From: a virus
Taxonomy: Duplodnaviria > Caudoviricetes
IMG/VR virus record: IMGVR_UViG_3300032265_002598
Location: 1-64,000 of that record
Reading direction: 5' to 3' (one strand)
Length of the DNA stretch: 64,000 bases
Below are positions 1-64,000 of this stretch, in pieces (the stretch's first letter is position 1; each line of letters starts with the position of its first letter). The notes beneath the pieces were generated by a model, which saw only the letters and a list, made by a program, of their open reading frames with translations, was not told the origin of the DNA and made no database searches. The position numbers were made by a program, and so were the translations under genes.

Positions 1-229
1 ATAGTTTGCGATCTTCTTTCCATTGTAAAAAATGACAATATTCATGGATAAGAATTTCAAAACCCATACGATGTTTCATAGCAACAGCAAATTCTCTTTC
101 ATCTTCATCAATAGAACACCATCCTCCACAAGAATCTGGCAATTGTTCTTTGTTATACAATAGCACAGAGAATCCGTAATCTAGTAATTCTCTAACTATT
201 TTAGTTGTAAGATTAGATTTAGTTTCCAT
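1..229 (-). CDS. HEXXH zinc-metallopeptidase-like protein (3' end runs off the window)
   Basis: Not in ORF track; manual translation from ATG 229: METKSNLTTKIVRELLDYG...EILIHEYCHFLQWKE, contains HEYCH. Confidence 0.6.
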   Translation of the reverse strand, partial: METKSNLTTKIVRELLDYGFSVLLYNKEQLPDSCGGWCSIDEDEREFAVAMKHRMGFEILIHEYCHFLQWKEDRKL

Positions 230-401
230 ATTCAAATTGCTCTACAGAATGTATTTTAACCACTTGAAACTTAATGCGGTGCTGATCTTTAAACTGAAAA
301 ATAGCATCTTCTTCTGATGCTACATCCATAACTTGATTAATCAAAAAATGCTGCCTAGAATGATCATGCAACTCATAAACTTGTGCTGTTACATTATACA
401 T
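219..401 (-). CDS. hypothetical protein
   Basis: 60-aa ORF tightly packed between neighbours. Confidence 0.6.
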   Translation of the reverse strand: MYNVTAQVYELHDHSRQHFLINQVMDVASEEDAIFQFKDQHRIKFQVVKIHSVEQFEYGN

Positions 402-402
402 A

Positions 403-1041
403 TTAATTGTTCCATCCTAATGCTTCTGATACTGTGGGGAATTGCTCTGAAAAAATTCTCTTAGTTTCTTCTGCTATAATCATATGTTCTTTTTGAGTCC
501 CGTGAGCAGTTCTTAGTTGAATCCAATGGATAAAACTTCTGGCCGATCCACTCATGTAAAGTCTAGTAGGTGTTGCTAGTGGCAAAATAAATCTAGCACA
601 CTCTTTAGCTACTCCATCAGCTATCATCCCATCATATATAGATTTAGCTTTTGCGAAATGTTCACGAATTTGTAAATTCCATTTTACTTTAGTCTCATCA
701 GATATGTCATCAATACTATTTTGTCTATTCTTATTATCTTGCCTTCGTAATTCAAATATTGGAATATCTTCGACTAGTAATGTGGCATCAGCATATCTCT
801 GTGAGAACTCTTGAAAAGTGAACGATCTATGTCTGAGAATTTGAGCAGCTAATCCTCTAGTTGTATTAATTTCAATAGTCATAAAAGCCTGTTCAAAAAT
901 ACTCCAGTGTTGATTTTTAATACAATAAGCTAATAGCTTAGAATAATTCTCGTTATCTTGGTTATTTGGGTTGCTTACTCTCGCACAATAACTCATTACT
1001 TTTTCTGCGTCTGGAGTTACACTAATTAATTTTACACTCAT
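403..1041 (-). CDS. thyX: FAD-dependent thymidylate synthase
   Basis: ThyX signature RHRSFTFQEFSQRY, HWSIFEQA, KECARFILP. Confidence 0.97.
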   Translation of the reverse strand: MSVKLISVTPDAEKVMSYCARVSNPNNQDNENYSKLLAYCIKNQHWSIFEQAFMTIEINTTRGLAAQILRHRSFTFQEFSQRYADATLLVEDIPIFELRRQDNKNRQNSIDDISDETKVKWNLQIREHFAKAKSIYDGMIADGVAKECARFILPLATPTRLYMSGSARSFIHWIQLRTAHGTQKEHMIIAEETKRIFSEQFPTVSEALGWNN

Positions 1042-1277
1042 ATTTGATCCTCTGTGTGTGATATGTCAAATTCTTCTAGCGGGCAAAGTTCTTCGTCCCA
1101 AAATCCATTCCTTAGTCCGCGACCTAGAATATGTCCCGCTTTTAGCCAAATGTTATTATAGTCATCAACAGTCATTCTTTTAGTGGTTCTTCCCCAATCA
1201 CATATTGTAGAGTCAAAAACTTCTGTGCCAAAATCAAACCATTCATCTGTTTTTGAGATAAATTTAATGTATGTCAT
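1038..1277 (-). CDS. hypothetical protein
   Basis: 79-aa ORF, ATGA overlap with thyX start. Confidence 0.7.
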   Translation of the reverse strand: MTYIKFISKTDEWFDFGTEVFDSTICDWGRTTKRMTVDDYNNIWLKAGHILGRGLRNGFWDEELCPLEEFDISHTEDQI

Positions 1278-1427
1278 TCTTATTCCACCATACTACAATT
1301 TTCTTCCATATTGGAGTGAAAAAATAAACAGCTAAAAATCCAACAATACCATTAATAGCAGATACAGTTAGACTTGCTATTGTTATAGGAAGCATTTGTA
1401 TCTTAATCTTATTAGATCCTTTATTAC

Positions 1428-1928
1428 TCATACATTCTTATCAAATTTATTTGTTTTAGTTTCCCACCAAAACGATACCATGTGTTCATCTCCATTAAAA
1501 TATATTGGGCAAAAGTCTGGTCGAAAAATACTATTTAAATCACAAGCTACGCATGTAAAAAATAACTGCCAACGAGCAAATCCATAGTCTAATAATTTCT
1601 TTTCTATTTTTGTGAAGTTATTACCACTAAGACATCCACTATCTACAATAATCAATTTGTTATAAGGATCAAGTTGATCTGGATGAATAAATGTTTCAAA
1701 TTCATTTTTATATGGGATATTAACTGGTTCAATATCTAATGGTTCATCTTTTATAGATAATTTATGACTCATTAACTGAGCCATAATTCCAGAATATTCA
1801 TAGCTTAACTGTAATATTGCCGCTTTATCTTCATAGGAAAAACGATCTCTAATCTCATTACAGATTTTATCTATGCACTTAGTTTCCCATTCTCTATCAA
1901 TATATAAACTTTTAAGAGCCATAATCAC
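1428..1928 (-). CDS. phosphoribosyltransferase-fold protein
   Basis: KLIIVDSGCLSGNNF resembles the type I PRTase PRPP-binding loop. Confidence 0.5.
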   Translation of the reverse strand: MIMALKSLYIDREWETKCIDKICNEIRDRFSYEDKAAILQLSYEYSGIMAQLMSHKLSIKDEPLDIEPVNIPYKNEFETFIHPDQLDPYNKLIIVDSGCLSGNNFTKIEKKLLDYGFARWQLFFTCVACDLNSIFRPDFCPIYFNGDEHMVSFWWETKTNKFDKNV

Positions 1929-2172
1929 TCACTGTAAATTTAGTATATTCTTTCTCTTCTTTATATTTAAGTTGATATTCAATAAACTTATCTTCTGTAA
2001 TATGGTTAAAAATTGCAGTAGCTACTTTACTAACGCTTTTTGCTACACCACTAGCATCTGGCCCAGCATTTAGTTTGGCCCAATAATAAAGACCATCCTC
2101 CTTGTCTTTAATTATTTCATAACCTTTTTCTTTAGCCCATTTCTTGATTTCTGAAATCATCATAATTAACAA
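1912..2172 (-). CDS. hypothetical protein
   Basis: Packed ORF in operon. Confidence 0.65.
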   Translation of the reverse strand: MLIMMISEIKKWAKEKGYEIIKDKEDGLYYWAKLNAGPDASGVAKSVSKVATAIFNHITEDKFIEYQLKYKEEKEYTKFTVSDYGS

Positions 2173-2480
2173 CTCGCATTACCAGATTTAGGAGGCTTAT
2201 TTATATTCTTTCTTGTAGATGGATCATAATTCTCAATAGGATTGTCATAGTGTTTCCATGCTTTTTCGTGTCTTAAAGCAATAATCTCTTTTTCCTGTTG
2301 AAATATCCTTTGTTTTTGATATTCGATCAATTTGTATAACTCAATAATATAATCTAATACTGGCTGTCCTTTATACTTAGTTAGTATAGTATTTACTTTA
2401 GACAAGTCCATTGGCTCATACTTGAGCGTCATATCATAATCATCTGGATTCCAGTCTGGGTCGTATTTCTGGTCGCTCAT
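2166..2480 (-). CDS. hypothetical protein
   Basis: Packed ORF, ATGA overlap with upstream stop. Confidence 0.7.
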   Translation of the reverse strand: MSDQKYDPDWNPDDYDMTLKYEPMDLSKVNTILTKYKGQPVLDYIIELYKLIEYQKQRIFQQEKEIIALRHEKAWKHYDNPIENYDPSTRKNINKPPKSGNASC

Positions 2481-2824
2481 TTTTGCATCTGTTCCTCATA
2501 CGAATACTTCAGCCTAGAATTAAAACCATTAGCATATCCTTGCATATAAATCTCTTTGGATAGTCTGGAATTTTCTCCAATCAATTGTTTATTATCTCTA
2601 GCCCAAAGAACAAAACTTTTTTCTTCATCACAAATATCGGACAAATCTGGATAATAAATTTCATCAAACCACAAATAGTGTTTTTGTAGCATAGTATCCA
2701 ATGCTATAAATACTGGTGGTTTTGGATCATAATTATGTTCTATTTGAGATATAACAAGTTCATCCATGAATACATTAACAATCTTGTCTCCAACCTTTAA
2801 TGCCATAGCTAGGTCAAGTCTCAT
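2477..2824 (-). CDS. hypothetical protein
   Basis: Packed ORF, ATGA overlaps. Confidence 0.7.
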   Translation of the reverse strand: MRLDLAMALKVGDKIVNVFMDELVISQIEHNYDPKPPVFIALDTMLQKHYLWFDEIYYPDLSDICDEEKSFVLWARDNKQLIGENSRLSKEIYMQGYANGFNSRLKYSYEEQMQK

Positions 2825-3045
2825 GCTCGTTCAGTCTCCTTAAATCGGTTGATATAATTATCATAAGCGTCCTCAATACTATCAGCAACCTTGAATTTCC
2901 ATAGATCACTATCTGATTCAATATCAAATGAATCAAGATATTCTAGCAAATATTTGAGAATATGTTCAACACCCACATCATCAACCAAAGCTTTAATCTT
3001 TGGCTTATCTGTTAGATAGCGGACTTCTTTTTTAATTTCTTTCAT
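2821..3045 (-). CDS. hypothetical protein
   Basis: Packed ORF, overlaps neighbours by 4 nt. Confidence 0.7.
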   Translation of the reverse strand: MKEIKKEVRYLTDKPKIKALVDDVGVEHILKYLLEYLDSFDIESDSDLWKFKVADSIEDAYDNYINRFKETERA

Positions 3046-3389
3046 TTTTTATACAGGTATGAACCTGCCCAATCACATTCCTCTAATAGTTTGTCAAAAT
3101 CAGTAAACAGATTATATCTAGGATCTTTGTACGGAGCGGAGTAGCTTGCTGGCTTATAAATATCTCCATTAGTTTTGTTCACAAAAGCATGAATAGTTTC
3201 AATTCCTTCCCACACTTGGGTAATTTTGTGATATTTCTTATTTTCCTTGAAAAAATAATAGACTGTTTGTTCATCTCCATAAGTTTGTTTCTTAGCTTTT
3301 TCCTCAAGAACATCAAGCCAAGTATGAATATGAGAATGAAAATCAGCCAATGATGGGGGATTCAAATTCTTTGAGTTTTGCACGACCAT
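3042..3389 (-). CDS. conserved phage protein (KYHKI...HAFVNK-NGDIYKPASY-AP family)
   Basis: Motif HAFVxKxxGxxYKPASxxAP recalled from aquatic phage hypotheticals. Confidence 0.65.
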   Translation of the reverse strand: MVVQNSKNLNPPSLADFHSHIHTWLDVLEEKAKKQTYGDEQTVYYFFKENKKYHKITQVWEGIETIHAFVNKTNGDIYKPASYSAPYKDPRYNLFTDFDKLLEECDWAGSYLYKK

Positions 3390-4038
3390 TTTTTATTAAT
3401 ACATAGTGACAAGGATTTTCTGTCCACGAACCGCTGTTGATATAGTGTACCATATCAGATTTATCTGTCAAGGCGTGATGGGTATGAGAGCAAATAATAA
3501 TATTAGCACCGATGGATTTAGCATATTGTTTTGCTCTGTCTTTGATTTGATTAGAACATCTTAAAAAGATTTTACTGCTACGCTTTAGTAATCTAGCCCA
3601 ATAAAAACTTGGGTCTATTCTTTGTATCATTCTATAAATATTATCAGCTAGTTTGGTAAGTCTAGGATGTTTACTGATAAAATTATCAAATCTATCTCCA
3701 TGAAGTATTACTACTTTATTATGTCCACTAAAAAAAGTATATTCCTCTACAAAGTTAGCACCAAGAATATGAGATATAATATTAGCTGGCCCATCATGAT
3801 TACCAGAAATGTATATAACCTTAGTCTTGTTAGAGATTTTTCTAATGTATGCTAAAACTTTCCAATGTCCATTCTTTAGTCTACGAAAATCTAAATTATC
3901 AAATAGATCGCCATTTATGATGAGTGATTTAGTCTTAATTTCATTCTGGTAGATTTTGTGCAAAAAATGCAGTATTTGTCTGGTCTGTGAAATATTGGAT
4001 GAAATATGTAAATCACTAATAACAACAGCATCGTACAT
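3343..4038 (-). CDS. calcineurin-like metallophosphoesterase (LpxH-like)
   Basis: Motifs ISDLH, NGDLFD, GNHD, LHGDRFD, SHTH, NSGSW. Confidence 0.9.
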   Translation of the reverse strand: MYDAVVISDLHISSNISQTRQILHFLHKIYQNEIKTKSLIINGDLFDNLDFRRLKNGHWKVLAYIRKISNKTKVIYISGNHDGPANIISHILGANFVEEYTFFSGHNKVVILHGDRFDNFISKHPRLTKLADNIYRMIQRIDPSFYWARLLKRSSKIFLRCSNQIKDRAKQYAKSIGANIIICSHTHHALTDKSDMVHYINSGSWTENPCHYVLIKNGRAKLKEFESPIIG

Positions 4039-4090
4039 AGTATGTTCCTATTTAATTGGTCATTAATATGTACTAATTAATACACTAATC

Positions 4091-4405
4091 TCAACGATAC
4101 CTACGGCAACAAAACCACTTGCCATTTGCTCCCTGAGCATAACCAACATCGACAGTTTGCAGTCTACTATTTGCATAACAACAATTATTATATGCCTGTT
4201 GCTGTGTTGATCCGCTTCCACAACCTTCATAGCCTGAAGTTACTGGAAGGAAATGTCCCACAGAGTTTCTACTAGCCATAATATCAGCTACACTCTGAGC
4301 AGTATTAGCTGAATAATTACTAGTATATGAGTAAGTCTTGGGTGGCTTACCATAAGAAACTGAACAAGCACAAAGAGCCATCATCAAAACTACAATCTTC
4401 TTCAT
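4091..4405 (-). CDS. small secreted Cys-rich protein (CAP/SCP-like, tentative)
   Basis: True start MKKIVVLMMALCACSVSYG at 4405 after AGGAGGAG; signal peptide; C-terminal CC...VDVGYAQG...WFCCRRYR. Confidence 0.65.
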   Translation of the reverse strand: MKKIVVLMMALCACSVSYGKPPKTYSYTSNYSANTAQSVADIMASRNSVGHFLPVTSGYEGCGSGSTQQQAYNNCCYANSRLQTVDVGYAQGANGKWFCCRRYR

Positions 4406-4493
4406 AAAACTCCTCCTTGAGATAATATTCCTATAAAATAACCAATAGCAAAGAAACCAATCACTATCAATATATCGACCATCCATGACCGAA

Positions 4494-4712
4494 TCATGAG
4501 GAAAAACCAATTTTTTGCTTAGTTGTAGATAATGTGGACTCAAGCTCATGATCTGCAAAATACTTGCAATCATAACTTCGTCCATTCCACCAACCAACCT
4601 CATAAGAAACTGAATTATTTCCACGAATATTGATTCCAGTAACTTTACCAAAAACATCTTCGGCCAACTTAATATCAGTTCCAATACTAAAAACTTCTAA
4701 TTTATCTTTCAT
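4494..4712 (-). CDS. hypothetical protein
   Basis: 72-aa ORF with GGAG RBS. Confidence 0.7.
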   Translation of the reverse strand: MKDKLEVFSIGTDIKLAEDVFGKVTGINIRGNNSVSYEVGWWNGRSYDCKYFADHELESTLSTTKQKIGFSS

Positions 4713-4867
4713 GATTTAATTCTCCATTAAGTTATCTATCTAATAAATATTCTACGTTCAAACTAGCAATTTGAATTTCAAGAGATTCTATCTTTTTCTT
4801 TTGCTCTTCTATTGTTTTTTCTAGATGATTGATATAAGTATCAATATCAAAGAAAGGATTAGTTCTA

Positions 4868-5080
4868 TCAGTCTGATTCATGTTCCCATATCTTTTCTAA
4901 ATGATTCAATAGTCTATCTGCCTTCTTGTCATTATAAAAACAATCAAGGTCTGTAGCAATAAACTCTTTATATTTTTTAGGCCAAACTTCAGCCAAACAA
5001 TTCATAACAGTTTGACCATATCGTAGTTGATATTTCTTTAAATCATTATCAATTTTATTTCTGAACTCAGAATAACTCAT
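4868..5080 (-). CDS. hypothetical protein
   Basis: 70-aa ORF, RYGQTVMN motif. Confidence 0.7.
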   Translation of the reverse strand: MSYSEFRNKIDNDLKKYQLRYGQTVMNCLAEVWPKKYKEFIATDLDCFYNDKKADRLLNHLEKIWEHESD

Positions 5081-5292
5081 TGCTTTTTCTTTTTCAAAAA
5101 GGCTATAATATCTCCAGCAGTATTAGGAACAGTATTGCCACCAAGATAATATTGTCCAGTAATCTGAATCATTTCATCCAAAGTTTTTTGAGCATTATAC
5201 ATTCTTGCCCACTTTGGTTTATATTCCTGTTTCATATAATTCCAAACGCTATTATAGAAATCACAAATAGCTTGATTAACTGACTCGTTCAT
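5077..5292 (-). CDS. hypothetical protein
   Basis: Packed ORF. Confidence 0.65.
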   Translation of the reverse strand: MNESVNQAICDFYNSVWNYMKQEYKPKWARMYNAQKTLDEMIQITGQYYLGGNTVPNTAGDIIAFLKKKKQ

Positions 5293-5414
5293 AATTTATT
5301 CCTGTACTTTAGTTCCCATATCATAAGGATATCCATCTTCTATTTCTTCACTATAAATATCTTCGTAATGATTATCCCACCAAGGAATTTTACTATCTGG
5401 TAATTCAGTCATAA

Positions 5415-5597
5415 TCAAAGTTCAACATATTTTAGTATAGTCAGAATTCTTCGTGCTAATGCCGCACCACCAACAATCCTACCATCATTATAATCTTCTC
5501 CATATCCAGAAGTAGACTCATGATCTTTTTGTTCTTTAATCTTTCGATTACATAACTTTATGATTTCAAGTATATTAGCTTTTTCTATTTCATTCAT
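5415..5597 (-). CDS. hypothetical protein (DGRIVG family, copy 1)
   Basis: Shares Y(N/E)DGRIVG..LA..IL.I with 6863..7024. Confidence 0.7.
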   Translation of the reverse strand: MNEIEKANILEIIKLCNRKIKEQKDHESTSGYGEDYNDGRIVGGAALARRILTILKYVEL

Positions 5598-5732
5598 ATA
5601 AAATTTTCTAGTAATAGAATATCGTTTTTAGTCTTACAAAAAACTATACCAAAAATCTACGGAAGTTGATTGTGGGAATACCCGCGATCCCTACCATTAA
5701 GGCATCAACAAGTTTATTATACCTCGTCAGAA

Positions 5733-6344
5733 CTAAACTGTCAATAGCTCAGTTTCCAACTCGTTTAAGCATTTAAAATCTGTACCACTTATATTTAAGT
5801 TCCAACTCTTATGATAATGACCAAATCGCCATATTTTAGGTTGATGAATATTAAATAGCTCTTGCAAAGCCCATCCTGTTAGGTTCTCATATTTTCTTTG
5901 ATTTCTATCTAGTATTCTCAAGCTAACTTCATCTGGACAATCATGAGTTAAAACAATGTCTGGTTTTACTTCTCTGTAAAGCTCTCTAGCTTTCATAAAT
6001 TGATCAATAGTAACCTGTTCATCTTCCCACCAGTCTATACCTATGGTTCTATTTGCACGATCAATGCTATAAGCACCTCTATAATAGAAAAATTTAACAC
6101 CATTCAAACATGAGTGCCCACAATTACCAAGGTAATTAGGGCTATCATTAATGCTACTGTAATTGTCATGATTACCTCCAATAATTTTATGCTTAGTAGG
6201 GTCTACGTTCTTTAATGTTTCGTAATTAAAACCAAAATCACCCAACTGAATAGTATATGGATGACGATCTTTTTCTCTAATTATTTCATGATAATGTTTA
6301 TATTTACCATGAACATCACCAATGAGAGTAATACTATTATTCAT
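5733..6344 (-). CDS. calcineurin-like metallophosphoesterase
   Basis: GDVHG, QLGDFG, GNHD, LTHDCP, FGHYH motifs. Confidence 0.9.
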   Translation of the reverse strand: MNNSITLIGDVHGKYKHYHEIIREKDRHPYTIQLGDFGFNYETLKNVDPTKHKIIGGNHDNYSSINDSPNYLGNCGHSCLNGVKFFYYRGAYSIDRANRTIGIDWWEDEQVTIDQFMKARELYREVKPDIVLTHDCPDEVSLRILDRNQRKYENLTGWALQELFNIHQPKIWRFGHYHKSWNLNISGTDFKCLNELETELLTV

Positions 6345-6622
6345 ACTCCATCCAACGGATCATTTTCATAAGGATAACTAAATGGCCCCAAGATGCTTTT
6401 TCTTTTTTGTTTTAGGAAATCTAGTGTCTCATCAAAACAATTTTCACAAATATGAATCTCGTATTTTGATCCATCATTAGTTGAACCATATCCCCAATAT
6501 GATTCTAGTGTTGCAAAATCTGGCCCAACTTCTTTATGGTTGGTTGTACTTTTCCCACAAATATCGCAAGAAATGTCGTCAAGAACTTTTCTTACTTCTT
6601 CTTTAAATGTTCTCATTTCCAA
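6341..6622 (-). CDS. small zinc-finger protein
   Basis: CDICG ... HICENC pairs. Confidence 0.65.
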   Translation of the reverse strand: MEMRTFKEEVRKVLDDISCDICGKSTTNHKEVGPDFATLESYWGYGSTNDGSKYEIHICENCFDETLDFLKQKRKSILGPFSYPYENDPLDGV

Positions 6623-6870
6623 CGTCGTGAAGGATCACGCCTTTTGGGTGGACTAAAATGTGTAGTTGTTTTTGTAATAGTAATACAGGGTTGGAAAAAC
6701 TTTGTAGTTTTCTTTGGACTAAAACCAGCAGGAAGAATTATATCGCTACTTTTAAATAGATCGGGCATACCAATATATTCAGATAAGTAATTCATAGTTC
6801 TTCTATATCCATCAATGATAACATCTTTGGAACAAGTTTTTTTCATCAAATCTTCAAAACTCTTAGCCAT
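6613..6870 (-). CDS. hypothetical protein
   Basis: Packed ORF. Confidence 0.6.
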   Translation of the reverse strand: MAKSFEDLMKKTCSKDVIIDGYRRTMNYLSEYIGMPDLFKSSDIILPAGFSPKKTTKFFQPCITITKTTTHFSPPKRRDPSRRWK

Positions 6871-7024
6871 TATTAATAATCTCCAGAATAGTTTCTGCTA
6901 GTGTTGAGCGGCCCACAATTCGTCCATCCTCATAAGGATCATTATAACTAGATTTTTGGCTCCAGTTTTGCATAATACCCAAACACAGTCTCCTGATTTC
7001 TTCCATCTTTTCTTCATTACTCAT
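6863..7024 (-). CDS. hypothetical protein (DGRIVG family, copy 2)
   Basis: Likely start MSNEEK at 7024; paralog of 5415..5597. Confidence 0.65.
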   Translation of the reverse strand: MSNEEKMEEIRRLCLGIMQNWSQKSSYNDPYEDGRIVGRSTLAETILEIINNG

Positions 7025-7328
7025 TTGTCGCCTCTGCTTGAACATAAAAGATTCGGTCAATATTACATCGACCAAGAGCAATTCTAACACCCAGTTTCTT
7101 ATTATAATTCTCTTTCTTGCTGCAAATAGCGAGTCCATCATAATGATCGCCAGATGGGCCATCAATTATAATTTGGGTTGATCCACCTTTAGTGTCTGGA
7201 TCAATAGGCCCATAACCATAACCCTCCGCAGTCTTGCTGCCTACTTGCCATTTATAATAGCCATTGTAAAGCCGATTGTGAAGAACCCTGACTTTATAAC
7301 CATTATTACGCAATTCTTGAACTGTCAT
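7017..7328 (-). CDS. hypothetical protein
   Basis: GGAG RBS; CSKKENYNKKLGVRIALGR motif typical of phage hypotheticals. Confidence 0.75.
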   Translation of the reverse strand: MTVQELRNNGYKVRVLHNRLYNGYYKWQVGSKTAEGYGYGPIDPDTKGGSTQIIIDGPSGDHYDGLAICSKKENYNKKLGVRIALGRCNIDRIFYVQAEATNE

Positions 7329-7343
7329 ATTTTCTCCAATTAA

Positions 7344-7559
7344 TTAGTGTAGACCGCAAACTTCCACGGTACGAGTAATAATAATCTTGTTGTATTCTGA
7401 CAAAAATTTGTCTAAGTTATCTTGTTTGATAGATAGCTCATAGTTGTTCTGACCAATGAAATACTTATCAATTAAATCTTGAACTTTTTGTTGAACTGTT
7501 GGACTCATAAACTTTCTCCAAGGGATACCCAAGTATACTATGTTATCGGCGTTTGTCAA
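7344..7559 (-). CDS. hypothetical protein
   Basis: ORF in operon; start uncertain. Confidence 0.5.
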   Translation of the reverse strand: MTNADNIVYLGIPWRKFMSPTVQQKVQDLIDKYFIGQNNYELSIKQDNLDKFLSEYNKIIITRTVEVCGLH

Positions 7560-7749
7560 GATGCTTCATTAGCAATTATTTCTTTCCTGCAACACACAAC
7601 AAAATACCATAGCATAAAATACTTGGAACCCAAAGACCCACATATAAACTATAGAATTCTGCATTTGGTATCCCGCTAAACATTAGCCCTAAGCTTAGGA
7701 GTAGACTAATGAAAGCAGGAATAACTATCATATTAACCATATTCCACCT

Positions 7750-7965
7750 TTATGATTGCTCATCAGCTTTAACTTTGTATCTTTTAACTTCACTAACTAG
7801 TTTCTTCAGAACATTATTGTCTTTAAGCTCAGACAACGTATAATTAACCTTTTGATTATTTCTGGAATCTGGATTTAGATCTCCTAAAAATAGAATACTA
7901 ATAGCCAGACCAGAACTAACAATTAGCATCATAATTACTCCAGCAAAAAATATGTACATTTCCAT
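7750..7965 (-). CDS. small membrane protein
   Basis: N-terminal hydrophobic helix. Confidence 0.65.
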   Translation of the reverse strand: MEMYIFFAGVIMMLIVSSGLAISILFLGDLNPDSRNNQKVNYTLSELKDNNVLKKLVSEVKRYKVKADEQS

Positions 7966-7966
7966 G

Positions 7967-8146
7967 TTAATCTCCTTTGCTGTTTTTTAGTAACAGATTT
8001 CCAAGAGATAAGAAACTAGGAACCCATAACCCTACAAATAATCCACAGTCTTTTGCATCTTCTACTCCACTAAACCATAGTCCCGTACTTAAAGCGAAAC
8101 TCAAAAATGCCGCAACAAGAATACTGATCTTAAATGGTGTCATCAT
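7967..8146 (-). CDS. small two-helix membrane protein
   Basis: Start MMTPF after GGAG; GLFVGLWVPSFLSLG. Confidence 0.65.
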   Translation of the reverse strand: MMTPFKISILVAAFLSFALSTGLWFSGVEDAKDCGLFVGLWVPSFLSLGNLLLKNSKGD

Positions 8147-8220
8147 AAACTCCTTAAAGGTTGGTAAAATTTTTCTCACAAACCTTATTGTACCACAGAG
8201 ACATCGTAAGATCAAATATT

Positions 8221-8406
8221 TTACAAATCATTCATGTCTGGACATTGTTTCTCTGATTGAACGCTTAATCCATTACAAAAACATACCGACTTATCCTGTC
8301 TAATCCTTACTTCACATTCTTCTGCCTTATATTCGGATTGATAAAACAAAACTGTTACAACAAAGACCATAAGAAACAAAGGGAACGTATTAATCAATTT
8401 TTCCAT
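8221..8406 (-). CDS. hypothetical membrane/secreted protein
   Basis: Hydrophobic N-terminus, Cys-rich C-terminus. Confidence 0.55.
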   Translation of the reverse strand: MEKLINTFPLFLMVFVVTVLFYQSEYKAEECEVRIRQDKSVCFCNGLSVQSEKQCPDMNDL

Positions 8407-8616
8407 TTAGATATTATCCTTATAAAGACCCACACTTACTCCAGAATCAACATTTTGATAATATTCCCCCTTACGATATTCTGGGAAATCAACTTCATTG
8501 ACCCCAAATTCTATCCTAAGATATTCGCTAGTATAAGCCTCTCCTGCAAAATAATCAGTAAAGACTTTGACTCTTTCAACTGTTGATCCTCTAGCCACAA
8601 TAAAAACCCAACTCAT
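8407..8616 (-). CDS. hypothetical protein
   Basis: GGAG RBS, packed ORF. Confidence 0.65.
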   Translation of the reverse strand: MSWVFIVARGSTVERVKVFTDYFAGEAYTSEYLRIEFGVNEVDFPEYRKGEYYQNVDSGVSVGLYKDNI

Positions 8617-8624
8617 TTAAACTC

Positions 8625-8837
8625 CTAGCTATTAGTGATTTCTTGATAATAGTTAATGTCAATATCCAGTTCATCATCTTTGTTTAATACATAGGCAGCA
8701 TCAAAATAAATATGATCTCTTGGGTTGTGTCCAAGATGAATATGAGATTCATATGATTCTTTTTGAATAGGATCATTATATATGAATTTAGCACATTTAT
8801 TAGCTGAAATCATAAAATCTCGGTTATAGTTATCCAT
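8625..8837 (-). CDS. hypothetical protein
   Basis: AGGAG RBS. Confidence 0.7.
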   Translation of the reverse strand: MDNYNRDFMISANKCAKFIYNDPIQKESYESHIHLGHNPRDHIYFDAAYVLNKDDELDIDINYYQEITNS

Positions 8838-8847
8838 TTTATTTCTC

Positions 8848-9228
8848 CTAAGAAATGTTACAATCCCTAGCGTAAATTATACCACGTTTGGCTGGAGGAT
8901 CAACTGGATTTTCAAATTTTTTGACTGATTTTACTACCCACCCAAACTTAGGCTTATCTTTCCAACCATACAACCTATCATTAATACTCACTTTATGTCT
9001 ACTCTCATCAGATTCCCACTGTTCTTTAGAGGAATACTGAATACAACCACTAAAAGTAATTGTTCCGATAATTCTACTCTTAAACTTAGCCGATTTCCCC
9101 GGAGTTTCAATTAGTGCCAACTCAACTCCCTCTAATCTTTGTGGGAGTGTATAGGAGCGAGTTTCGACCGTTTTCTGACCATTAATTAAAAGGGTAGACC
9201 AAGGCGACCGTACATTTAAACCGATCAC
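8848..9228 (-). CDS. ASCH domain protein
   Basis: LNVRSPWSTLLINGQKTVETRS ASCH signature. Confidence 0.85.
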   Translation of the reverse strand: MIGLNVRSPWSTLLINGQKTVETRSYTLPQRLEGVELALIETPGKSAKFKSRIIGTITFSGCIQYSSKEQWESDESRHKVSINDRLYGWKDKPKFGWVVKSVKKFENPVDPPAKRGIIYARDCNIS

Positions 9229-9231
9229 GAA

Positions 9232-9462
9232 TTATTCCCCAAAAGGTTCAAAATTCACACTATAAAGTTTACCCTGTTTATTCTTGTATAACAACTGAGG
9301 GTTGTCCTTGTCAGTATACAACCAGATGAATGTGTTGTCAATAGGTGGGTTTATCCAATCTTTAGGATTTGAACCACTTCTAGTTAGTCTTATCTTTAGT
9401 GGCCCTACATGACCAGAAGTTATATCAAAACTTCCATCAAATCCAACTTCAATGGGTTTCAT
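9232..9462 (-). CDS. hypothetical protein
   Basis: Packed ORF. Confidence 0.6.
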   Translation of the reverse strand: MKPIEVGFDGSFDITSGHVGPLKIRLTRSGSNPKDWINPPIDNTFIWLYTDKDNPQLLYKNKQGKLYSVNFEPFGE

Positions 9463-9946
9463 TATATTCTTCTTGAGTCATATATGACCCATCTTTTTTC
9501 ATTGTGGTAAATTGGCCCATTCCCATACATTTTTCACAAGCCGCCATATCTATTTTCGGGCCTGCGGCAGCATATTCTTTAAGTAAAGTTGAATACTTTG
9601 ATTCAACAGTCTCACAGTATTCGTAAGAGTTGCCGTAAGGCAGTTTAACACACTTTTCACACTTGTCAACCATAAGATGATGATTTATGAATAATGCCAA
9701 ACTAGCATCCATCATGAGCTTATTAATGTCTGTTGGGTATTCTCCAGAGCCTTTACATTGGTTACAAGTTATCAGCGGTGGTTCTGATAGTTTTTGTATA
9801 TTCTTTTTGTGGATAGGATTAAGAATAAACATTGAAAAGACTGTGAGAACTATCACTACTCCAAAAAGTATTAGAGTAACAGTCATATCTTGTGCTTTTT
9901 GATTGTCTAGAAATCTACTCATTGTATAATAATACCTCTTAACCAC
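9449..9946 (-). CDS. membrane-anchored protein with DnaJ-type CxxCxGxG zinc fingers
   Basis: TM helix, then CNQCKGSG and CEKCMGMG. Confidence 0.65.
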   Translation of the reverse strand: MVKRYYYTMSRFLDNQKAQDMTVTLILFGVVIVLTVFSMFILNPIHKKNIQKLSEPPLITCNQCKGSGEYPTDINKLMMDASLALFINHHLMVDKCEKCVKLPYGNSYEYCETVESKYSTLLKEYAAAGPKIDMAACEKCMGMGQFTTMKKDGSYMTQEEYNETH

Positions 9947-10353
9947 TTTAATACATTCATAGGATGTTGATTTCTAAATTGAGGAGTTGAACTAATATAG
10001 CCAGCAGCCATATGAATCATAGTATTTTGATTAGCTATGATACTCTCTAGTTCTTTAATTCTATCTTTTTGAGATTCACTAGATTTGTATGCTGATTCTA
10101 GTTGTATCCTTTTATCTTTAACTTCATTTTGTAATGGAGTAATTCGTGTTTCCCATAGTTCATCAATATCTTTGTGCTTTTTTTCTTCTGTCTCTGCAAG
10201 TTTTTGTTCTAGTTCTTTATAGCTTTTATTAGGAGGATTAATTCTTGATGTACATTTTTCATATTCTTCTTGTTGGTTCCTAAGAGCAGTAATAGTTTGT
10301 CTTAGTTCAAGATTCTTCTGTAGTAATTCATCATAGCTTAGTTGTTTACTCAT
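9919..10353 (-). CDS. coiled-coil hypothetical protein
   Basis: N-terminus shared with 12099..12335. Confidence 0.7.
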   Translation of the reverse strand: MSKQLSYDELLQKNLELRQTITALRNQQEEYEKCTSRINPPNKSYKELEQKLAETEEKKHKDIDELWETRITPLQNEVKDKRIQLESAYKSSESQKDRIKELESIIANQNTMIHMAAGYISSTPQFRNQHPMNVLKWLRGIIIQ

Positions 10354-10558
10354 GAGTCACCACAATCTTTACTCCATCAAATTCATGACGATCATAGCTA
10401 TCACTAGGATATTGACTTGGTATTTGTTTTCTTGCTATTTTCCATGTAATATGTTTATCTTTTCCACTAACATTGTATGTTCTGTCAAGATATTCTAACA
10501 AAATAGCAGAAATATCTTCTACCGACAATTCGATCTCTTTCTTATTTTGAATTTTCAT
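10346..10558 (-). CDS. hypothetical protein
   Basis: Packed ORF. Confidence 0.65.
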   Translation of the reverse strand: MKIQNKKEIELSVEDISAILLEYLDRTYNVSGKDKHITWKIARKQIPSQYPSDSYDRHEFDGVKIVVTHE

Positions 10559-11043
10559 TATTTATCCTTTATTCTTTCTAATAGATTACGGAGGATGGTG
10601 GCTCTTTTTTGCCACAATTGAATCTGATCTGGAGAGGTTTCGTTTGCCGCTTGCAGAATTGCATCCATTTCCGCCCAATCAATCGCCTCAATTTCTTTAT
10701 CGGTAAGGTTGGGTGAACGATAAAGAGGAACAATATCACCACCAGCACAAATATCACGATGAGCAACCGCTTTATCATATGATGCGAAAACAAAATAAGA
10801 ATCGGGTTGCATGACCGCCCATGCAATAGGTTCATTTTCTTTAGTCATTAGTTTAGCGTCATGATCTGACAGTATCTCTCTGACGGTAATAGCTGACTTT
10901 TCCTCAAGCGTCAACCCGTCTGGGGCTAAATGGTCAAATGCACATTCTCCGTTAAATCCTTCACAAGTGAAGCTAAAGCCCTCGTAAAATGCCCTCGTCA
11001 GCATTGATGCCACTTCTTCATCCGTTAGAATTATAGGTTTCAT
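10558..11043 (-). CDS. hypothetical protein with C-terminal LTDxExEAI module
   Basis: EPIAWAV and LTDKEIEAI...LRNLLERIK motifs. Confidence 0.7.
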   Translation of the reverse strand: MKPIILTDEEVASMLTRAFYEGFSFTCEGFNGECAFDHLAPDGLTLEEKSAITVREILSDHDAKLMTKENEPIAWAVMQPDSYFVFASYDKAVAHRDICAGGDIVPLYRSPNLTDKEIEAIDWAEMDAILQAANETSPDQIQLWQKRATILRNLLERIKDK

Positions 11044-11228
11044 AATAGCTCATGTTCTTTAAGGGTTTGATATAGATTTTTTACTTCTTTTTCGTCCAGA
11101 CGTAGTTCGCTGGGATCAGTATTATTATATGAGAAAACCCTGACCAAGTAAGGTTTATTCTTCAAAAGCTCATTATAATGAATCTCGATAGTATCATATT
11201 CAAGATTCAGAGTTCTTAGCAGAGTCAT
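11040..11228 (-). CDS. hypothetical protein
   Basis: Packed ORF; similar to 13036..13305. Confidence 0.65.
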   Translation of the reverse strand: MTLLRTLNLEYDTIEIHYNELLKNKPYLVRVFSYNNTDPSELRLDEKEVKNLYQTLKEHELL

Positions 11229-11400
11229 TAGTTATCTCAATCATCTTTGGATAATCGCCATCCCACACATTAATATAGCATTTTGAATCTTTAGAAAAAC
11301 TCATAGCAGTAGCACCCCAATTATCTCTAATCTTGGATATGCAAGCTATACAATATCCTTCTTTAAGATGTTCACAGTTTCCTTTATATGGTATGCTCAT
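11200..11400 (-). CDS. hypothetical protein
   Basis: CxH...CxxC motif. Confidence 0.55.
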   Translation of the reverse strand: MSIPYKGNCEHLKEGYCIACISKIRDNWGATAMSFSKDSKCYINVWDGDYPKMIEITNDSAKNSES

Positions 11401-11403
11401 TTT

Positions 11404-11685
11404 TCAAGACCTTATTTTAGAAATTCCCCATAAATGTTGATACATTTCTTCAATTACATGAGCAGCAACATTATTGATACTATCTTTAGGATTGTATAGA
11501 TTTTTAATTAGTAAATGAAATAGGTGTTTATCGATTGGATTTAATTGAATCAATAATGATCCATTCTTCATCTTATTAAAATGAAAATCCCTATATTCTG
11601 CATAAATGTACTGGATAACTTTAAAGTGGTAAGCCTTATATTCAGATTTAGTCATTAAAATAAATCCCCATATCCATTCCACCAA
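11404..11685 (-). CDS. hypothetical protein
   Basis: ORF; start probably at MTKSE. Confidence 0.55.
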   Translation of the reverse strand: MVEWIWGFILMTKSEYKAYHFKVIQYIYAEYRDFHFNKMKNGSLLIQLNPIDKHLFHLLIKNLYNPKDSINNVAAHVIEEMYQHLWGISKIRS

Positions 11686-12098
11686 TCATAAATTCGTATA
11701 CAAGCCATATATCCTAGTATACCAAACAATACAAGTCCAGCCATTATTTATTCTCCACATACCATTTCTCAACAAATACTACACTATCCAAATATCTTGT
11801 CAACTTAATAATATCCGCACTAAGTTCATTATCGCCCACACTATTTTTCTCAAGACTTTCCAAAGCCTTAAATAGAATATTAATCTGTTTAGTTGTCAAA
11901 TCCAAGTTTAATCTAGTCATTAGTTATTCTCCATAGTTGTCCAGTAAGTATAAATCCAATTAGCCTCTTTATTAGTACAACATGACCACAATATTTTAAA
12001 TTGATGAGGACTAACTTCCCTCACAATATCTTTCCCATCAACACTTTCATTACCTTGAGGCTTTCCCAAAAGGTCTGTCCAAGTTTTTTGAATTATCA

Positions 12099-12335
12099 TT
12101 ATTTATCCTTTGTTTTTTCAAGTAGATTGAGGAGTGTGTCACGATGTATCCCGTCGTGAAAATTTGCGTACCACTCAATCGCCTCCCTCTCCTCGTCGGT
12201 TAGGGCTGGCTTTGATTCGTTGATAGTTGTAGCAAATTTACTAAGTTCTTTGTAATATTTTCTCAATTCTTCAATAGATTGTCTTAGTTCAAGATTTTCC
12301 TGTAGTAATTCTTCATATGTTAGTTTTTTAGTCAT
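12099..12335 (-). CDS. chimeric hypothetical (coiled-coil N-module + LTDxExEAI C-module)
   Basis: N-terminus like 9919..10353, C-terminus like 10558..11043. Confidence 0.7.
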   Translation of the reverse strand: MTKKLTYEELLQENLELRQSIEELRKYYKELSKFATTINESKPALTDEEREAIEWYANFHDGIHRDTLLNLLEKTKDK

Positions 12336-12574
12336 TATTTATACTTTATTCTTTCTAATAGATTACGGAGAGTCTCTGCTCTTTTTATACCTGTCCACTG
12401 CTCCACACACCACTCAATCGCCTCAATTTCTTTATCCGTAAGTTTCAAACTCTTAATCTCTGCATTTTTAGATAAAGAAGGCGGCTGACCACTTGGCATT
12501 TCACGATAAGAATCTGTAGTTCGGATGTTTGCCAGAGTGTCACCCTCTGTTACGGCGTATTTTTTATTCATCAT
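12335..12574 (-). CDS. hypothetical protein with LTDxExEAI module
   Basis: LTDKEIEAIEWC...TLRNLLERIK. Confidence 0.7.
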   Translation of the reverse strand: MMNKKYAVTEGDTLANIRTTDSYREMPSGQPPSLSKNAEIKSLKLTDKEIEAIEWCVEQWTGIKRAETLRNLLERIKYK

Positions 12575-12833
12575 TATCCTTTGTTTCTTTTCTTTCTCCG
12601 GTTGGAATCCATCTTGAATTTATCTGAGAATCTGCCCACTCAAACCATTGTTGTGGAGTAAAATTATAGTAATCATCTGGTCGTCCTGCTGGAGATAGTT
12701 TTTCTCCAATTTTCATAGCAACATTACGCCATTCATCAATTTCTACTATATCTCCCATAATAGGAATCGTACCCTCATTATATTTTCGGAGTCTTTTGAT
12801 AAATTCTTGACCAACATTAAGAGGTTCAGTCAT
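12564..12833 (-). CDS. hypothetical protein
   Basis: Packed ORF. Confidence 0.65.
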   Translation of the reverse strand: MTEPLNVGQEFIKRLRKYNEGTIPIMGDIVEIDEWRNVAMKIGEKLSPAGRPDDYYNFTPQQWFEWADSQINSRWIPTGERKETKDNDE

Positions 12834-13036
12834 TTCTTTTCTCCTTCAAACTGTGATTCATCAATAAAACTATTGATAAAATTAGCAAGACCCTTAAGCT
12901 CTTCTTTTGTAAACTTAAATTTCATCCATTCCCAACTGATAACATTGTTTATGGTCAAATTAAAAATAGACCCAAACTTCTCCATTTCAAAATTAAAAAC
13001 ATCAGCTTTATAGGAATCCTTAGTCACAATACTCAT
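12830..13036 (-). CDS. hypothetical protein
   Basis: C-terminal ELKGLANFI shared with neighbour. Confidence 0.65.
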   Translation of the reverse strand: MSIVTKDSYKADVFNFEMEKFGSIFNLTINNVISWEWMKFKFTKEELKGLANFINSFIDESQFEGEKK

Positions 13037-13305
13037 TATTCATCTCCCTCAAAAAGTTCCACATAGTTGTTACCATTAGTGTCATCCAAAAACTCATTAA
13101 TAAAATCGGCTAACATCTTTAGTTCATCTCTTCTTAATACTGTCTCATATTTCTGATAAATATCATTCTTAATCCTGAGCATATAGTTACGCTTTGACAG
13201 GTTAGGATTGTACAATAATTCGACCAAATCTATTGTCAAATTAAGATATTCTGATTTCATTTGATTTGTTTTCCATTTGTTTAATGGATTGGGTTCATTT
13301 CCCAC
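13036..13305 (-). CDS. hypothetical protein
   Basis: C-terminal ELKMLADFI. Confidence 0.65.
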   Translation of the reverse strand: MGNEPNPLNKWKTNQMKSEYLNLTIDLVELLYNPNLSKRNYMLRIKNDIYQKYETVLRRDELKMLADFINEFLDDTNGNNYVELFEGDE

Positions 13306-13480
13306 TAAAGACTATTTGATTGTTATCTTTTTGGGCCTTGATCCCAATAATATGTCGTAACATAATGTGGGCATTATTAACTTCAAAGCCGGGTTTATCC
13401 CTTTTTTGGTCAATATAATAGTGGATTATAGAAGCTAAAAGCTCTAGTTCCTTGTTGGTCAATTGAATCTGTTTATACAT
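13295..13480 (-). CDS. hypothetical protein
   Basis: First ORF after promoter at 13524-13552. Confidence 0.7.
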   Translation of the reverse strand: MYKQIQLTNKELELLASIIHYYIDQKRDKPGFEVNNAHIMLRHIIGIKAQKDNNQIVFSGK

Positions 13481-13523
13481 CTTTTCAGCCTTAAAATTAA
13501 CTTTTCCTACCCTTATCAGTAAC

Positions 13524-13552
13524 AGTATACCACAGACTCAAACCCTTGTCAA
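13524..13552 (-). promoter_or_regulatory. sigma70-type promoter
   Basis: TTGACA-17 bp-TATACT. Confidence 0.85.
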
Positions 13553-13569
13553 GTATCGACAGGATGGGC

Positions 13570-13598
13570 TTGACAACTTTAGCCAGTTATGCTACAAT
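13570..13598 (+). promoter_or_regulatory. divergent sigma70-type promoter
   Basis: TTGACA-17 bp-TACAAT with TGn extended -10. Confidence 0.65.
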
Positions 13599-13696
13599 TT
13601 CCTTAGTCCTTTAACCCAATTTTCAGCACGGGATAAGCTAATAAGTGAATTAATATTGAATTAGCCATATAATAGACGATATTACCTAACAAAACC

Positions 13697-13888
13697 CTAC
13701 TTTTCAGTAATCTGGGAATCTGTATAGATAATATTGGGGGGATTAAGGGTTGGTGACATAAAAGAAGTTACAAAAAATCGCACAGAAAGCATAGAAACTA
13801 TAGTAACTAGCCCCACAAATACTAGTTCCTTAATAAAAGGGATGTGAAATTCTTCTTTTTTTAAAACTTTACTCATTATAGTCCTCAT
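13697..13888 (-). CDS. small membrane protein
   Basis: Single hydrophobic helix; GAGG RBS. Confidence 0.6.
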   Translation of the reverse strand: MRTIMSKVLKKEEFHIPFIKELVFVGLVTIVSMLSVRFFVTSFMSPTLNPPNIIYTDSQITEK

Positions 13889-14448
13889 ATAAAAAACGCT
13901 CTAAATACCAGATCAAAGCTGATCGAATGATGATGCAGGAGAAAATGATATGTGGGCCATATATAATAAGATTATTATTTTCCACCATAATACCTCATGA
14001 ATCTATAGAGGATTGCTGACAGGATTAAGATTCCTATGAGGGAAATGAATATTCTAGTAGGATCATCATGGATCAATACTGGAACTGGAAACTTAGTCGC
14101 TACGCTTATTAGAATCTGATTGATTAACATAGCTAGTCCAGTAGTATGATAATAGGGGAATTAAAATTTCCACAAATACAAACAACCCAGCAACAAATCC
14201 CAACACTTCTAATCCATCTTTCATGATCGGAAGTTTTTCTTAATTAGTTCAAGAAAGAAATTTGTTTTAGGAGGAAGTTTAGGTTGTGGGGCCGGGTCAA
14301 TATTTTCTACTGGTTTTTCATCAATAGATTTTTTCCTACTACATTTACCTTTGCAACATTTCTTTTTTGCCATAAAACTCACTGACTGTTTCCATAAATT
14401 CCAAACCCGGAATTTTAGGTGAGACAAAGATATATTATCTCAAGAGTA

Positions 14449-14661
14449 TTATACAACTGGCTGGCTATCAATACAAGTTTTATTTTCTAATTTGGGGATT
14501 AGATTATTATCATCAGTAGGTTTCTTAACATTAATGACTAACAGACAATCAGTTAGGTCTGGACTATTATTCTCTTTTTGGTATTTGGTAATAGACTCTT
14601 GAATCTTGTTACAAATGTATCCACAGTCCATTTGATTCTGTAATTTAATAGTTATTATCAT
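14449..14661 (-). CDS. hypothetical protein
   Basis: 70-aa ORF. Confidence 0.6.
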   Translation of the reverse strand: MIITIKLQNQMDCGYICNKIQESITKYQKENNSPDLTDCLLVINVKKPTDDNNLIPKLENKTCIDSQPVV

Positions 14662-14672
14662 GACTAAATCTC

Positions 14673-14717
14673 GCTGACTGTCCTCATTAATCCGAACCCG
14701 ACTTTATTAGCTGGGAC
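14673..14717 (-). repeat. 45-bp dispersed repeat family B, copy 1 (divergent)
   Basis: GCTGACTG...ATTAGCTGGGAC on + strand; overlaps stop of methyltransferase. Confidence 0.6.
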
Positions 14718-15339
14718 AATTAATTATCTTCCAATGTACTCCGGATGTTTCTAGTCTTTTGTTATTTTCTTTACAGAATTTATCTACTGCTTTTTTAACA
14801 CTAATCCATGAAGCATAATCATCTCCAAAAATTATTCCATTGGGGCTCAGTAATCCAATATAGTTTTGAATATCTAGGTAAACATCTTCTTCATCATGAG
14901 AAGCATCTATGTAAATTAGGTCAGCTGTAATTTTTTGATTTTTAAAATATCTAGATGCAATAGATGATGTGTTAGGAAAAGGCACAATAATATCTTGCAT
15001 ATTTTCATGAACAACATTACTTAAGAACTGATAATATACCTGAGGATATCCATTTTTTTGTAATAGATTTCTTTCTGGGGTTTCTCTAAGATGATCCCAA
15101 AATTCTAATGCTCCTAACCATGTATCAACACAAAAAATCTTACAATTCAATTGTAACTCTCTTATCTTTTTAGCCATAGTAATAGCTGACTGTCCTTTCC
15201 AGCTACCAACTTCTATGATTAATTTGGGTTTTAATTCAGAAATTAATTTTGAAAAGATTTGGGAATCTCCATTCCATCCTTGACAATCATATGGCAATAG
15301 GTCTAAGTTATGATAAATTGTATGATCTATTTTATTCAT
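14707..15339 (-). CDS. class I SAM-dependent methyltransferase (Methyltransf_24-like)
   Basis: IIEVGSWKGQS, CVDTW, LIYIDASH, FGDDY. Confidence 0.88.
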   Translation of the reverse strand: MNKIDHTIYHNLDLLPYDCQGWNGDSQIFSKLISELKPKLIIEVGSWKGQSAITMAKKIRELQLNCKIFCVDTWLGALEFWDHLRETPERNLLQKNGYPQVYYQFLSNVVHENMQDIIVPFPNTSSIASRYFKNQKITADLIYIDASHDEEDVYLDIQNYIGLLSPNGIIFGDDYASWISVKKAVDKFCKENNKRLETSGVHWKIINCPS

Positions 15340-15365
15340 TTTAATTATTTTCTATTACGAGTATA

Positions 15366-15400
15366 AGAAAAAACCCCCAAATTTCTTCAGGGGAGTTTTC
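15366..15400 (-). terminator. intrinsic terminator
   Basis: AAAACTCCCC/GGGGGTTTT hairpin followed by T-run. Confidence 0.7.
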
Positions 15401-15454
15401 CGTGTGATCTATAGTCTGACCAATCTATGATCGTTCAAACTATCAACCAGAATA

Positions 15455-15670
15455 TTAACGAACCACACTACGAACGCGGGCCACAGTCCTTCGACCAACA
15501 TTACGAGTAGCCTCAACAGTTCGGCGTGTTACTGTTACTGGAACTGAAATTAGTTCTCTTGTAACATTGACAGTCCTACTACGAAGTGTACAATTACCAC
15601 TAGCACATTCGCCAGCATAGACCGATGAACCAAATACCATAAGAGCAACAACTAGAATAAACTTCATCAT
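15455..15670 (-). CDS. small secreted Arg/Val-rich protein
   Basis: Start MMKFILVVALMVFGSSVYA after AAGGAG; signal peptide. Confidence 0.7.
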   Translation of the reverse strand: MMKFILVVALMVFGSSVYAGECASGNCTLRSRTVNVTRELISVPVTVTRRTVEATRNVGRRTVARVRSVVR

Positions 15671-15793
15671 AATAAAATATCTCCTTGGGAAAGTGATGTC
15701 GCTTCCGTGCGACTGTTGATGTTCTATAATAGGCATCGGAGATATACGGTCAAGTTTATTTTTCTTAATCAATCCTACTGACTCCACAATGTC

Positions 15794-15838
15794 GCTGACT
15801 ATTACCACTAAAACCAAATCCGGGAGATTAGCTGGGAC
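15794..15838 (-). repeat. 45-bp repeat family B, copy 2
   Basis: gctgactattaccactaaaaccaaatccgggagattagctgggac. Confidence 0.8.
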
Positions 15839-15986
15839 TAACCTCACCGGATTAAGTTAACATCAAATTACTATTTGATTGATGGAGGAGAACAATGACA
15901 TGAGTAATAGTATAATGATACTAATGCTATCAGTGCTATAACTCCACCAAGACCCCAATACAATAATTGATAATTCATAAATCACC

Positions 15987-16238
15987 TCATTGGTTAATTG
16001 TAAAAGTTTCTGTATCTGCTTTATCAGTCTTACTGATTTTATTCTTTCGCACTATTTTAGTAATGCGCCCACGACTATCATCATGAGATGATTCTAAAAA
16101 ACATTTATCCTCATGATTGTCATGAAATCCTTTGAATCTCCAATCGTAAGTTCTTAAGATATCTTCTGGAGATGTAGAGTTGTCGTAAATTTCACCCTCT
16201 ACCTCAAAAGAAATTATTCTATGGAATTTTTTAGGCAT
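15987..16238 (-). CDS. hypothetical protein
   Basis: Start MPKKF after AAGGAG. Confidence 0.7.
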   Translation of the reverse strand: MPKKFHRIISFEVEGEIYDNSTSPEDILRTYDWRFKGFHDNHEDKCFLESSHDDSRGRITKIVRKNKISKTDKADTETFTINQ

Positions 16239-16497
16239 GATAATGCTCCTCTTCTGTGAGAGTAGCAGGCCCATTAAAATCTTCCCAATTTTCCACCAAT
16301 ACTTCTGGTGCTTCTTTTCGTATCTCTGCTTCTAAGGCATAATTAGATTCTTTATCTTTTTCATGTTCAAGATAGTCCCTTAATCTATCTTTAATTTGCA
16401 TGAAATCTAATTCACCCAGAATCTGATCAATATACTTCCTTTGAACTTCCTTACGATTAATCTCACTAACATATCTAGTACGCATAGTACACCTCAT
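16231..16497 (-). CDS. hypothetical protein
   Basis: Similar to 17361..17567 (NRxE..xY..xLD..DF). Confidence 0.7.
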   Translation of the reverse strand: MRCTMRTRYVSEINRKEVQRKYIDQILGELDFMQIKDRLRDYLEHEKDKESNYALEAEIRKEAPEVLVENWEDFNGPATLTEEEHYHA

Positions 16498-17360
16498 GGT
16501 TAAAAGTTAAAAACACTTTTTTGCCCATGAATCCGTTAATCCCGCATTTGTCTCACCAACTGCTTGACTATTGGCTCCGTTGACTAGTGTATTATACCAG
16601 AGAGGAGTGGTGGAAACAATTGTTATTTATTAACTGACTCCCTTAAAGTTGCTGACTAGTCCTTAACGAATTCAGCCCAATCAATAATAACTTCTTTTCT
16701 TTTGATAGTAATTTCTTTCTGTTCTTTATTAAATATCATATCAGAAATAATAGATACTATTCCAATCGATGATACAATAAACAGAAGGCCAATAATAATA
16801 TATCCAGTCTCAAGGTCTGTCATAAAATAGTCTTTAAAAAGTTTTTTTGCTTGACACGTATCCTGATTGTGGATATGTATTATGCAGGGGGAAGTGAATA
16901 AAAGATATAAGAAGTTACAGTAAGGGTTAATACAAATAAGAGATTCTTAGAATCTAGTAACTACCTCCCATGTATCCCTTGACCAGCCCAAGACAAATAC
17001 AGAAAATGAATGCTGATTCAAACATAGATTATTATCCTATAAGAAGAGAAGGTTGACCAGGGCAGCCACAGGCTTAGTATACCATATCGGCTCTGTTGAC
17101 GCAAAGCCTTGAGAACAAACAACTTACAAACCAAACTCACCGGGTTAGTAACTTATTATTTCTCCTGCACAACCCCCTTTAACTTTTTAGTAATAGCATC
17201 AAATGTTTTATGAACTGGCCCCGTAACAGTATAATCTTTCATGTAGGCTTGAATAGCATCTATTAGTTTCCATGCTTCTTGTTTAGTAATATCAATTTCC
17301 ATTAGTTTTTCCCTTCGCTTAGTAGAATAATCATAATAACAGCCAGAACAAGGATTAGCA

Positions 17361-17567
17361 TCAGTTCTCCAGAAGGTCAGGGTAGTAGTCAGTAATCTGT
17401 TCTTCCAACATTTTATTAGTCAACCCACTCTTATTATCCACAAGCATCTGATAAGCAAAAGTATACAGAGTATTAAAGTCCATATCATCCAAAAGCCTAT
17501 GACAATAATCACTGGTAATTTCCTGTCTATTTTTATCAGTCACACACAATTTTTCTCTCTGCATCAT
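17361..17567 (-). CDS. hypothetical protein
   Basis: AGGAG RBS; paralog of 16231..16497. Confidence 0.75.
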   Translation of the reverse strand: MMQREKLCVTDKNRQEITSDYCHRLLDDMDFNTLYTFAYQMLVDNKSGLTNKMLEEQITDYYPDLLEN

Positions 17568-17599
17568 TGTCTCCTATTTTCAAAGGACCACTGATTCTG

Positions 17600-17643
17600 G
17601 CTGACTATCGCCAAGACCGCAAATCTGGAAGATAAGCTGGGAC
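17600..17643 (-). repeat. 45-bp repeat family B, copy 3
   Basis: gctgactatcgccaagaccgcaaatctggaagataagctgggac. Confidence 0.8.
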
Positions 17644-17733
17644 AAATGATAGTTCACAAATATACTCATCATTATCCATCTCTCAATCACTTATGTCATC
17701 CTGACTGTTCATAAGTCAAATATGATCTTGTCG

Positions 17734-17758
17734 TAAGTCGTTACCAGCACACCACTTA
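17734..17758. repeat. family A single 25-bp box
   Basis: TAA-GTCG-TT-N7-CA-CCAC-TTA. Confidence 0.6.
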
Positions 17759-17828
17759 CGTCTCATTGTATCGTCACTTACGTCAAGTGTCTACACCCTA
17801 AGTACGAGATTCTTTGACAAACTTTCCG

Positions 17829-17906
17829 TAAGTCGTTGGTACCAAATAACTTACAAAAATTGCGGCGGGCCGGGTTTTCCCTAAGTGCTTTATTGATAAG
17901 GGTTTA
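17829..17906. repeat. family A bipartite 78-bp element, copy 1
   Basis: Two TAA-N4-TT-N7-AA-N4-TTA boxes 53 bp apart with GC-rich linker. Confidence 0.9.
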
Positions 17907-17925
17907 AGTCAAGTGGTCTAGGTAC

Positions 17926-17963
17926 AAAAAAAAGAACCGCCACCCATTGCTGAGTGGCGGCTC
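17926..17963 (-). terminator. intrinsic terminator after DUF932 gene
   Basis: GAGCCGCCACTCA-GCAA-TGGGTGGCGGTTC-TTTTTTT. Confidence 0.92.
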
Positions 17964-17988
17964 CCAAGTCAACCCCCATTGCGAGGGA

Positions 17989-18939
17989 TTAGAGTGCTTG
18001 AGCGAACTCCATAGCCTTCTCCAACGCTTTCGTGTTGTCGTTGGCGTTGAGTCCGAACCACAGGCTGTCGAGACGGTTATCTTCCGTTCGACCCTTGTTG
18101 TAATTCAGATACTCGTTGTAGCCGTTGTACGCAGCCCACCAAGTTCCACGAACACCCGTCGCACTCTGCTTCGGGCCTTCGACCAGATTCAGAATCTCGT
18201 CCATGATGTTTCTGGTACGAGTCTTGATCTGATCGTCCGGTGTACCGTCAATGTCAAGCATCACCTTGACATACCGACGAACATCGGCCTGATTGAAATT
18301 CTTGGACGCAAGGAATTTGAACTGCTCCGCAGTTGCTTCAAACTCCATGTTGATGTTGTCCATGATATCTCGCACGTTTTCCAGATTGGTCTTGCTGGAA
18401 CGTGTGTGACGAATCCGAATCAGCTTGGAACCACTGCTCTTGCTATGGGCCATTGCCATAGTGTTAGCACACACAACGCGGATCGGCGTATAGCCGACAC
18501 GGATAGCGGTCGTGCCATCGTGCGAGTTGCTGAGAAGAATAAACTTCCCAACCTCGTCACCCTTCACGATCTCGCTATTGTCGCGGTTCAGTTGGGCCAG
18601 CACCCAAACCTTCTGACCGCTGTGGAGCGAACCAGCAGTATGCAATGCACACTCGCCAGCGTCCAGAAACGGCTGGAACCAATCGAACGCTTCGCTGTTT
18701 TGCAGCGGAGTGTATCGTGGGCCGACAACGCCCAGAATACTGTGGTCTGTCTTGCGATAGGTCGCACGGGCCGGAACCGGCTCGCTGTCCACCGTAAACA
18801 AATCCTTCAGACCGACTTCCCAATCCAAACCGGCAGCGGTCATCGCTTCCGAAACCGTGGGAGCCTCGTCGAGCTTGTTGCCCAGACCGTGCCACGGGGT
18901 CGCACCAACAAACATCATCTGTTCAACTGCATGAGCCAT
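17989..18939 (-). CDS. DUF932 domain protein (phage/plasmid-like protein)
   Basis: Start MAHAVEQMMFVGATPWHGLG after AAAGGG; AGSLHSGQKVW, LLSNSHDG, TPIRVVCANT, GTWWAAYN. Confidence 0.92.
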   Translation of the reverse strand: MAHAVEQMMFVGATPWHGLGNKLDEAPTVSEAMTAAGLDWEVGLKDLFTVDSEPVPARATYRKTDHSILGVVGPRYTPLQNSEAFDWFQPFLDAGECALHTAGSLHSGQKVWVLAQLNRDNSEIVKGDEVGKFILLSNSHDGTTAIRVGYTPIRVVCANTMAMAHSKSSGSKLIRIRHTRSSKTNLENVRDIMDNINMEFEATAEQFKFLASKNFNQADVRRYVKVMLDIDGTPDDQIKTRTRNIMDEILNLVEGPKQSATGVRGTWWAAYNGYNEYLNYNKGRTEDNRLDSLWFGLNANDNTKALEKAMEFAQAL

Positions 18940-18982
18940 AATCATCCCTTTCGTGTTACTGTTCAATCGTTCTACTCCACTC

Positions 18983-19011
18983 ATTCTACAGTATGTTATC
19001 GTCACTGTCAA
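18983..19011 (-). promoter_or_regulatory. sigma70-type early promoter
   Basis: TTGACA-GTGACGATAACATACTG-TAGAAT. Confidence 0.88.
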
Positions 19012-19041
19012 GCGAAAACTTTGGAAAAAATTTCCTTGTCG

Positions 19042-19119
19042 CAAGTCGTTGGTGTGTAAGCACTTGCGTCAAACGCGGCCGGCCGACCTTTCCCTAAGTC
19101 TAATCAGGATAAGGGTTTA
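19042..19119. repeat. family A element, copy 2
   Basis: Two 25-bp boxes, 53-bp spacing. Confidence 0.9.
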
Positions 19120-19609
19120 CATAAGGGTTTAGAAGAACTGTCCCGAACTGCTTCTCAAAATATTTAGAATTGGAAGCATTGAAAGCACACTCCTCACCCA
19201 TGTAGAAATATGCACCAATACATTTTGCTCGCGGAGTATCAAAATGAATACTGCCAATAATATGTTTAATTGTATCACCAGAGCAAATCAAATCATCCAC
19301 AATAACATACCGAGATGGAGATACTCCTTCGATATAAAATTGACTATACCGTCTTTCATCCTTACGAACAACGATAATATTCTTATTGAGAATCTCCGCA
19401 ATCTGTGGCACTACCATCAAACCACTTACGCCACAACAAGCAATACTATCAAAATCATTCTCAATCTTACGCAGAGAACAGACAGCCTTGATAATCACAC
19501 CATTCCGATATTTGTGATTTAATACTCGGCTAGTATGAGCAGCCCCTTGAATGATTTTACCATCTGGGGTACGCCGAAAGTCATCAAGCTCTTGCTGGAA
19601 AGCGTTCAT
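19100..19609 (-). CDS. type I phosphoribosyltransferase
   Basis: GVSGL, VVRK, YVIVDDLICSGDT PRPP-binding motif. Confidence 0.88.
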   Translation of the reverse strand: MNAFQQELDDFRRTPDGKIIQGAAHTSRVLNHKYRNGVIIKAVCSLRKIENDFDSIACCGVSGLMVVPQIAEILNKNIIVVRKDERRYSQFYIEGVSPSRYVIVDDLICSGDTIKHIIGSIHFDTPRAKCIGAYFYMGEECAFNASNSKYFEKQFGTVLLNPYVNPYPD

Positions 19610-19611
19610 AA

Positions 19612-27304: not shown

Positions 27305-27333
27305 ATTGTACACTACTATTATCGGCCTGTCAA
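27305..27333 (-). promoter_or_regulatory. sigma70-type early promoter
   Basis: TTGACA-GGCCGATAATAGTAGTG-TACAAT. Confidence 0.88.
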
Positions 27334-27364
27334 GAGGAAAAACTTGAGCAAAAAAAGATTGTCG

Positions 27365-27442
27365 TAAAGTGTTGGTACATAAAGACTTACGACGCGTCGG
27401 GCGGGCCGACCTCGCCCTAAGTCCTTTGGTGTCAAAGGGTTA
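27365..27442. repeat. family A element, copy 8
   Basis: Two 25-bp boxes, 53-bp spacing. Confidence 0.9.
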
Positions 27443-27478
27443 GGGGTTGGTCAGTTAGTATGCAGAAGCTGCTGCTTT

Positions 27479-27883
27479 TTAGAGCAGGCTAGCAACCCCG
27501 CTCTTGAACAGAACCTTAGCAAGCAAAGGCTTTCGGCAGTTACTCACACGCTCTGCATAAAAGTTGCGAACTTTCCCGTCCGCAGTTCTACACGTTACCA
27601 GATTAGCGGTACGAATGAACTCAGGATCACTAGCACGATAACGACTCTTACGATTGAGTCTCGCAATCTGGTCAGCGGTCAACGTCTGCTTACCGATCAC
27701 CTTAGCAAGAAAACGCTCATGCGTTCCATGCAGTGGCTGCTGGTAAACAAAATTGAAAACCTGACCCTCTTGGGCATTCGCCAAGTTGGCCTTACTTCCA
27801 CCGTAAACGGAATAGAAGACAAAAGCCGAAATGGCACAAACAACAGCAAAACCAATACCAGTCAACGTCACAATATCACTCAT
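27479..27883 (-). CDS. membrane-anchored hypothetical protein
   Basis: Start MSDIV after AAGGG; N-terminal TM helix. Confidence 0.7.
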   Translation of the reverse strand: MSDIVTLTGIGFAVVCAISAFVFYSVYGGSKANLANAQEGQVFNFVYQQPLHGTHERFLAKVIGKQTLTADQIARLNRKSRYRASDPEFIRTANLVTCRTADGKVRNFYAERVSNCRKPLLAKVLFKSGVASLL

Positions 27884-27928
27884 AAGAAACCCTTTCAAAT
27901 TGAAAAACCAATCTACATCCATGCCACA

Positions 27929-27957
27929 AGTCTACACTAATTATCGACATTTGTCAA
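27929..27957 (-). promoter_or_regulatory. sigma70-type early promoter
   Basis: TTGACA-AATGTCGATAATTAGTG-TAGACT. Confidence 0.85.
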
Positions 27958-28202
27958 GAGGGAACTTTAGAAAAATTTTCTTCCCAGTATTCTACCATTT
28001 CAGCCATGTTGATACCGCTATCATTCCATGCTACCATATCTGCGGTTTCCAGACAGCCATCTTCCCGCATACCCTGTACGAATTCAGCATAATCAGAACA
28101 ACCCTTAGCAAAGTTATTCAAGCCCTCATCATTGCTAATCCACAAACAAACATTCCACGTTTGATAGTTTGCGTAACCGTTATAGCTTCCGTCGGGACTC
28201 AT
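27954..28202 (-). CDS. conserved phage protein (YNGY-NY-TWNV-LW family)
   Basis: YNGYANYQTWNVCLWISNDEGL motif. Confidence 0.75.
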   Translation of the reverse strand: MSPDGSYNGYANYQTWNVCLWISNDEGLNNFAKGCSDYAEFVQGMREDGCLETADMVAWNDSGINMAEMVEYWEENFSKVPS

Positions 28203-28232
28203 GTCTTCACCCTTGCCTTTCTTCTATATCGT

Positions 28233-28261
28233 ATTCTACTATCTATTATCGTCTATTGCAA
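28233..28261 (-). promoter_or_regulatory. sigma70-type early promoter
   Basis: TTGCAA-TAGACGATAATAGATAG-TAGAAT. Confidence 0.8.
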
Positions 28262-28300
28262 GGGGTAAACTTGAATCTTAAGAGATTGTAAGGATCGACG

Positions 28301-28378
28301 TAAAGTATTGTGGAATAAGGACTTACAGCTCGGCCGGCGGCTCGCCCTTGCTCTAAGTTGTTTAGAGTCAAGGACTTA
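28301..28378. repeat. family A element, copy 9
   Basis: Two 25-bp boxes, 53-bp spacing. Confidence 0.9.
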
Positions 28379-28380
28379 TG

Positions 28381-28917
28381 TCAAACTTTACAAACTTGAC
28401 GCTTTTTTGATCGGTCTAATTTTTTGAAGTCTGTACCCGGCAGTTTATTTAGGTCTGTTGTTGTAATATGAATTGAACAAACATCTTCATACTTATTACT
28501 AACAAACTCCATAGCAGTAGCTTTACTCATCCATTTTGTAACTACGCCTGTTGGTGTTACATAACTAAGAACAAGGATATCAAATTTCTCTAATTGAATA
28601 TGCTTGAATTTGAAAGAGTAAGAAATAATCTTTTTGCTATTAGCTCCCACCCTTGGACTTGCAAGAGATGATTTTACTTCAACCCGTGTTCTTTTATTAA
28701 TTGTAATATCGTGTGAGTGACTTCCCCCATGGTAATTACCCATATGTTTCTTCAACAATTCATCTCTAACCATCTTTTCGATAGCATGACCACGAAATTG
28801 GCTGTTCATTTTAGACAGACGATAAGCTATCTCACTTTTTGAGATATAAAAGATATTAGGCTTATTCAATCCCTTAAGCTCTGGCATAACGCGATTCAAA
28901 TGACGCATTGTGAACAT
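28381..28917 (-). CDS. PD-(D/E)XK endonuclease-like protein
   Basis: GHAIE ... HDITINKRTRVEVKSS catalytic pattern; AGGAGG RBS. Confidence 0.65.
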   Translation of the reverse strand: MFTMRHLNRVMPELKGLNKPNIFYISKSEIAYRLSKMNSQFRGHAIEKMVRDELLKKHMGNYHGGSHSHDITINKRTRVEVKSSLASPRVGANSKKIISYSFKFKHIQLEKFDILVLSYVTPTGVVTKWMSKATAMEFVSNKYEDVCSIHITTTDLNKLPGTDFKKLDRSKKRQVCKV

Positions 28918-28998
28918 AACCTTCCTCCTTTGGTTGTGTCATTCTACAGGAGTATCGGTTGTTGTCAATAGATTTAGTGACAAATTTTTCTTTTGTCA

Positions 28999-29076
28999 TA
29001 AGTCTATATGAGATAAGAACTTACGTCAAATCCGGCCCGCCCCGTCGGCCCTAAGTGCTTGAACACAAAGGGTTTA
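28999..29076. repeat. family A element, copy 10
   Basis: Two 25-bp boxes, 53-bp spacing. Confidence 0.9.
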
Positions 29077-29094
29077 CGACGAGAGATTATTTTT

Positions 29095-29325
29095 TTACTC
29101 AAAATCAACAAAGATGATTTGAGCATAACCGCGAGGCTTGACGGTATATCCGTCACCGTAATCGCATGTATCGGCCTTGACCGCAGTCATACCAGCCAGA
29201 GCCTTAGCCTTACGAACAACGCTACGCTGGCTAGCATTTTTCTTGGGAATAAACTCATAACGATTCACCCAACCATAGTTAGCTTCGCCACCAAACGTAT
29301 CCGTATGAGTCACAACGCACTTCAT
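29095..29325 (-). CDS. conserved phage protein
   Basis: TDTFGGEANYGWVNR motif. Confidence 0.75.
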   Translation of the reverse strand: MKCVVTHTDTFGGEANYGWVNRYEFIPKKNASQRSVVRKAKALAGMTAVKADTCDYGDGYTVKPRGYAQIIFVDFE

Positions 29326-29463
29326 TTTGCCAATTCCTTTGCTTTCATGGTTTCAAAATACAACTGTTCCAACAGCTTAACTTTACTTACTGCACGACCA
29401 GCTTCACGATTCATGAGTATAACAGCTTTCTGATGTGCTGTCAATGGTTTCTTTTTCATCTTA

Positions 29464-29739
29464 TTAATCCTCGTATGGGCCATCTTCATTGTAGTCTACA
29501 AATCCCACAGCCTCATCGGCATGGAAATCCTCTTGGTAATCCTCTTGATAATCTAAATCTTCCCCATAGAAACCGTAGTCCTCATCGGTTCCCCATCCAG
29601 CGGAAGCCAACGCAGACTCAGCATCACCATCCATACTATCATCAAACGAATCATCATCAACCTCATGGTCAGAATAGTCAGAAGCCATGCACTCACCGTA
29701 GAAATCTTCAACATCGTCGTATTCGTAGCTCATGGTCAA
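29464..29739 (-). CDS. hyper-acidic small protein
   Basis: D/E-rich with no K/R; DGDAESALASAGWGTDEDYG. Confidence 0.8.
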   Translation of the reverse strand: MTMSYEYDDVEDFYGECMASDYSDHEVDDDSFDDSMDGDAESALASAGWGTDEDYGFYGEDLDYQEDYQEDFHADEAVGFVDYNEDGPYED

Positions 29740-29799
29740 TCCTTCACAATGGTAGTAATGTAGAGCAGGCCAACATAGGACGCAACGAAAGCAATCGCA

Positions 29800-29973
29800 C
29801 TAAGCATCAATATACTCCTCTGGAACGAAATCGTCAACAGCACCCACCACTTCTGCCCAATCCCAAAAATTCACTTCCACACTAGGATCGTCGATAGGCT
29901 CGACCATCGGCTCAACAATCCCCTTTTCGGCCATGTCGTTCAGAATGTCATTGATCTCGTCGAAGTTCAGCAT
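29800..29973 (-). CDS. acidic small protein
   Basis: Start MLNFD; D/E-rich. Confidence 0.65.
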   Translation of the reverse strand: MLNFDEINDILNDMAEKGIVEPMVEPIDDPSVEVNFWDWAEVVGAVDDFVPEEYIDA

Positions 29974-30058
29974 GATTCTGTTTCCTATGGGTTTCCTTGT
30001 GATGCTTCGATTATACACTTATCATCGATATATTGCAAGCCCCACATAAAATTTCTTT

Positions 30059-30076
30059 CCTTACATTTTCGTAAGG
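30059..30076. promoter_or_regulatory. family C palindrome CCTTAC-N6-GTAAGG
   Basis: Also at 30937, 31626, 31950, 32763, 33214, 34372. Confidence 0.75.
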
Positions 30077-30092
30077 TTCGCCGGCTATCGTT

Positions 30093-30108
30093 TGGCACGG
30101 CATTTGCT
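30093..30108 (+). promoter_or_regulatory. sigma54 (-24/-12) consensus site
   Basis: TGGCAC-GGCAT-TTGCT, GG-N10-GC. Confidence 0.7.
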
Positions 30109-30122
30109 GTTGGGAGTTTTCA

Positions 30123-30200
30123 TAAAGTGTTGCAGGATAAGCGCTTATGGCTCGCTGGGCCGGCCGAACTCGACGTAAGTCCTTATGAGTTAAGGAGATA
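30123..30200. repeat. family A element, copy 11
   Basis: Two 25-bp boxes, 53-bp spacing. Confidence 0.85.
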
Positions 30201-30576
30201 CGTCAAGCCACACCCAAGAACAAAAGCTGTACCTAATAGAATATAATCACTAATTTTCATCATTTTCCTCCATATGCATGATATGTGACATAGTAGCAGA
30301 GAGTAAGATACCGACAATATAACCAAAAGCAACGCTAATAAAATCAAATTGATACATCCCTGTATCTCCAGTGTTATTGGGTCAATCCCCATATCCCACC
30401 CAAAACTCATCACCATTTTCATCTTTCATAAGAGTAAAGCCCCTAGACTTCATCCTCTCATATTCACCAAATCTCTGCCAGACTTCACAGATAGTTTCCA
30501 TACCACTGAGCATCATCCCCATAACCCACACAAACGGATATTGAATCATTCTCATAACTTTCTCCTATTCTGCACC

Positions 30577-30605
30577 ATTCTACACTATTATAATCGGCTT
30601 GTCAA
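30577..30605 (-). promoter_or_regulatory. sigma70-type early promoter
   Basis: TTGACA-AGCCGATTATAATAGTG-TAGAAT. Confidence 0.85.
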
Positions 30606-30620
30606 GGGCCCCGACTTTAG

Positions 30621-30665
30621 GCTGACTATACCCACCCAGCCCGAATCCGTAGGATTAGCTCGGAC
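30621..30665 (-). repeat. 45-bp repeat family B, copy 6
   Basis: gctgactatacccacccagcccgaatccgtaggattagctcggac. Confidence 0.85.
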
Positions 30666-30677
30666 AGTTATCTGTCC

Positions 30678-30857
30678 TTATTTGACAGACTCCATGTGTT
30701 CAAACGTGATGCACTTGTCCAGATAGATTGACCGATACCCCTGTTCGGCCTTGACCGTCAGGAGAACACGATCCCCAAACCCTCGCACGTTGACAACTTC
30801 ACCATTGACGATTTCACCATTGTCATATTCCGCAAAAACAAAGTCACCGATTTTCAT
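30678..30857 (-). CDS. small beta-rich protein (59 aa), paralog of 34112..34300
   Basis: Not in track; MKIGDFVFAEYDNGEIVNGEVV...GYRSIYLDKC. Confidence 0.75.
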   Translation of the reverse strand: MKIGDFVFAEYDNGEIVNGEVVNVRGFGDRVLLTVKAEQGYRSIYLDKCITFEHMESVK

Positions 30858-30969
30858 TGTTCTACCCTTTTCCTTTTCTCTTACTTGTTATATCGACATT
30901 ATACCAAAGGATATTTAGCTTGCAAGCGAAAAGTTTCCTTACAATTCCGTAAGGTTCGCGGAGAAAGTT

Positions 30970-30985
30970 TGGCACACCATTTGCT
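30970..30985 (+). promoter_or_regulatory. sigma54 consensus site
   Basis: TGGCAC-ACCAT-TTGCT. Confidence 0.7.
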
Positions 30986-30999
30986 ATAGAGACTCGACG

Positions 31000-31077
31000 T
31001 AAAGTGTTGGCACATAAGCACTTAGAGCAAATTCGGCCCGCAAAATTCGTCGTAAGTGCTTTAGCAGCAAGGGTTTA
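31000..31077. repeat. family A element, copy 12
   Basis: Two 25-bp boxes, 53-bp spacing. Confidence 0.9.
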
Positions 31078-31220
31078 CGACAAGTTTTTGAGTCTGCGCC
31101 TGTACACCCGTTTACCATCCACCCAAATGGGTAGGTATAGCCTAGGGTACAACTGAACATATGTATTCTTTACTAGACGCTCAGTCTCTAGTGTAACATC
31201 GTACACTAGTGTACAGTTGT

Positions 31221-31547
31221 TCATTCTGTATCCTTGAAGTTGAACGGACTGATTTCCAAATGCTCAACAACACCATATTGCTTTGCGAGTTCTTCAACAC
31301 GTTCACGCGAACCCGGCTTACCAACTGGAACGATCATAGTATCCTCACCACCAGAGTACCGCGGATCGACCTTTTCCTTTTTAGATTTGCCAAGATTCTT
31401 CAAGGCTGTCCGATTGAACTTCAGAACCTTTTCCACTTGGATCATCTCACCGTCAATGTCTTTCACTTCAGTCGGAATCGCCATACCAAGAAAGCACAGA
31501 CGGGCTTGACGCTTGGCAGCTTGAATGATCGGGAACTTGGTAGCCAT
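31221..31547 (-). CDS. hypothetical protein
   Basis: GAGGA RBS; follows promoter near 31587. Confidence 0.75.
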   Translation of the reverse strand: MATKFPIIQAAKRQARLCFLGMAIPTEVKDIDGEMIQVEKVLKFNRTALKNLGKSKKEKVDPRYSGGEDTMIVPVGKPGSRERVEELAKQYGVVEHLEISPFNFKDTE

Positions 31548-31654
31548 GTTTCTTATCCTCTAGGGTTATCGTTCTCTTGTGAGTGTATTATACCAAACTG
31601 ATTTTCAATGTCCAGCAAAATCTTTCCTTACATTTTCGTAAGGTTTCTCGTCTC

Positions 31655-31879
31655 TCACACAGGAGTCGGATTCGACCGGTAGTATTTTGCCCACAGATCA
31701 TCGATCACGAACTGGACAACGCGATCATGTGAACCACGGCAGACATAGTAGCCCATGTGGATATCGAACAGAGCAAACGATCCATCCTCTTTCGGATGAA
31801 ACGTAAACCCACACTTGTAGGCGTAGGCGTTGATCTTACCCTTGACAGTCGAACTTTTCGGAGGCTTTCTCATTTTCAT
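31655..31879 (-). CDS. hypothetical protein
   Basis: AAGGA RBS; follows promoter near 31911. Confidence 0.7.
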   Translation of the reverse strand: MKMRKPPKSSTVKGKINAYAYKCGFTFHPKEDGSFALFDIHMGYYVCRGSHDRVVQFVIDDLWAKYYRSNPTPV

Positions 31880-31981
31880 TCCTTCTTTCTTCTCTTGTTC
31901 TTATATCGACATTATACCATATCCTCTTTAGGTTACAAGCAAAATCTTTCCTTACAAAGCTGTAAGGTTCGCCCGCCATAT

Positions 31982-32040
31982 TGGCACAGCATTTGCTATG
32001 TGCAATTATCATGCCAAACTTTTTTGGCACAGCATTTGCG
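31982..32040. promoter_or_regulatory. triple sigma54 site cluster (+,-,+)
   Basis: TGGCAC-AGCAT-TTGCT (+31982), TGGCAT-GATAA-TTGCA (-32016), TGGCAC-AGCAT-TTGCG (+32025). Confidence 0.75.
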
Positions 32041-32053
32041 TTGCCACTTGACG

Positions 32054-32131
32054 TAAAGTGTTGGTACATAAGCACTTATGGCAAATTCGGCCCCGAAAAT
32101 TCGTCGTAAGTCCTTTGGTGTCAAGGGTTTA
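32054..32131. repeat. family A element, copy 13
   Basis: Two 25-bp boxes, 53-bp spacing. Confidence 0.9.
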
Positions 32132-32157
32132 CGTCGAATCTTTTGTACACTACTATA

Positions 32158-32475
32158 CTACTGTATAGTCATCCCCTCAATATAGGGGAATACCTTACCA
32201 TTTGTGTGTACGTTCCACTCTCCCTTAGTTTGTCGAACATATCCCGGTATATACTTATTCATTCGATCCTTAGTCGTTGGACTATACCATCCCCCATTTC
32301 GCAGGGTATAGGTATTATCCTCATGGATTGTCACGACATAGGTACTGTGTAGCATGATCCCTACGCTACCATTCGGCAGAATTTCAGCATAGGTGTTGTT
32401 GCCTACCTTGCGGGATTGCCGGCCTGTCTTACCATGTACCATCTTTACTGCTTCGGCGTGTGTCATTTTGTTCAC
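32158..32475 (-). CDS. conserved phage protein
   Basis: RKVGNNTY...LHST.VV...LRNGGWYSPTTKDRMN motif. Confidence 0.75.
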   Translation of the reverse strand: MNKMTHAEAVKMVHGKTGRQSRKVGNNTYAEILPNGSVGIMLHSTYVVTIHEDNTYTLRNGGWYSPTTKDRMNKYIPGYVRQTKGEWNVHTNGKVFPYIEGMTIQ

Positions 32476-33232
32476 CAGCTTTCGCTGATCATCCCTAGTA
32501 ATTGTTGAAGAAACTGTAAAATCTCTTTAATGTTATAAGTAGCATAATCTACATAACCATCGGGCAGATACCTAGACATAATTCCCTCAGTCGTTGTCGT
32601 GAAGAATGGAATGGATAGCGTCGGCAACTTGACCCGCAGTGTAACTAATAAAACCACAGAAGCATAGAAGGCCGGCCAATACGATATAATCTACAAATGT
32701 CAACATATTTTTTCTTTTCTATTGTTTTCCTATTATACTCTATCGTTTGCCGGCCTGTCAATCCTTACAATATTGCAAGGCATCCTGCATATTAGCTAAT
32801 TCGGCTTTGAGTTGTTCTAAGCTATACATTTCACGACCGGGCCAATAATCCCCGATCATGTCTTTCAGATTGAAGATATAGATTTCAACTTCTTTTTTTG
32901 TCATATTCTGTATAGCGTAACTTTTTTTCATTTCTTTTCTCTTTTCTTTTCTCTATTATACTCTATCGGCTATTCTGTTATCAACCCTTAGAGATCCCAA
33001 ATATTTTTTGAAGTATAGGGGAGCAAATCATCAATCGGGAAGCCCGTAGCTTCTGCAACAATCTTTCGGGCTGTAATCCAGTCAGCCGCTTTTGCTTGAC
33101 CGATAAACTTGTGATCGCCATAGCTGAAGAAGTAAAACGTTTTCATTTTCTTTTTTCCTTTTCTCTTGTTTCTCTATTATACAGTATCGGTTATTGTCTT
33201 GTCAACTCTTGAACCTTGCAATGTCGTAAGGT

Positions 33233-33481
33233 TCAGGCAAAATCCTCTTCACCAAAGAAATCATCGAGCCATTGATCGTCAGTCTCGATATGATCCTCAG
33301 CATCCCCCATAATGGGGTCCCAACCTTCGCCATCGTCAAGGCCGGGAATGTAGTCGGCTTCCATGCTATCGTCTGCAATGATCGTGCAATGCTCACCACA
33401 CTGCGAGCAAATCTCATGATCCACATTGCTTTCAGCATTGCAGCAATCGGAAACGTATAAGGTATTCTTTTCCATTTTCAT
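33233..33481 (-). CDS. zinc-finger + hyper-acidic tail protein
   Basis: SDCCNA...ICSQCGEHC followed by a D/E-rich tail. Confidence 0.75.
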   Translation of the reverse strand: MKMEKNTLYVSDCCNAESNVDHEICSQCGEHCTIIADDSMEADYIPGLDDGEGWDPIMGDAEDHIETDDQWLDDFFGEEDFA

Positions 33482-33613
33482 TTTCTCTTTTCTTTCTTGT
33501 TCTCTTTTCTCTTATATCGACATTATACAGTAGATTCTGAAACATTCAAGCAAAATCCAAAAAGATTTATGTCAAGAGATTTTGACAAAACTTTTCATCA
33601 TTTTCTATACGAT

Positions 33614-33672
33614 TGGCATACCATTTGCCCTATGCAATTATCGTGCCAAACTTTTTTGGCATGAAATTTGCT
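33614..33672. promoter_or_regulatory. triple sigma54 site cluster (+,-,+)
   Basis: TGGCAT-ACCAT-TTGCC (+), TGGCACG-ATAA-TTGCA (-, perfect consensus), TGGCAT-GAAAT-TTGCT (+). Confidence 0.75.
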
Positions 33673-33711
33673 GTGTGTTAAGATAGGTAAGATTGGGCCA
33701 AAAACGTGTCG

Positions 33712-33789
33712 TAAGTCATTGCAGCATAAGCACTTACGACGAGCCGGCCGCCGCGAATTTGACGTAAGTCCTTTATCCATAAGGGTTTG
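33712..33789. repeat. family A element, copy 14
   Basis: Two 25-bp boxes, 53-bp spacing. Confidence 0.9.
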
Positions 33790-34111
33790 CGTCAAGCCGG
33801 CCAGTATACAAGCGTATACCCTACAGGATAGCGTATAGCTCACCTAGTAGAGTACATGCCCTATATGCTAGAACAGTTAGCAGTATACAGGCGATCAGGT
33901 CTACAATTATCATACACACGCCTCTTCTTTAGCTTGGAGAGATTCAACAAGAGCCCAACATTCATTGAACGTGATATGTCGGGCGATTACCACCCCACCA
34001 TACCACACTTCATATCGATCCCCTGTACGATTGGAAGTATTCCAGTAGATCATTTTCTTTTGCATGGCTTGTATCCTCTTTTCCGTATTGTATACGTTGT
34101 CCGTTTAGGTG

Positions 34112-34300
34112 TCAAGCGGTAGCCAAATAATTGCAAGAAACACACTTGTCGAGATACATTGAACGATATCCAACATTCTCGATTTTCAACGTGAACAACA
34201 GGCGATATCCTTCCATATACTTGACGCTCACGATTTCCCCAACAAACTTTTCACCCGTAGCATATTCGACCGAGACGTTGTATCCGATTTCCATTTTCAT
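34112..34300 (-). CDS. small beta-rich protein, paralog of 30678..30857
   Basis: GYRSMYLDKC shared motif. Confidence 0.75.
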   Translation of the reverse strand: MKMEIGYNVSVEYATGEKFVGEIVSVKYMEGYRLLFTLKIENVGYRSMYLDKCVSCNYLATA

Positions 34301-34399
34301 TTCCTTTTCTTTATCGTTCGTTTCTTGTTTCTGTATTATACATATCGTCTTTTGAGTGTCAACAGCTTGAACCTTACAATATCGTAAGGTTCGCCGGCC

Positions 34400-34633
34400 T
34401 TACGGAAGATAGGCTTCATCTACAACATAACCCATTTCGTCAATTTCAATCCATCCACCATCGTCAAGAAATCCGATTTCTCCGTCAATGCAGATTTGGT
34501 TGTATCCACTCTCACGAACCTTTTCTAGCAGATCGCCAGCAAATGCAACCTGATTCACCAGAGTATCCATTGAACCTCTGTTGAGCAGTTCAGTCAGTTC
34601 AGCCACAGTATTCAGTACGATCATGTTTTTCAT
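34400..34633 (-). CDS. hypothetical protein
   Basis: Start MKNMIV after AAGGA; downstream of promoter near 34668. Confidence 0.7.
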   Translation of the reverse strand: MKNMIVLNTVAELTELLNRGSMDTLVNQVAFAGDLLEKVRESGYNQICIDGEIGFLDDGGWIEIDEMGYVVDEAYLP

Positions 34634-34718
34634 TTTCTTATCCTTTTCTTTTTTCTCTTGTGCTTTCATTATACAGTATTTATCGACCATTTCAATAGAA
34701 AAAATAAAAAATTCCAAA

Positions 34719-34767
34719 ATATAATTTCATGCCAAATAATTTTTTTCTTTTTGGCATACCACTTGCG
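34719..34767. promoter_or_regulatory. sigma54 sites (degenerate -, good +)
   Basis: TGGCAT-GAAAT-TATAT (-), TGGCAT-ACCAC-TTGCG (+34752). Confidence 0.6.
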
Positions 34768-34780
34768 TTAAAACTTGACG

Positions 34781-34858
34781 TAAACCATTGGCACATAAGC
34801 ACTTAGGACGAATTTTCGGGATAGAGATCTTCATAAGTCCTTTGTTTATATACCTTTA
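34781..34858. repeat. family A element, copy 15 (degenerate right box)
   Basis: TAA starts 53 bp apart. Confidence 0.8.
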
Positions 34859-34990
34859 CAGAAGAAGGGGGTTTTTTCATTCTCCCCAGATAAGAGCGAA
34901 AACTCTTGAAAAAGGCCGGGTGGTCCAAAAATAGTAGGCACCACCATATATAATTGGCCAGTTTATTAGCCAGTATTCCCCACCTTTAAT

Positions 34991-35030
34991 AAAAAAGCCC
35001 CTGGCATTCATTTCTACCAGAGGCTTTCTT
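34991..35030 (-). terminator. intrinsic terminator
   Basis: AAAGCCTCTGG...CCAGGGGCTTT-TTT. Confidence 0.8.
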
Positions 35031-35052
35031 AATCAAGCTTACCAGAAACTTT

Positions 35053-35355
35053 CTAATAAGAGTACAACCGGTTCATTGGACCATAGTTCCAATGTTTCCA
35101 ACAAGGACTCCTTCTTTCAACCACTACTGGTTGATTATAGTAATAAACTGGTGCCACCACATTCTGCATCACCGTTACCGGACGATAAACTACCACTGGA
35201 GCTGGTTGAACTACCACTGGCTGAAGAACTGTCACAGGATACTGAACTACTGTATAGCCATATCCATACTGATAAGGCCCCCAACCATAATCCTGAGAAT
35301 ATCCAGTTGTCCCTAAAACTCCCACCATTAACATTGCCCACAATAAACTTCTCAT
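35053..35355 (-). CDS. small secreted Tyr/Val/Pro-rich protein
   Basis: Signal peptide, YxP/VV-rich low-complexity body; AAGGAG RBS. Confidence 0.75.
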   Translation of the reverse strand: MRSLLWAMLMVGVLGTTGYSQDYGWGPYQYGYGYTVVQYPVTVLQPVVVQPAPVVVYRPVTVMQNVVAPVYYYNQPVVVERRSPCWKHWNYGPMNRLYSY

Positions 35356-35379
35356 AATCTTCTCCTTTAAGTTAAGTAT

Positions 35380-35417
35380 AAAAAAAGAGGCCCAGCAATC
35401 TGCCGAGCCCCCATTTT
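35380..35417 (-). terminator. intrinsic terminator
   Basis: GGGGGCTCGGCA-GAT-TGCTGGGCCTC-TTTTTT. Confidence 0.75.
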
Positions 35418-35436
35418 ATCACTTTTGATGATGAAT

Positions 35437-35673
35437 TCAACCAGTGACAGTAGTATCGGACGATTCTGATGTTGTCACCACACGATTTTTACTAGGACGA
35501 CCCCTTGGTTTCTTTAGTGCCAGCTTTCGTCTTTGTCTACGAACCATTGCTGTTGTAATATTTTGACCAGTCATTTGACTCAATTTGACCCCCAAAACTT
35601 CATCACATAACAATGTATGATTATTCTGAATAAACTCTGTTTCACTAGATGACCACTTTTTATATGTTGCCAT
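35437..35673 (-). CDS. putative DNA-binding protein (HTH/Myb-like + AT-hook)
   Basis: KKWSSSETEFI...VRRQRRKL and KPRGRP. Confidence 0.65.
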   Translation of the reverse strand: MATYKKWSSSETEFIQNNHTLLCDEVLGVKLSQMTGQNITTAMVRRQRRKLALKKPRGRPSKNRVVTTSESSDTTVTG

Positions 35674-35757
35674 TTTTTACTTTCCTGAATAAAGTTGACT
35701 AAAAGTGTAAGAACTCTATTATAGTAGTAGTTGACAAGTTTAGCGCAAGGAGAGAAT

Positions 35758-35922
35758 ATGACTAATCCTGAATTTAATATTGTCGATTCCATATTGACCG
35801 TTAAAGCATCCGGAACAGACCTCAATATCGACCAAGATCTATCACTTCCTCAAGGAAAGAGTATAGCTCAGTTATTATATGACCAAGAAAATTACCCAGT
35901 CAAAGAAGACCCCCAAGAATAA
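35758..35922 (+). CDS. hypothetical protein
   Basis: ATG after AAGGAG. Confidence 0.6.
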   Translation: MTNPEFNIVDSILTVKASGTDLNIDQDLSLPQGKSIAQLLYDQENYPVKEDPQE

Positions 35923-36553
35923 AACTCTTCCTGATCAATTGCCCCACGGTGTTACTGAAAAAGAGTTCCTATCAGTATTAGATAATATAAGCAAAAGATT
36001 AGGCCACAAATTTAAATTTGGCTATCATAGTTTCGATGATATGAAGCAACAAGCTGCTATATTTGCTTTGGAAGGTCTACAAAAATATGATAATAAAAGA
36101 CCTCTTGAAAACTTTTTATGGACCCACGTTAGAAATCGCCTCTTCAACTATAAAAGAGATAACTATCAAAGGCCCGATAAACCCTGTTTAACTTGCCCCC
36201 TATATGATGCTCATTGTAAAAAATCCACTAGTGGTTGTTTAGAATATGACAATAAGACCGACTGTGAATTATATCAAACATGGGATGCCAGAAATTCATC
36301 CAAAAAGAACATTATGAAACCCATAGGAATGGATGATGTTCAAGATACTTCCCACAACCACCACAAAACCACCGATGTTCCCAATACTGTTTTTAACAAA
36401 CAAATAATTGACCTATTAGACCAACACATTCCTGCACAATATCGTGAGACCTATCTTAGACTCAAATATGGAGAAAAGATATACAAAAGCGATATGACCA
36501 AATTACTTTCAGTTATCACAGATCTTTTAAGAGAACATGGCTATGAATACTAA
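35879..36553 (+). CDS. RNA polymerase sigma70-family factor with Cys-rich insertion
   Basis: Region-2-like DDMKQQAAIFALEGLQKYDNKRPLENFLWTHVRNRLFNYKR; region-4-like IIDLLDQHIPAQYRETY. Confidence 0.75.
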   Translation: MTKKITQSKKTPKNKTLPDQLPHGVTEKEFLSVLDNISKRLGHKFKFGYHSFDDMKQQAAIFALEGLQKYDNKRPLENFLWTHVRNRLFNYKRDNYQRPDKPCLTCPLYDAHCKKSTSGCLEYDNKTDCELYQTWDARNSSKKNIMKPIGMDDVQDTSHNHHKTTDVPNTVFNKQIIDLLDQHIPAQYRETYLRLKYGEKIYKSDMTKLLSVITDLLREHGYEY

Positions 36554-37376
36554 AGGCCCCAAGAAGCGTGGACAACTAGGACTTGATGAAGAGAAATATA
36601 TAAGAGACAATATTTTCTCATTATCTATTGAGACTATTGCTGAAAATTTAAATCGGTCAACCGCTCCAGTACAAAGATATATTGATGAGGCCCGACTAAC
36701 TCAAGATCCTGAAGAGGCCACCGATGACCGCGTTCTACGTCAGAAACTTCATGGCAAAAACTTCTGGATAGAAATTAAAAGGCAGTTTGATGAAGACAGC
36801 GGAGAACTAGAATACTTTGAAAGTTTATGGATTAATTTAATTAGACAGTTTAGAGAAGACGTTTTGCCCGCCGAAGAACTTCAAATCAAACAATTCATCA
36901 CTATCGACATTCTTATTAATAGAAGTATGAAAGAACGCAAACGTCACATTAGTGAAACTGAAAAACTCCAAAAGCAAGTTGATAAAGAATATGACAAATC
37001 GGAAACCGAAAGAGATATTCCCAAGCTTGTTAACATGGAAACCCAATTAAGTTTCGCCCGTAATAGCATTGCCAATTACACCAACGAATATACCAAGCTG
37101 CTCAACGAACAACAAAAGATCAGCAAGGATCTTAAAGCGACCAGAGAGCAAAGAATCAAAAGAATCGAAGACGGAAAAAGTTCTTGGGTGGGTTTGATAA
37201 GAATGTTAGAAGATGAAGAAATTAGAGAGCGTGAGGGGCGTGAGATGGAAATTATTAGCATGGCAACTGATAAGGTAATGCTCACACTAGAAGGTTATCA
37301 TCAATATGCCGATGGGGGAATTGACAGTCCATTTTTAACAGCAGAAAGCGTTTTAGAAAAAGAGGATAAAGAATGA
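36537..37376 (+). CDS. putative terminase small subunit
   Basis: N-terminal HTH-like segment plus coiled coil, upstream of TerL; positional inference. Confidence 0.45.
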   Translation: MAMNTKGPKKRGQLGLDEEKYIRDNIFSLSIETIAENLNRSTAPVQRYIDEARLTQDPEEATDDRVLRQKLHGKNFWIEIKRQFDEDSGELEYFESLWINLIRQFREDVLPAEELQIKQFITIDILINRSMKERKRHISETEKLQKQVDKEYDKSETERDIPKLVNMETQLSFARNSIANYTNEYTKLLNEQQKISKDLKATREQRIKRIEDGKSSWVGLIRMLEDEEIREREGREMEIISMATDKVMLTLEGYHQYADGGIDSPFLTAESVLEKEDKE

Positions 37377-38353
37377 AAACAGCATTAGTAACGGGAATTA
37401 CTGGACAAGACGGATCTTATTTAGCAGAACTCTTATTAGAGAAAAACTATAGGGTGGTGGGACTTCATCGAAGATCTAGTACTAATAATTTTGAAAGAAT
37501 ACGTTCCATAGTGGGAAATGTTAATTTTTTACTAGAAGAATTTGATCTAACAGATCCTTCGGGAATTAACAGAATCGTAGATCAATATCAGCCACAAGAG
37601 TTTTATAATCTGGGCGCTCAGAGTCATGTGGGAACTAGCTTTAAACAAGCTACCACAACCTTTGAAATTAATACGGTGGGAGTAGTTAATATATTAGAGA
37701 GTATTCGTAACTTATCTCCTAATACAAAATTTTATCAGGCTAGTACTAGCGAAATGTTTGGGCGAAATTATAGTGAGGGGCCAGATGGTAGCAAATATCA
37801 AAATGAAAATACATTAATGCTTCCTCAAAGTCCTTATGGTGTTGCCAAGCTGGCTAGTTATCACATGGTGGAAATATATCGGTCTTCCTATGGATTATTT
37901 GGCTGTTCTGGCATTTTATTTAATCATGAGAGCCCCAGACGAGGAGAGAATTTTTTAACTCGTAAGGTGACTAAGTATATAGGACAACTAGTAAAAGGAT
38001 TAACTAAGGAAAAATTGAAACTGGGTAATTTAGATGCTCAAAGAGACTGGGGACATGCTAAAGATTATGTAAGAGCAATGTATCTTATGTTGCAGCAAGA
38101 CTCTCCAGAGGATTTTGTAATTGCCACAGGAAGAACTCGATCTGTACATGAATTTGTGGAAACAGCCTTTAAACTAATAAATGCTAATTATCAAGATCAT
38201 GTTGAAATTGATAGCGACTTATTCCGACCAGCCGAAGTAGAATTTCTTAAGGGGGATGCTACTAAAGCAGAAACCAAACTAAATTGGAAGCCAGAGATTT
38301 CCTTTGAAGATTTAATTATGGATATGATTAATAACGATATTATGATGAAATAA
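37373..38353 (+). CDS. gmd: GDP-mannose 4,6-dehydratase
   Basis: TGITGQDGSYL, YNLGAQSHV, FYQASTSEMFG, PQSPYGVAK, LFNHESPRRGENF, RDWGHAKDYV. Confidence 0.96.
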   Translation: MKTALVTGITGQDGSYLAELLLEKNYRVVGLHRRSSTNNFERIRSIVGNVNFLLEEFDLTDPSGINRIVDQYQPQEFYNLGAQSHVGTSFKQATTTFEINTVGVVNILESIRNLSPNTKFYQASTSEMFGRNYSEGPDGSKYQNENTLMLPQSPYGVAKLASYHMVEIYRSSYGLFGCSGILFNHESPRRGENFLTRKVTKYIGQLVKGLTKEKLKLGNLDAQRDWGHAKDYVRAMYLMLQQDSPEDFVIATGRTRSVHEFVETAFKLINANYQDHVEIDSDLFRPAEVEFLKGDATKAETKLNWKPEISFEDLIMDMINNDIMMK

Positions 38354-38356
38354 ATA

Positions 38357-38626
38357 ATGTTTAGAAACTATAAAGACCCCAAATATAAACAGTGGAGATT
38401 ATCAGTATATAAAAGAGATAAGAACCATTGTCGGTGGCCAGGGTGTAATTTAAAAAGAAAACTTAATGCTCATCACATAATGACTTGGGCCAAATTTCCT
38501 GGTTTAAGGTTTGAGGTTAGTAATGGAATAACATTGTGTAAATATCATCATGACCTTATTAAAGGTATGGAAGATATCTATGCTCCTACATTTTTAAAGA
38601 TTCTTGCCAATGACAGACTACAATAA
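38357..38626 (+). CDS. HNH endonuclease
   Basis: RDKNHCRWPGC...AHHI...NGITLCKYHH. Confidence 0.88.
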   Translation: MFRNYKDPKYKQWRLSVYKRDKNHCRWPGCNLKRKLNAHHIMTWAKFPGLRFEVSNGITLCKYHHDLIKGMEDIYAPTFLKILANDRLQ

Positions 38627-39095
38627 TTTTGAAATCATCATAGACACCAGAGAACAACAACCCTGGGTCTTTGATCATCATTCAGTATCCTCAGAAAAGC
38701 TTGATACAGGAGACTATTCTGTAAGGGGGCTTGAAGAGATATTGTGCATTGAGAGGAAAAAGAGTGTTAGCGAAATAGCCAACAATATCACAGAAAAAAG
38801 ATTCAAAGATGTTGTTGACCGCATGAAACAATATAAATATTCATTTTTGTTATTTGAATTTGACCTAGAAGATATTCTTATCTATCCAGTAGGTTCAACT
38901 GTTCCAAAGAAAATGTGGGATAAAATTAAAATCTCTCCCAACTTTATAATAAAGCACCTAGTAGAACTACAAGTGTTTTTTAATATAAAGGTTCTTTTTT
39001 GCGGCTGTCCATCCAATGCCGAAAGAATGGCTTTATCCATCATGAAAAAGGTATACGAAATTGAAGGACCACCAAAACCAAAAGAAAATATTTGA
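38604..39095 (+). CDS. ERCC4/XPF-family nuclease
   Basis: IIIDTREQQP, KLDTGDYS, IERKKSVSE. Confidence 0.88.
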   Translation: MPMTDYNNFEIIIDTREQQPWVFDHHSVSSEKLDTGDYSVRGLEEILCIERKKSVSEIANNITEKRFKDVVDRMKQYKYSFLLFEFDLEDILIYPVGSTVPKKMWDKIKISPNFIIKHLVELQVFFNIKVLFCGCPSNAERMALSIMKKVYEIEGPPKPKENI

Positions 39096-41097
39096 AGATG
39101 CTTGGTTGAATCTTGGAGATGTCTCCGAGCTTATTCTTCCAAATAATCCAATGATACACAGAATCAAGAAGGATATAGAAAATCCTGACTTGCATCTTCT
39201 TAGACTTTTAAGAAATCCCAAATACTTAGGATCAACATGTAAACTTCTCTTTAATATAGAACTCCATCCTATTCAAATTGCTATTCTTCAAGAATTTTGG
39301 AATCGACCTTTCCCTATGTATATAGCTTCTCGTGGTTGGGGTAAGTCATTCCTTCTTGCTTTGTATTCGGTTTTACGATGTATGTTTTATCCTGGAACCA
39401 AGATTGTTATTGTGGGTGCTGCATTTAGACAGAGTAAAATTATCTTTGAATACATGGAAACAATATGGAGAGGTAGTCCGATTCTAAGAAGTATTTTCAA
39501 TGGTAATGATGATGGCCCAAGAAGAGACGTTGATCGATGTACTATTCGTTTGGGTGACAGCTGGACTATCGCGGTACCAATGGGTGACGGTAGTAAGATT
39601 AGAGGTTTAAGAGCACATATCATTATTGCAGACGAATTTGCATCTATTAGTCCTGATATTTACGAAACAGTTGTATCAGGTTTCGCCGCCGTATCTGCTA
39701 GTCCTATTCAGAATGTTAAAGAACATGCGAAAAAAGCAGCAATGAGTGAGGCTGGATTATGGAACGAAGAATTAGAAGCACTAGATACAAAGATGGGTAA
39801 TCAAGCTATAATATCCGGTACTGCTGATTATTCATTTAAACATTTTGCTAGCTATTGGAGAAGATACAAAGCTATTATTGAAAGCAAAGGAGATATTAGG
39901 AAGCTTGAAGATCTTTTTAAAGGAGAAGTTCCTAGTAATTTCAACTGGAAAGATTATTCAATCATTCGTATTCCATACGAATTAATTCCTAAAGGTTTCA
40001 TGGATGATAAACAAGTTAGTAGAGCTAAAGCTACTATTCATACTGGTATCTATAACATGGAATATGCTGCATGTTTTACAGCAGATAGTGATGGATTTTT
40101 CAAACGTAGTTTAATTGAAAATTGTGTTGTTAATGATTCTAGTCCAATTGTTATTAATAATAAACCTATTATATTTGATCCTATTGTTACAGGAAATACA
40201 TCTCTTCAATATGTTTATGGCATCGATCCAGCATCCGAACAAGATAATTTTAGTATTGTAGTATTAGAAATTTATCCTGATCATAGTAGAATTGTATATG
40301 TATGGACTACTAATAGAAGTAATTTTAAAGAAAGACAAAAAACAGGATTAGTAAAAGAATATGATTTTTATGGATTCTGTGCTAGAAAGATTCGTAATCT
40401 CATGAAAACCTTCCCTTGTTCTAGAATCGGTATGGATGCACAAGGTGGTGGTGTGGCAATTGAAGAAGCTTTACATGACCCTAGTAAACTAGAAGACGGA
40501 GAACATCTTATCTGGCCAGTTATAGATTACAATAAAGCTAGAGACACAGATGACCAAGCTGGTTTACATATGCTAGAACTAGTTCAGTTTGCCAAGGCTG
40601 ATTGGACAGCTCAAGCTAATCATGGATTAAGAAAAGATTTAGAAGACAAAGTATTATTGTTTCCTAGATTTGATTCTTTAACATTAGGTTTAGCTTTAGA
40701 TAAAGAAGGAAAAGATATTTTAGGTTCTGATCTAAATCCGATCTATGATAGTCTTAGTGAATGTATATTAGAAATTGAAGACCTAAAGAGTGAATTGACA
40801 ACTATTGTAATGACACAAACTAGCACAGGTTCTGGTGGACGAGATCGATGGGATACTCCAGAAGTCAAATTGCCTAATGGTAAAAGAGGTCGATTAAGAA
40901 AAGACCGATATAGTGCTTTAGTTATTGCTAATATGCTTGCTAGACAAATGAACAGAGCTTTACAGGCTGTTAAGTATGAAGTTATAGGCGGAAATGCCAA
41001 AGATGTTGTAGGTCAAAAAGGCAGTATGTACAAGGGACCAGACTGGTTTACATCCTCAGCAAATGATGACGATATTTATACAGGTATTTATAGATAA
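39061..41097 (+). CDS. terL: terminase large subunit
   Basis: Walker A ASRGWGKS, Walker B IIIADEF, RNase H-like YGIDPAS and KDRYSAL. Confidence 0.92.
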   Translation: MKDHQNQKKIFEDAWLNLGDVSELILPNNPMIHRIKKDIENPDLHLLRLLRNPKYLGSTCKLLFNIELHPIQIAILQEFWNRPFPMYIASRGWGKSFLLALYSVLRCMFYPGTKIVIVGAAFRQSKIIFEYMETIWRGSPILRSIFNGNDDGPRRDVDRCTIRLGDSWTIAVPMGDGSKIRGLRAHIIIADEFASISPDIYETVVSGFAAVSASPIQNVKEHAKKAAMSEAGLWNEELEALDTKMGNQAIISGTADYSFKHFASYWRRYKAIIESKGDIRKLEDLFKGEVPSNFNWKDYSIIRIPYELIPKGFMDDKQVSRAKATIHTGIYNMEYAACFTADSDGFFKRSLIENCVVNDSSPIVINNKPIIFDPIVTGNTSLQYVYGIDPASEQDNFSIVVLEIYPDHSRIVYVWTTNRSNFKERQKTGLVKEYDFYGFCARKIRNLMKTFPCSRIGMDAQGGGVAIEEALHDPSKLEDGEHLIWPVIDYNKARDTDDQAGLHMLELVQFAKADWTAQANHGLRKDLEDKVLLFPRFDSLTLGLALDKEGKDILGSDLNPIYDSLSECILEIEDLKSELTTIVMTQTSTGSGGRDRWDTPEVKLPNGKRGRLRKDRYSALVIANMLARQMNRALQAVKYEVIGGNAKDVVGQKGSMYKGPDWFTSSANDDDIYTGIYR

Positions 41098-41098
41098 C

Positions 41099-41110
41099 AG
41101 TGTATAAAAA
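41099..41110 (+). promoter_or_regulatory. candidate late promoter (RGTGTAT motif)
   Basis: Same motif recurs at 46555, 54063, 59820 upstream of late genes. Confidence 0.5.
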
Positions 41111-41153
41111 CATTAATTGAATTGCAATTACATTACAATAGTATTAAAAAAAT

Positions 41154-43358
41154 ATGGCTAAAAAATATCCAAAAAGTGACGTTATCAATGATGCTCAAGT
41201 TACCGGCGAGCAGGCTTATGTTGCATGGGGAGACGATTTAGCCAGTAAACAAGAAGCCCTAAAACAATCTTCCGAATCAATGTCAGAATATACTCTAGTT
41301 CAAAAAGCTAGTAGTATGAGACGGTATGGATTAGATTATTCAAATTTAGATAAGAATACTTCTGGTCGACCAGGATTAACAAGATCTGATTACGACTACT
41401 TCCGTCCAGACGAAGCAGTTCCTCGTGAAATCAAGATGATTATCAGACGAGCAGAAGATATTTATCAAAGAGTTGGTTTAGTAAAAAATGTTATTGATCT
41501 CATGGGTGATTTTGCTAGTCAAGGCATCAGACTAGTTCATAAAAATAAAAGAATAGAAAGATTCTATAGACAATGGTTTAAAAAGATTAGAGGAAAAGAT
41601 CGTAGCGAAAGATTTTTAAACAATTTGTATAAGAGTGGTAATGTTGTTATCAATAGACAAACTGGTAAATTAAGTCTTAAAGTTGCAGATAAACTATATA
41701 ACGCTATTGCTTCTCCAGATTTACAGGTACAAGATTTATCTGAAGTACAATTAGAGAAAAGAGAAATTCCTTGGGTCTATACTTTCATTGATCCTTTTTT
41801 AGTAGATATTGCAGCCGGAGCATTATCTTCATTTACTTCTAGTAAGGCTTATGAGCTACAACTACCACCAGAGCTAAGAAAATTAATTAACAACCCAAAA
41901 ACAGATGCAGAGAAAAAAGTTGTTGCTGGCCTTCCTCCTCAAATTATAGCAGCAGCAAAAAGTAGACTACCTTATCCGCTAGATACTAATAAGACTCTTG
42001 TATACCATTATAAGAAAGATGATTGGCAGTCGTGGGCTTTTCCAATGGTATATGCCATTATGGATGATATCAACGTTATCGAAAAACTAAAGCTAGCAGA
42101 TATGGCTGCTCTTGATGGTGCTATTTCTAATATTCGTATTTTTAAACTAGGCAGTTTAGAACACAAGATTGCTCCTACCAAAGCAGCAACAGCTAAACTG
42201 GCACAAATCCTAGGAAATAATGTTGGTGGTGGTACAATGGATCTTGTTTGGGGACCAGATATTGAACTATTAGAATCCAAAACAGCAGTACATCAATTCT
42301 TGGGCGAGGGCAAATATATTCCTCACATGAATAGCGTATATGCTGGTCTTGGTATTCCTCCAACTCTTACTGGAACCTTTGGAGCGGCTGGAACTACTAA
42401 TAATTTTATTTCACTAAAGACACTAACACAAAGACTACAATACGGCAGAGATGTATTAATAGATTTCTGGGAACAAGAAATTGCTCTAGTACAAAAAGCT
42501 ATGGGATTCAGATATCCAGCTAGAATAGAATTTGATAGAATGGATCTTAGTAATGAAGATAGTGAGAAATCTTTGTTAGTGCAACTAGCAGATAGAAACC
42601 TTGTTTCTGATGAACTTATTCAAACCAGATTTGGTCTTGATCCTGATATGGAAAAATCCAGACTCAATAAAGAATCTAGAGATAGAGATGGAAATAGAAT
42701 GGTCAAAAAAGCTGGTCCTTGGTTTGATCCACAAGTAGAAAATGCTCTTAAGAAAATTGCATTACAAGGTGGTTCAGTAGCTCCTAGTCAAGTTGGACTT
42801 GAACTTGAGAAGAAAAAGAGTGGCGAAAAAACTGCACTCGAAATGAAACAACCCCCTGCGTCTGCACCCTCAACGAAGTTGGCAAATGATTCTCCTGAAT
42901 CTTTGCCAGGATCGCCCGGCCAAGGTAGACCTAAAAATTCTAAAGACACTGAACAGAGGAAGACCAAAGTTTTCAAACCCCAGACCGGAGCTAAACTTTT
43001 ATTATGGGCTTCTGAAGCACAAGACAAGATTAGTCAAATTATCAACCCCATACTGCTAGAGTTTTATAATAAGAAAAATTTGAGAAGTTTATCTAGCGAA
43101 GAGACCAGAGAAATAGATCTTATTAAAACCAAAATTCTATTTACTCTTGACCCCCTATCAGCTATAGCCTCAGATAAAATTATTGACATACTAGATAATC
43201 TTAGTCAGTTTGATAAAAATGAAACAATATTGGCCTATAGTGTATGGCTTAAAGAACTCAAAGCTGATTTAAACAAAGAATTATCTGTTGATGAACACAA
43301 ACAGGCCAAAGCTTCGTTTTATTCTATGGTGTATTCTTCTATAGAAAAAGAGGTATAA
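41154..43358 (+). CDS. portal protein
   Basis: Follows TerL; YQRVGLVKNVIDLMGDF...GN motif; size and position. Confidence 0.82.
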   Translation: MAKKYPKSDVINDAQVTGEQAYVAWGDDLASKQEALKQSSESMSEYTLVQKASSMRRYGLDYSNLDKNTSGRPGLTRSDYDYFRPDEAVPREIKMIIRRAEDIYQRVGLVKNVIDLMGDFASQGIRLVHKNKRIERFYRQWFKKIRGKDRSERFLNNLYKSGNVVINRQTGKLSLKVADKLYNAIASPDLQVQDLSEVQLEKREIPWVYTFIDPFLVDIAAGALSSFTSSKAYELQLPPELRKLINNPKTDAEKKVVAGLPPQIIAAAKSRLPYPLDTNKTLVYHYKKDDWQSWAFPMVYAIMDDINVIEKLKLADMAALDGAISNIRIFKLGSLEHKIAPTKAATAKLAQILGNNVGGGTMDLVWGPDIELLESKTAVHQFLGEGKYIPHMNSVYAGLGIPPTLTGTFGAAGTTNNFISLKTLTQRLQYGRDVLIDFWEQEIALVQKAMGFRYPARIEFDRMDLSNEDSEKSLLVQLADRNLVSDELIQTRFGLDPDMEKSRLNKESRDRDGNRMVKKAGPWFDPQVENALKKIALQGGSVAPSQVGLELEKKKSGEKTALEMKQPPASAPSTKLANDSPESLPGSPGQGRPKNSKDTEQRKTKVFKPQTGAKLLLWASEAQDKISQIINPILLEFYNKKNLRSLSSEETREIDLIKTKILFTLDPLSAIASDKIIDILDNLSQFDKNETILAYSVWLKELKADLNKELSVDEHKQAKASFYSMVYSSIEKEV

Positions 43359-43361
43359 ATA

Positions 43362-44972
43362 ATGCAAATATTTACAGCAGAACGTGAAGATGGCTTAGAG
43401 GCTAAAATATCCTCATCTGCATCAATTTCTTATGCTTCCATAGCAGAGCCATGTCACCCAAATAAGTCCCAAATCAGAAAATTTAAAAGTTTAGCATCTG
43501 TCCAAGATTCTGATCTATATTATGTTCAGTCTATACTAGTTACTTCTTCATGGAATAAGAATGACGATATTTTTGATAAAGATGAAATATGGATGGCCAG
43601 AAATACTCCAGAAGATAAACCAACAAACCTAGAACATGATGAGAATTTAATTATCGGCCATATTACTAGCAATTGGCCAATCACCGAAGATGGTATTCTT
43701 ATTTCTGAAGATACTCCTATTGAGAATCTTCCAGAAAAGTATCATATTTTAACTGGATCAGTAATCTATAGAGCTTTTACTAGTCCAGAATTAAAAGAAA
43801 GATCTGATAAGCTTATTGCAGAAATAGAGTCTGGTGATATGTTTGTTAGTATGGAGTGTTTCTTTAAAGGTTTTGATTATGGTTTATTAGATAAGTCTAC
43901 AGGAACATATAAAACTTTAGCTCGTAATGAGAATACTGCATATTTAACAAAATACTTAAGAGCTTATGGTGGATTAGGAGAACATGACAATTATAAAATA
44001 GGTAGAGTATTAAGGAATATTACATTTTCTGGTAAAGGATATGTTGAAAAACCAGCTAATCCAGAAAGTATTATTTTTAACAAAAACATAATTGATGACT
44101 TGTTTACTAAAAAAAGTAACGATTTATCAATAGCAGGTGTATCTAACAATCAGTTAACCTCTAAAGTGGAGAATAATATTATGAGTTCAGACAATAAAGT
44201 AGCAGAAACAACCGAAAAGGCCGAAACAGTTACCGAAGCTGTTGTCGCCACAGAATCTGCTCCAGAGGCCACAGTAGAAGCTTCAACAGAAAATACAACA
44301 ATAGAACCTGAAACATCTAGTGCAACAGACGAGCTAATTGCTTCTCTCACAGCTGAAGTCGAAGCCCTCAAAGCTATGAACGAAGCTATGGCTAAGAAAA
44401 TGAAAGCTGATGATTCTACAAAGAAAGAGAATGACGAAGATATGGATGCAGAAGCTAAAAAAATGAAAGAAGAAAAAGAAGCTAAGGATGAAGAAAATAA
44501 GAATCTTAAAGCAGCTTTAGAAGCAGCTAATGAAGTTATTGCTGGCTATAAGATGAAAGAAGAAGAGATGGCCAAGAAAGAAAAGAAGATGAAGAGAAAG
44601 GCCTCTCTACTTGATTGTGGTTTTGATGCTGAATCAGCAGAAGCTACAGTTGAAAAATTTGATAATCTTAATGACGATGCTTTTGAAGCCATGACTAGTT
44701 TATTTGCTGGCAAAATGCCACCATGGTTGGAAAAGATTAAAAAAGATGATAAAACTTCAAAAGACAAAAAAGAAGATGAAGATACTGATACCAAGGAAAA
44801 GAAGAAAGCTTCCGAAGATACAGTAGACGCATCTGCTCTTGACACAGTTGAAGTTGAAGAGGCTGTAAATCTCAGTGTTAGTAGTGAAACATCATCAGTT
44901 GACACCACTCGTGCTGAATTAATTGAATTTGTTTGTGCTAGACTAGGTAAAAAACTTAACAAGGGAGAATAA
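43362..44972 (+). CDS. prohead protease/scaffold protein
   Basis: WNKNDDIF, NLEHD, VSMECFF protease-like N-domain; acidic coiled-coil scaffold C-domain. Confidence 0.78.
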   Translation: MQIFTAEREDGLEAKISSSASISYASIAEPCHPNKSQIRKFKSLASVQDSDLYYVQSILVTSSWNKNDDIFDKDEIWMARNTPEDKPTNLEHDENLIIGHITSNWPITEDGILISEDTPIENLPEKYHILTGSVIYRAFTSPELKERSDKLIAEIESGDMFVSMECFFKGFDYGLLDKSTGTYKTLARNENTAYLTKYLRAYGGLGEHDNYKIGRVLRNITFSGKGYVEKPANPESIIFNKNIIDDLFTKKSNDLSIAGVSNNQLTSKVENNIMSSDNKVAETTEKAETVTEAVVATESAPEATVEASTENTTIEPETSSATDELIASLTAEVEALKAMNEAMAKKMKADDSTKKENDEDMDAEAKKMKEEKEAKDEENKNLKAALEAANEVIAGYKMKEEEMAKKEKKMKRKASLLDCGFDAESAEATVEKFDNLNDDAFEAMTSLFAGKMPPWLEKIKKDDKTSKDKKEDEDTDTKEKKKASEDTVDASALDTVEVEEAVNLSVSSETSSVDTTRAELIEFVCARLGKKLNKGE

Positions 44973-44973
44973 C

Positions 44974-45429
44974 ATGGCTCTTAAACCAGATCGTATCGAA
45001 CTCTTAACAGATATTTCTTTTTTCTCTAACGCAGTTAGTGAAAGAGGCGGCGTAGTTTCTGCTGTAACAAGTGGTTCCGGCGTTGCTATGGATGACGCTA
45101 ATGCTGTTGCTGCTTATGCTGCTGTAGCAAGTGGTGCCAAGCCTCTCGGTATCCTACTCAATGACGTTGTGAATCTTGATCTAACAAGACAGCACATCAA
45201 CTGGCACAAAGATGAAGTACAATTGGGTGGCAAGGTCTCCCTACTTCGTCAGGGTCAAGTAACAACTAATATGTTAGTTGCTGCTATTACTCCTGCTGCT
45301 GGTGTCGATGCCTATGTTGGTGCTAGTGGCCTCATTGGCACATCAAGTACTAATAGTGTGAAAATTGGCACCTTCTTGGGGTCAAAAGATTCTGATGGTT
45401 ATGTCAAATTATCAGTAAACATTGCTTAA
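44974..45429 (+). CDS. capsid decoration/cement protein
   Basis: Between scaffold and MCP; PLGILLNDVV, KIGTFLGSKDSDG. Confidence 0.7.
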   Translation: MALKPDRIELLTDISFFSNAVSERGGVVSAVTSGSGVAMDDANAVAAYAAVASGAKPLGILLNDVVNLDLTRQHINWHKDEVQLGGKVSLLRQGQVTTNMLVAAITPAAGVDAYVGASGLIGTSSTNSVKIGTFLGSKDSDGYVKLSVNIA

Positions 45430-45450
45430 GCTTTAACAAGGGAGAAAAAA

Positions 45451-46461
45451 ATGTCAGTTAACACAAAAGCATTTAAACCAACACCCGAACTAACAGATCT
45501 TCTCGTTCGTTCAGGTTCACCAAATAGAGAAGTAGCCTTAGCTGCTAACTCTGAGTTTGCCAAAGCTCTAGAGCTACCACTAAGACAAGGTCTCTTGAGT
45601 GGTGATATTCTTGATGGTATTTTCGAGCCAATTCAACTTGCTCAAAGTGCCACTCCAGAATTTCCACTCGATTTCCTTGCTCCTGGCACGGAAAAAGACT
45701 TTGTGGCCTACACTGTTCCTAACCACGGTTATATTCCAGAGCGTCACGTTGAAGGCGATTACGTCATGGTTCCAACCTATGACATCGGCGCCTCAATTGA
45801 CTACCTCCTAAAATATGCTCGTGATGCTCGCTGGGACGTTGTTGGTCGCGCAATGGAAGTACTAGAAGGTTCATTTGTTAAGAAGATGAATGATGATGGT
45901 TGGCACACATTGCTAGCTGCTGGTGTTGACCGCAACATTGTTGTTTATGACAGCGATGCCTCAAGTGGTCTTTTCACCAAGCGTCTAGTAAGTCTCATGA
46001 AGACAGTTATGCGTCGTAACGGCGGCGGTAACAGTGCTTCTAACAATCGTGGCTTGCTAACAGATCTTTATGTTTCACCAGAGTCAATGGAAGATATCCG
46101 TAGTTGGGGTATCGATCAAGTTGACGAAGTTACTCGTAGAGAAATCTATACAGCTGCTGACGGCACACTAAACCGTGTTTTCAGTATTAATCTTCATGAT
46201 CTTGACGAACTAGGTGAAGGCCAAGAGTATCAACTATTCTATAGTAATGTACTCAGTGGTAGTTTACCAACTGGTAAGAATGAAATTATTGTTGGTCTTG
46301 ATCTACGCAAGAGAGACAGTTTCATAATGCCAGTTCGTGAACAAGTCCAGGTCTTTGAAGACGATACACTACATCGTCAGAAGAGAGCTGGTTTCTATGG
46401 TTGGGCCGAACAGGGCTTCGCTGTTCTAGACAACCGCAGAGTTCTACTCGGCGCTCTATAA
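45451..46461 (+). CDS. major capsid protein
   Basis: 336 aa after scaffold/decoration gene, GGGAG RBS, followed by strong terminator; HK97-like layout. Confidence 0.85.
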   Translation: MSVNTKAFKPTPELTDLLVRSGSPNREVALAANSEFAKALELPLRQGLLSGDILDGIFEPIQLAQSATPEFPLDFLAPGTEKDFVAYTVPNHGYIPERHVEGDYVMVPTYDIGASIDYLLKYARDARWDVVGRAMEVLEGSFVKKMNDDGWHTLLAAGVDRNIVVYDSDASSGLFTKRLVSLMKTVMRRNGGGNSASNNRGLLTDLYVSPESMEDIRSWGIDQVDEVTRREIYTAADGTLNRVFSINLHDLDELGEGQEYQLFYSNVLSGSLPTGKNEIIVGLDLRKRDSFIMPVREQVQVFEDDTLHRQKRAGFYGWAEQGFAVLDNRRVLLGAL

Positions 46462-46489
46462 TATCTAGTTACTAGATAAGATTAAAATT

Positions 46490-46528
46490 AGAAGGGTCCA
46501 GTAAATAAATTACTGGCCCTTCTTTTTT
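46490..46528 (+). terminator. intrinsic terminator after capsid operon
   Basis: AGAAGGG-CCAGTAA/TTACTGG-CCCTTCT-TTTTT. Confidence 0.9.
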
Positions 46529-46625
46529 ATATCTATAGTGTAGTTTAAGGTTAAGGTGTATCTATATAATAGATATTCCAGATTTAATTATACTTGGCCA
46601 ACCATAAATCTTAAGGGCCTAAAAC

Positions 46626-47033
46626 ATGGCAGCAGGTAAATATGACTTTGCTATAGAACAAGGAACCTCTTTTAGAATATCTTTTATCTATAAAGACACA
46701 AATGGAAATCCTATAAATTTAACTGGATGGTGTGCTAGATTAATATGGAAAACTAATCTAAGTACAATACAAACATTTAATTCTCATAATACTGATTATA
46801 GTTTATACAAATTTACTATAGATGAACCAAATGGAAAACTAACTTTACTTATACCAGCTACAACAACTAATGGATTTAATTTTAATACGGCTAAATATGA
46901 TGTAGAGCTACAATCTCCAGATGAACTATATGCTAATGGAGGAGGAAAGTATTTAACTCGTATTCTTTTTGGTACGATTACAGTTGTTAAACGATTTAGT
47001 CAATCATCTAACATATTGGATTGTCAAATATGA
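46626..47033 (+). CDS. virion structural/adaptor protein, paralog of 60395..60835
   Basis: YDFAIEQGTSF...NLTGWCARL...YDVELQ. Confidence 0.7.
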   Translation: MAAGKYDFAIEQGTSFRISFIYKDTNGNPINLTGWCARLIWKTNLSTIQTFNSHNTDYSLYKFTIDEPNGKLTLLIPATTTNGFNFNTAKYDVELQSPDELYANGGGKYLTRILFGTITVVKRFSQSSNILDCQI

Positions 47034-47293
47034 GTGATTTTATAGTTGAAATTACAGATACAGATACTAGTATTATTGAAATTGAAACTAGCTATACAGA
47101 TAATGTAAATAATATTGATATTGAAAGATATGAAATTTATAATGTAGATATTATTAACACTGAAAAAATACTACCAAGCGACTTGCCAGATACATATTCT
47201 ATGAATAAAATTATTGGTGATTTATCAGTATATAGAATCTCTGGACTTAACGATTATTTAAACCATTATACTTTTGATTGTGGTACCCCATAA
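47021..47293 (+). CDS. hypothetical virion protein
   Basis: Ends FDCGTP. Confidence 0.65.
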   Translation: MSNMSDFIVEITDTDTSIIEIETSYTDNVNNIDIERYEIYNVDIINTEKILPSDLPDTYSMNKIIGDLSVYRISGLNDYLNHYTFDCGTP

Positions 47294-47316
47294 CTTTTAA
47301 ATGAAGGTCTATAAAC

Positions 47317-48882
47317 ATGCCAGCACTAACTAGAATACAACTCAGAAGAGGCACTGCGGGAGTGGGGTCTTATCAATGGACCAGTCAAGTTCTATATGCT
47401 GGAGAAATTGGTTATGAAACTGATACAGGAAAATTTAAGGTGGGTGATGGATCAACAATATGGTCATCCTTACCCTATGCTGCTGTTCTTCCTTCAGAAC
47501 TAAATGAGAGTATTGATGATAGAGTAGATGCTCTAGTGGTTGCTGGTACTGGTATTGTTAAGTCATATAATGACTCTGCTAATACTCTTACATTGTCAAG
47601 TCCTTTAAGTGCTGGTAGTGGTATTGTTTTAGGTTATAGTAGTGGTACTTATACTATTAGTGTTAGTAATCCTACTATTGATTCTACCTTGGTTACGGAC
47701 TTTAGTGAAGCAGTTGACGATAGAGTGGCAGCTTTATTATTCGCGGGATCAAATATTCAATTAATATATAATGACTCTGGTAATTCTTTATCAGTTGCTG
47801 TTACTGGAGTTAGTTTGCCTGGACATACTCATACAGCATCTAATATTACGGATTTTAATACAGCAGTAAGAACCAACACACTAGATCAACTATCTGCTCC
47901 AACCTCTTCTGTTTCTTTAAATAGTCAAAAAATTACTAATCTTGCTACCCCAACAAGCGACACCGATGCTGCTACAAAAGCATATGTAGATGCTCTAAAG
48001 CAAGGATTGGACGTTAAACAAAGTGTTAGAGCAGCTACAACTGCTAATATTACTTTAAGTGGCACCCAAACCATAGATGGTGTTGCATTATCTGTTGGAG
48101 ATAGAGTTTTGGTTAAAGATCAAACAATAGCTAGTTTTAATGGTATTTATGTCGTAGCAGCTAGTACATGGTCACGAGATACTGATGCAGATGCTAGCTC
48201 TAAAATTACCGCTGGTATGTTTACCTTTGTTGCTGAAGGAACAACCAACTCAGATTCTGGATGGGTACTAACAACTAATGATTCTATTGTTTTAGGAACA
48301 ACATCTTTAACATTTTCTCAATTTAGTGGAGCTGGCCAAATTACTGCTGGTTCTGGTCTTACCAAAACTGGCAATACTATAGATATTGGTACAGCTAGTT
48401 CAAGCAGAATTGTAGTTAATGCAGACAGTATTGATCTTGCAACAGTTTCCCAAAGTAATTCTAGCGGTTCTGGTTCTTCTGTTATTCAAAGTGTTTCGGT
48501 GGATGCTTATGGACGAGTAACAGGAGTAGTTAGTGGATCAATAAGCGTTGTTGATGCCACATCATCTACTAAAGGTATTGCGACTTTTGATATTGGTGAT
48601 TTTCTAGTTACTAGCGGCAATGTAACAATTAAAACTGCTGGTGTGGATAATGCTCAGTTAGCTAATAGCTCAGTTACTGTTGGGTCCACATCTATTTCTT
48701 TGGGTGCATCAGCTACAACTTTGGCTGGATTATCATCAGTAACTAGCACATCCTTTACCGGGGCTTTGACTGGTAATGCTAGTAGCGCAACAGCACTCCA
48801 GACTGCTCGTACTATCAACGGGACTAGTTTTGATGGGACAGCAAATATTACCATATCATCAATTGACGGTGGAACTCCCTGA
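47317..48882 (+). CDS. fibre protein with Mtd-like N-terminal domain
   Basis: RIQLRRGTA...GEIGYETDTGKFKVGDG..WSSLPY; DAATKAYVD; ends IDGGTP. Confidence 0.85.
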   Translation: MPALTRIQLRRGTAGVGSYQWTSQVLYAGEIGYETDTGKFKVGDGSTIWSSLPYAAVLPSELNESIDDRVDALVVAGTGIVKSYNDSANTLTLSSPLSAGSGIVLGYSSGTYTISVSNPTIDSTLVTDFSEAVDDRVAALLFAGSNIQLIYNDSGNSLSVAVTGVSLPGHTHTASNITDFNTAVRTNTLDQLSAPTSSVSLNSQKITNLATPTSDTDAATKAYVDALKQGLDVKQSVRAATTANITLSGTQTIDGVALSVGDRVLVKDQTIASFNGIYVVAASTWSRDTDADASSKITAGMFTFVAEGTTNSDSGWVLTTNDSIVLGTTSLTFSQFSGAGQITAGSGLTKTGNTIDIGTASSSRIVVNADSIDLATVSQSNSSGSGSSVIQSVSVDAYGRVTGVVSGSISVVDATSSTKGIATFDIGDFLVTSGNVTIKTAGVDNAQLANSSVTVGSTSISLGASATTLAGLSSVTSTSFTGALTGNASSATALQTARTINGTSFDGTANITISSIDGGTP

Positions 48883-48901
48883 TTTTAATTAGGATTATTT
48901 A

Positions 48902-49618
48902 ATGAGCAGAATTACTAATATACAGATTAGAAAAGGAACATCAACAGAATGGAGTTCTGCTAATCCAGTATTAGCTAGTGGCGAGCCAGGATATGATATT
49001 ACAAATAAAAGTTTAAAGATAGGTGATGGATCTACGACTTGGTCAAGTTTAAGTAGTATTAATCTATTAACTTCAAATATTACTAATTTTGCTAGTGGCG
49101 TTAATGCTCTTATTGATAATGCTGTTAGCGCAAGTATTGTTGGTGGTAGCGGAGTCGATATCGTATATAGTAGTGGGACAAATACTCTTACTATTAGTAG
49201 TGCTTTAACAGCAGGAAGTGGTATCTTTCTTAGTCAGAATAGTGGTAATTATACTATTTCTTTAAATACTAGTGGTGTTGATAATTCTAAATTAGCTAAT
49301 AGTTCTTTTACTATTGGTTTAACACCAGTTAGTCTTGGTGGAAGTATTACCTCGATATCAGGACTAAGCAGTGTTAGTAGCACATCGTTTGTCGGTGACC
49401 TGACTGGTACTGCTACAAATGCTAATAATATTGAAGTAGATCTTAGTACAAGTAATGTAAATAGTCTTGTATTTGTTAATGGCACAGATGGTAATCTTAA
49501 ACCAAGTGTCAATAATAATCTCAAATTTAATGCATCAAGTAATGAGCTATTTGGTTCATTAAATACAACGCCAACAACAACATTAAAATACTTTACTATA
49601 GATGGTGGAACCCCATAA
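48902..49618 (+). CDS. short fibre protein with Mtd-like N-terminal domain
   Basis: IQIRKGT..EWSSANPVLASGEPGYD...KIGDG; ends IDGGTP. Confidence 0.82.
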   Translation: MSRITNIQIRKGTSTEWSSANPVLASGEPGYDITNKSLKIGDGSTTWSSLSSINLLTSNITNFASGVNALIDNAVSASIVGGSGVDIVYSSGTNTLTISSALTAGSGIFLSQNSGNYTISLNTSGVDNSKLANSSFTIGLTPVSLGGSITSISGLSSVSSTSFVGDLTGTATNANNIEVDLSTSNVNSLVFVNGTDGNLKPSVNNNLKFNASSNELFGSLNTTPTTTLKYFTIDGGTP

Positions 49619-49624
49619 TTAAGG

Positions 49625-50872
49625 TTGTTAATGAAAAACGGTAAATTTTTTATAGTTAATGGGCGACCCAAGACAAAGCCCCCGCAACCGATATCTCCTC
49701 CGCTATCAACCTTGTCGTCAATGACGGTAGGAGGCTGGGGAGATCCTCATATGTATATTACTACTAGTTCTTTAGATTCTAAAAATAGAGTAATTACTAA
49801 AACTATAGCACAATGGGGAGATAATAAACCAGGAACTGCAGGAAATAATGAACTTATCCTATTAGATTTACAAACTTCAACAAATACTATAAAAGTTCTT
49901 TATACAAATAAAGCCTATGGCACTGCTAAAGTTGTTAGTAGTGTTAGAGTGATTTATAACGGCACTTCTACAACATATAATGATACAATTAAATTTACTG
50001 CTGGGCCAGTGAATATAAAAATCTTAAAAATTGTATCTGGAAATAGTGCTTATCTTAATTTTGAAATTAGCTGGTCTGATATTAATAATGTAGTTAAACT
50101 TGGTGGTGCTATAGTTCCTATACTTAAAAGAGTAGCTAGTAGCAACGGAACTTTATGGAATGGTGGAGACGGAGCATTATGGGATGGTTTTGGAAAAGCA
50201 TTAGCTCCTTATGGTTTAACTAGAAGTAGTTTTGAAACTGGTATTAGTATTCAAGCAGTATCAGAAGAATTAATATTATCAGAAAATGAGGCCAGTTTCT
50301 TAACAATTGCAACAGAAAACTTTACTCAAAACAGTAATATTTTTGATAATTTACAAAATCTCGGAGAAAATGGAGAAGGAGATAATGCTAATATTGGAGA
50401 TTGGGATGCTACATACTCTGATATTTTGCCAGTACTTTCTAACCCTATTGGATTAGATGGAGCTATAGACATTGCTATTAGCGGTTCAACAACTACCACA
50501 CCAGCGCCAGGACCTACGTGTTTGTATGCATATACTGGAAGAAATGGCAACGGTGCTCAAAATCACTGGGTATTAATTGGTGGTTCCAGTGCGGGTTGCC
50601 CAAGTGATAAGACCACGGCTTGTTTAACTTTAACTTTTAATCCATGTTTACCAGAACAGGCTGGATGCAATGAAAAATATGGAGAGACTACTGATATTTG
50701 CTCTATTGGTAGCGATGGTTCTGTTAGTAAAGCACCACCGCCAGTAATATCCTATTATTATACTAGCGATGGTTGTACTTCATGTAAAACTTACGGCACA
50801 ACTTATTCAGAATGCCCAGAAGGATACACCCTTTATTCAACTCTCACAGATTGTAACTCTTCACATCCATAA
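49625..50872 (+). CDS. putative virion adhesin
   Basis: GWGDPH (VWD/choice-of-anchor-like start), Thr linker, Cys-rich C-terminus. Confidence 0.55.
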   Translation: MLMKNGKFFIVNGRPKTKPPQPISPPLSTLSSMTVGGWGDPHMYITTSSLDSKNRVITKTIAQWGDNKPGTAGNNELILLDLQTSTNTIKVLYTNKAYGTAKVVSSVRVIYNGTSTTYNDTIKFTAGPVNIKILKIVSGNSAYLNFEISWSDINNVVKLGGAIVPILKRVASSNGTLWNGGDGALWDGFGKALAPYGLTRSSFETGISIQAVSEELILSENEASFLTIATENFTQNSNIFDNLQNLGENGEGDNANIGDWDATYSDILPVLSNPIGLDGAIDIAISGSTTTTPAPGPTCLYAYTGRNGNGAQNHWVLIGGSSAGCPSDKTTACLTLTFNPCLPEQAGCNEKYGETTDICSIGSDGSVSKAPPPVISYYYTSDGCTSCKTYGTTYSECPEGYTLYSTLTDCNSSHP

Positions 50873-50888
50873 TTTAAAGGAAAAACAC

Positions 50889-51488
50889 ATGCAATTAAAT
50901 AATACTATCACAATAACTCCTCCTCCTTTTACTAATAATATTGGACAAATAATAAATCCAACCCCACTAGTTTTAGACAGTTTAGATTTAGTGTTTACTG
51001 ACAATGTAAAAAATAAAACGGTGTCTGTTAACGTGCTTGGTATCCCGGCCACAATTATGCTGTGGTCTGTAGACGAGTATGATTCGTTTGGCGATTGGAC
51101 TCAATCTCAAGCTGAAACTAGGCTTGCTTATTTGTTGGGCGACGATCCAGGAGCAGCATTGCGAGCACTATTTCCAAAAACCCTAGAAGAAGATCCTAAC
51201 GGAGCTGGTACAGTTTTAGCTAAAATGATTAAAAATTTAGGATTTACTATATCAGATAATTGCGCTTGTAAAAAACATGCTTTAGAAATGAATGAGAAAG
51301 GTAATGATTGGTGTGTTGAAAATATTAATACAATTGTTGCTTGGCTCAAAGAAGAAACTAAAAATAGAAATATTGTGTTCATAGATATGGTTGCTAGACT
51401 AATGGTTATGAGAGCTATCAAAAAATCTCGTAAGCTATTAGCAAATGAACCAGTTCCAGAAAATGATGAAGAGTTAGATAATATTTAA
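50889..51488 (+). CDS. hypothetical virion-associated protein
   Basis: Start MQLNN after AAGGA; CACKKHALEMNEKGNDWC domain. Confidence 0.65.
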   Translation: MQLNNTITITPPPFTNNIGQIINPTPLVLDSLDLVFTDNVKNKTVSVNVLGIPATIMLWSVDEYDSFGDWTQSQAETRLAYLLGDDPGAALRALFPKTLEEDPNGAGTVLAKMIKNLGFTISDNCACKKHALEMNEKGNDWCVENINTIVAWLKEETKNRNIVFIDMVARLMVMRAIKKSRKLLANEPVPENDEELDNI

Positions 51489-51512
51489 TTAATATGTGGA
51501 ATTTTAATTTAA

Positions 51513-53160
<1,648 letters not shown>

Positions 53161-53171
<11 letters not shown>

Positions 53172-54039
53172 TAAACTTCTTACCATAGGTATGGCAACAT
53201 ATGATGATTACGATGGGGTATATTTTAGTCTCCAAGCATTAAGAATGTATCAACCAGCCCTTCAATCCATTGATTATGAGTTAATAGTAATTGATAACAA
53301 TCCAGATGGCCCTCACGGTCAAGCTGTAAAAGATCTTTTAACTGGATGGACTAAAGGTAGAGGCAAATATATTCCATATAAAGATCGAACCAGCACAGCG
53401 GTTAGAAACGAAATATTCTCTAATGCTAGTGGCAAATATACTATATCTATGGATTGTCATGTATTGATAGCTAGTGGGGGATTAGAGAAATTATTAGAAT
53501 ATTATAGTCAAAATGAAAATTGTAAAGATATAATTCAGGGGCCATTAATAAATGATGATTTAGAAAGCTATTCCACAGAGTTTGCTCCAGAGTGGCGCGG
53601 AGATATGTATGGAACTTGGCATACTAATAGAGAAGGTTATGAGTCTGGTTTACCTTTTGAAATACAAATGATGGGACTGGGATTATTTTCTTGTGAGACT
53701 AAAAATTGGCCAGGATTTAATCCTCACTTTAAAGGCTTTGGTGCAGAAGAAGGCTATATTCATGAAAAGTTTAGACGCAATGGTGGAAAAGCAATATGTA
53801 TTCCTCAACTCAAGTGGCTTCATAGATTCAATCGTCCCAATGGAGTTAAATATCCTCTAGTTTTAGAAGATAGAATCTGGAACTATTTTGTGGGGTGGTT
53901 AGAGATTAGTCAAGATCCTGATCATTATATGGTGGTTGATGCCTATAATTATTTTAAGACTAGAATACCAGAAGAGAGTTTAGATAATATATTGAATAGA
54001 GCTAAAAAAAGAATTCTTGGTAAAAATAGCCAATTATAA
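53161..54039 (+). CDS. glycosyltransferase family 2
   Basis: LTIGMATYDD, IVIDNNP, ISMDCHV (DxH), FGAEEGYIHEKF. Confidence 0.85.
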
Positions 54040-54118
54040 GACCATTACTTATCTTGCCAACGGGTGTATTAATAATTAAGATAACCTATATACCTCTATA
54101 ATAGGACTATATTTCAAG

Positions 54119-57100
54119 ATGGCTGTAAATAATCTAATAATTTTGAGGAAAGGCACAGCCTCCCAGTGGAATTCGGCTAATCCAGTATTGGCTAGCGGAG
54201 AACCTGGATATGATTTAACTAATCAAATTCTCAAAGTAGGAGATGGAGTTACTGCTTGGAATAGTCTATCTAACCACAGCCACTCTGCTTCAAACATTAG
54301 TGATTTTAATAGTTCTGTTAGTGGACTTTTTCCAGTAAAGAGTATTATTGCTGGGAGTAATATTACTATAAGTTCAACTAGTGGTACATATACCATTAAC
54401 TCGACAGCTAGTGGTGGAGGTGGATCGGCCACATCAATATCAAATTATGGATCTAATAGAGTATTATTATCAGATAATACTTCTACAGGAATTAGTGCCC
54501 AAACTAATTTAACATTCAATGGATCGACACTGTCTGCTCCAAATGGATCATTTTCTACTGCTTTGACAGTTAATAGTGTGAATGTGAGTGTAAGTGGGCA
54601 TAATCATATAATTGGAGATGTTACTGGGTTACAAAGTGCTTTAGACAGTAAACAAGCTACTGGTAGTTATGCGGCAAGTTCTCATACTCATACAGCTTCA
54701 CAGGTTACAGATTTTAATAGTTCAGTAAGTGGGTTAATTAATGGTATTTATGCTCCATTAAGTAGTCCAACTTTTACCGGTGTCCCACTGACCCCTACTG
54801 CATCGAGTGGAACAAATACTAATCAAATAGCATCAACATCTTTTGTAAGAACAGAAATTAGCAATTTAGTAGCATCTGCTCCATCAACACTAGATACTTT
54901 AAATGAGTTAGCAACAGCTTTAGGAAATGATGCTAACTTTTCAACAACTATAGCCTCTGGACTTGGAACAAAAGCTGCTTTAAGTGGATCAACATTTACA
55001 GGGAACATTAGCGCACCAAGCGGTAGTTTTACTTCGTTATCGGTTAGTGGAATTCCTTTACTTAATCGCGGTTATTATTACGAAATCCATGTTAGCCAAG
55101 TAGATGGAAATGATACCACCGGTAATGGTGACTTATTAAATCCAGTTGCATCTATTACCAAAGCATTAACTTTAGTAGGATCTCAACGCAAAACAATTAT
55201 TGTTCATCCCGGTACTTATACTGAAAATCCATCAATAACAGTTCAATATACAACTATAACTGGTCCGGGGCTTATTGGTGGTAATATAGTACTTTCTGGA
55301 ACATTAAGCACAAATACTGGTTGTACAATTGCTGGAATAAAGATGACAAACCTGACCATAGCTACGCCAACTGGTGCAGGAAATGTAAATATTTTAAATT
55401 GTGAGATTTCTGGCACACTTACAAAAAGCAGTAACGCCGACTACACTGTTCTTCGTTTATGTGACTATGGCTCCGCAAGTATTACTGGTGCAGGTTTAGT
55501 TGCTATTTTTGGTGGTAATCCAAATTTTACAACAGTAAATAATGCTAGCGCAAATATAATTATTAAAAGCGCTGTTACTGTGGCTCCAGTTTTAACTTCT
55601 GGAACTTTAAGTCTTGTAGATTCTATAGTAGTTGCTGCTGTGACAAATGCTATCACATCAGCCTCTTCAAGTATCATTACTTTAGCCAACTGTCAAATGC
55701 TAACTTCGGCATTAAGTAGTGTCGCCCCAGTTGTACTAAGTGGATTTTATTCAATATTAAATTGCGTATATGATAAAACAAACTCAACACTAGTAGCATT
55801 GTCTGCAACTGGTGGATCTACAAATTCTATTGATTATTTTCAATATATTAATGCTGACAAATTTATTACTCAAGGGGGAACCTCTTCTGACTATGTAAAG
55901 GGTGATGGATCGTTAGGACTATTACCAAACACTATTGTTTATACAACTGGCAATCAAGCTATTAGTGGAGTTAAAACTTTTAGTGACCTTCCGTTTGTTA
56001 ATGGAACTGGAATTAGTATTAGTGGCCATAATCATATCACTTCTAATATTACAGATTTCAATACTTCTGTAAGTGGATTAGTTAATGGAGTATATGCTCC
56101 ACTTGCTAGTCCTACTTTTACTGGGACTGTAAATGGGATTACTAAAAGTATGGTTGGCTTGGGTAATGTAGATAATACTAGTGATGCTAGCAAGCCTATA
56201 AGCAGTGCTACTCAAACAGCTCTTGATAATAAAGCCGCTATTTCTCATACTCATACTTCATCAAATATTACCGATTTTAATTCTTCTGTTAGTGGATTAG
56301 TTAGTAATTATGCTTTATTAAATAGCCCAACTTTAACAGGAACTCCTCTTTCTCCAACAGCAGCAGTAGACACTAATACTACACAAATTGCTAGTACAGC
56401 ATTTGTTTTGGGGCAAGCTTCATCATCCACTCCTCTGATAGATGGAACTGCCACAATAGGAACTTCTACTAGATATGCCAGGGCAGATCATATACATCCA
56501 ACAGATACAACTAGAGCAGCCCTGACTGGTGCAACATTCACTGGTTCGATATCTTCTCCAAGCGGTAATTTTACTCAAAGTTTACAGGTAAATAGTACAG
56601 GAGTTAGTCTTGTAGGACATACCCACACCTCTAGTCAAATTAGTGATAGTACAACTGCTGGAAGAGCATTATTAACTGGGGCCGATGCTGCTGCTCAGAG
56701 AACTTCTTTAGGTTTGGGTACTTTGGCAACACAAAATGGAACTTTTAGTGGAACTAGTAGTGGAACCAATACTGGCGATCAAACAATTAGCATCAGTGGT
56801 GATGTTACAGCCGCTGGAAGCTCTAGTTCATTAAATGCGACAGTAACAAAAATTAATGGTGTTTTATTAGCAGGACTTAGTACTGGTCTTATTAAGAATA
56901 CAATTAGCACAGGAGCTCCAAGCATTGCTATTGCTGGTACCGATTATGCTGCTGCTAGCCATACTCATACTTCATCTAATATAACTGATTTCAATAGTAG
57001 TGTTAGTGGATTATTACCAGTACTAAATATAGTAGCAGGATCAGGTGTGACCATATCCTCTACTTCTGGAACATACACTCTTAATGCTACTGGTAGTAGT

Positions 57101-57160
57101 AGTATACCTACTAATGTTACTAATAGTGCAAATCTTTACTTATGGTCATCTTTCAGATAG
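54119..57160 (+). CDS. long fibre protein with Mtd-like N-domain and HxH repeats
   Basis: ANPVLASGEPGYD N-terminus; LDTLNELATALGND; about 7 HxH-xxS-ITDFNSSVSGL repeats. Confidence 0.85.
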   Translation: MAVNNLIILRKGTASQWNSANPVLASGEPGYDLTNQILKVGDGVTAWNSLSNHSHSASNISDFNSSVSGLFPVKSIIAGSNITISSTSGTYTINSTASGGGGSATSISNYGSNRVLLSDNTSTGISAQTNLTFNGSTLSAPNGSFSTALTVNSVNVSVSGHNHIIGDVTGLQSALDSKQATGSYAASSHTHTASQVTDFNSSVSGLINGIYAPLSSPTFTGVPLTPTASSGTNTNQIASTSFVRTEISNLVASAPSTLDTLNELATALGNDANFSTTIASGLGTKAALSGSTFTGNISAPSGSFTSLSVSGIPLLNRGYYYEIHVSQVDGNDTTGNGDLLNPVASITKALTLVGSQRKTIIVHPGTYTENPSITVQYTTITGPGLIGGNIVLSGTLSTNTGCTIAGIKMTNLTIATPTGAGNVNILNCEISGTLTKSSNADYTVLRLCDYGSASITGAGLVAIFGGNPNFTTVNNASANIIIKSAVTVAPVLTSGTLSLVDSIVVAAVTNAITSASSSIITLANCQMLTSALSSVAPVVLSGFYSILNCVYDKTNSTLVALSATGGSTNSIDYFQYINADKFITQGGTSSDYVKGDGSLGLLPNTIVYTTGNQAISGVKTFSDLPFVNGTGISISGHNHITSNITDFNTSVSGLVNGVYAPLASPTFTGTVNGITKSMVGLGNVDNTSDASKPISSATQTALDNKAAISHTHTSSNITDFNSSVSGLVSNYALLNSPTLTGTPLSPTAAVDTNTTQIASTAFVLGQASSSTPLIDGTATIGTSTRYARADHIHPTDTTRAALTGATFTGSISSPSGNFTQSLQVNSTGVSLVGHTHTSSQISDSTTAGRALLTGADAAAQRTSLGLGTLATQNGTFSGTSSGTNTGDQTISISGDVTAAGSSSSLNATVTKINGVLLAGLSTGLIKNTISTGAPSIAIAGTDYAAASHTHTSSNITDFNSSVSGLLPVLNIVAGSGVTISSTSGTYTLNATGSSSIPTNVTNSANLYLWSSFR

Positions 57161-57169
57161 GAGTTTATC

Positions 57170-57553
57170 ATGGCAGCTAGTCCAGTTTTCGCAGTTACAC
57201 CAAGAGTTGCAGCAGTTTCAATTGCTACTGCTGATTCTAGTTATACAGCACCTACAAACGTGGGCACTTTAATAACTGGAGCTTCAACAGGAACAAAAAT
57301 CAATGAAATAGTAGTTAAAAATGCAGCAATATCCGCTGCTGCTATTGTTAGAATATTTCTTTATGATGGATCAACATATTGGTTATTTGATGAAATCACC
57401 GTTGCCGCTGCTACAGGTAGCTCAACAGTCCAACAGTCTAGAGTTAGTACATTATATAACAACTTAATTCTTCCTAGTGCTTCTTGGTCTGTGAGAGTCA
57501 CAACCAGTGTTGCACAAGCTACTCATGTGACAGCACTAGGAGCAGATTTGTGA
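57170..57553 (+). CDS. virion structural protein
   Basis: AGGAG RBS; MAASPVFAVTP beta-rich protein. Confidence 0.7.
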   Translation: MAASPVFAVTPRVAAVSIATADSSYTAPTNVGTLITGASTGTKINEIVVKNAAISAAAIVRIFLYDGSTYWLFDEITVAAATGSSTVQQSRVSTLYNNLILPSASWSVRVTTSVAQATHVTALGADL

Positions 57554-59559
57554 ATAATGGTCTTTTTAATATAACATCTTTACAAACTAATTCTACTATT
57601 AGTTCTAGTATATTATCTACTACTAATATTGCTAGTAATATTTTAATGCCTCAAGGACAATCCCAGAATAGAGGCATTGGTGTTAATTATGATAATCTAG
57701 TTTTTTTACTTGATACTAGATTAGAGGCTGATAATAATTTTAGTTTTTCATTAGGTTCTATTGTTGATGTATTTGTTGATTGGGGTGATGGAACTAGAGA
57801 AACTTTTAAAACAACAGGAACAAAGAGTCACACCTACTCAAGTAGGGGAAGATACATTATTCAAATTGGTGGAATATTAAATAGTATAACTTTTACATCT
57901 ATGTTAGGTAGAAATAAATTAGTTAGCTGTTTATCATTTGGGAATTTATCAAAATTAGGATCTTGCTGTTTTAATGGTTGTGCTAATCTAATAAGTGTTC
58001 CAAATCAAATTCCAAGAACATTTACTGTTTTAAATAGTATGTTCGCATCTTGTACTAATTTTAATGATAGCAATGTTTGTTCTTGGGATACTAGTAATAT
58101 AACAGATATGGCTTTAGTTTTTAGTGGTGCTAGCAATTTTAATAAACCTTTAAATAGTTGGAATACTAAAAAAGTTACAGCTATGAATAGCATGTTTGGT
58201 CAATCTGGTTTCAACCAACCAATAGGTTCTTGGGATGTTAGTAAAGTAACAAATTTTAGTAATATGTTTAATCAAGTATATACTAATGGATTTAATCAAG
58301 ATATAGGACAATGGGATGTTAGTAGTGCTACAAATATGAGCCAAATGTTTTATGTTTCTACTAAATTTAATCAAAACCTAAATTCTTGGAATGTTAGTAA
58401 AGTTACTAATATGAACAATATGTTTTATCAAGCAGCGCTTTTTAATGGAAACATTACTAATTGGAATATTAGCTCTGTGACAAATATGGCTGGTATGTTT
58501 TTCCAAACTCCTTTTAATCAAAATATAGGATCTTGGAGCGTTAGTGGTGTTCAAAATATGGCTGGTATGTTTCAAGGAACAACAGCTTTTAGTCAAGATA
58601 TTAGTTCTTGGAATATTAAAGGACTTAATGCCACAGCAAGTTTTGATAATTTTTTGGCAACTAATTCTACTTTTGGAACAACAAATCTAAATGCTTTCTA
58701 TATAGCACTAAATACTAACAAGGCTAATTACAGAACTGATCTAAGACCAAGTTTTGGATCTAATACTTATTATGGAAGTAACAGTGCTGCTGCTACGGCG
58801 AGGGCAGCTTTAGTAACTTATGGTTGGACAATAACAGATGGAGGAACAACAACTGCGGCTCCAGATGCTCCAACTTCAGTAGCTGGTACCGCTGGCAATG
58901 CTCAAGTTTCTTTAACATGGACAGCTCCCACCTATAATAATGGAGCAGCAATAAGCGATTATACAGTACAATATAGTAGTAATTCTGGCTCAAGTTGGAC
59001 AACATTCAGTCACTCAGCTTCAGCTACAGCTTCTATAACAGTAACAGGACTGACTAATAGTACAGCCTATATATTTAGAGTTGCTGCTATAAATTCTGCT
59101 GGAACTGGAAGTTATTCAACTAATAGTTCTAGTGTAACACCAGTTGCCTCAACAACTACCACAACAACCGCCACCCCATCATACTTCAATAGTTTTAATA
59201 CAACTTGGAATGCAATTGGATTTACTGGCGCTGGAACATCTAGTTCACCATACACACGCACCGGTTATGGTTCTAATATGATTCCAGCCCAAGCTACTGT
59301 AGTATCAGCTGGAACCGTAAGAATAACAGGTCAAATGCATTCTGACTTTGGTGTTGATATTTTTAGAATTAGAAGCGGTGTTGCTACCAACGTTTATAGT
59401 TTAGCAGACACTTTCGGCGGTAATGGTGGTAATTATACTATGAATGCAACAATCACAGTAGCTGCTGGTGATATAATTAGATTTGGTACTCCTGACGTTG
59501 GTGACTATTATGATTTAGGCGCTAATGGTAGCGTTACTATTAATATTTGGTATCAATAA
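57550..59559 (+). CDS. BspA-like DUF285 repeat protein with PKD-like and fibronectin type III domains
   Basis: GTG start overlapping upstream TGA; VDWGDG; WDVSKVTNFSNMF repeats; PDAPTSV...VSLTWTAP...YIFRVAAINSAG. Confidence 0.88.
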   Translation: MNNGLFNITSLQTNSTISSSILSTTNIASNILMPQGQSQNRGIGVNYDNLVFLLDTRLEADNNFSFSLGSIVDVFVDWGDGTRETFKTTGTKSHTYSSRGRYIIQIGGILNSITFTSMLGRNKLVSCLSFGNLSKLGSCCFNGCANLISVPNQIPRTFTVLNSMFASCTNFNDSNVCSWDTSNITDMALVFSGASNFNKPLNSWNTKKVTAMNSMFGQSGFNQPIGSWDVSKVTNFSNMFNQVYTNGFNQDIGQWDVSSATNMSQMFYVSTKFNQNLNSWNVSKVTNMNNMFYQAALFNGNITNWNISSVTNMAGMFFQTPFNQNIGSWSVSGVQNMAGMFQGTTAFSQDISSWNIKGLNATASFDNFLATNSTFGTTNLNAFYIALNTNKANYRTDLRPSFGSNTYYGSNSAAATARAALVTYGWTITDGGTTTAAPDAPTSVAGTAGNAQVSLTWTAPTYNNGAAISDYTVQYSSNSGSSWTTFSHSASATASITVTGLTNSTAYIFRVAAINSAGTGSYSTNSSSVTPVASTTTTTTATPSYFNSFNTTWNAIGFTGAGTSSSPYTRTGYGSNMIPAQATVVSAGTVRITGQMHSDFGVDIFRIRSGVATNVYSLADTFGGNGGNYTMNATITVAAGDIIRFGTPDVGDYYDLGANGSVTINIWYQ

Positions 59560-59780
59560 CACAAAGGAAAATTATGGGCGCAGAAATTACATATCCACAA
59601 AATACAACATATTGGATTATTACGGATGGCACCAATTATGGAGATGGAGTTACAGGAATTAATCAAGTAACAACAGTTGGTAATGGATGGACAATACATT
59701 GGCAAGGTACTAATTATGATGAATATATTATACAATGTCAAAATGTTAATATAGTACCAGAAATATCGCTTACCAGTTGA
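59547..59780 (+). CDS. hypothetical protein
   Basis: Follows BspA gene; AAGGA RBS. Confidence 0.65.
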   Translation: MVSITQRKIMGAEITYPQNTTYWIITDGTNYGDGVTGINQVTTVGNGWTIHWQGTNYDEYIIQCQNVNIVPEISLTS

Positions 59781-59863
59781 TTAGCCAATTAATTTTAAAA
59801 ACCGTACTCTTTGCTATAAGGTGTATTAAAGAATAGCCCTAATACACATAAAAGGATCAAATT

Positions 59864-60379
59864 ATGAGCTGGTCTATTGAAATACCTCTTATTGTTCGTA
59901 CATTGATTAATGATCTTACAGATCAGCCAGTTTATAGCGACGAAAGATTGATCCAAGTTATAACGGTTGCATCAAAATATGTCCAATTTGAGGTTACTTT
60001 AGATAATCAATATACTGTGGATGTATCTAATGGTACATTAACTCCAGACCCTTTAGATTATCATGATGATGTATTTATCGGTTTGGTTGCTTTAAAGAGC
60101 GCTTGTATTATCGATCAAAGTACAGTCAGAACTAAATCAGCAACCGAAGGTATCAGAGCTTCTCTTGGACCAGCCAGCCTAAGCGTACAAGGCAGTTTGG
60201 AAGGATTAAAGCTGTTATTAGAAACCGGTCCATGTGCTTTATATCAGGACTTAGTTCTTAATTGGAATGTACGAGATGCTAGTGCTGTTACTGCGGTGCT
60301 TAGTCCATTTGTTGGCAACAAGTTCAACCCAAGATACTTGCAGGGCAATACTTATCGTTCAAGATATTTTTATTCATGA
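59864..60379 (+). CDS. putative head-tail adaptor/neck protein
   Basis: IVRTLINDLTD..VYSDERL motif and position. Confidence 0.55.
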   Translation: MSWSIEIPLIVRTLINDLTDQPVYSDERLIQVITVASKYVQFEVTLDNQYTVDVSNGTLTPDPLDYHDDVFIGLVALKSACIIDQSTVRTKSATEGIRASLGPASLSVQGSLEGLKLLLETGPCALYQDLVLNWNVRDASAVTAVLSPFVGNKFNPRYLQGNTYRSRYFYS

Positions 60380-60394
60380 TGGGAGTAGATTATT

Positions 60395-60835
60395 ATGCCA
60401 GCAGCAGATTACAATTTCGCTATAGAAAAAGGAACAGCATTCGTTATCGCTTTTGAATATAGAGATGATATGAATGTACCTGTTGATATTACTAATTGGT
60501 GTGCTAGAATAAGATGGATAGAAGATCAGGCAACCCCCACAGTTAGAACTTTTGTAACGAATACACGAAGTAACGAATATGAATTCACAATAGAACCACT
60601 AATGGGCAAAATTCTATTAAAAATTCCAGCAGCTCAAACGGCACTATATAATTTTGGTACTGCCAGATATGATTTTGAGCTACAAGAACCTAATGATCTA
60701 TATAGTGGTGGTGGAAAAAAAGTTTTCAGAATATTACAAGGAGGTGTCTCTTTAGTTTCTAGAAATGTTCCTGGTACAGACGCATTTGAATGCAATATTG
60801 ACACACAGAATGATTGTGGGACATGTGACACATGA
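60395..60835 (+). CDS. virion structural/adaptor protein, paralog of 46626..47033
   Basis: YNFAIEKGTAF...DITNWCARI...YDFELQ. Confidence 0.7.
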   Translation: MPAADYNFAIEKGTAFVIAFEYRDDMNVPVDITNWCARIRWIEDQATPTVRTFVTNTRSNEYEFTIEPLMGKILLKIPAAQTALYNFGTARYDFELQEPNDLYSGGGKKVFRILQGGVSLVSRNVPGTDAFECNIDTQNDCGTCDT

Positions 60836-63800
60836 GCATAGTTAGAGTAGAAGAAGAAATACAACCACTTAAATATCTGGTTATAACACATGAAGTAGAC
60901 CCAGAAACTGTTATTACTACTAATGTAATTATAACAGACAATAGATTAAATAAAATAAATCTTCTAGCTATTGAGAGAGGAACACAAGGAAATACAGGTC
61001 CGACTGGTCCAAAAGGTGATCCTGGTAAAGATGGTTTAATATTCGATAAATTGCCTATTTCTAGTGGCGGAACTAATAATACTTCTTTTTCCAGTGGTAA
61101 TATAATTTACTATGATGGTAATAAATTATCTAGCTCTAACTATAGTGTTCAAAATATTTTAGATTCTGCTGGAGCAAATGCTTCTGTTACCGGAGTGATC
61201 AATGGTCTTGGACTATATAGAGATATTGCTGGAAAAACAGTTACTCTCGGAATTAATCCTGGTGAAGGTTTATTAATTAATGATGCTAATCAAATCGCAG
61301 TAGATGATACTATTGTTCGTCGTGTAGAACTAGATTTGGGTGGTATTCAAGGAATGGTTCCAATCAGCAAAGGTGGAACTAACAACTCAAGTTTTACTGG
61401 TAATAGACTACTATACTATGATGGTCTTAAAATTTCATCATTTCCGCTCAATACTGGAACTATACTTCTTAGCGGAACAAAAATCAATATAGTAGCAGGA
61501 TCTGGTCTTACTGGAGGAGGAGATCTTACTTTGCCTAATGGGTCGGTAGTTCTCAATATTACCGGATCAGAAGATATTCTAGTTACTAATGATTCTATTT
61601 CTTTATCCCCTACTGGGGTTCCAGGAACCTATAGTAAAGTTACAACAGACTCAAGAGGAAGAGTAGTTTCTGGGAGCAGTCTTAGTTCTGCTGATATATT
61701 AGCTATATTAGGATATACTCCTTGGCATCCTGGTAATGATGGCTCTGGTTCTGGTCTTGATGCTGACCTATTAGATGGTTTTAGTTCATCTGTATTCTTT
61801 GATCTAAGTACTCATACTGGAACAATAGGTAATACTAACTTACCAATTCAAACTACTGCCGGAACATATACTAAGATTCAAGTCAATGATCGCGGTATAG
61901 TTATTAATGGACAAAATAATACATACAATGATATTGTACAAGCACTAGGGTATCGTCCAGTATCAATTTCTGGAGATACTATTTATGGTCCTATTACCAT
62001 TAATGGAGACGTTAATCTTAATAGTGATAATTTAATAGTCAAAGATAATATTCCAGTTTTTGGAACAAATTCTTCTTCTATTCTTCCTAGCGAACCAAGA
62101 GGATTTAGTTTCATTTATGGCGGAGCAACCCAAAGAACTGGTATTCTAGCTTACTATCCAGCACAACAAGAACTCAGACTAGTAACGAATATCACAGCTG
62201 ATCCTGCTAATGTCAATGGAGGCACATCTACTAATGCTTTTGCAGATGATATAAATGGAGGAGACCAAAATGCTGTTTATCTGATGGGAAATTTAAATGG
62301 TGATCCAAATATTGTTTTGTTTAGAGGAATAGCTGATAATATTTATATTAGTCGTCTCAATCCTCAAGTTGTTAGTGGATTAAAGAGATTTGCTGATGGA
62401 ATTAGTGTTAACGGACAGGTATCTATTATTTCTAATGCTACACAGGGCGATCCTCCATTAAATATTGGTGGCAATAACAATATGGTAGTAAATCTTAATT
62501 CTGATTTATTACATGGTCACCCAGGAACATATTATACAGAAGCGTTTAATATGACTGGATTATTTGATTATCGCAAAGTAGAATTTAATAGTCTAGAGGG
62601 GGATCTAGGATATATTCCTAGATTTGATGAAAGAACTAGAGATCCTAGTCGTACTATTAGTAATTCATATATTCGTCAAACTGGTAATGTTATTCAAGTT
62701 ACCTCAGATGCTAATGTCTCAATAGGTTCCACAAATACCGGATTGACTGATGCTAATAGATCTCTTCTTGTTGGAGCCAATAATAAGACCTATTCTGATA
62801 ACGGATTAGCAGTAGGTAGTTATAATATTGTTTCTGGCAATAATAGTGTGGCTTTGAATGTTGGATCAAAAGCACTAAATTCAAGCTCTATAGCTGCTGG
62901 TAATTATGGATACACATGGGCAAATAATCAGTTTAGTTTTGGAGCATTTTCTGAAACAGACACAGCAAACAATGCTTCAGCACAAGGACAATTCTCCACT
63001 ATAGCTCTTTATCTTAATGGAACAGAAACAAATGGCTCATGGTATACTATGAGTCCTCCAATATCTATACCTAAAAATAAAACAATAGCATATAATCTAG
63101 AAATTCTTTTAAATAAGGCTGCCGGAACAGGAGCAGCTCTTTTTTCTTTTTCTAGTGGTATTATTAAAAATAGTACTTTTAGAGATCCAAATAATATCAC
63201 TTCAATCATAAATATGACCTCTGTATTAAAAGATAGTACAAAGCAAGAGATATATAATGATTCCCAACAAAGAACACATTATTTTCATTACAAATTAGAC
63301 AATGACACAGAGATACAGAATGTTAAGGTTTCTAATCCTCCTCTACAAACACTACCAGTATTAGCTCAAAACACAGAATCTTTGTACAAGTATACGCCAG
63401 AATATTTAAGCTTGTCAGGGAATTATGTAAAAACAAACTCTGGCAATGTATTATTGTCTCTGCAAAAACCTCTTTCTAATGGTTGGTTTTATCAAAATAT
63501 TAATAATCCAAATCTTTTTATAAGATCATATAATCATGCACTAGTAACTGGTTGTGCGGTTAATTTAAATATGTTAACTGGTAGTATACGAAGACCATTA
63601 ACTAAACCATATACTGTTCTTAATATTATAGATAAACACAATTTTACAGTTGCCGAACATTCGTGGAAAGGTTATTTTCTAACTAATAATTTTTTTGTTT
63701 TAGACCCAAAAGAAGTTGCAGAAACTGATCAGATTAATTTGGTTAAAATATCTGGTAATATTTATACTGGTGGAAATACATTATCTTATACAACTACTAA

Positions 63801-64000
63801 TCCAATAGGTTCTATTTTTTCTGGTATGTTAGTTTCTTTTGGCCCAGATCCAGAAACCTATCCTGATAGCTTGGCTCAGACAGGTAAGATTATTAGTGTG
63901 ACTAGTGATACTATTACGTTTACTCCCAATTTTACTGGCATTTATGATGGCTTTTCAATTTATGGTCCAGGATTTTGTAAGATCACCAATCATAGTCGTT
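60832..64000 (+). CDS. large fibre protein (more than 1050 aa, truncated by window end)
   Basis: Not in track; ATG at 60832 overlapping TGA; short collagen-like GTQGNTGPTGPKGDPG, YSKVTTDSRGRVV, GSGSGLDADLLDG; frame spot-checked open to 64000. Confidence 0.85.
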   Translation, partial: MSIVRVEEEIQPLKYLVITHEVDPETVITTNVIITDNRLNKINLLAIERGTQGNTGPTGPKGDPGKDGLIFDKLPISSGGTNNTSFSSGNIIYYDGNKLSSSNYSVQNILDSAGANASVTGVINGLGLYRDIAGKTVTLGINPGEGLLINDANQIAVDDTIVRRVELDLGGIQGMVPISKGGTNNSSFTGNRLLYYDGLKISSFPLNTGTILLSGTKINIVAGSGLTGGGDLTLPNGSVVLNITGSEDILVTNDSISLSPTGVPGTYSKVTTDSRGRVVSGSSLSSADILAILGYTPWHPGNDGSGSGLDADLLDGFSSSVFFDLSTHTGTIGNTNLPIQTTAGTYTKIQVNDRGIVINGQNNTYNDIVQALGYRPVSISGDTIYGPITINGDVNLNSDNLIVKDNIPVFGTNSSSILPSEPRGFSFIYGGATQRTGILAYYPAQQELRLVTNITADPANVNGGTSTNAFADDINGGDQNAVYLMGNLNGDPNIVLFRGIADNIYISRLNPQVVSGLKRFADGISVNGQVSIISNATQGDPPLNIGGNNNMVVNLNSDLLHGHPGTYYTEAFNMTGLFDYRKVEFNSLEGDLGYIPRFDERTRDPSRTISNSYIRQTGNVIQVTSDANVSIGSTNTGLTDANRSLLVGANNKTYSDNGLAVGSYNIVSGNNSVALNVGSKALNSSSIAAGNYGYTWANNQFSFGAFSETDTANNASAQGQFSTIALYLNGTETNGSWYTMSPPISIPKNKTIAYNLEILLNKAAGTGAALFSFSSGIIKNSTFRDPNNITSIINMTSVLKDSTKQEIYNDSQQRTHYFHYKLDNDTEIQNVKVSNPPLQTLPVLAQNTESLYKYTPEYLSLSGNYVKTNSGNVLLSLQKPLSNGWFYQNINNPNLFIRSYNHALVTGCAVNLNMLTGSIRRPLTKPYTVLNIIDKHNFTVAEHSWKGYFLTNNFFVLDPKEVAETDQINLVKISGNIYTGGNTLSYTTTNPIGSIFSGMLVSFGPDPETYPDSLAQTGKIISVTSDTITFTPNFTGIYDGFSIYGPGFCKITNHSR

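Follow-up and report, generated by a model that had tools for sequence, protein, structure and literature searches.

Sigma-54-type boxes at the early-gene cassette boundaries of an uncultured giant siphophage: probable promoters for the host RNA polymerase

Organization of the early region

The window analyzed here is a stretch of 64,000 nucleotides from the 201,067-bp genome of an uncultured freshwater phage, a lytic-type giant siphophage that is not a T4 relative. Its early region is formed by small genes with one promoter each and repeated elements between them, and contains 13 strong leftward promoters of sigma-70 type. Two of the repeated elements, the double hairpin D1 and the inverted repeat family A, delimit the cassettes together with the boxes studied in this work:

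30115–30212: D1 double-hairpin repeat, the cassette boundary at which rightward boxes aim
30992–31089, 32046–32143, 33704–33801 and about 34773–34870: D1 copies beside other boxes
30054–30089: family A inverted repeat, CCTTACA-N4-CGTAAGG, separating the boxes from the leftward sigma-70 promoter
30932–30967 and 31945–31980: further family A copies
31621–31656, 33208–33234 and 34367–34402: family A copies without adjoining boxes
30010–30038, minus strand: leftward sigma-70-type early promoter of gene 29800–29973
30925–30898, 31938–31911, 33549–33522 and 34695–34668, minus strand: equivalent sigma-70 promoters
33233–33481, minus strand: early gene for a Cys-rich product of 82 amino acids
35879–36553: sigma-70-family-like gene adjoining the box region, conserved in more than 220 contigs

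On the plus strand, each module begins with a leftward gene and a leftward sigma-70 promoter, continues with family A and one or more boxes, and closes with D1 and the end of the next upstream gene. The boxes are therefore found between family A and D1, with the promoter beyond family A, and not between family A and the promoter as the initial annotation had it. At least nine aligned copies of D1 are present in 26.4–34.9 kb, and some of them are box-free, so the boxes are dispensable for D1.

Nine strict boxes

Nine exact matches to TGGCAY-N5-TTGC lie within 30093–34766, all of them at the positions first annotated, compared with 0.27 expected by chance per 64 kb; none of 100 shuffled sequences contained nine or more, which confirms the excess. 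When the strict pattern was scanned over the complete genome, no further match was found in the 201,067 bp. In all nine boxes the GG and the GC are one helical turn apart, as in TGGCAC-N5-TTGC. The start sites given below follow the rule by which sigma-54-dependent transcription is expected to begin some 12 nt downstream of the GC (PMC4591121).

30093–30107, plus strand: box 1, TGGCACGGCATTTGC; predicted +1 at about 30119, 4 nt inside D1 copy 30115–30212
30970–30984, plus strand: box 2; predicted +1 at about 30996, 4 nt inside D1 copy 30992–31089
31982–31996, plus strand: box 3, the first in triplet 1; opposes box 4, with the TTGC elements 5 bp apart
32002–32016, minus strand: box 4, in tandem with sigma-70 promoter 31938–31911 (gene 31655–31879); predicted +1 at about 31990
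32025–32039, plus strand: box 5, the last in triplet 1; predicted +1 at about 32051, 5 nt inside D1 copy 32046–32143
33614–33628, plus strand: box 6, the first in triplet 2; opposes box 7
33634–33648, minus strand: box 7, TGGCACGATAATTGCA, in tandem with sigma-70 promoter 33549–33522 (gene 33233–33481); predicted +1 at about 33622
33657–33671, plus strand: box 8, the last in triplet 2; predicted +1 at about 33683, 21 nt before D1 copy 33704–33801
34752–34766, plus strand: box 9; predicted +1 at about 34778, 5 nt into a half element resembling D1 that begins at 34773
34720–34734, minus strand: decayed copy, TGGCATGAAATTATA, without TTGC, back to back with box 9

Five boxes are thus directed at a D1 element and two at genes, in tandem with sigma-70 promoters. 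Internal spacing is the same in both triplets, the left edges standing at +20 and +43 (the +19 given originally is a counting difference), and box 7 does read as a perfect TGGCACG-N4-TTGCA, with ATAA as its spacer. The decayed copy had been counted as a degenerate tenth site; lacking TTGC, it fails the rule applied to the others. An iteron-type replication origin, which would call for helically phased direct repeats in a single block beside an AT-rich unwinding region, was discarded, as the boxes are spread in mixed orientation across five intergenic regions over 4.7 kb.

Conservation across related phages

Conservation of the box motif extends over a family of uncultured phage contigs, more than 220 in number, and its location is almost always this same region. 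Among 80 related loci (1.29 Mb) there are 215 strict sites, nearly all to the left of the conserved sigma-like gene, and the five complete relatives carry 2–7 sites apiece, 19 of the 25 within this region, with zero matches for the reversed-pattern control. The logo built from 164 unique sites is an 18-bp motif, TT-TGGCA-Y-R-NN-A-T-TTGC-T, without conservation beyond it. At positions outside the selection pattern it matches the sigma-54 consensus, as reportedly given by Barrios et al. in 1999, and the secondary preferences of that consensus are present: T before TGGCA, Y/R after it, a T-rich stretch before TTGC and W after the GC. The logo also resembles the motifs obtained by ChIP-seq of E. 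coli sigma-54 (PMC4591121).

Boxes with one mismatch tell the same story, as those adjoining D1 (8 of 122 elements, versus 8 of 2440 shuffles) are altered only at T1 or C4 and never in GG or TTGC. In the aligned triplets of relatives every TGGCA and TTGC is kept and the spacers vary, and the orientation and number of boxes vary independently of D1 and family A. This invariance of the TGGCA and TTGC bases while their neighbours drift points to selection on the box itself. With respect to D1, 46 of the 67 plus-strand sites are located 41–50 bp before its core and none on the opposite side; the interval separating TTGC and the first hairpin is variable, by up to about 10 nt.

Clusters of family sites adopt face-to-face, back-to-back and tandem arrangements. 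The initial annotation had considered a phage repressor reading the palindrome TGCCAAA-N4-TTTGGCA formed by back-to-back boxes. Such a repressor is unlikely, since the logo is asymmetric, without dyad symmetry, 104 of 160 unique sites (65%) are single, and the left edges of back-to-back pairs are offset by anything from 22 to 33 bp.

Promoters, enhancers and activators

In relatives L015 (two sites), L024, L025, L026, L070 and L082, and in a looser form in L031, a box precedes by 11–13 nt a common 5' leader (TAAGAAAG / ATAAGA) with no sigma-70 promoter. As the sigma-70 versions place TATAAT 6 nt before the same leader, the starts predicted for both promoter types agree within about 2 nt. The box-driven genes are homologues of window genes with 40–60% identity, and promoter type differs between homologous genes of different relatives. 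Homologues of the Cys-rich gene 33233–33481 appear to be driven directly by a box with upstream dyads in L015 and L031, and the same holds for homologues of genes 34400–34630, 34112–34300 and 30678–30857.

The layout upstream of these boxes is the canonical one of enhancer plus box: three dyads TWGC-N5-GCWA, which precede the GG by approximately 85, 105 and 150 bp, and then a spacer of A/T tracts, in L015, L024, L025, L026, L070, L082 and L084. A 12-mer of GCAAAATGCTAC type was upstream of the box in all 48 pairs found within 400 bp, at distances of 20–220 bp. The genome of the window phage contains zero copies of this 12-mer, and TWGC-N5-GCWA dyads occur in its box region only at the junctions of the two face-to-face pairs, so no enhancer could be assigned to the window boxes. 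The IHF-like elements of the initial annotation did not hold up either, with zero strict IHF consensus matches (WATCAANNNNTTR) in 29.8–35.1 kb. Orientation at the same module position differs between relatives, and in L020 one box reads directly into an intrinsic terminator, which suggests a role other than producing a useful RNA.

Neither the window phage nor the five complete relatives encode a sigma-54 DNA-binding domain. The absence of an activator gene, noted originally for the window, extends to the whole genome and the same five relatives, in which neither an AAA+ activator (PF00158, GAFTGA) nor a Fis-type HTH (HTH_8) was found. Synechococcus and Corynebacterium were negative in the sigma-54 control panel, and many abundant lake bacteria are devoid of rpoN.

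Comparison with known systems

Bacterial RpoN promoters of the -24/-12 type, such as glnAp2 with NtrC or qrr with LuxO, have the same bipartite sequence and spacing as the phage boxes, and the three dyads at 85–150 bp with an A/T-rich spacer in the relatives would correspond to their enhancers. The phage dyad shares 12 of 13 positions with the LuxO site TTGCAWWWTGCAA (PMC10162802). By analogy with qrr genes, five of the window boxes would give rise to structured short RNAs some 100 nt long. Unlike bacterial RpoN promoters, the phage boxes come in face-to-face, back-to-back and tandem clusters, the genome encodes neither sigma-54 nor its activator, and the window boxes have no recognisable enhancer, several of them facing back into the final part of the preceding gene.

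The published precedent found for sigma-54 promoters in a phage is Pseudomonas phage YuA, which we take to be a much smaller siphophage. According to the portion of the source consulted, YuA uses sigma-70 as well as sigma-54 promoters, and one sigma-54-like promoter has a mapped start (bioRxiv 10.1101/2023.10.13.562163, citing Ceyssens et al. 2008); that portion names this single promoter and describes neither clusters nor hairpin-linked modules. The modular boundaries recall the PeSLs of T4-type phages (PMC4122927, PMC2839356), in which composite repeats of stem-loop and early promoter border small accessory genes within a variable region, as the window modules do. However, PeSLs are described with sigma-70-type early promoters only, whereas the modules of this giant siphophage add a sigma-54-type box between stem-loop and promoter. 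Consensus boxes without a gene behind them are likewise known from intragenic and antisense sigma-54 sites of E. coli and Salmonella, some of them conserved, which are probably held by inactive holoenzyme (PMC4591121, PMC3844500). Those are scattered singly inside genes, whereas the phage boxes are intergenic, clustered and at a fixed position in the module.

Function of the boxes

We think that the nine boxes are probably real sites at which the host sigma-54 (RpoN) RNA polymerase binds and initiates transcription. Of the original proposal of sigma-54-driven early transcription, the part that stands is that the boxes behave as -24/-12 elements, judging from their conservation, logo, mismatch pattern and layout in relatives; the IHF elements and the position first ascribed to the boxes do not. 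That sigma-54 binds, where transcription starts, which RNAs are made and that the activator comes from the host are inferences from sequence comparison. The boxes occupy the boundary modules that separate the first five leftward early-gene cassettes, next to the place at which the two gene arms diverge. Rightward boxes 30093, 30970, 32025, 33657 and 34752 would give a short RNA that begins at D1's first base or close to it and is antisense to the neighbouring early transcript at its 3' end. Leftward boxes 32016 and 33648 would constitute a second, activator-gated promoter about 65–70 bp upstream of the sigma-70 promoters, serving genes 31655–31879 and 33233–33481. Boxes 31982 and 33614 oppose these leftward boxes so closely that presumably only one polymerase could be seated per pair at a time. 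Firing needs an enhancer-binding ATPase, which the host would have to supply. Counting against the promoter reading are the face-to-face and back-to-back clusters, atypical of bacterial sigma-54 promoters, the lack of upstream dyad 12-mers in the genome of the window phage, the box-free D1 copies, the L020 box that runs into a terminator, the variable distance between TTGC and hairpin and the many lake bacteria devoid of rpoN.

Sigma-54 holoenzyme might also bind the boxes without being meant to transcribe, either as a decoy titrating sigma-54 away from host genes or as a roadblock insulating the cassettes from read-through, which we consider unlikely. Holoenzyme does bind without activator and is inactive at most E. 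coli sites (PMC4591121), a behaviour that would suit nine boxes with no visible enhancer in a phage with no activator. The variable orientation between relatives, the face-to-face pairs able to hold polymerase in either direction, the boxes that read directly into terminators and the location between D1 and the next promoter, which fits an insulator, are also favourable to it. A decoy, however, would not need the fixed phase of the rightward boxes to D1, and the only two sites that some complete relatives retain in the region are too few for a sigma-54 sink. As for a roadblock, intragenic sigma-54 sites of E. coli showed no effect on overlapping genes (PMC4591121). The scarcity of sites in those relatives and the roadblock result argue against either function as the conserved role. 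In relatives, too, the same box with upstream dyads is the only visible promoter of a gene.

It is improbable, in our opinion, that the 18-mer merely looks like a sigma-54 site and is read by a phage factor (a DNA-binding regulator, a phage RNA polymerase or a sigma) in a host that may lack sigma-54. A weak match to the Kyanoviridae Gp96 domain and a group I intron, presumably placed in tRNA-Leu(UAA) and of a kind that we take to be linked to cyanobacteria, hint at sigma-54-less groups; the sigma-70-family-like gene stands beside the boxes, and phage regulators commonly have clustered sites of mixed orientation. In addition, the palindromes of D1 and family A have a common half-site that changed jointly in L020, so the region does contain phage-specific recognition elements. 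The box motif, however, agrees with the sigma-54 consensus both where positions were unselected and in the mismatches it tolerates, lacks symmetry, stands alone in most cases, and has two blocks 5 bp apart, unlike the geometry of the sigma-70 family. It is also missing from the other 190 kb, where one would expect a phage sigma or polymerase to act, and the dyads, A/T spacer and box of the relatives form the classical enhancer-dependent arrangement. We regard as very improbable that the boxes are passengers without regulatory function, kept for recombination in mobile PeSL-like modules. PeSLs are composite terminator/promoter repeats that mediate shuffling (PMC4122927), and both the small genes with their own promoters and intervening repeats and the differing promoter types of homologous genes would agree with this origin; passengers would not be expected to keep TGGCA and TTGC invariant inside modules whose neighbouring bases drift, nor to vary in orientation and number independently of D1 and family A.

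Implications for the phage family

Going back to host sigma-54 promoters, a more speculative extension, which we think has only a slim chance of being correct, is that the clustered boxes act as a phage-specific switch. The face-to-face pair of each triplet would offer sigma-54 polymerase two seats that exclude each other, one for the early gene and the other for the antisense hairpin RNA, with the -12 junction TTGC-N5-GCAA bound by a host activator of NtrC/LuxO type. If so, this junction would be a site for the same activator whose TWGC-N5-GCWA dyads are the enhancers of the relatives, the signalling state of the host (nutrients, cell density) would set sense versus antisense output of the first cassettes, and the phage would need no regulator of its own. 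On a broader level, the nine consensus boxes, taken together with the relatives in which a box with activator sites is the sole visible promoter, indicate that the phages of this family that carry boxes probably tie some of their early transcription to a sigma-54 activator of the host that they do not encode themselves.

Sigma-54-type boxes in the window

The window contains nine strict copies of the sigma-54 (-24/-12) type box TGGCA(C/T)-N5-TTGC, at the very positions reported in the initial annotation. Just 0.27 are expected per 64 kb, no shuffle gave nine, and the rest of the genome is free of further strict sites. RNA starts were predicted 12 nt after the C of the GC, a distance of 19 bp when counted from the centre of the motif (PMC4591121).

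Strict boxes by start coordinate (D1 is a repeated double-hairpin element at cassette boundaries)
30093, plus strand: predicted start 4-5 nt within the following D1 copy
30970, plus strand: predicted start 4-5 nt within the following D1 copy
31982, plus strand: first triplet, facing box 32016
32016, minus strand: first triplet, ~65-70 bp upstream of the sigma-70 promoter of gene 31655-31879
32025, plus strand: first triplet, predicted start 4-5 nt within the following D1 copy
33614, plus strand: second triplet, facing box 33648
33648, minus strand: second triplet, ~65-70 bp upstream of the sigma-70 promoter of gene 33233-33481
33657, plus strand: second triplet, predicted start 21 nt ahead of its D1 copy
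34752, plus strand: predicted start 4-5 nt within the following D1 copy

The identical internal spacing claimed for the two triplets was confirmed. Their minus-strand boxes share the orientation of the early genes, and the boxes facing them leave a TTGC-to-TTGC gap of 5 bp. Sigma-54 closed-complex footprints extend to about -5; therefore, the two seats of a face-to-face pair should exclude each other. We know of no bacterial genome that uses such mirror-image or triplet clusters. Other details of the initial annotation had to be corrected. The tenth, "degenerate" site lacks TTGC and is not a site by the same rule, the clusters lie between family A (the inverted repeat CCTTACA-N4-CGTAAGG) and D1 (~98 nt) instead of between family A and a sigma-70 promoter, and the proposed IHF-like elements were not borne out, the strict IHF consensus being absent from the region. 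At 33558-33577, between the triplet and the sigma-70 promoter of a Cys-rich gene, the palindrome TTGTCAAAATCTCTTGACA (TGTCAA-N6-TTGACA) stands where family A would be, and it is conserved at the same place in many relatives (e.g., loci L017, L024, and L027).

The phage and its genome

The phage is an uncultured giant siphophage, whose full record has 201,067 bp and 34% G+C, the window being its first 64 kb. The ends of the record, labelled "direct terminal repeat", overlap by just 123 bp (1-123 and 200,945-201,067), so the assembly is probably circular; coordinate 1 would then be arbitrary, and the leftward arm would run on from 1 round to ~120 kb. The phage has an open reading frame of 5,679 codons and encodes a split DnaE-type polymerase, RIIA, tRNAs, a tmRNA, and a group I intron. 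The tmRNA is of the one-piece kind with a short tag, GKTSLALAA (genome 195,235-195,586, L004:15236-15587, minus strand, Rfam 84 bits), and adjoins a tRNA-Ile(TAT); the intron lies at genome 189,733-189,926 (L004:9734-9927, minus strand, Rfam 62 bits), L004 being a stretch of this same genome. An exact-protein look-up found identical protein sequences in a lake metagenome; the source lake is represented by ENA sample SAMEA4981773.

The leftward genes from ~35.7 kb are small minus-strand genes, nearly every one with a near-consensus TTGACA/TATAAT promoter of its own; we term them early on the basis of these host-type promoters. The span 18000-35000, which coincides with the early region rich in tRNA and D1, has 41-47% G+C vs. 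32-36% elsewhere in the genome. Upstream of two leftward promoters is a second repeat, of 68 nt (26803-26870 and 30599-30666, 84% identical). The rightward arm starts with the following gene.

35879-36553, rightward: sigma-70-family-like gene

Its 224-aa product has a weak region 2 match and a Cys-rich insert. It is conserved, with 57-96% identity, among more than 220 viral contigs, in which the rightward arm always starts with its gene, and it probably serves the phage as a middle or late sigma of its own.

Conservation of the box in related phages

A search with this sigma-like protein yielded 223 related viral stretches, of which 80 loci were kept (57-96% protein identity). They contain 215 strict sites over 1.29 Mb, ~40 times the rate expected from shuffles of the window, and nearly all are left of the sigma-like gene. 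The five complete relatives have 2-7 sites each, 19 of the 25 within the same region, and the reversed-pattern control gave none. The logo of 164 unique sites reads TT-TGGCA-Y-R-N-N-A-T-TTGC-T, with no conservation in the flanks beyond these 18 bp. The positions that were not selected for agree with what we take to be the sigma-54 consensus of Barrios et al. 1999. There is a resemblance to the ChIP-seq motifs of PMC4591121 as well. In the one-mismatch copies beside D1, which are ~20 times commoner than in shuffles, the change is either in the first T of TGGCA or in its C, GG and TTGC being always intact. When the triplets are aligned across relatives, TGGCA and TTGC are all invariant and the spacers vary.

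Single sites make up 104 of the 160 unique sites and their logo is asymmetric; the left edges are 19-21 bp apart in the 16 face-to-face pairs and 22-33 bp apart in the 16 back-to-back pairs, and tandem pairs are few. Thus, a repressor reading the palindrome TGCCAAA-N4-TTTGGCA, the alternative offered by the initial annotation, was rejected as operator reader: sites are mostly single, the logo is asymmetric, and pair spacing is variable. An iteron origin was discarded, since the sites occur in mixed orientation in five intergenic regions over 4.7 kb. Taking TTGGCA as a sigma-70 -35 element gave at best 9/12 matches, at three sites, which is the chance level.

Box contexts and promoter swapping

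Three contexts of the box recur in the family: before D1, before family A, and in place of a sigma-70 promoter. Of 67 plus-strand sites, 46 precede the D1 core by 41-50 bp, and its far side has none. The leftward boxes precede the family A repeat by 6-8 nt, followed by the sigma-70 promoter, a conserved leader ATATAAGAG..., and the gene, a layout that is stereotyped in 18 cases. Direct boxes, which take the place of the sigma-70 promoter, occur in L015 (two sites), L024, L025, L026, L070, and L082, and more loosely in L031. Their TTGC is 11-13 nt from the shared leader vs. 6 nt for TATAAT in the sigma-70 versions, so that the predicted starts of both types agree within ~2 nt. No sigma-70-like promoter above chance was found between direct boxes and genes in these relatives. 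The genes behind them are homologues of window genes 33233-33481, 34400-34630, 34112-34300, and 30678-30857; hence the same early genes would be of sigma-54 type in some phages and of sigma-70 type here. In this phage, three of the four homologues also have a box cluster upstream, and 34112-34300 has the family A repeat alone.

The direct boxes are preceded by three dyads TWGC-N5-GCWA, the commonest being the 17-mer TGTTGCAAAATGCTACA, at ~85, 105, and 150 bp from the GG, and then by an A/T-tract spacer.

Triple dyads of the TGTTGCAAAATGCTACA type (alignment A2)
L015:5737-5801, minus strand
L082:5958-6022, minus strand
L024:6326-6390, minus strand

The arrangement of three dyads, an A/T spacer, and a box is the classical one for an enhancer-dependent promoter. 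Within 400 bp, 48 site-to-12-mer pairs were found, and in every one the core 12-mer is upstream of the box, at a distance of 20-220 bp. In L025 and L026 the dyad centre AAAAT is inverted to GTTTT and the arms are unchanged. The dyad matches the LuxO site TTGCAWWWTGCAA (PMC10162802) at 12 of 13 positions, which we take, from sequence comparison, as resemblance to NtrC-family sites and not as identification. The 12-mer has no copy anywhere in the genome of the window's phage, where the dyad class is not enriched (nine found vs. eight expected). In its box region such dyads are found only at the two face-to-face junctions, 31993-32005 and 33625-33637, which read TTGC-N5-GCAA.

Many cassette boundaries carry D1 without boxes, and there is no association between boxes and a T-run after D1. 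Over 126 copies the whole element has no strand bias, the G-U pairs favouring the minus strand in the left hairpin and the plus strand in the right one; this mixed result does not decide for or against a rightward D1 RNA. An Rfam scan of the window gave tRNAs only, with no match at D1 or the boxes. In locus L020 (5144-7000), CTGCCA-TTTT-GGCAG hairpins flank the G+C-rich centre of D1 in place of its palindromes CGTAAG/CTTACG, and the boxes before them are unchanged, which suggests either that the palindromes change together with a phage-specific partner or that they work solely as RNA hairpins.

Sigma-54 machinery and host

The reported absence of an activator gene holds, and it extends to the whole genome and the five complete relatives, in which no sigma-54 DNA-binding domain, sigma-54-interaction AAA+ domain, or Fis-type HTH was found; the GAFTGA motif is absent from all frames of this phage's genome. 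The GDP-mannose dehydratase of the phage gives no host pointer, being ~50% identical to proteins from every phylum. With DnaE, RIIA, a 734-aa structural-arm protein, and the sigma-like protein, tblastn retrieved no close isolated phage, and the composite pattern of dyad, gap, and box had no match among 401 sampled Pseudomonadota.

Interpretation

We think that the most economical reading, and a fairly probable one, takes the boxes as real sites for the host sigma-54 polymerase, used as activator-gated promoters. In relatives they would drive early genes directly. In this phage, boxes 32016 and 33648 would supply a second promoter for two genes, and the boxes before D1 would start short RNAs that cross it and are antisense to the stretches where neighbouring early transcripts end.

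The boxes might instead only bind the polymerase, as decoys or insulators. Inactive sigma-54 occupancy is the rule in E. coli (PMC4591121) and the L020 box reads directly into a terminator, but some relatives have just two sites and the roadblock test was negative in E. coli (PMC4591121). We regard this role as unlikely. Rather improbable, in our opinion, is a phage-specific reader of the box: its main support is that the host may lack sigma-54, together with a few hints towards such groups, whereas a motif that matches the sigma-54 consensus exactly and the enhancer layout in relatives speak against it. The closest modular context to the cassette boundaries is that of the PeSL (promoter-early stem-loop) cassettes of T4-type phages. 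A purely recombinational role of this kind would account for the modular context; it leaves the base-level selection on the box unexplained, and we give it very little credence.

The one published precedent that we found for sigma-54 promoters in a phage is Pseudomonas phage YuA (Ceyssens et al. 2008, as cited in bioRxiv 10.1101/2023.10.13.562163). To this the present case adds promoter swapping on homologous genes, a three-dyad enhancer in relatives, and a conserved triplet, with a box that is conserved through a large family of giant freshwater siphophages and that can trade places with sigma-70 promoters on homologous genes. Signal-sensing activators keep strict control over sigma-54 transcription. 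Therefore, a phage with early genes or antisense RNAs under sigma-54 would read the state of its host without a sensor of its own. The motif would also be a clue to the host, since, if the sigma-54 reading is true, hosts without rpoN are excluded.
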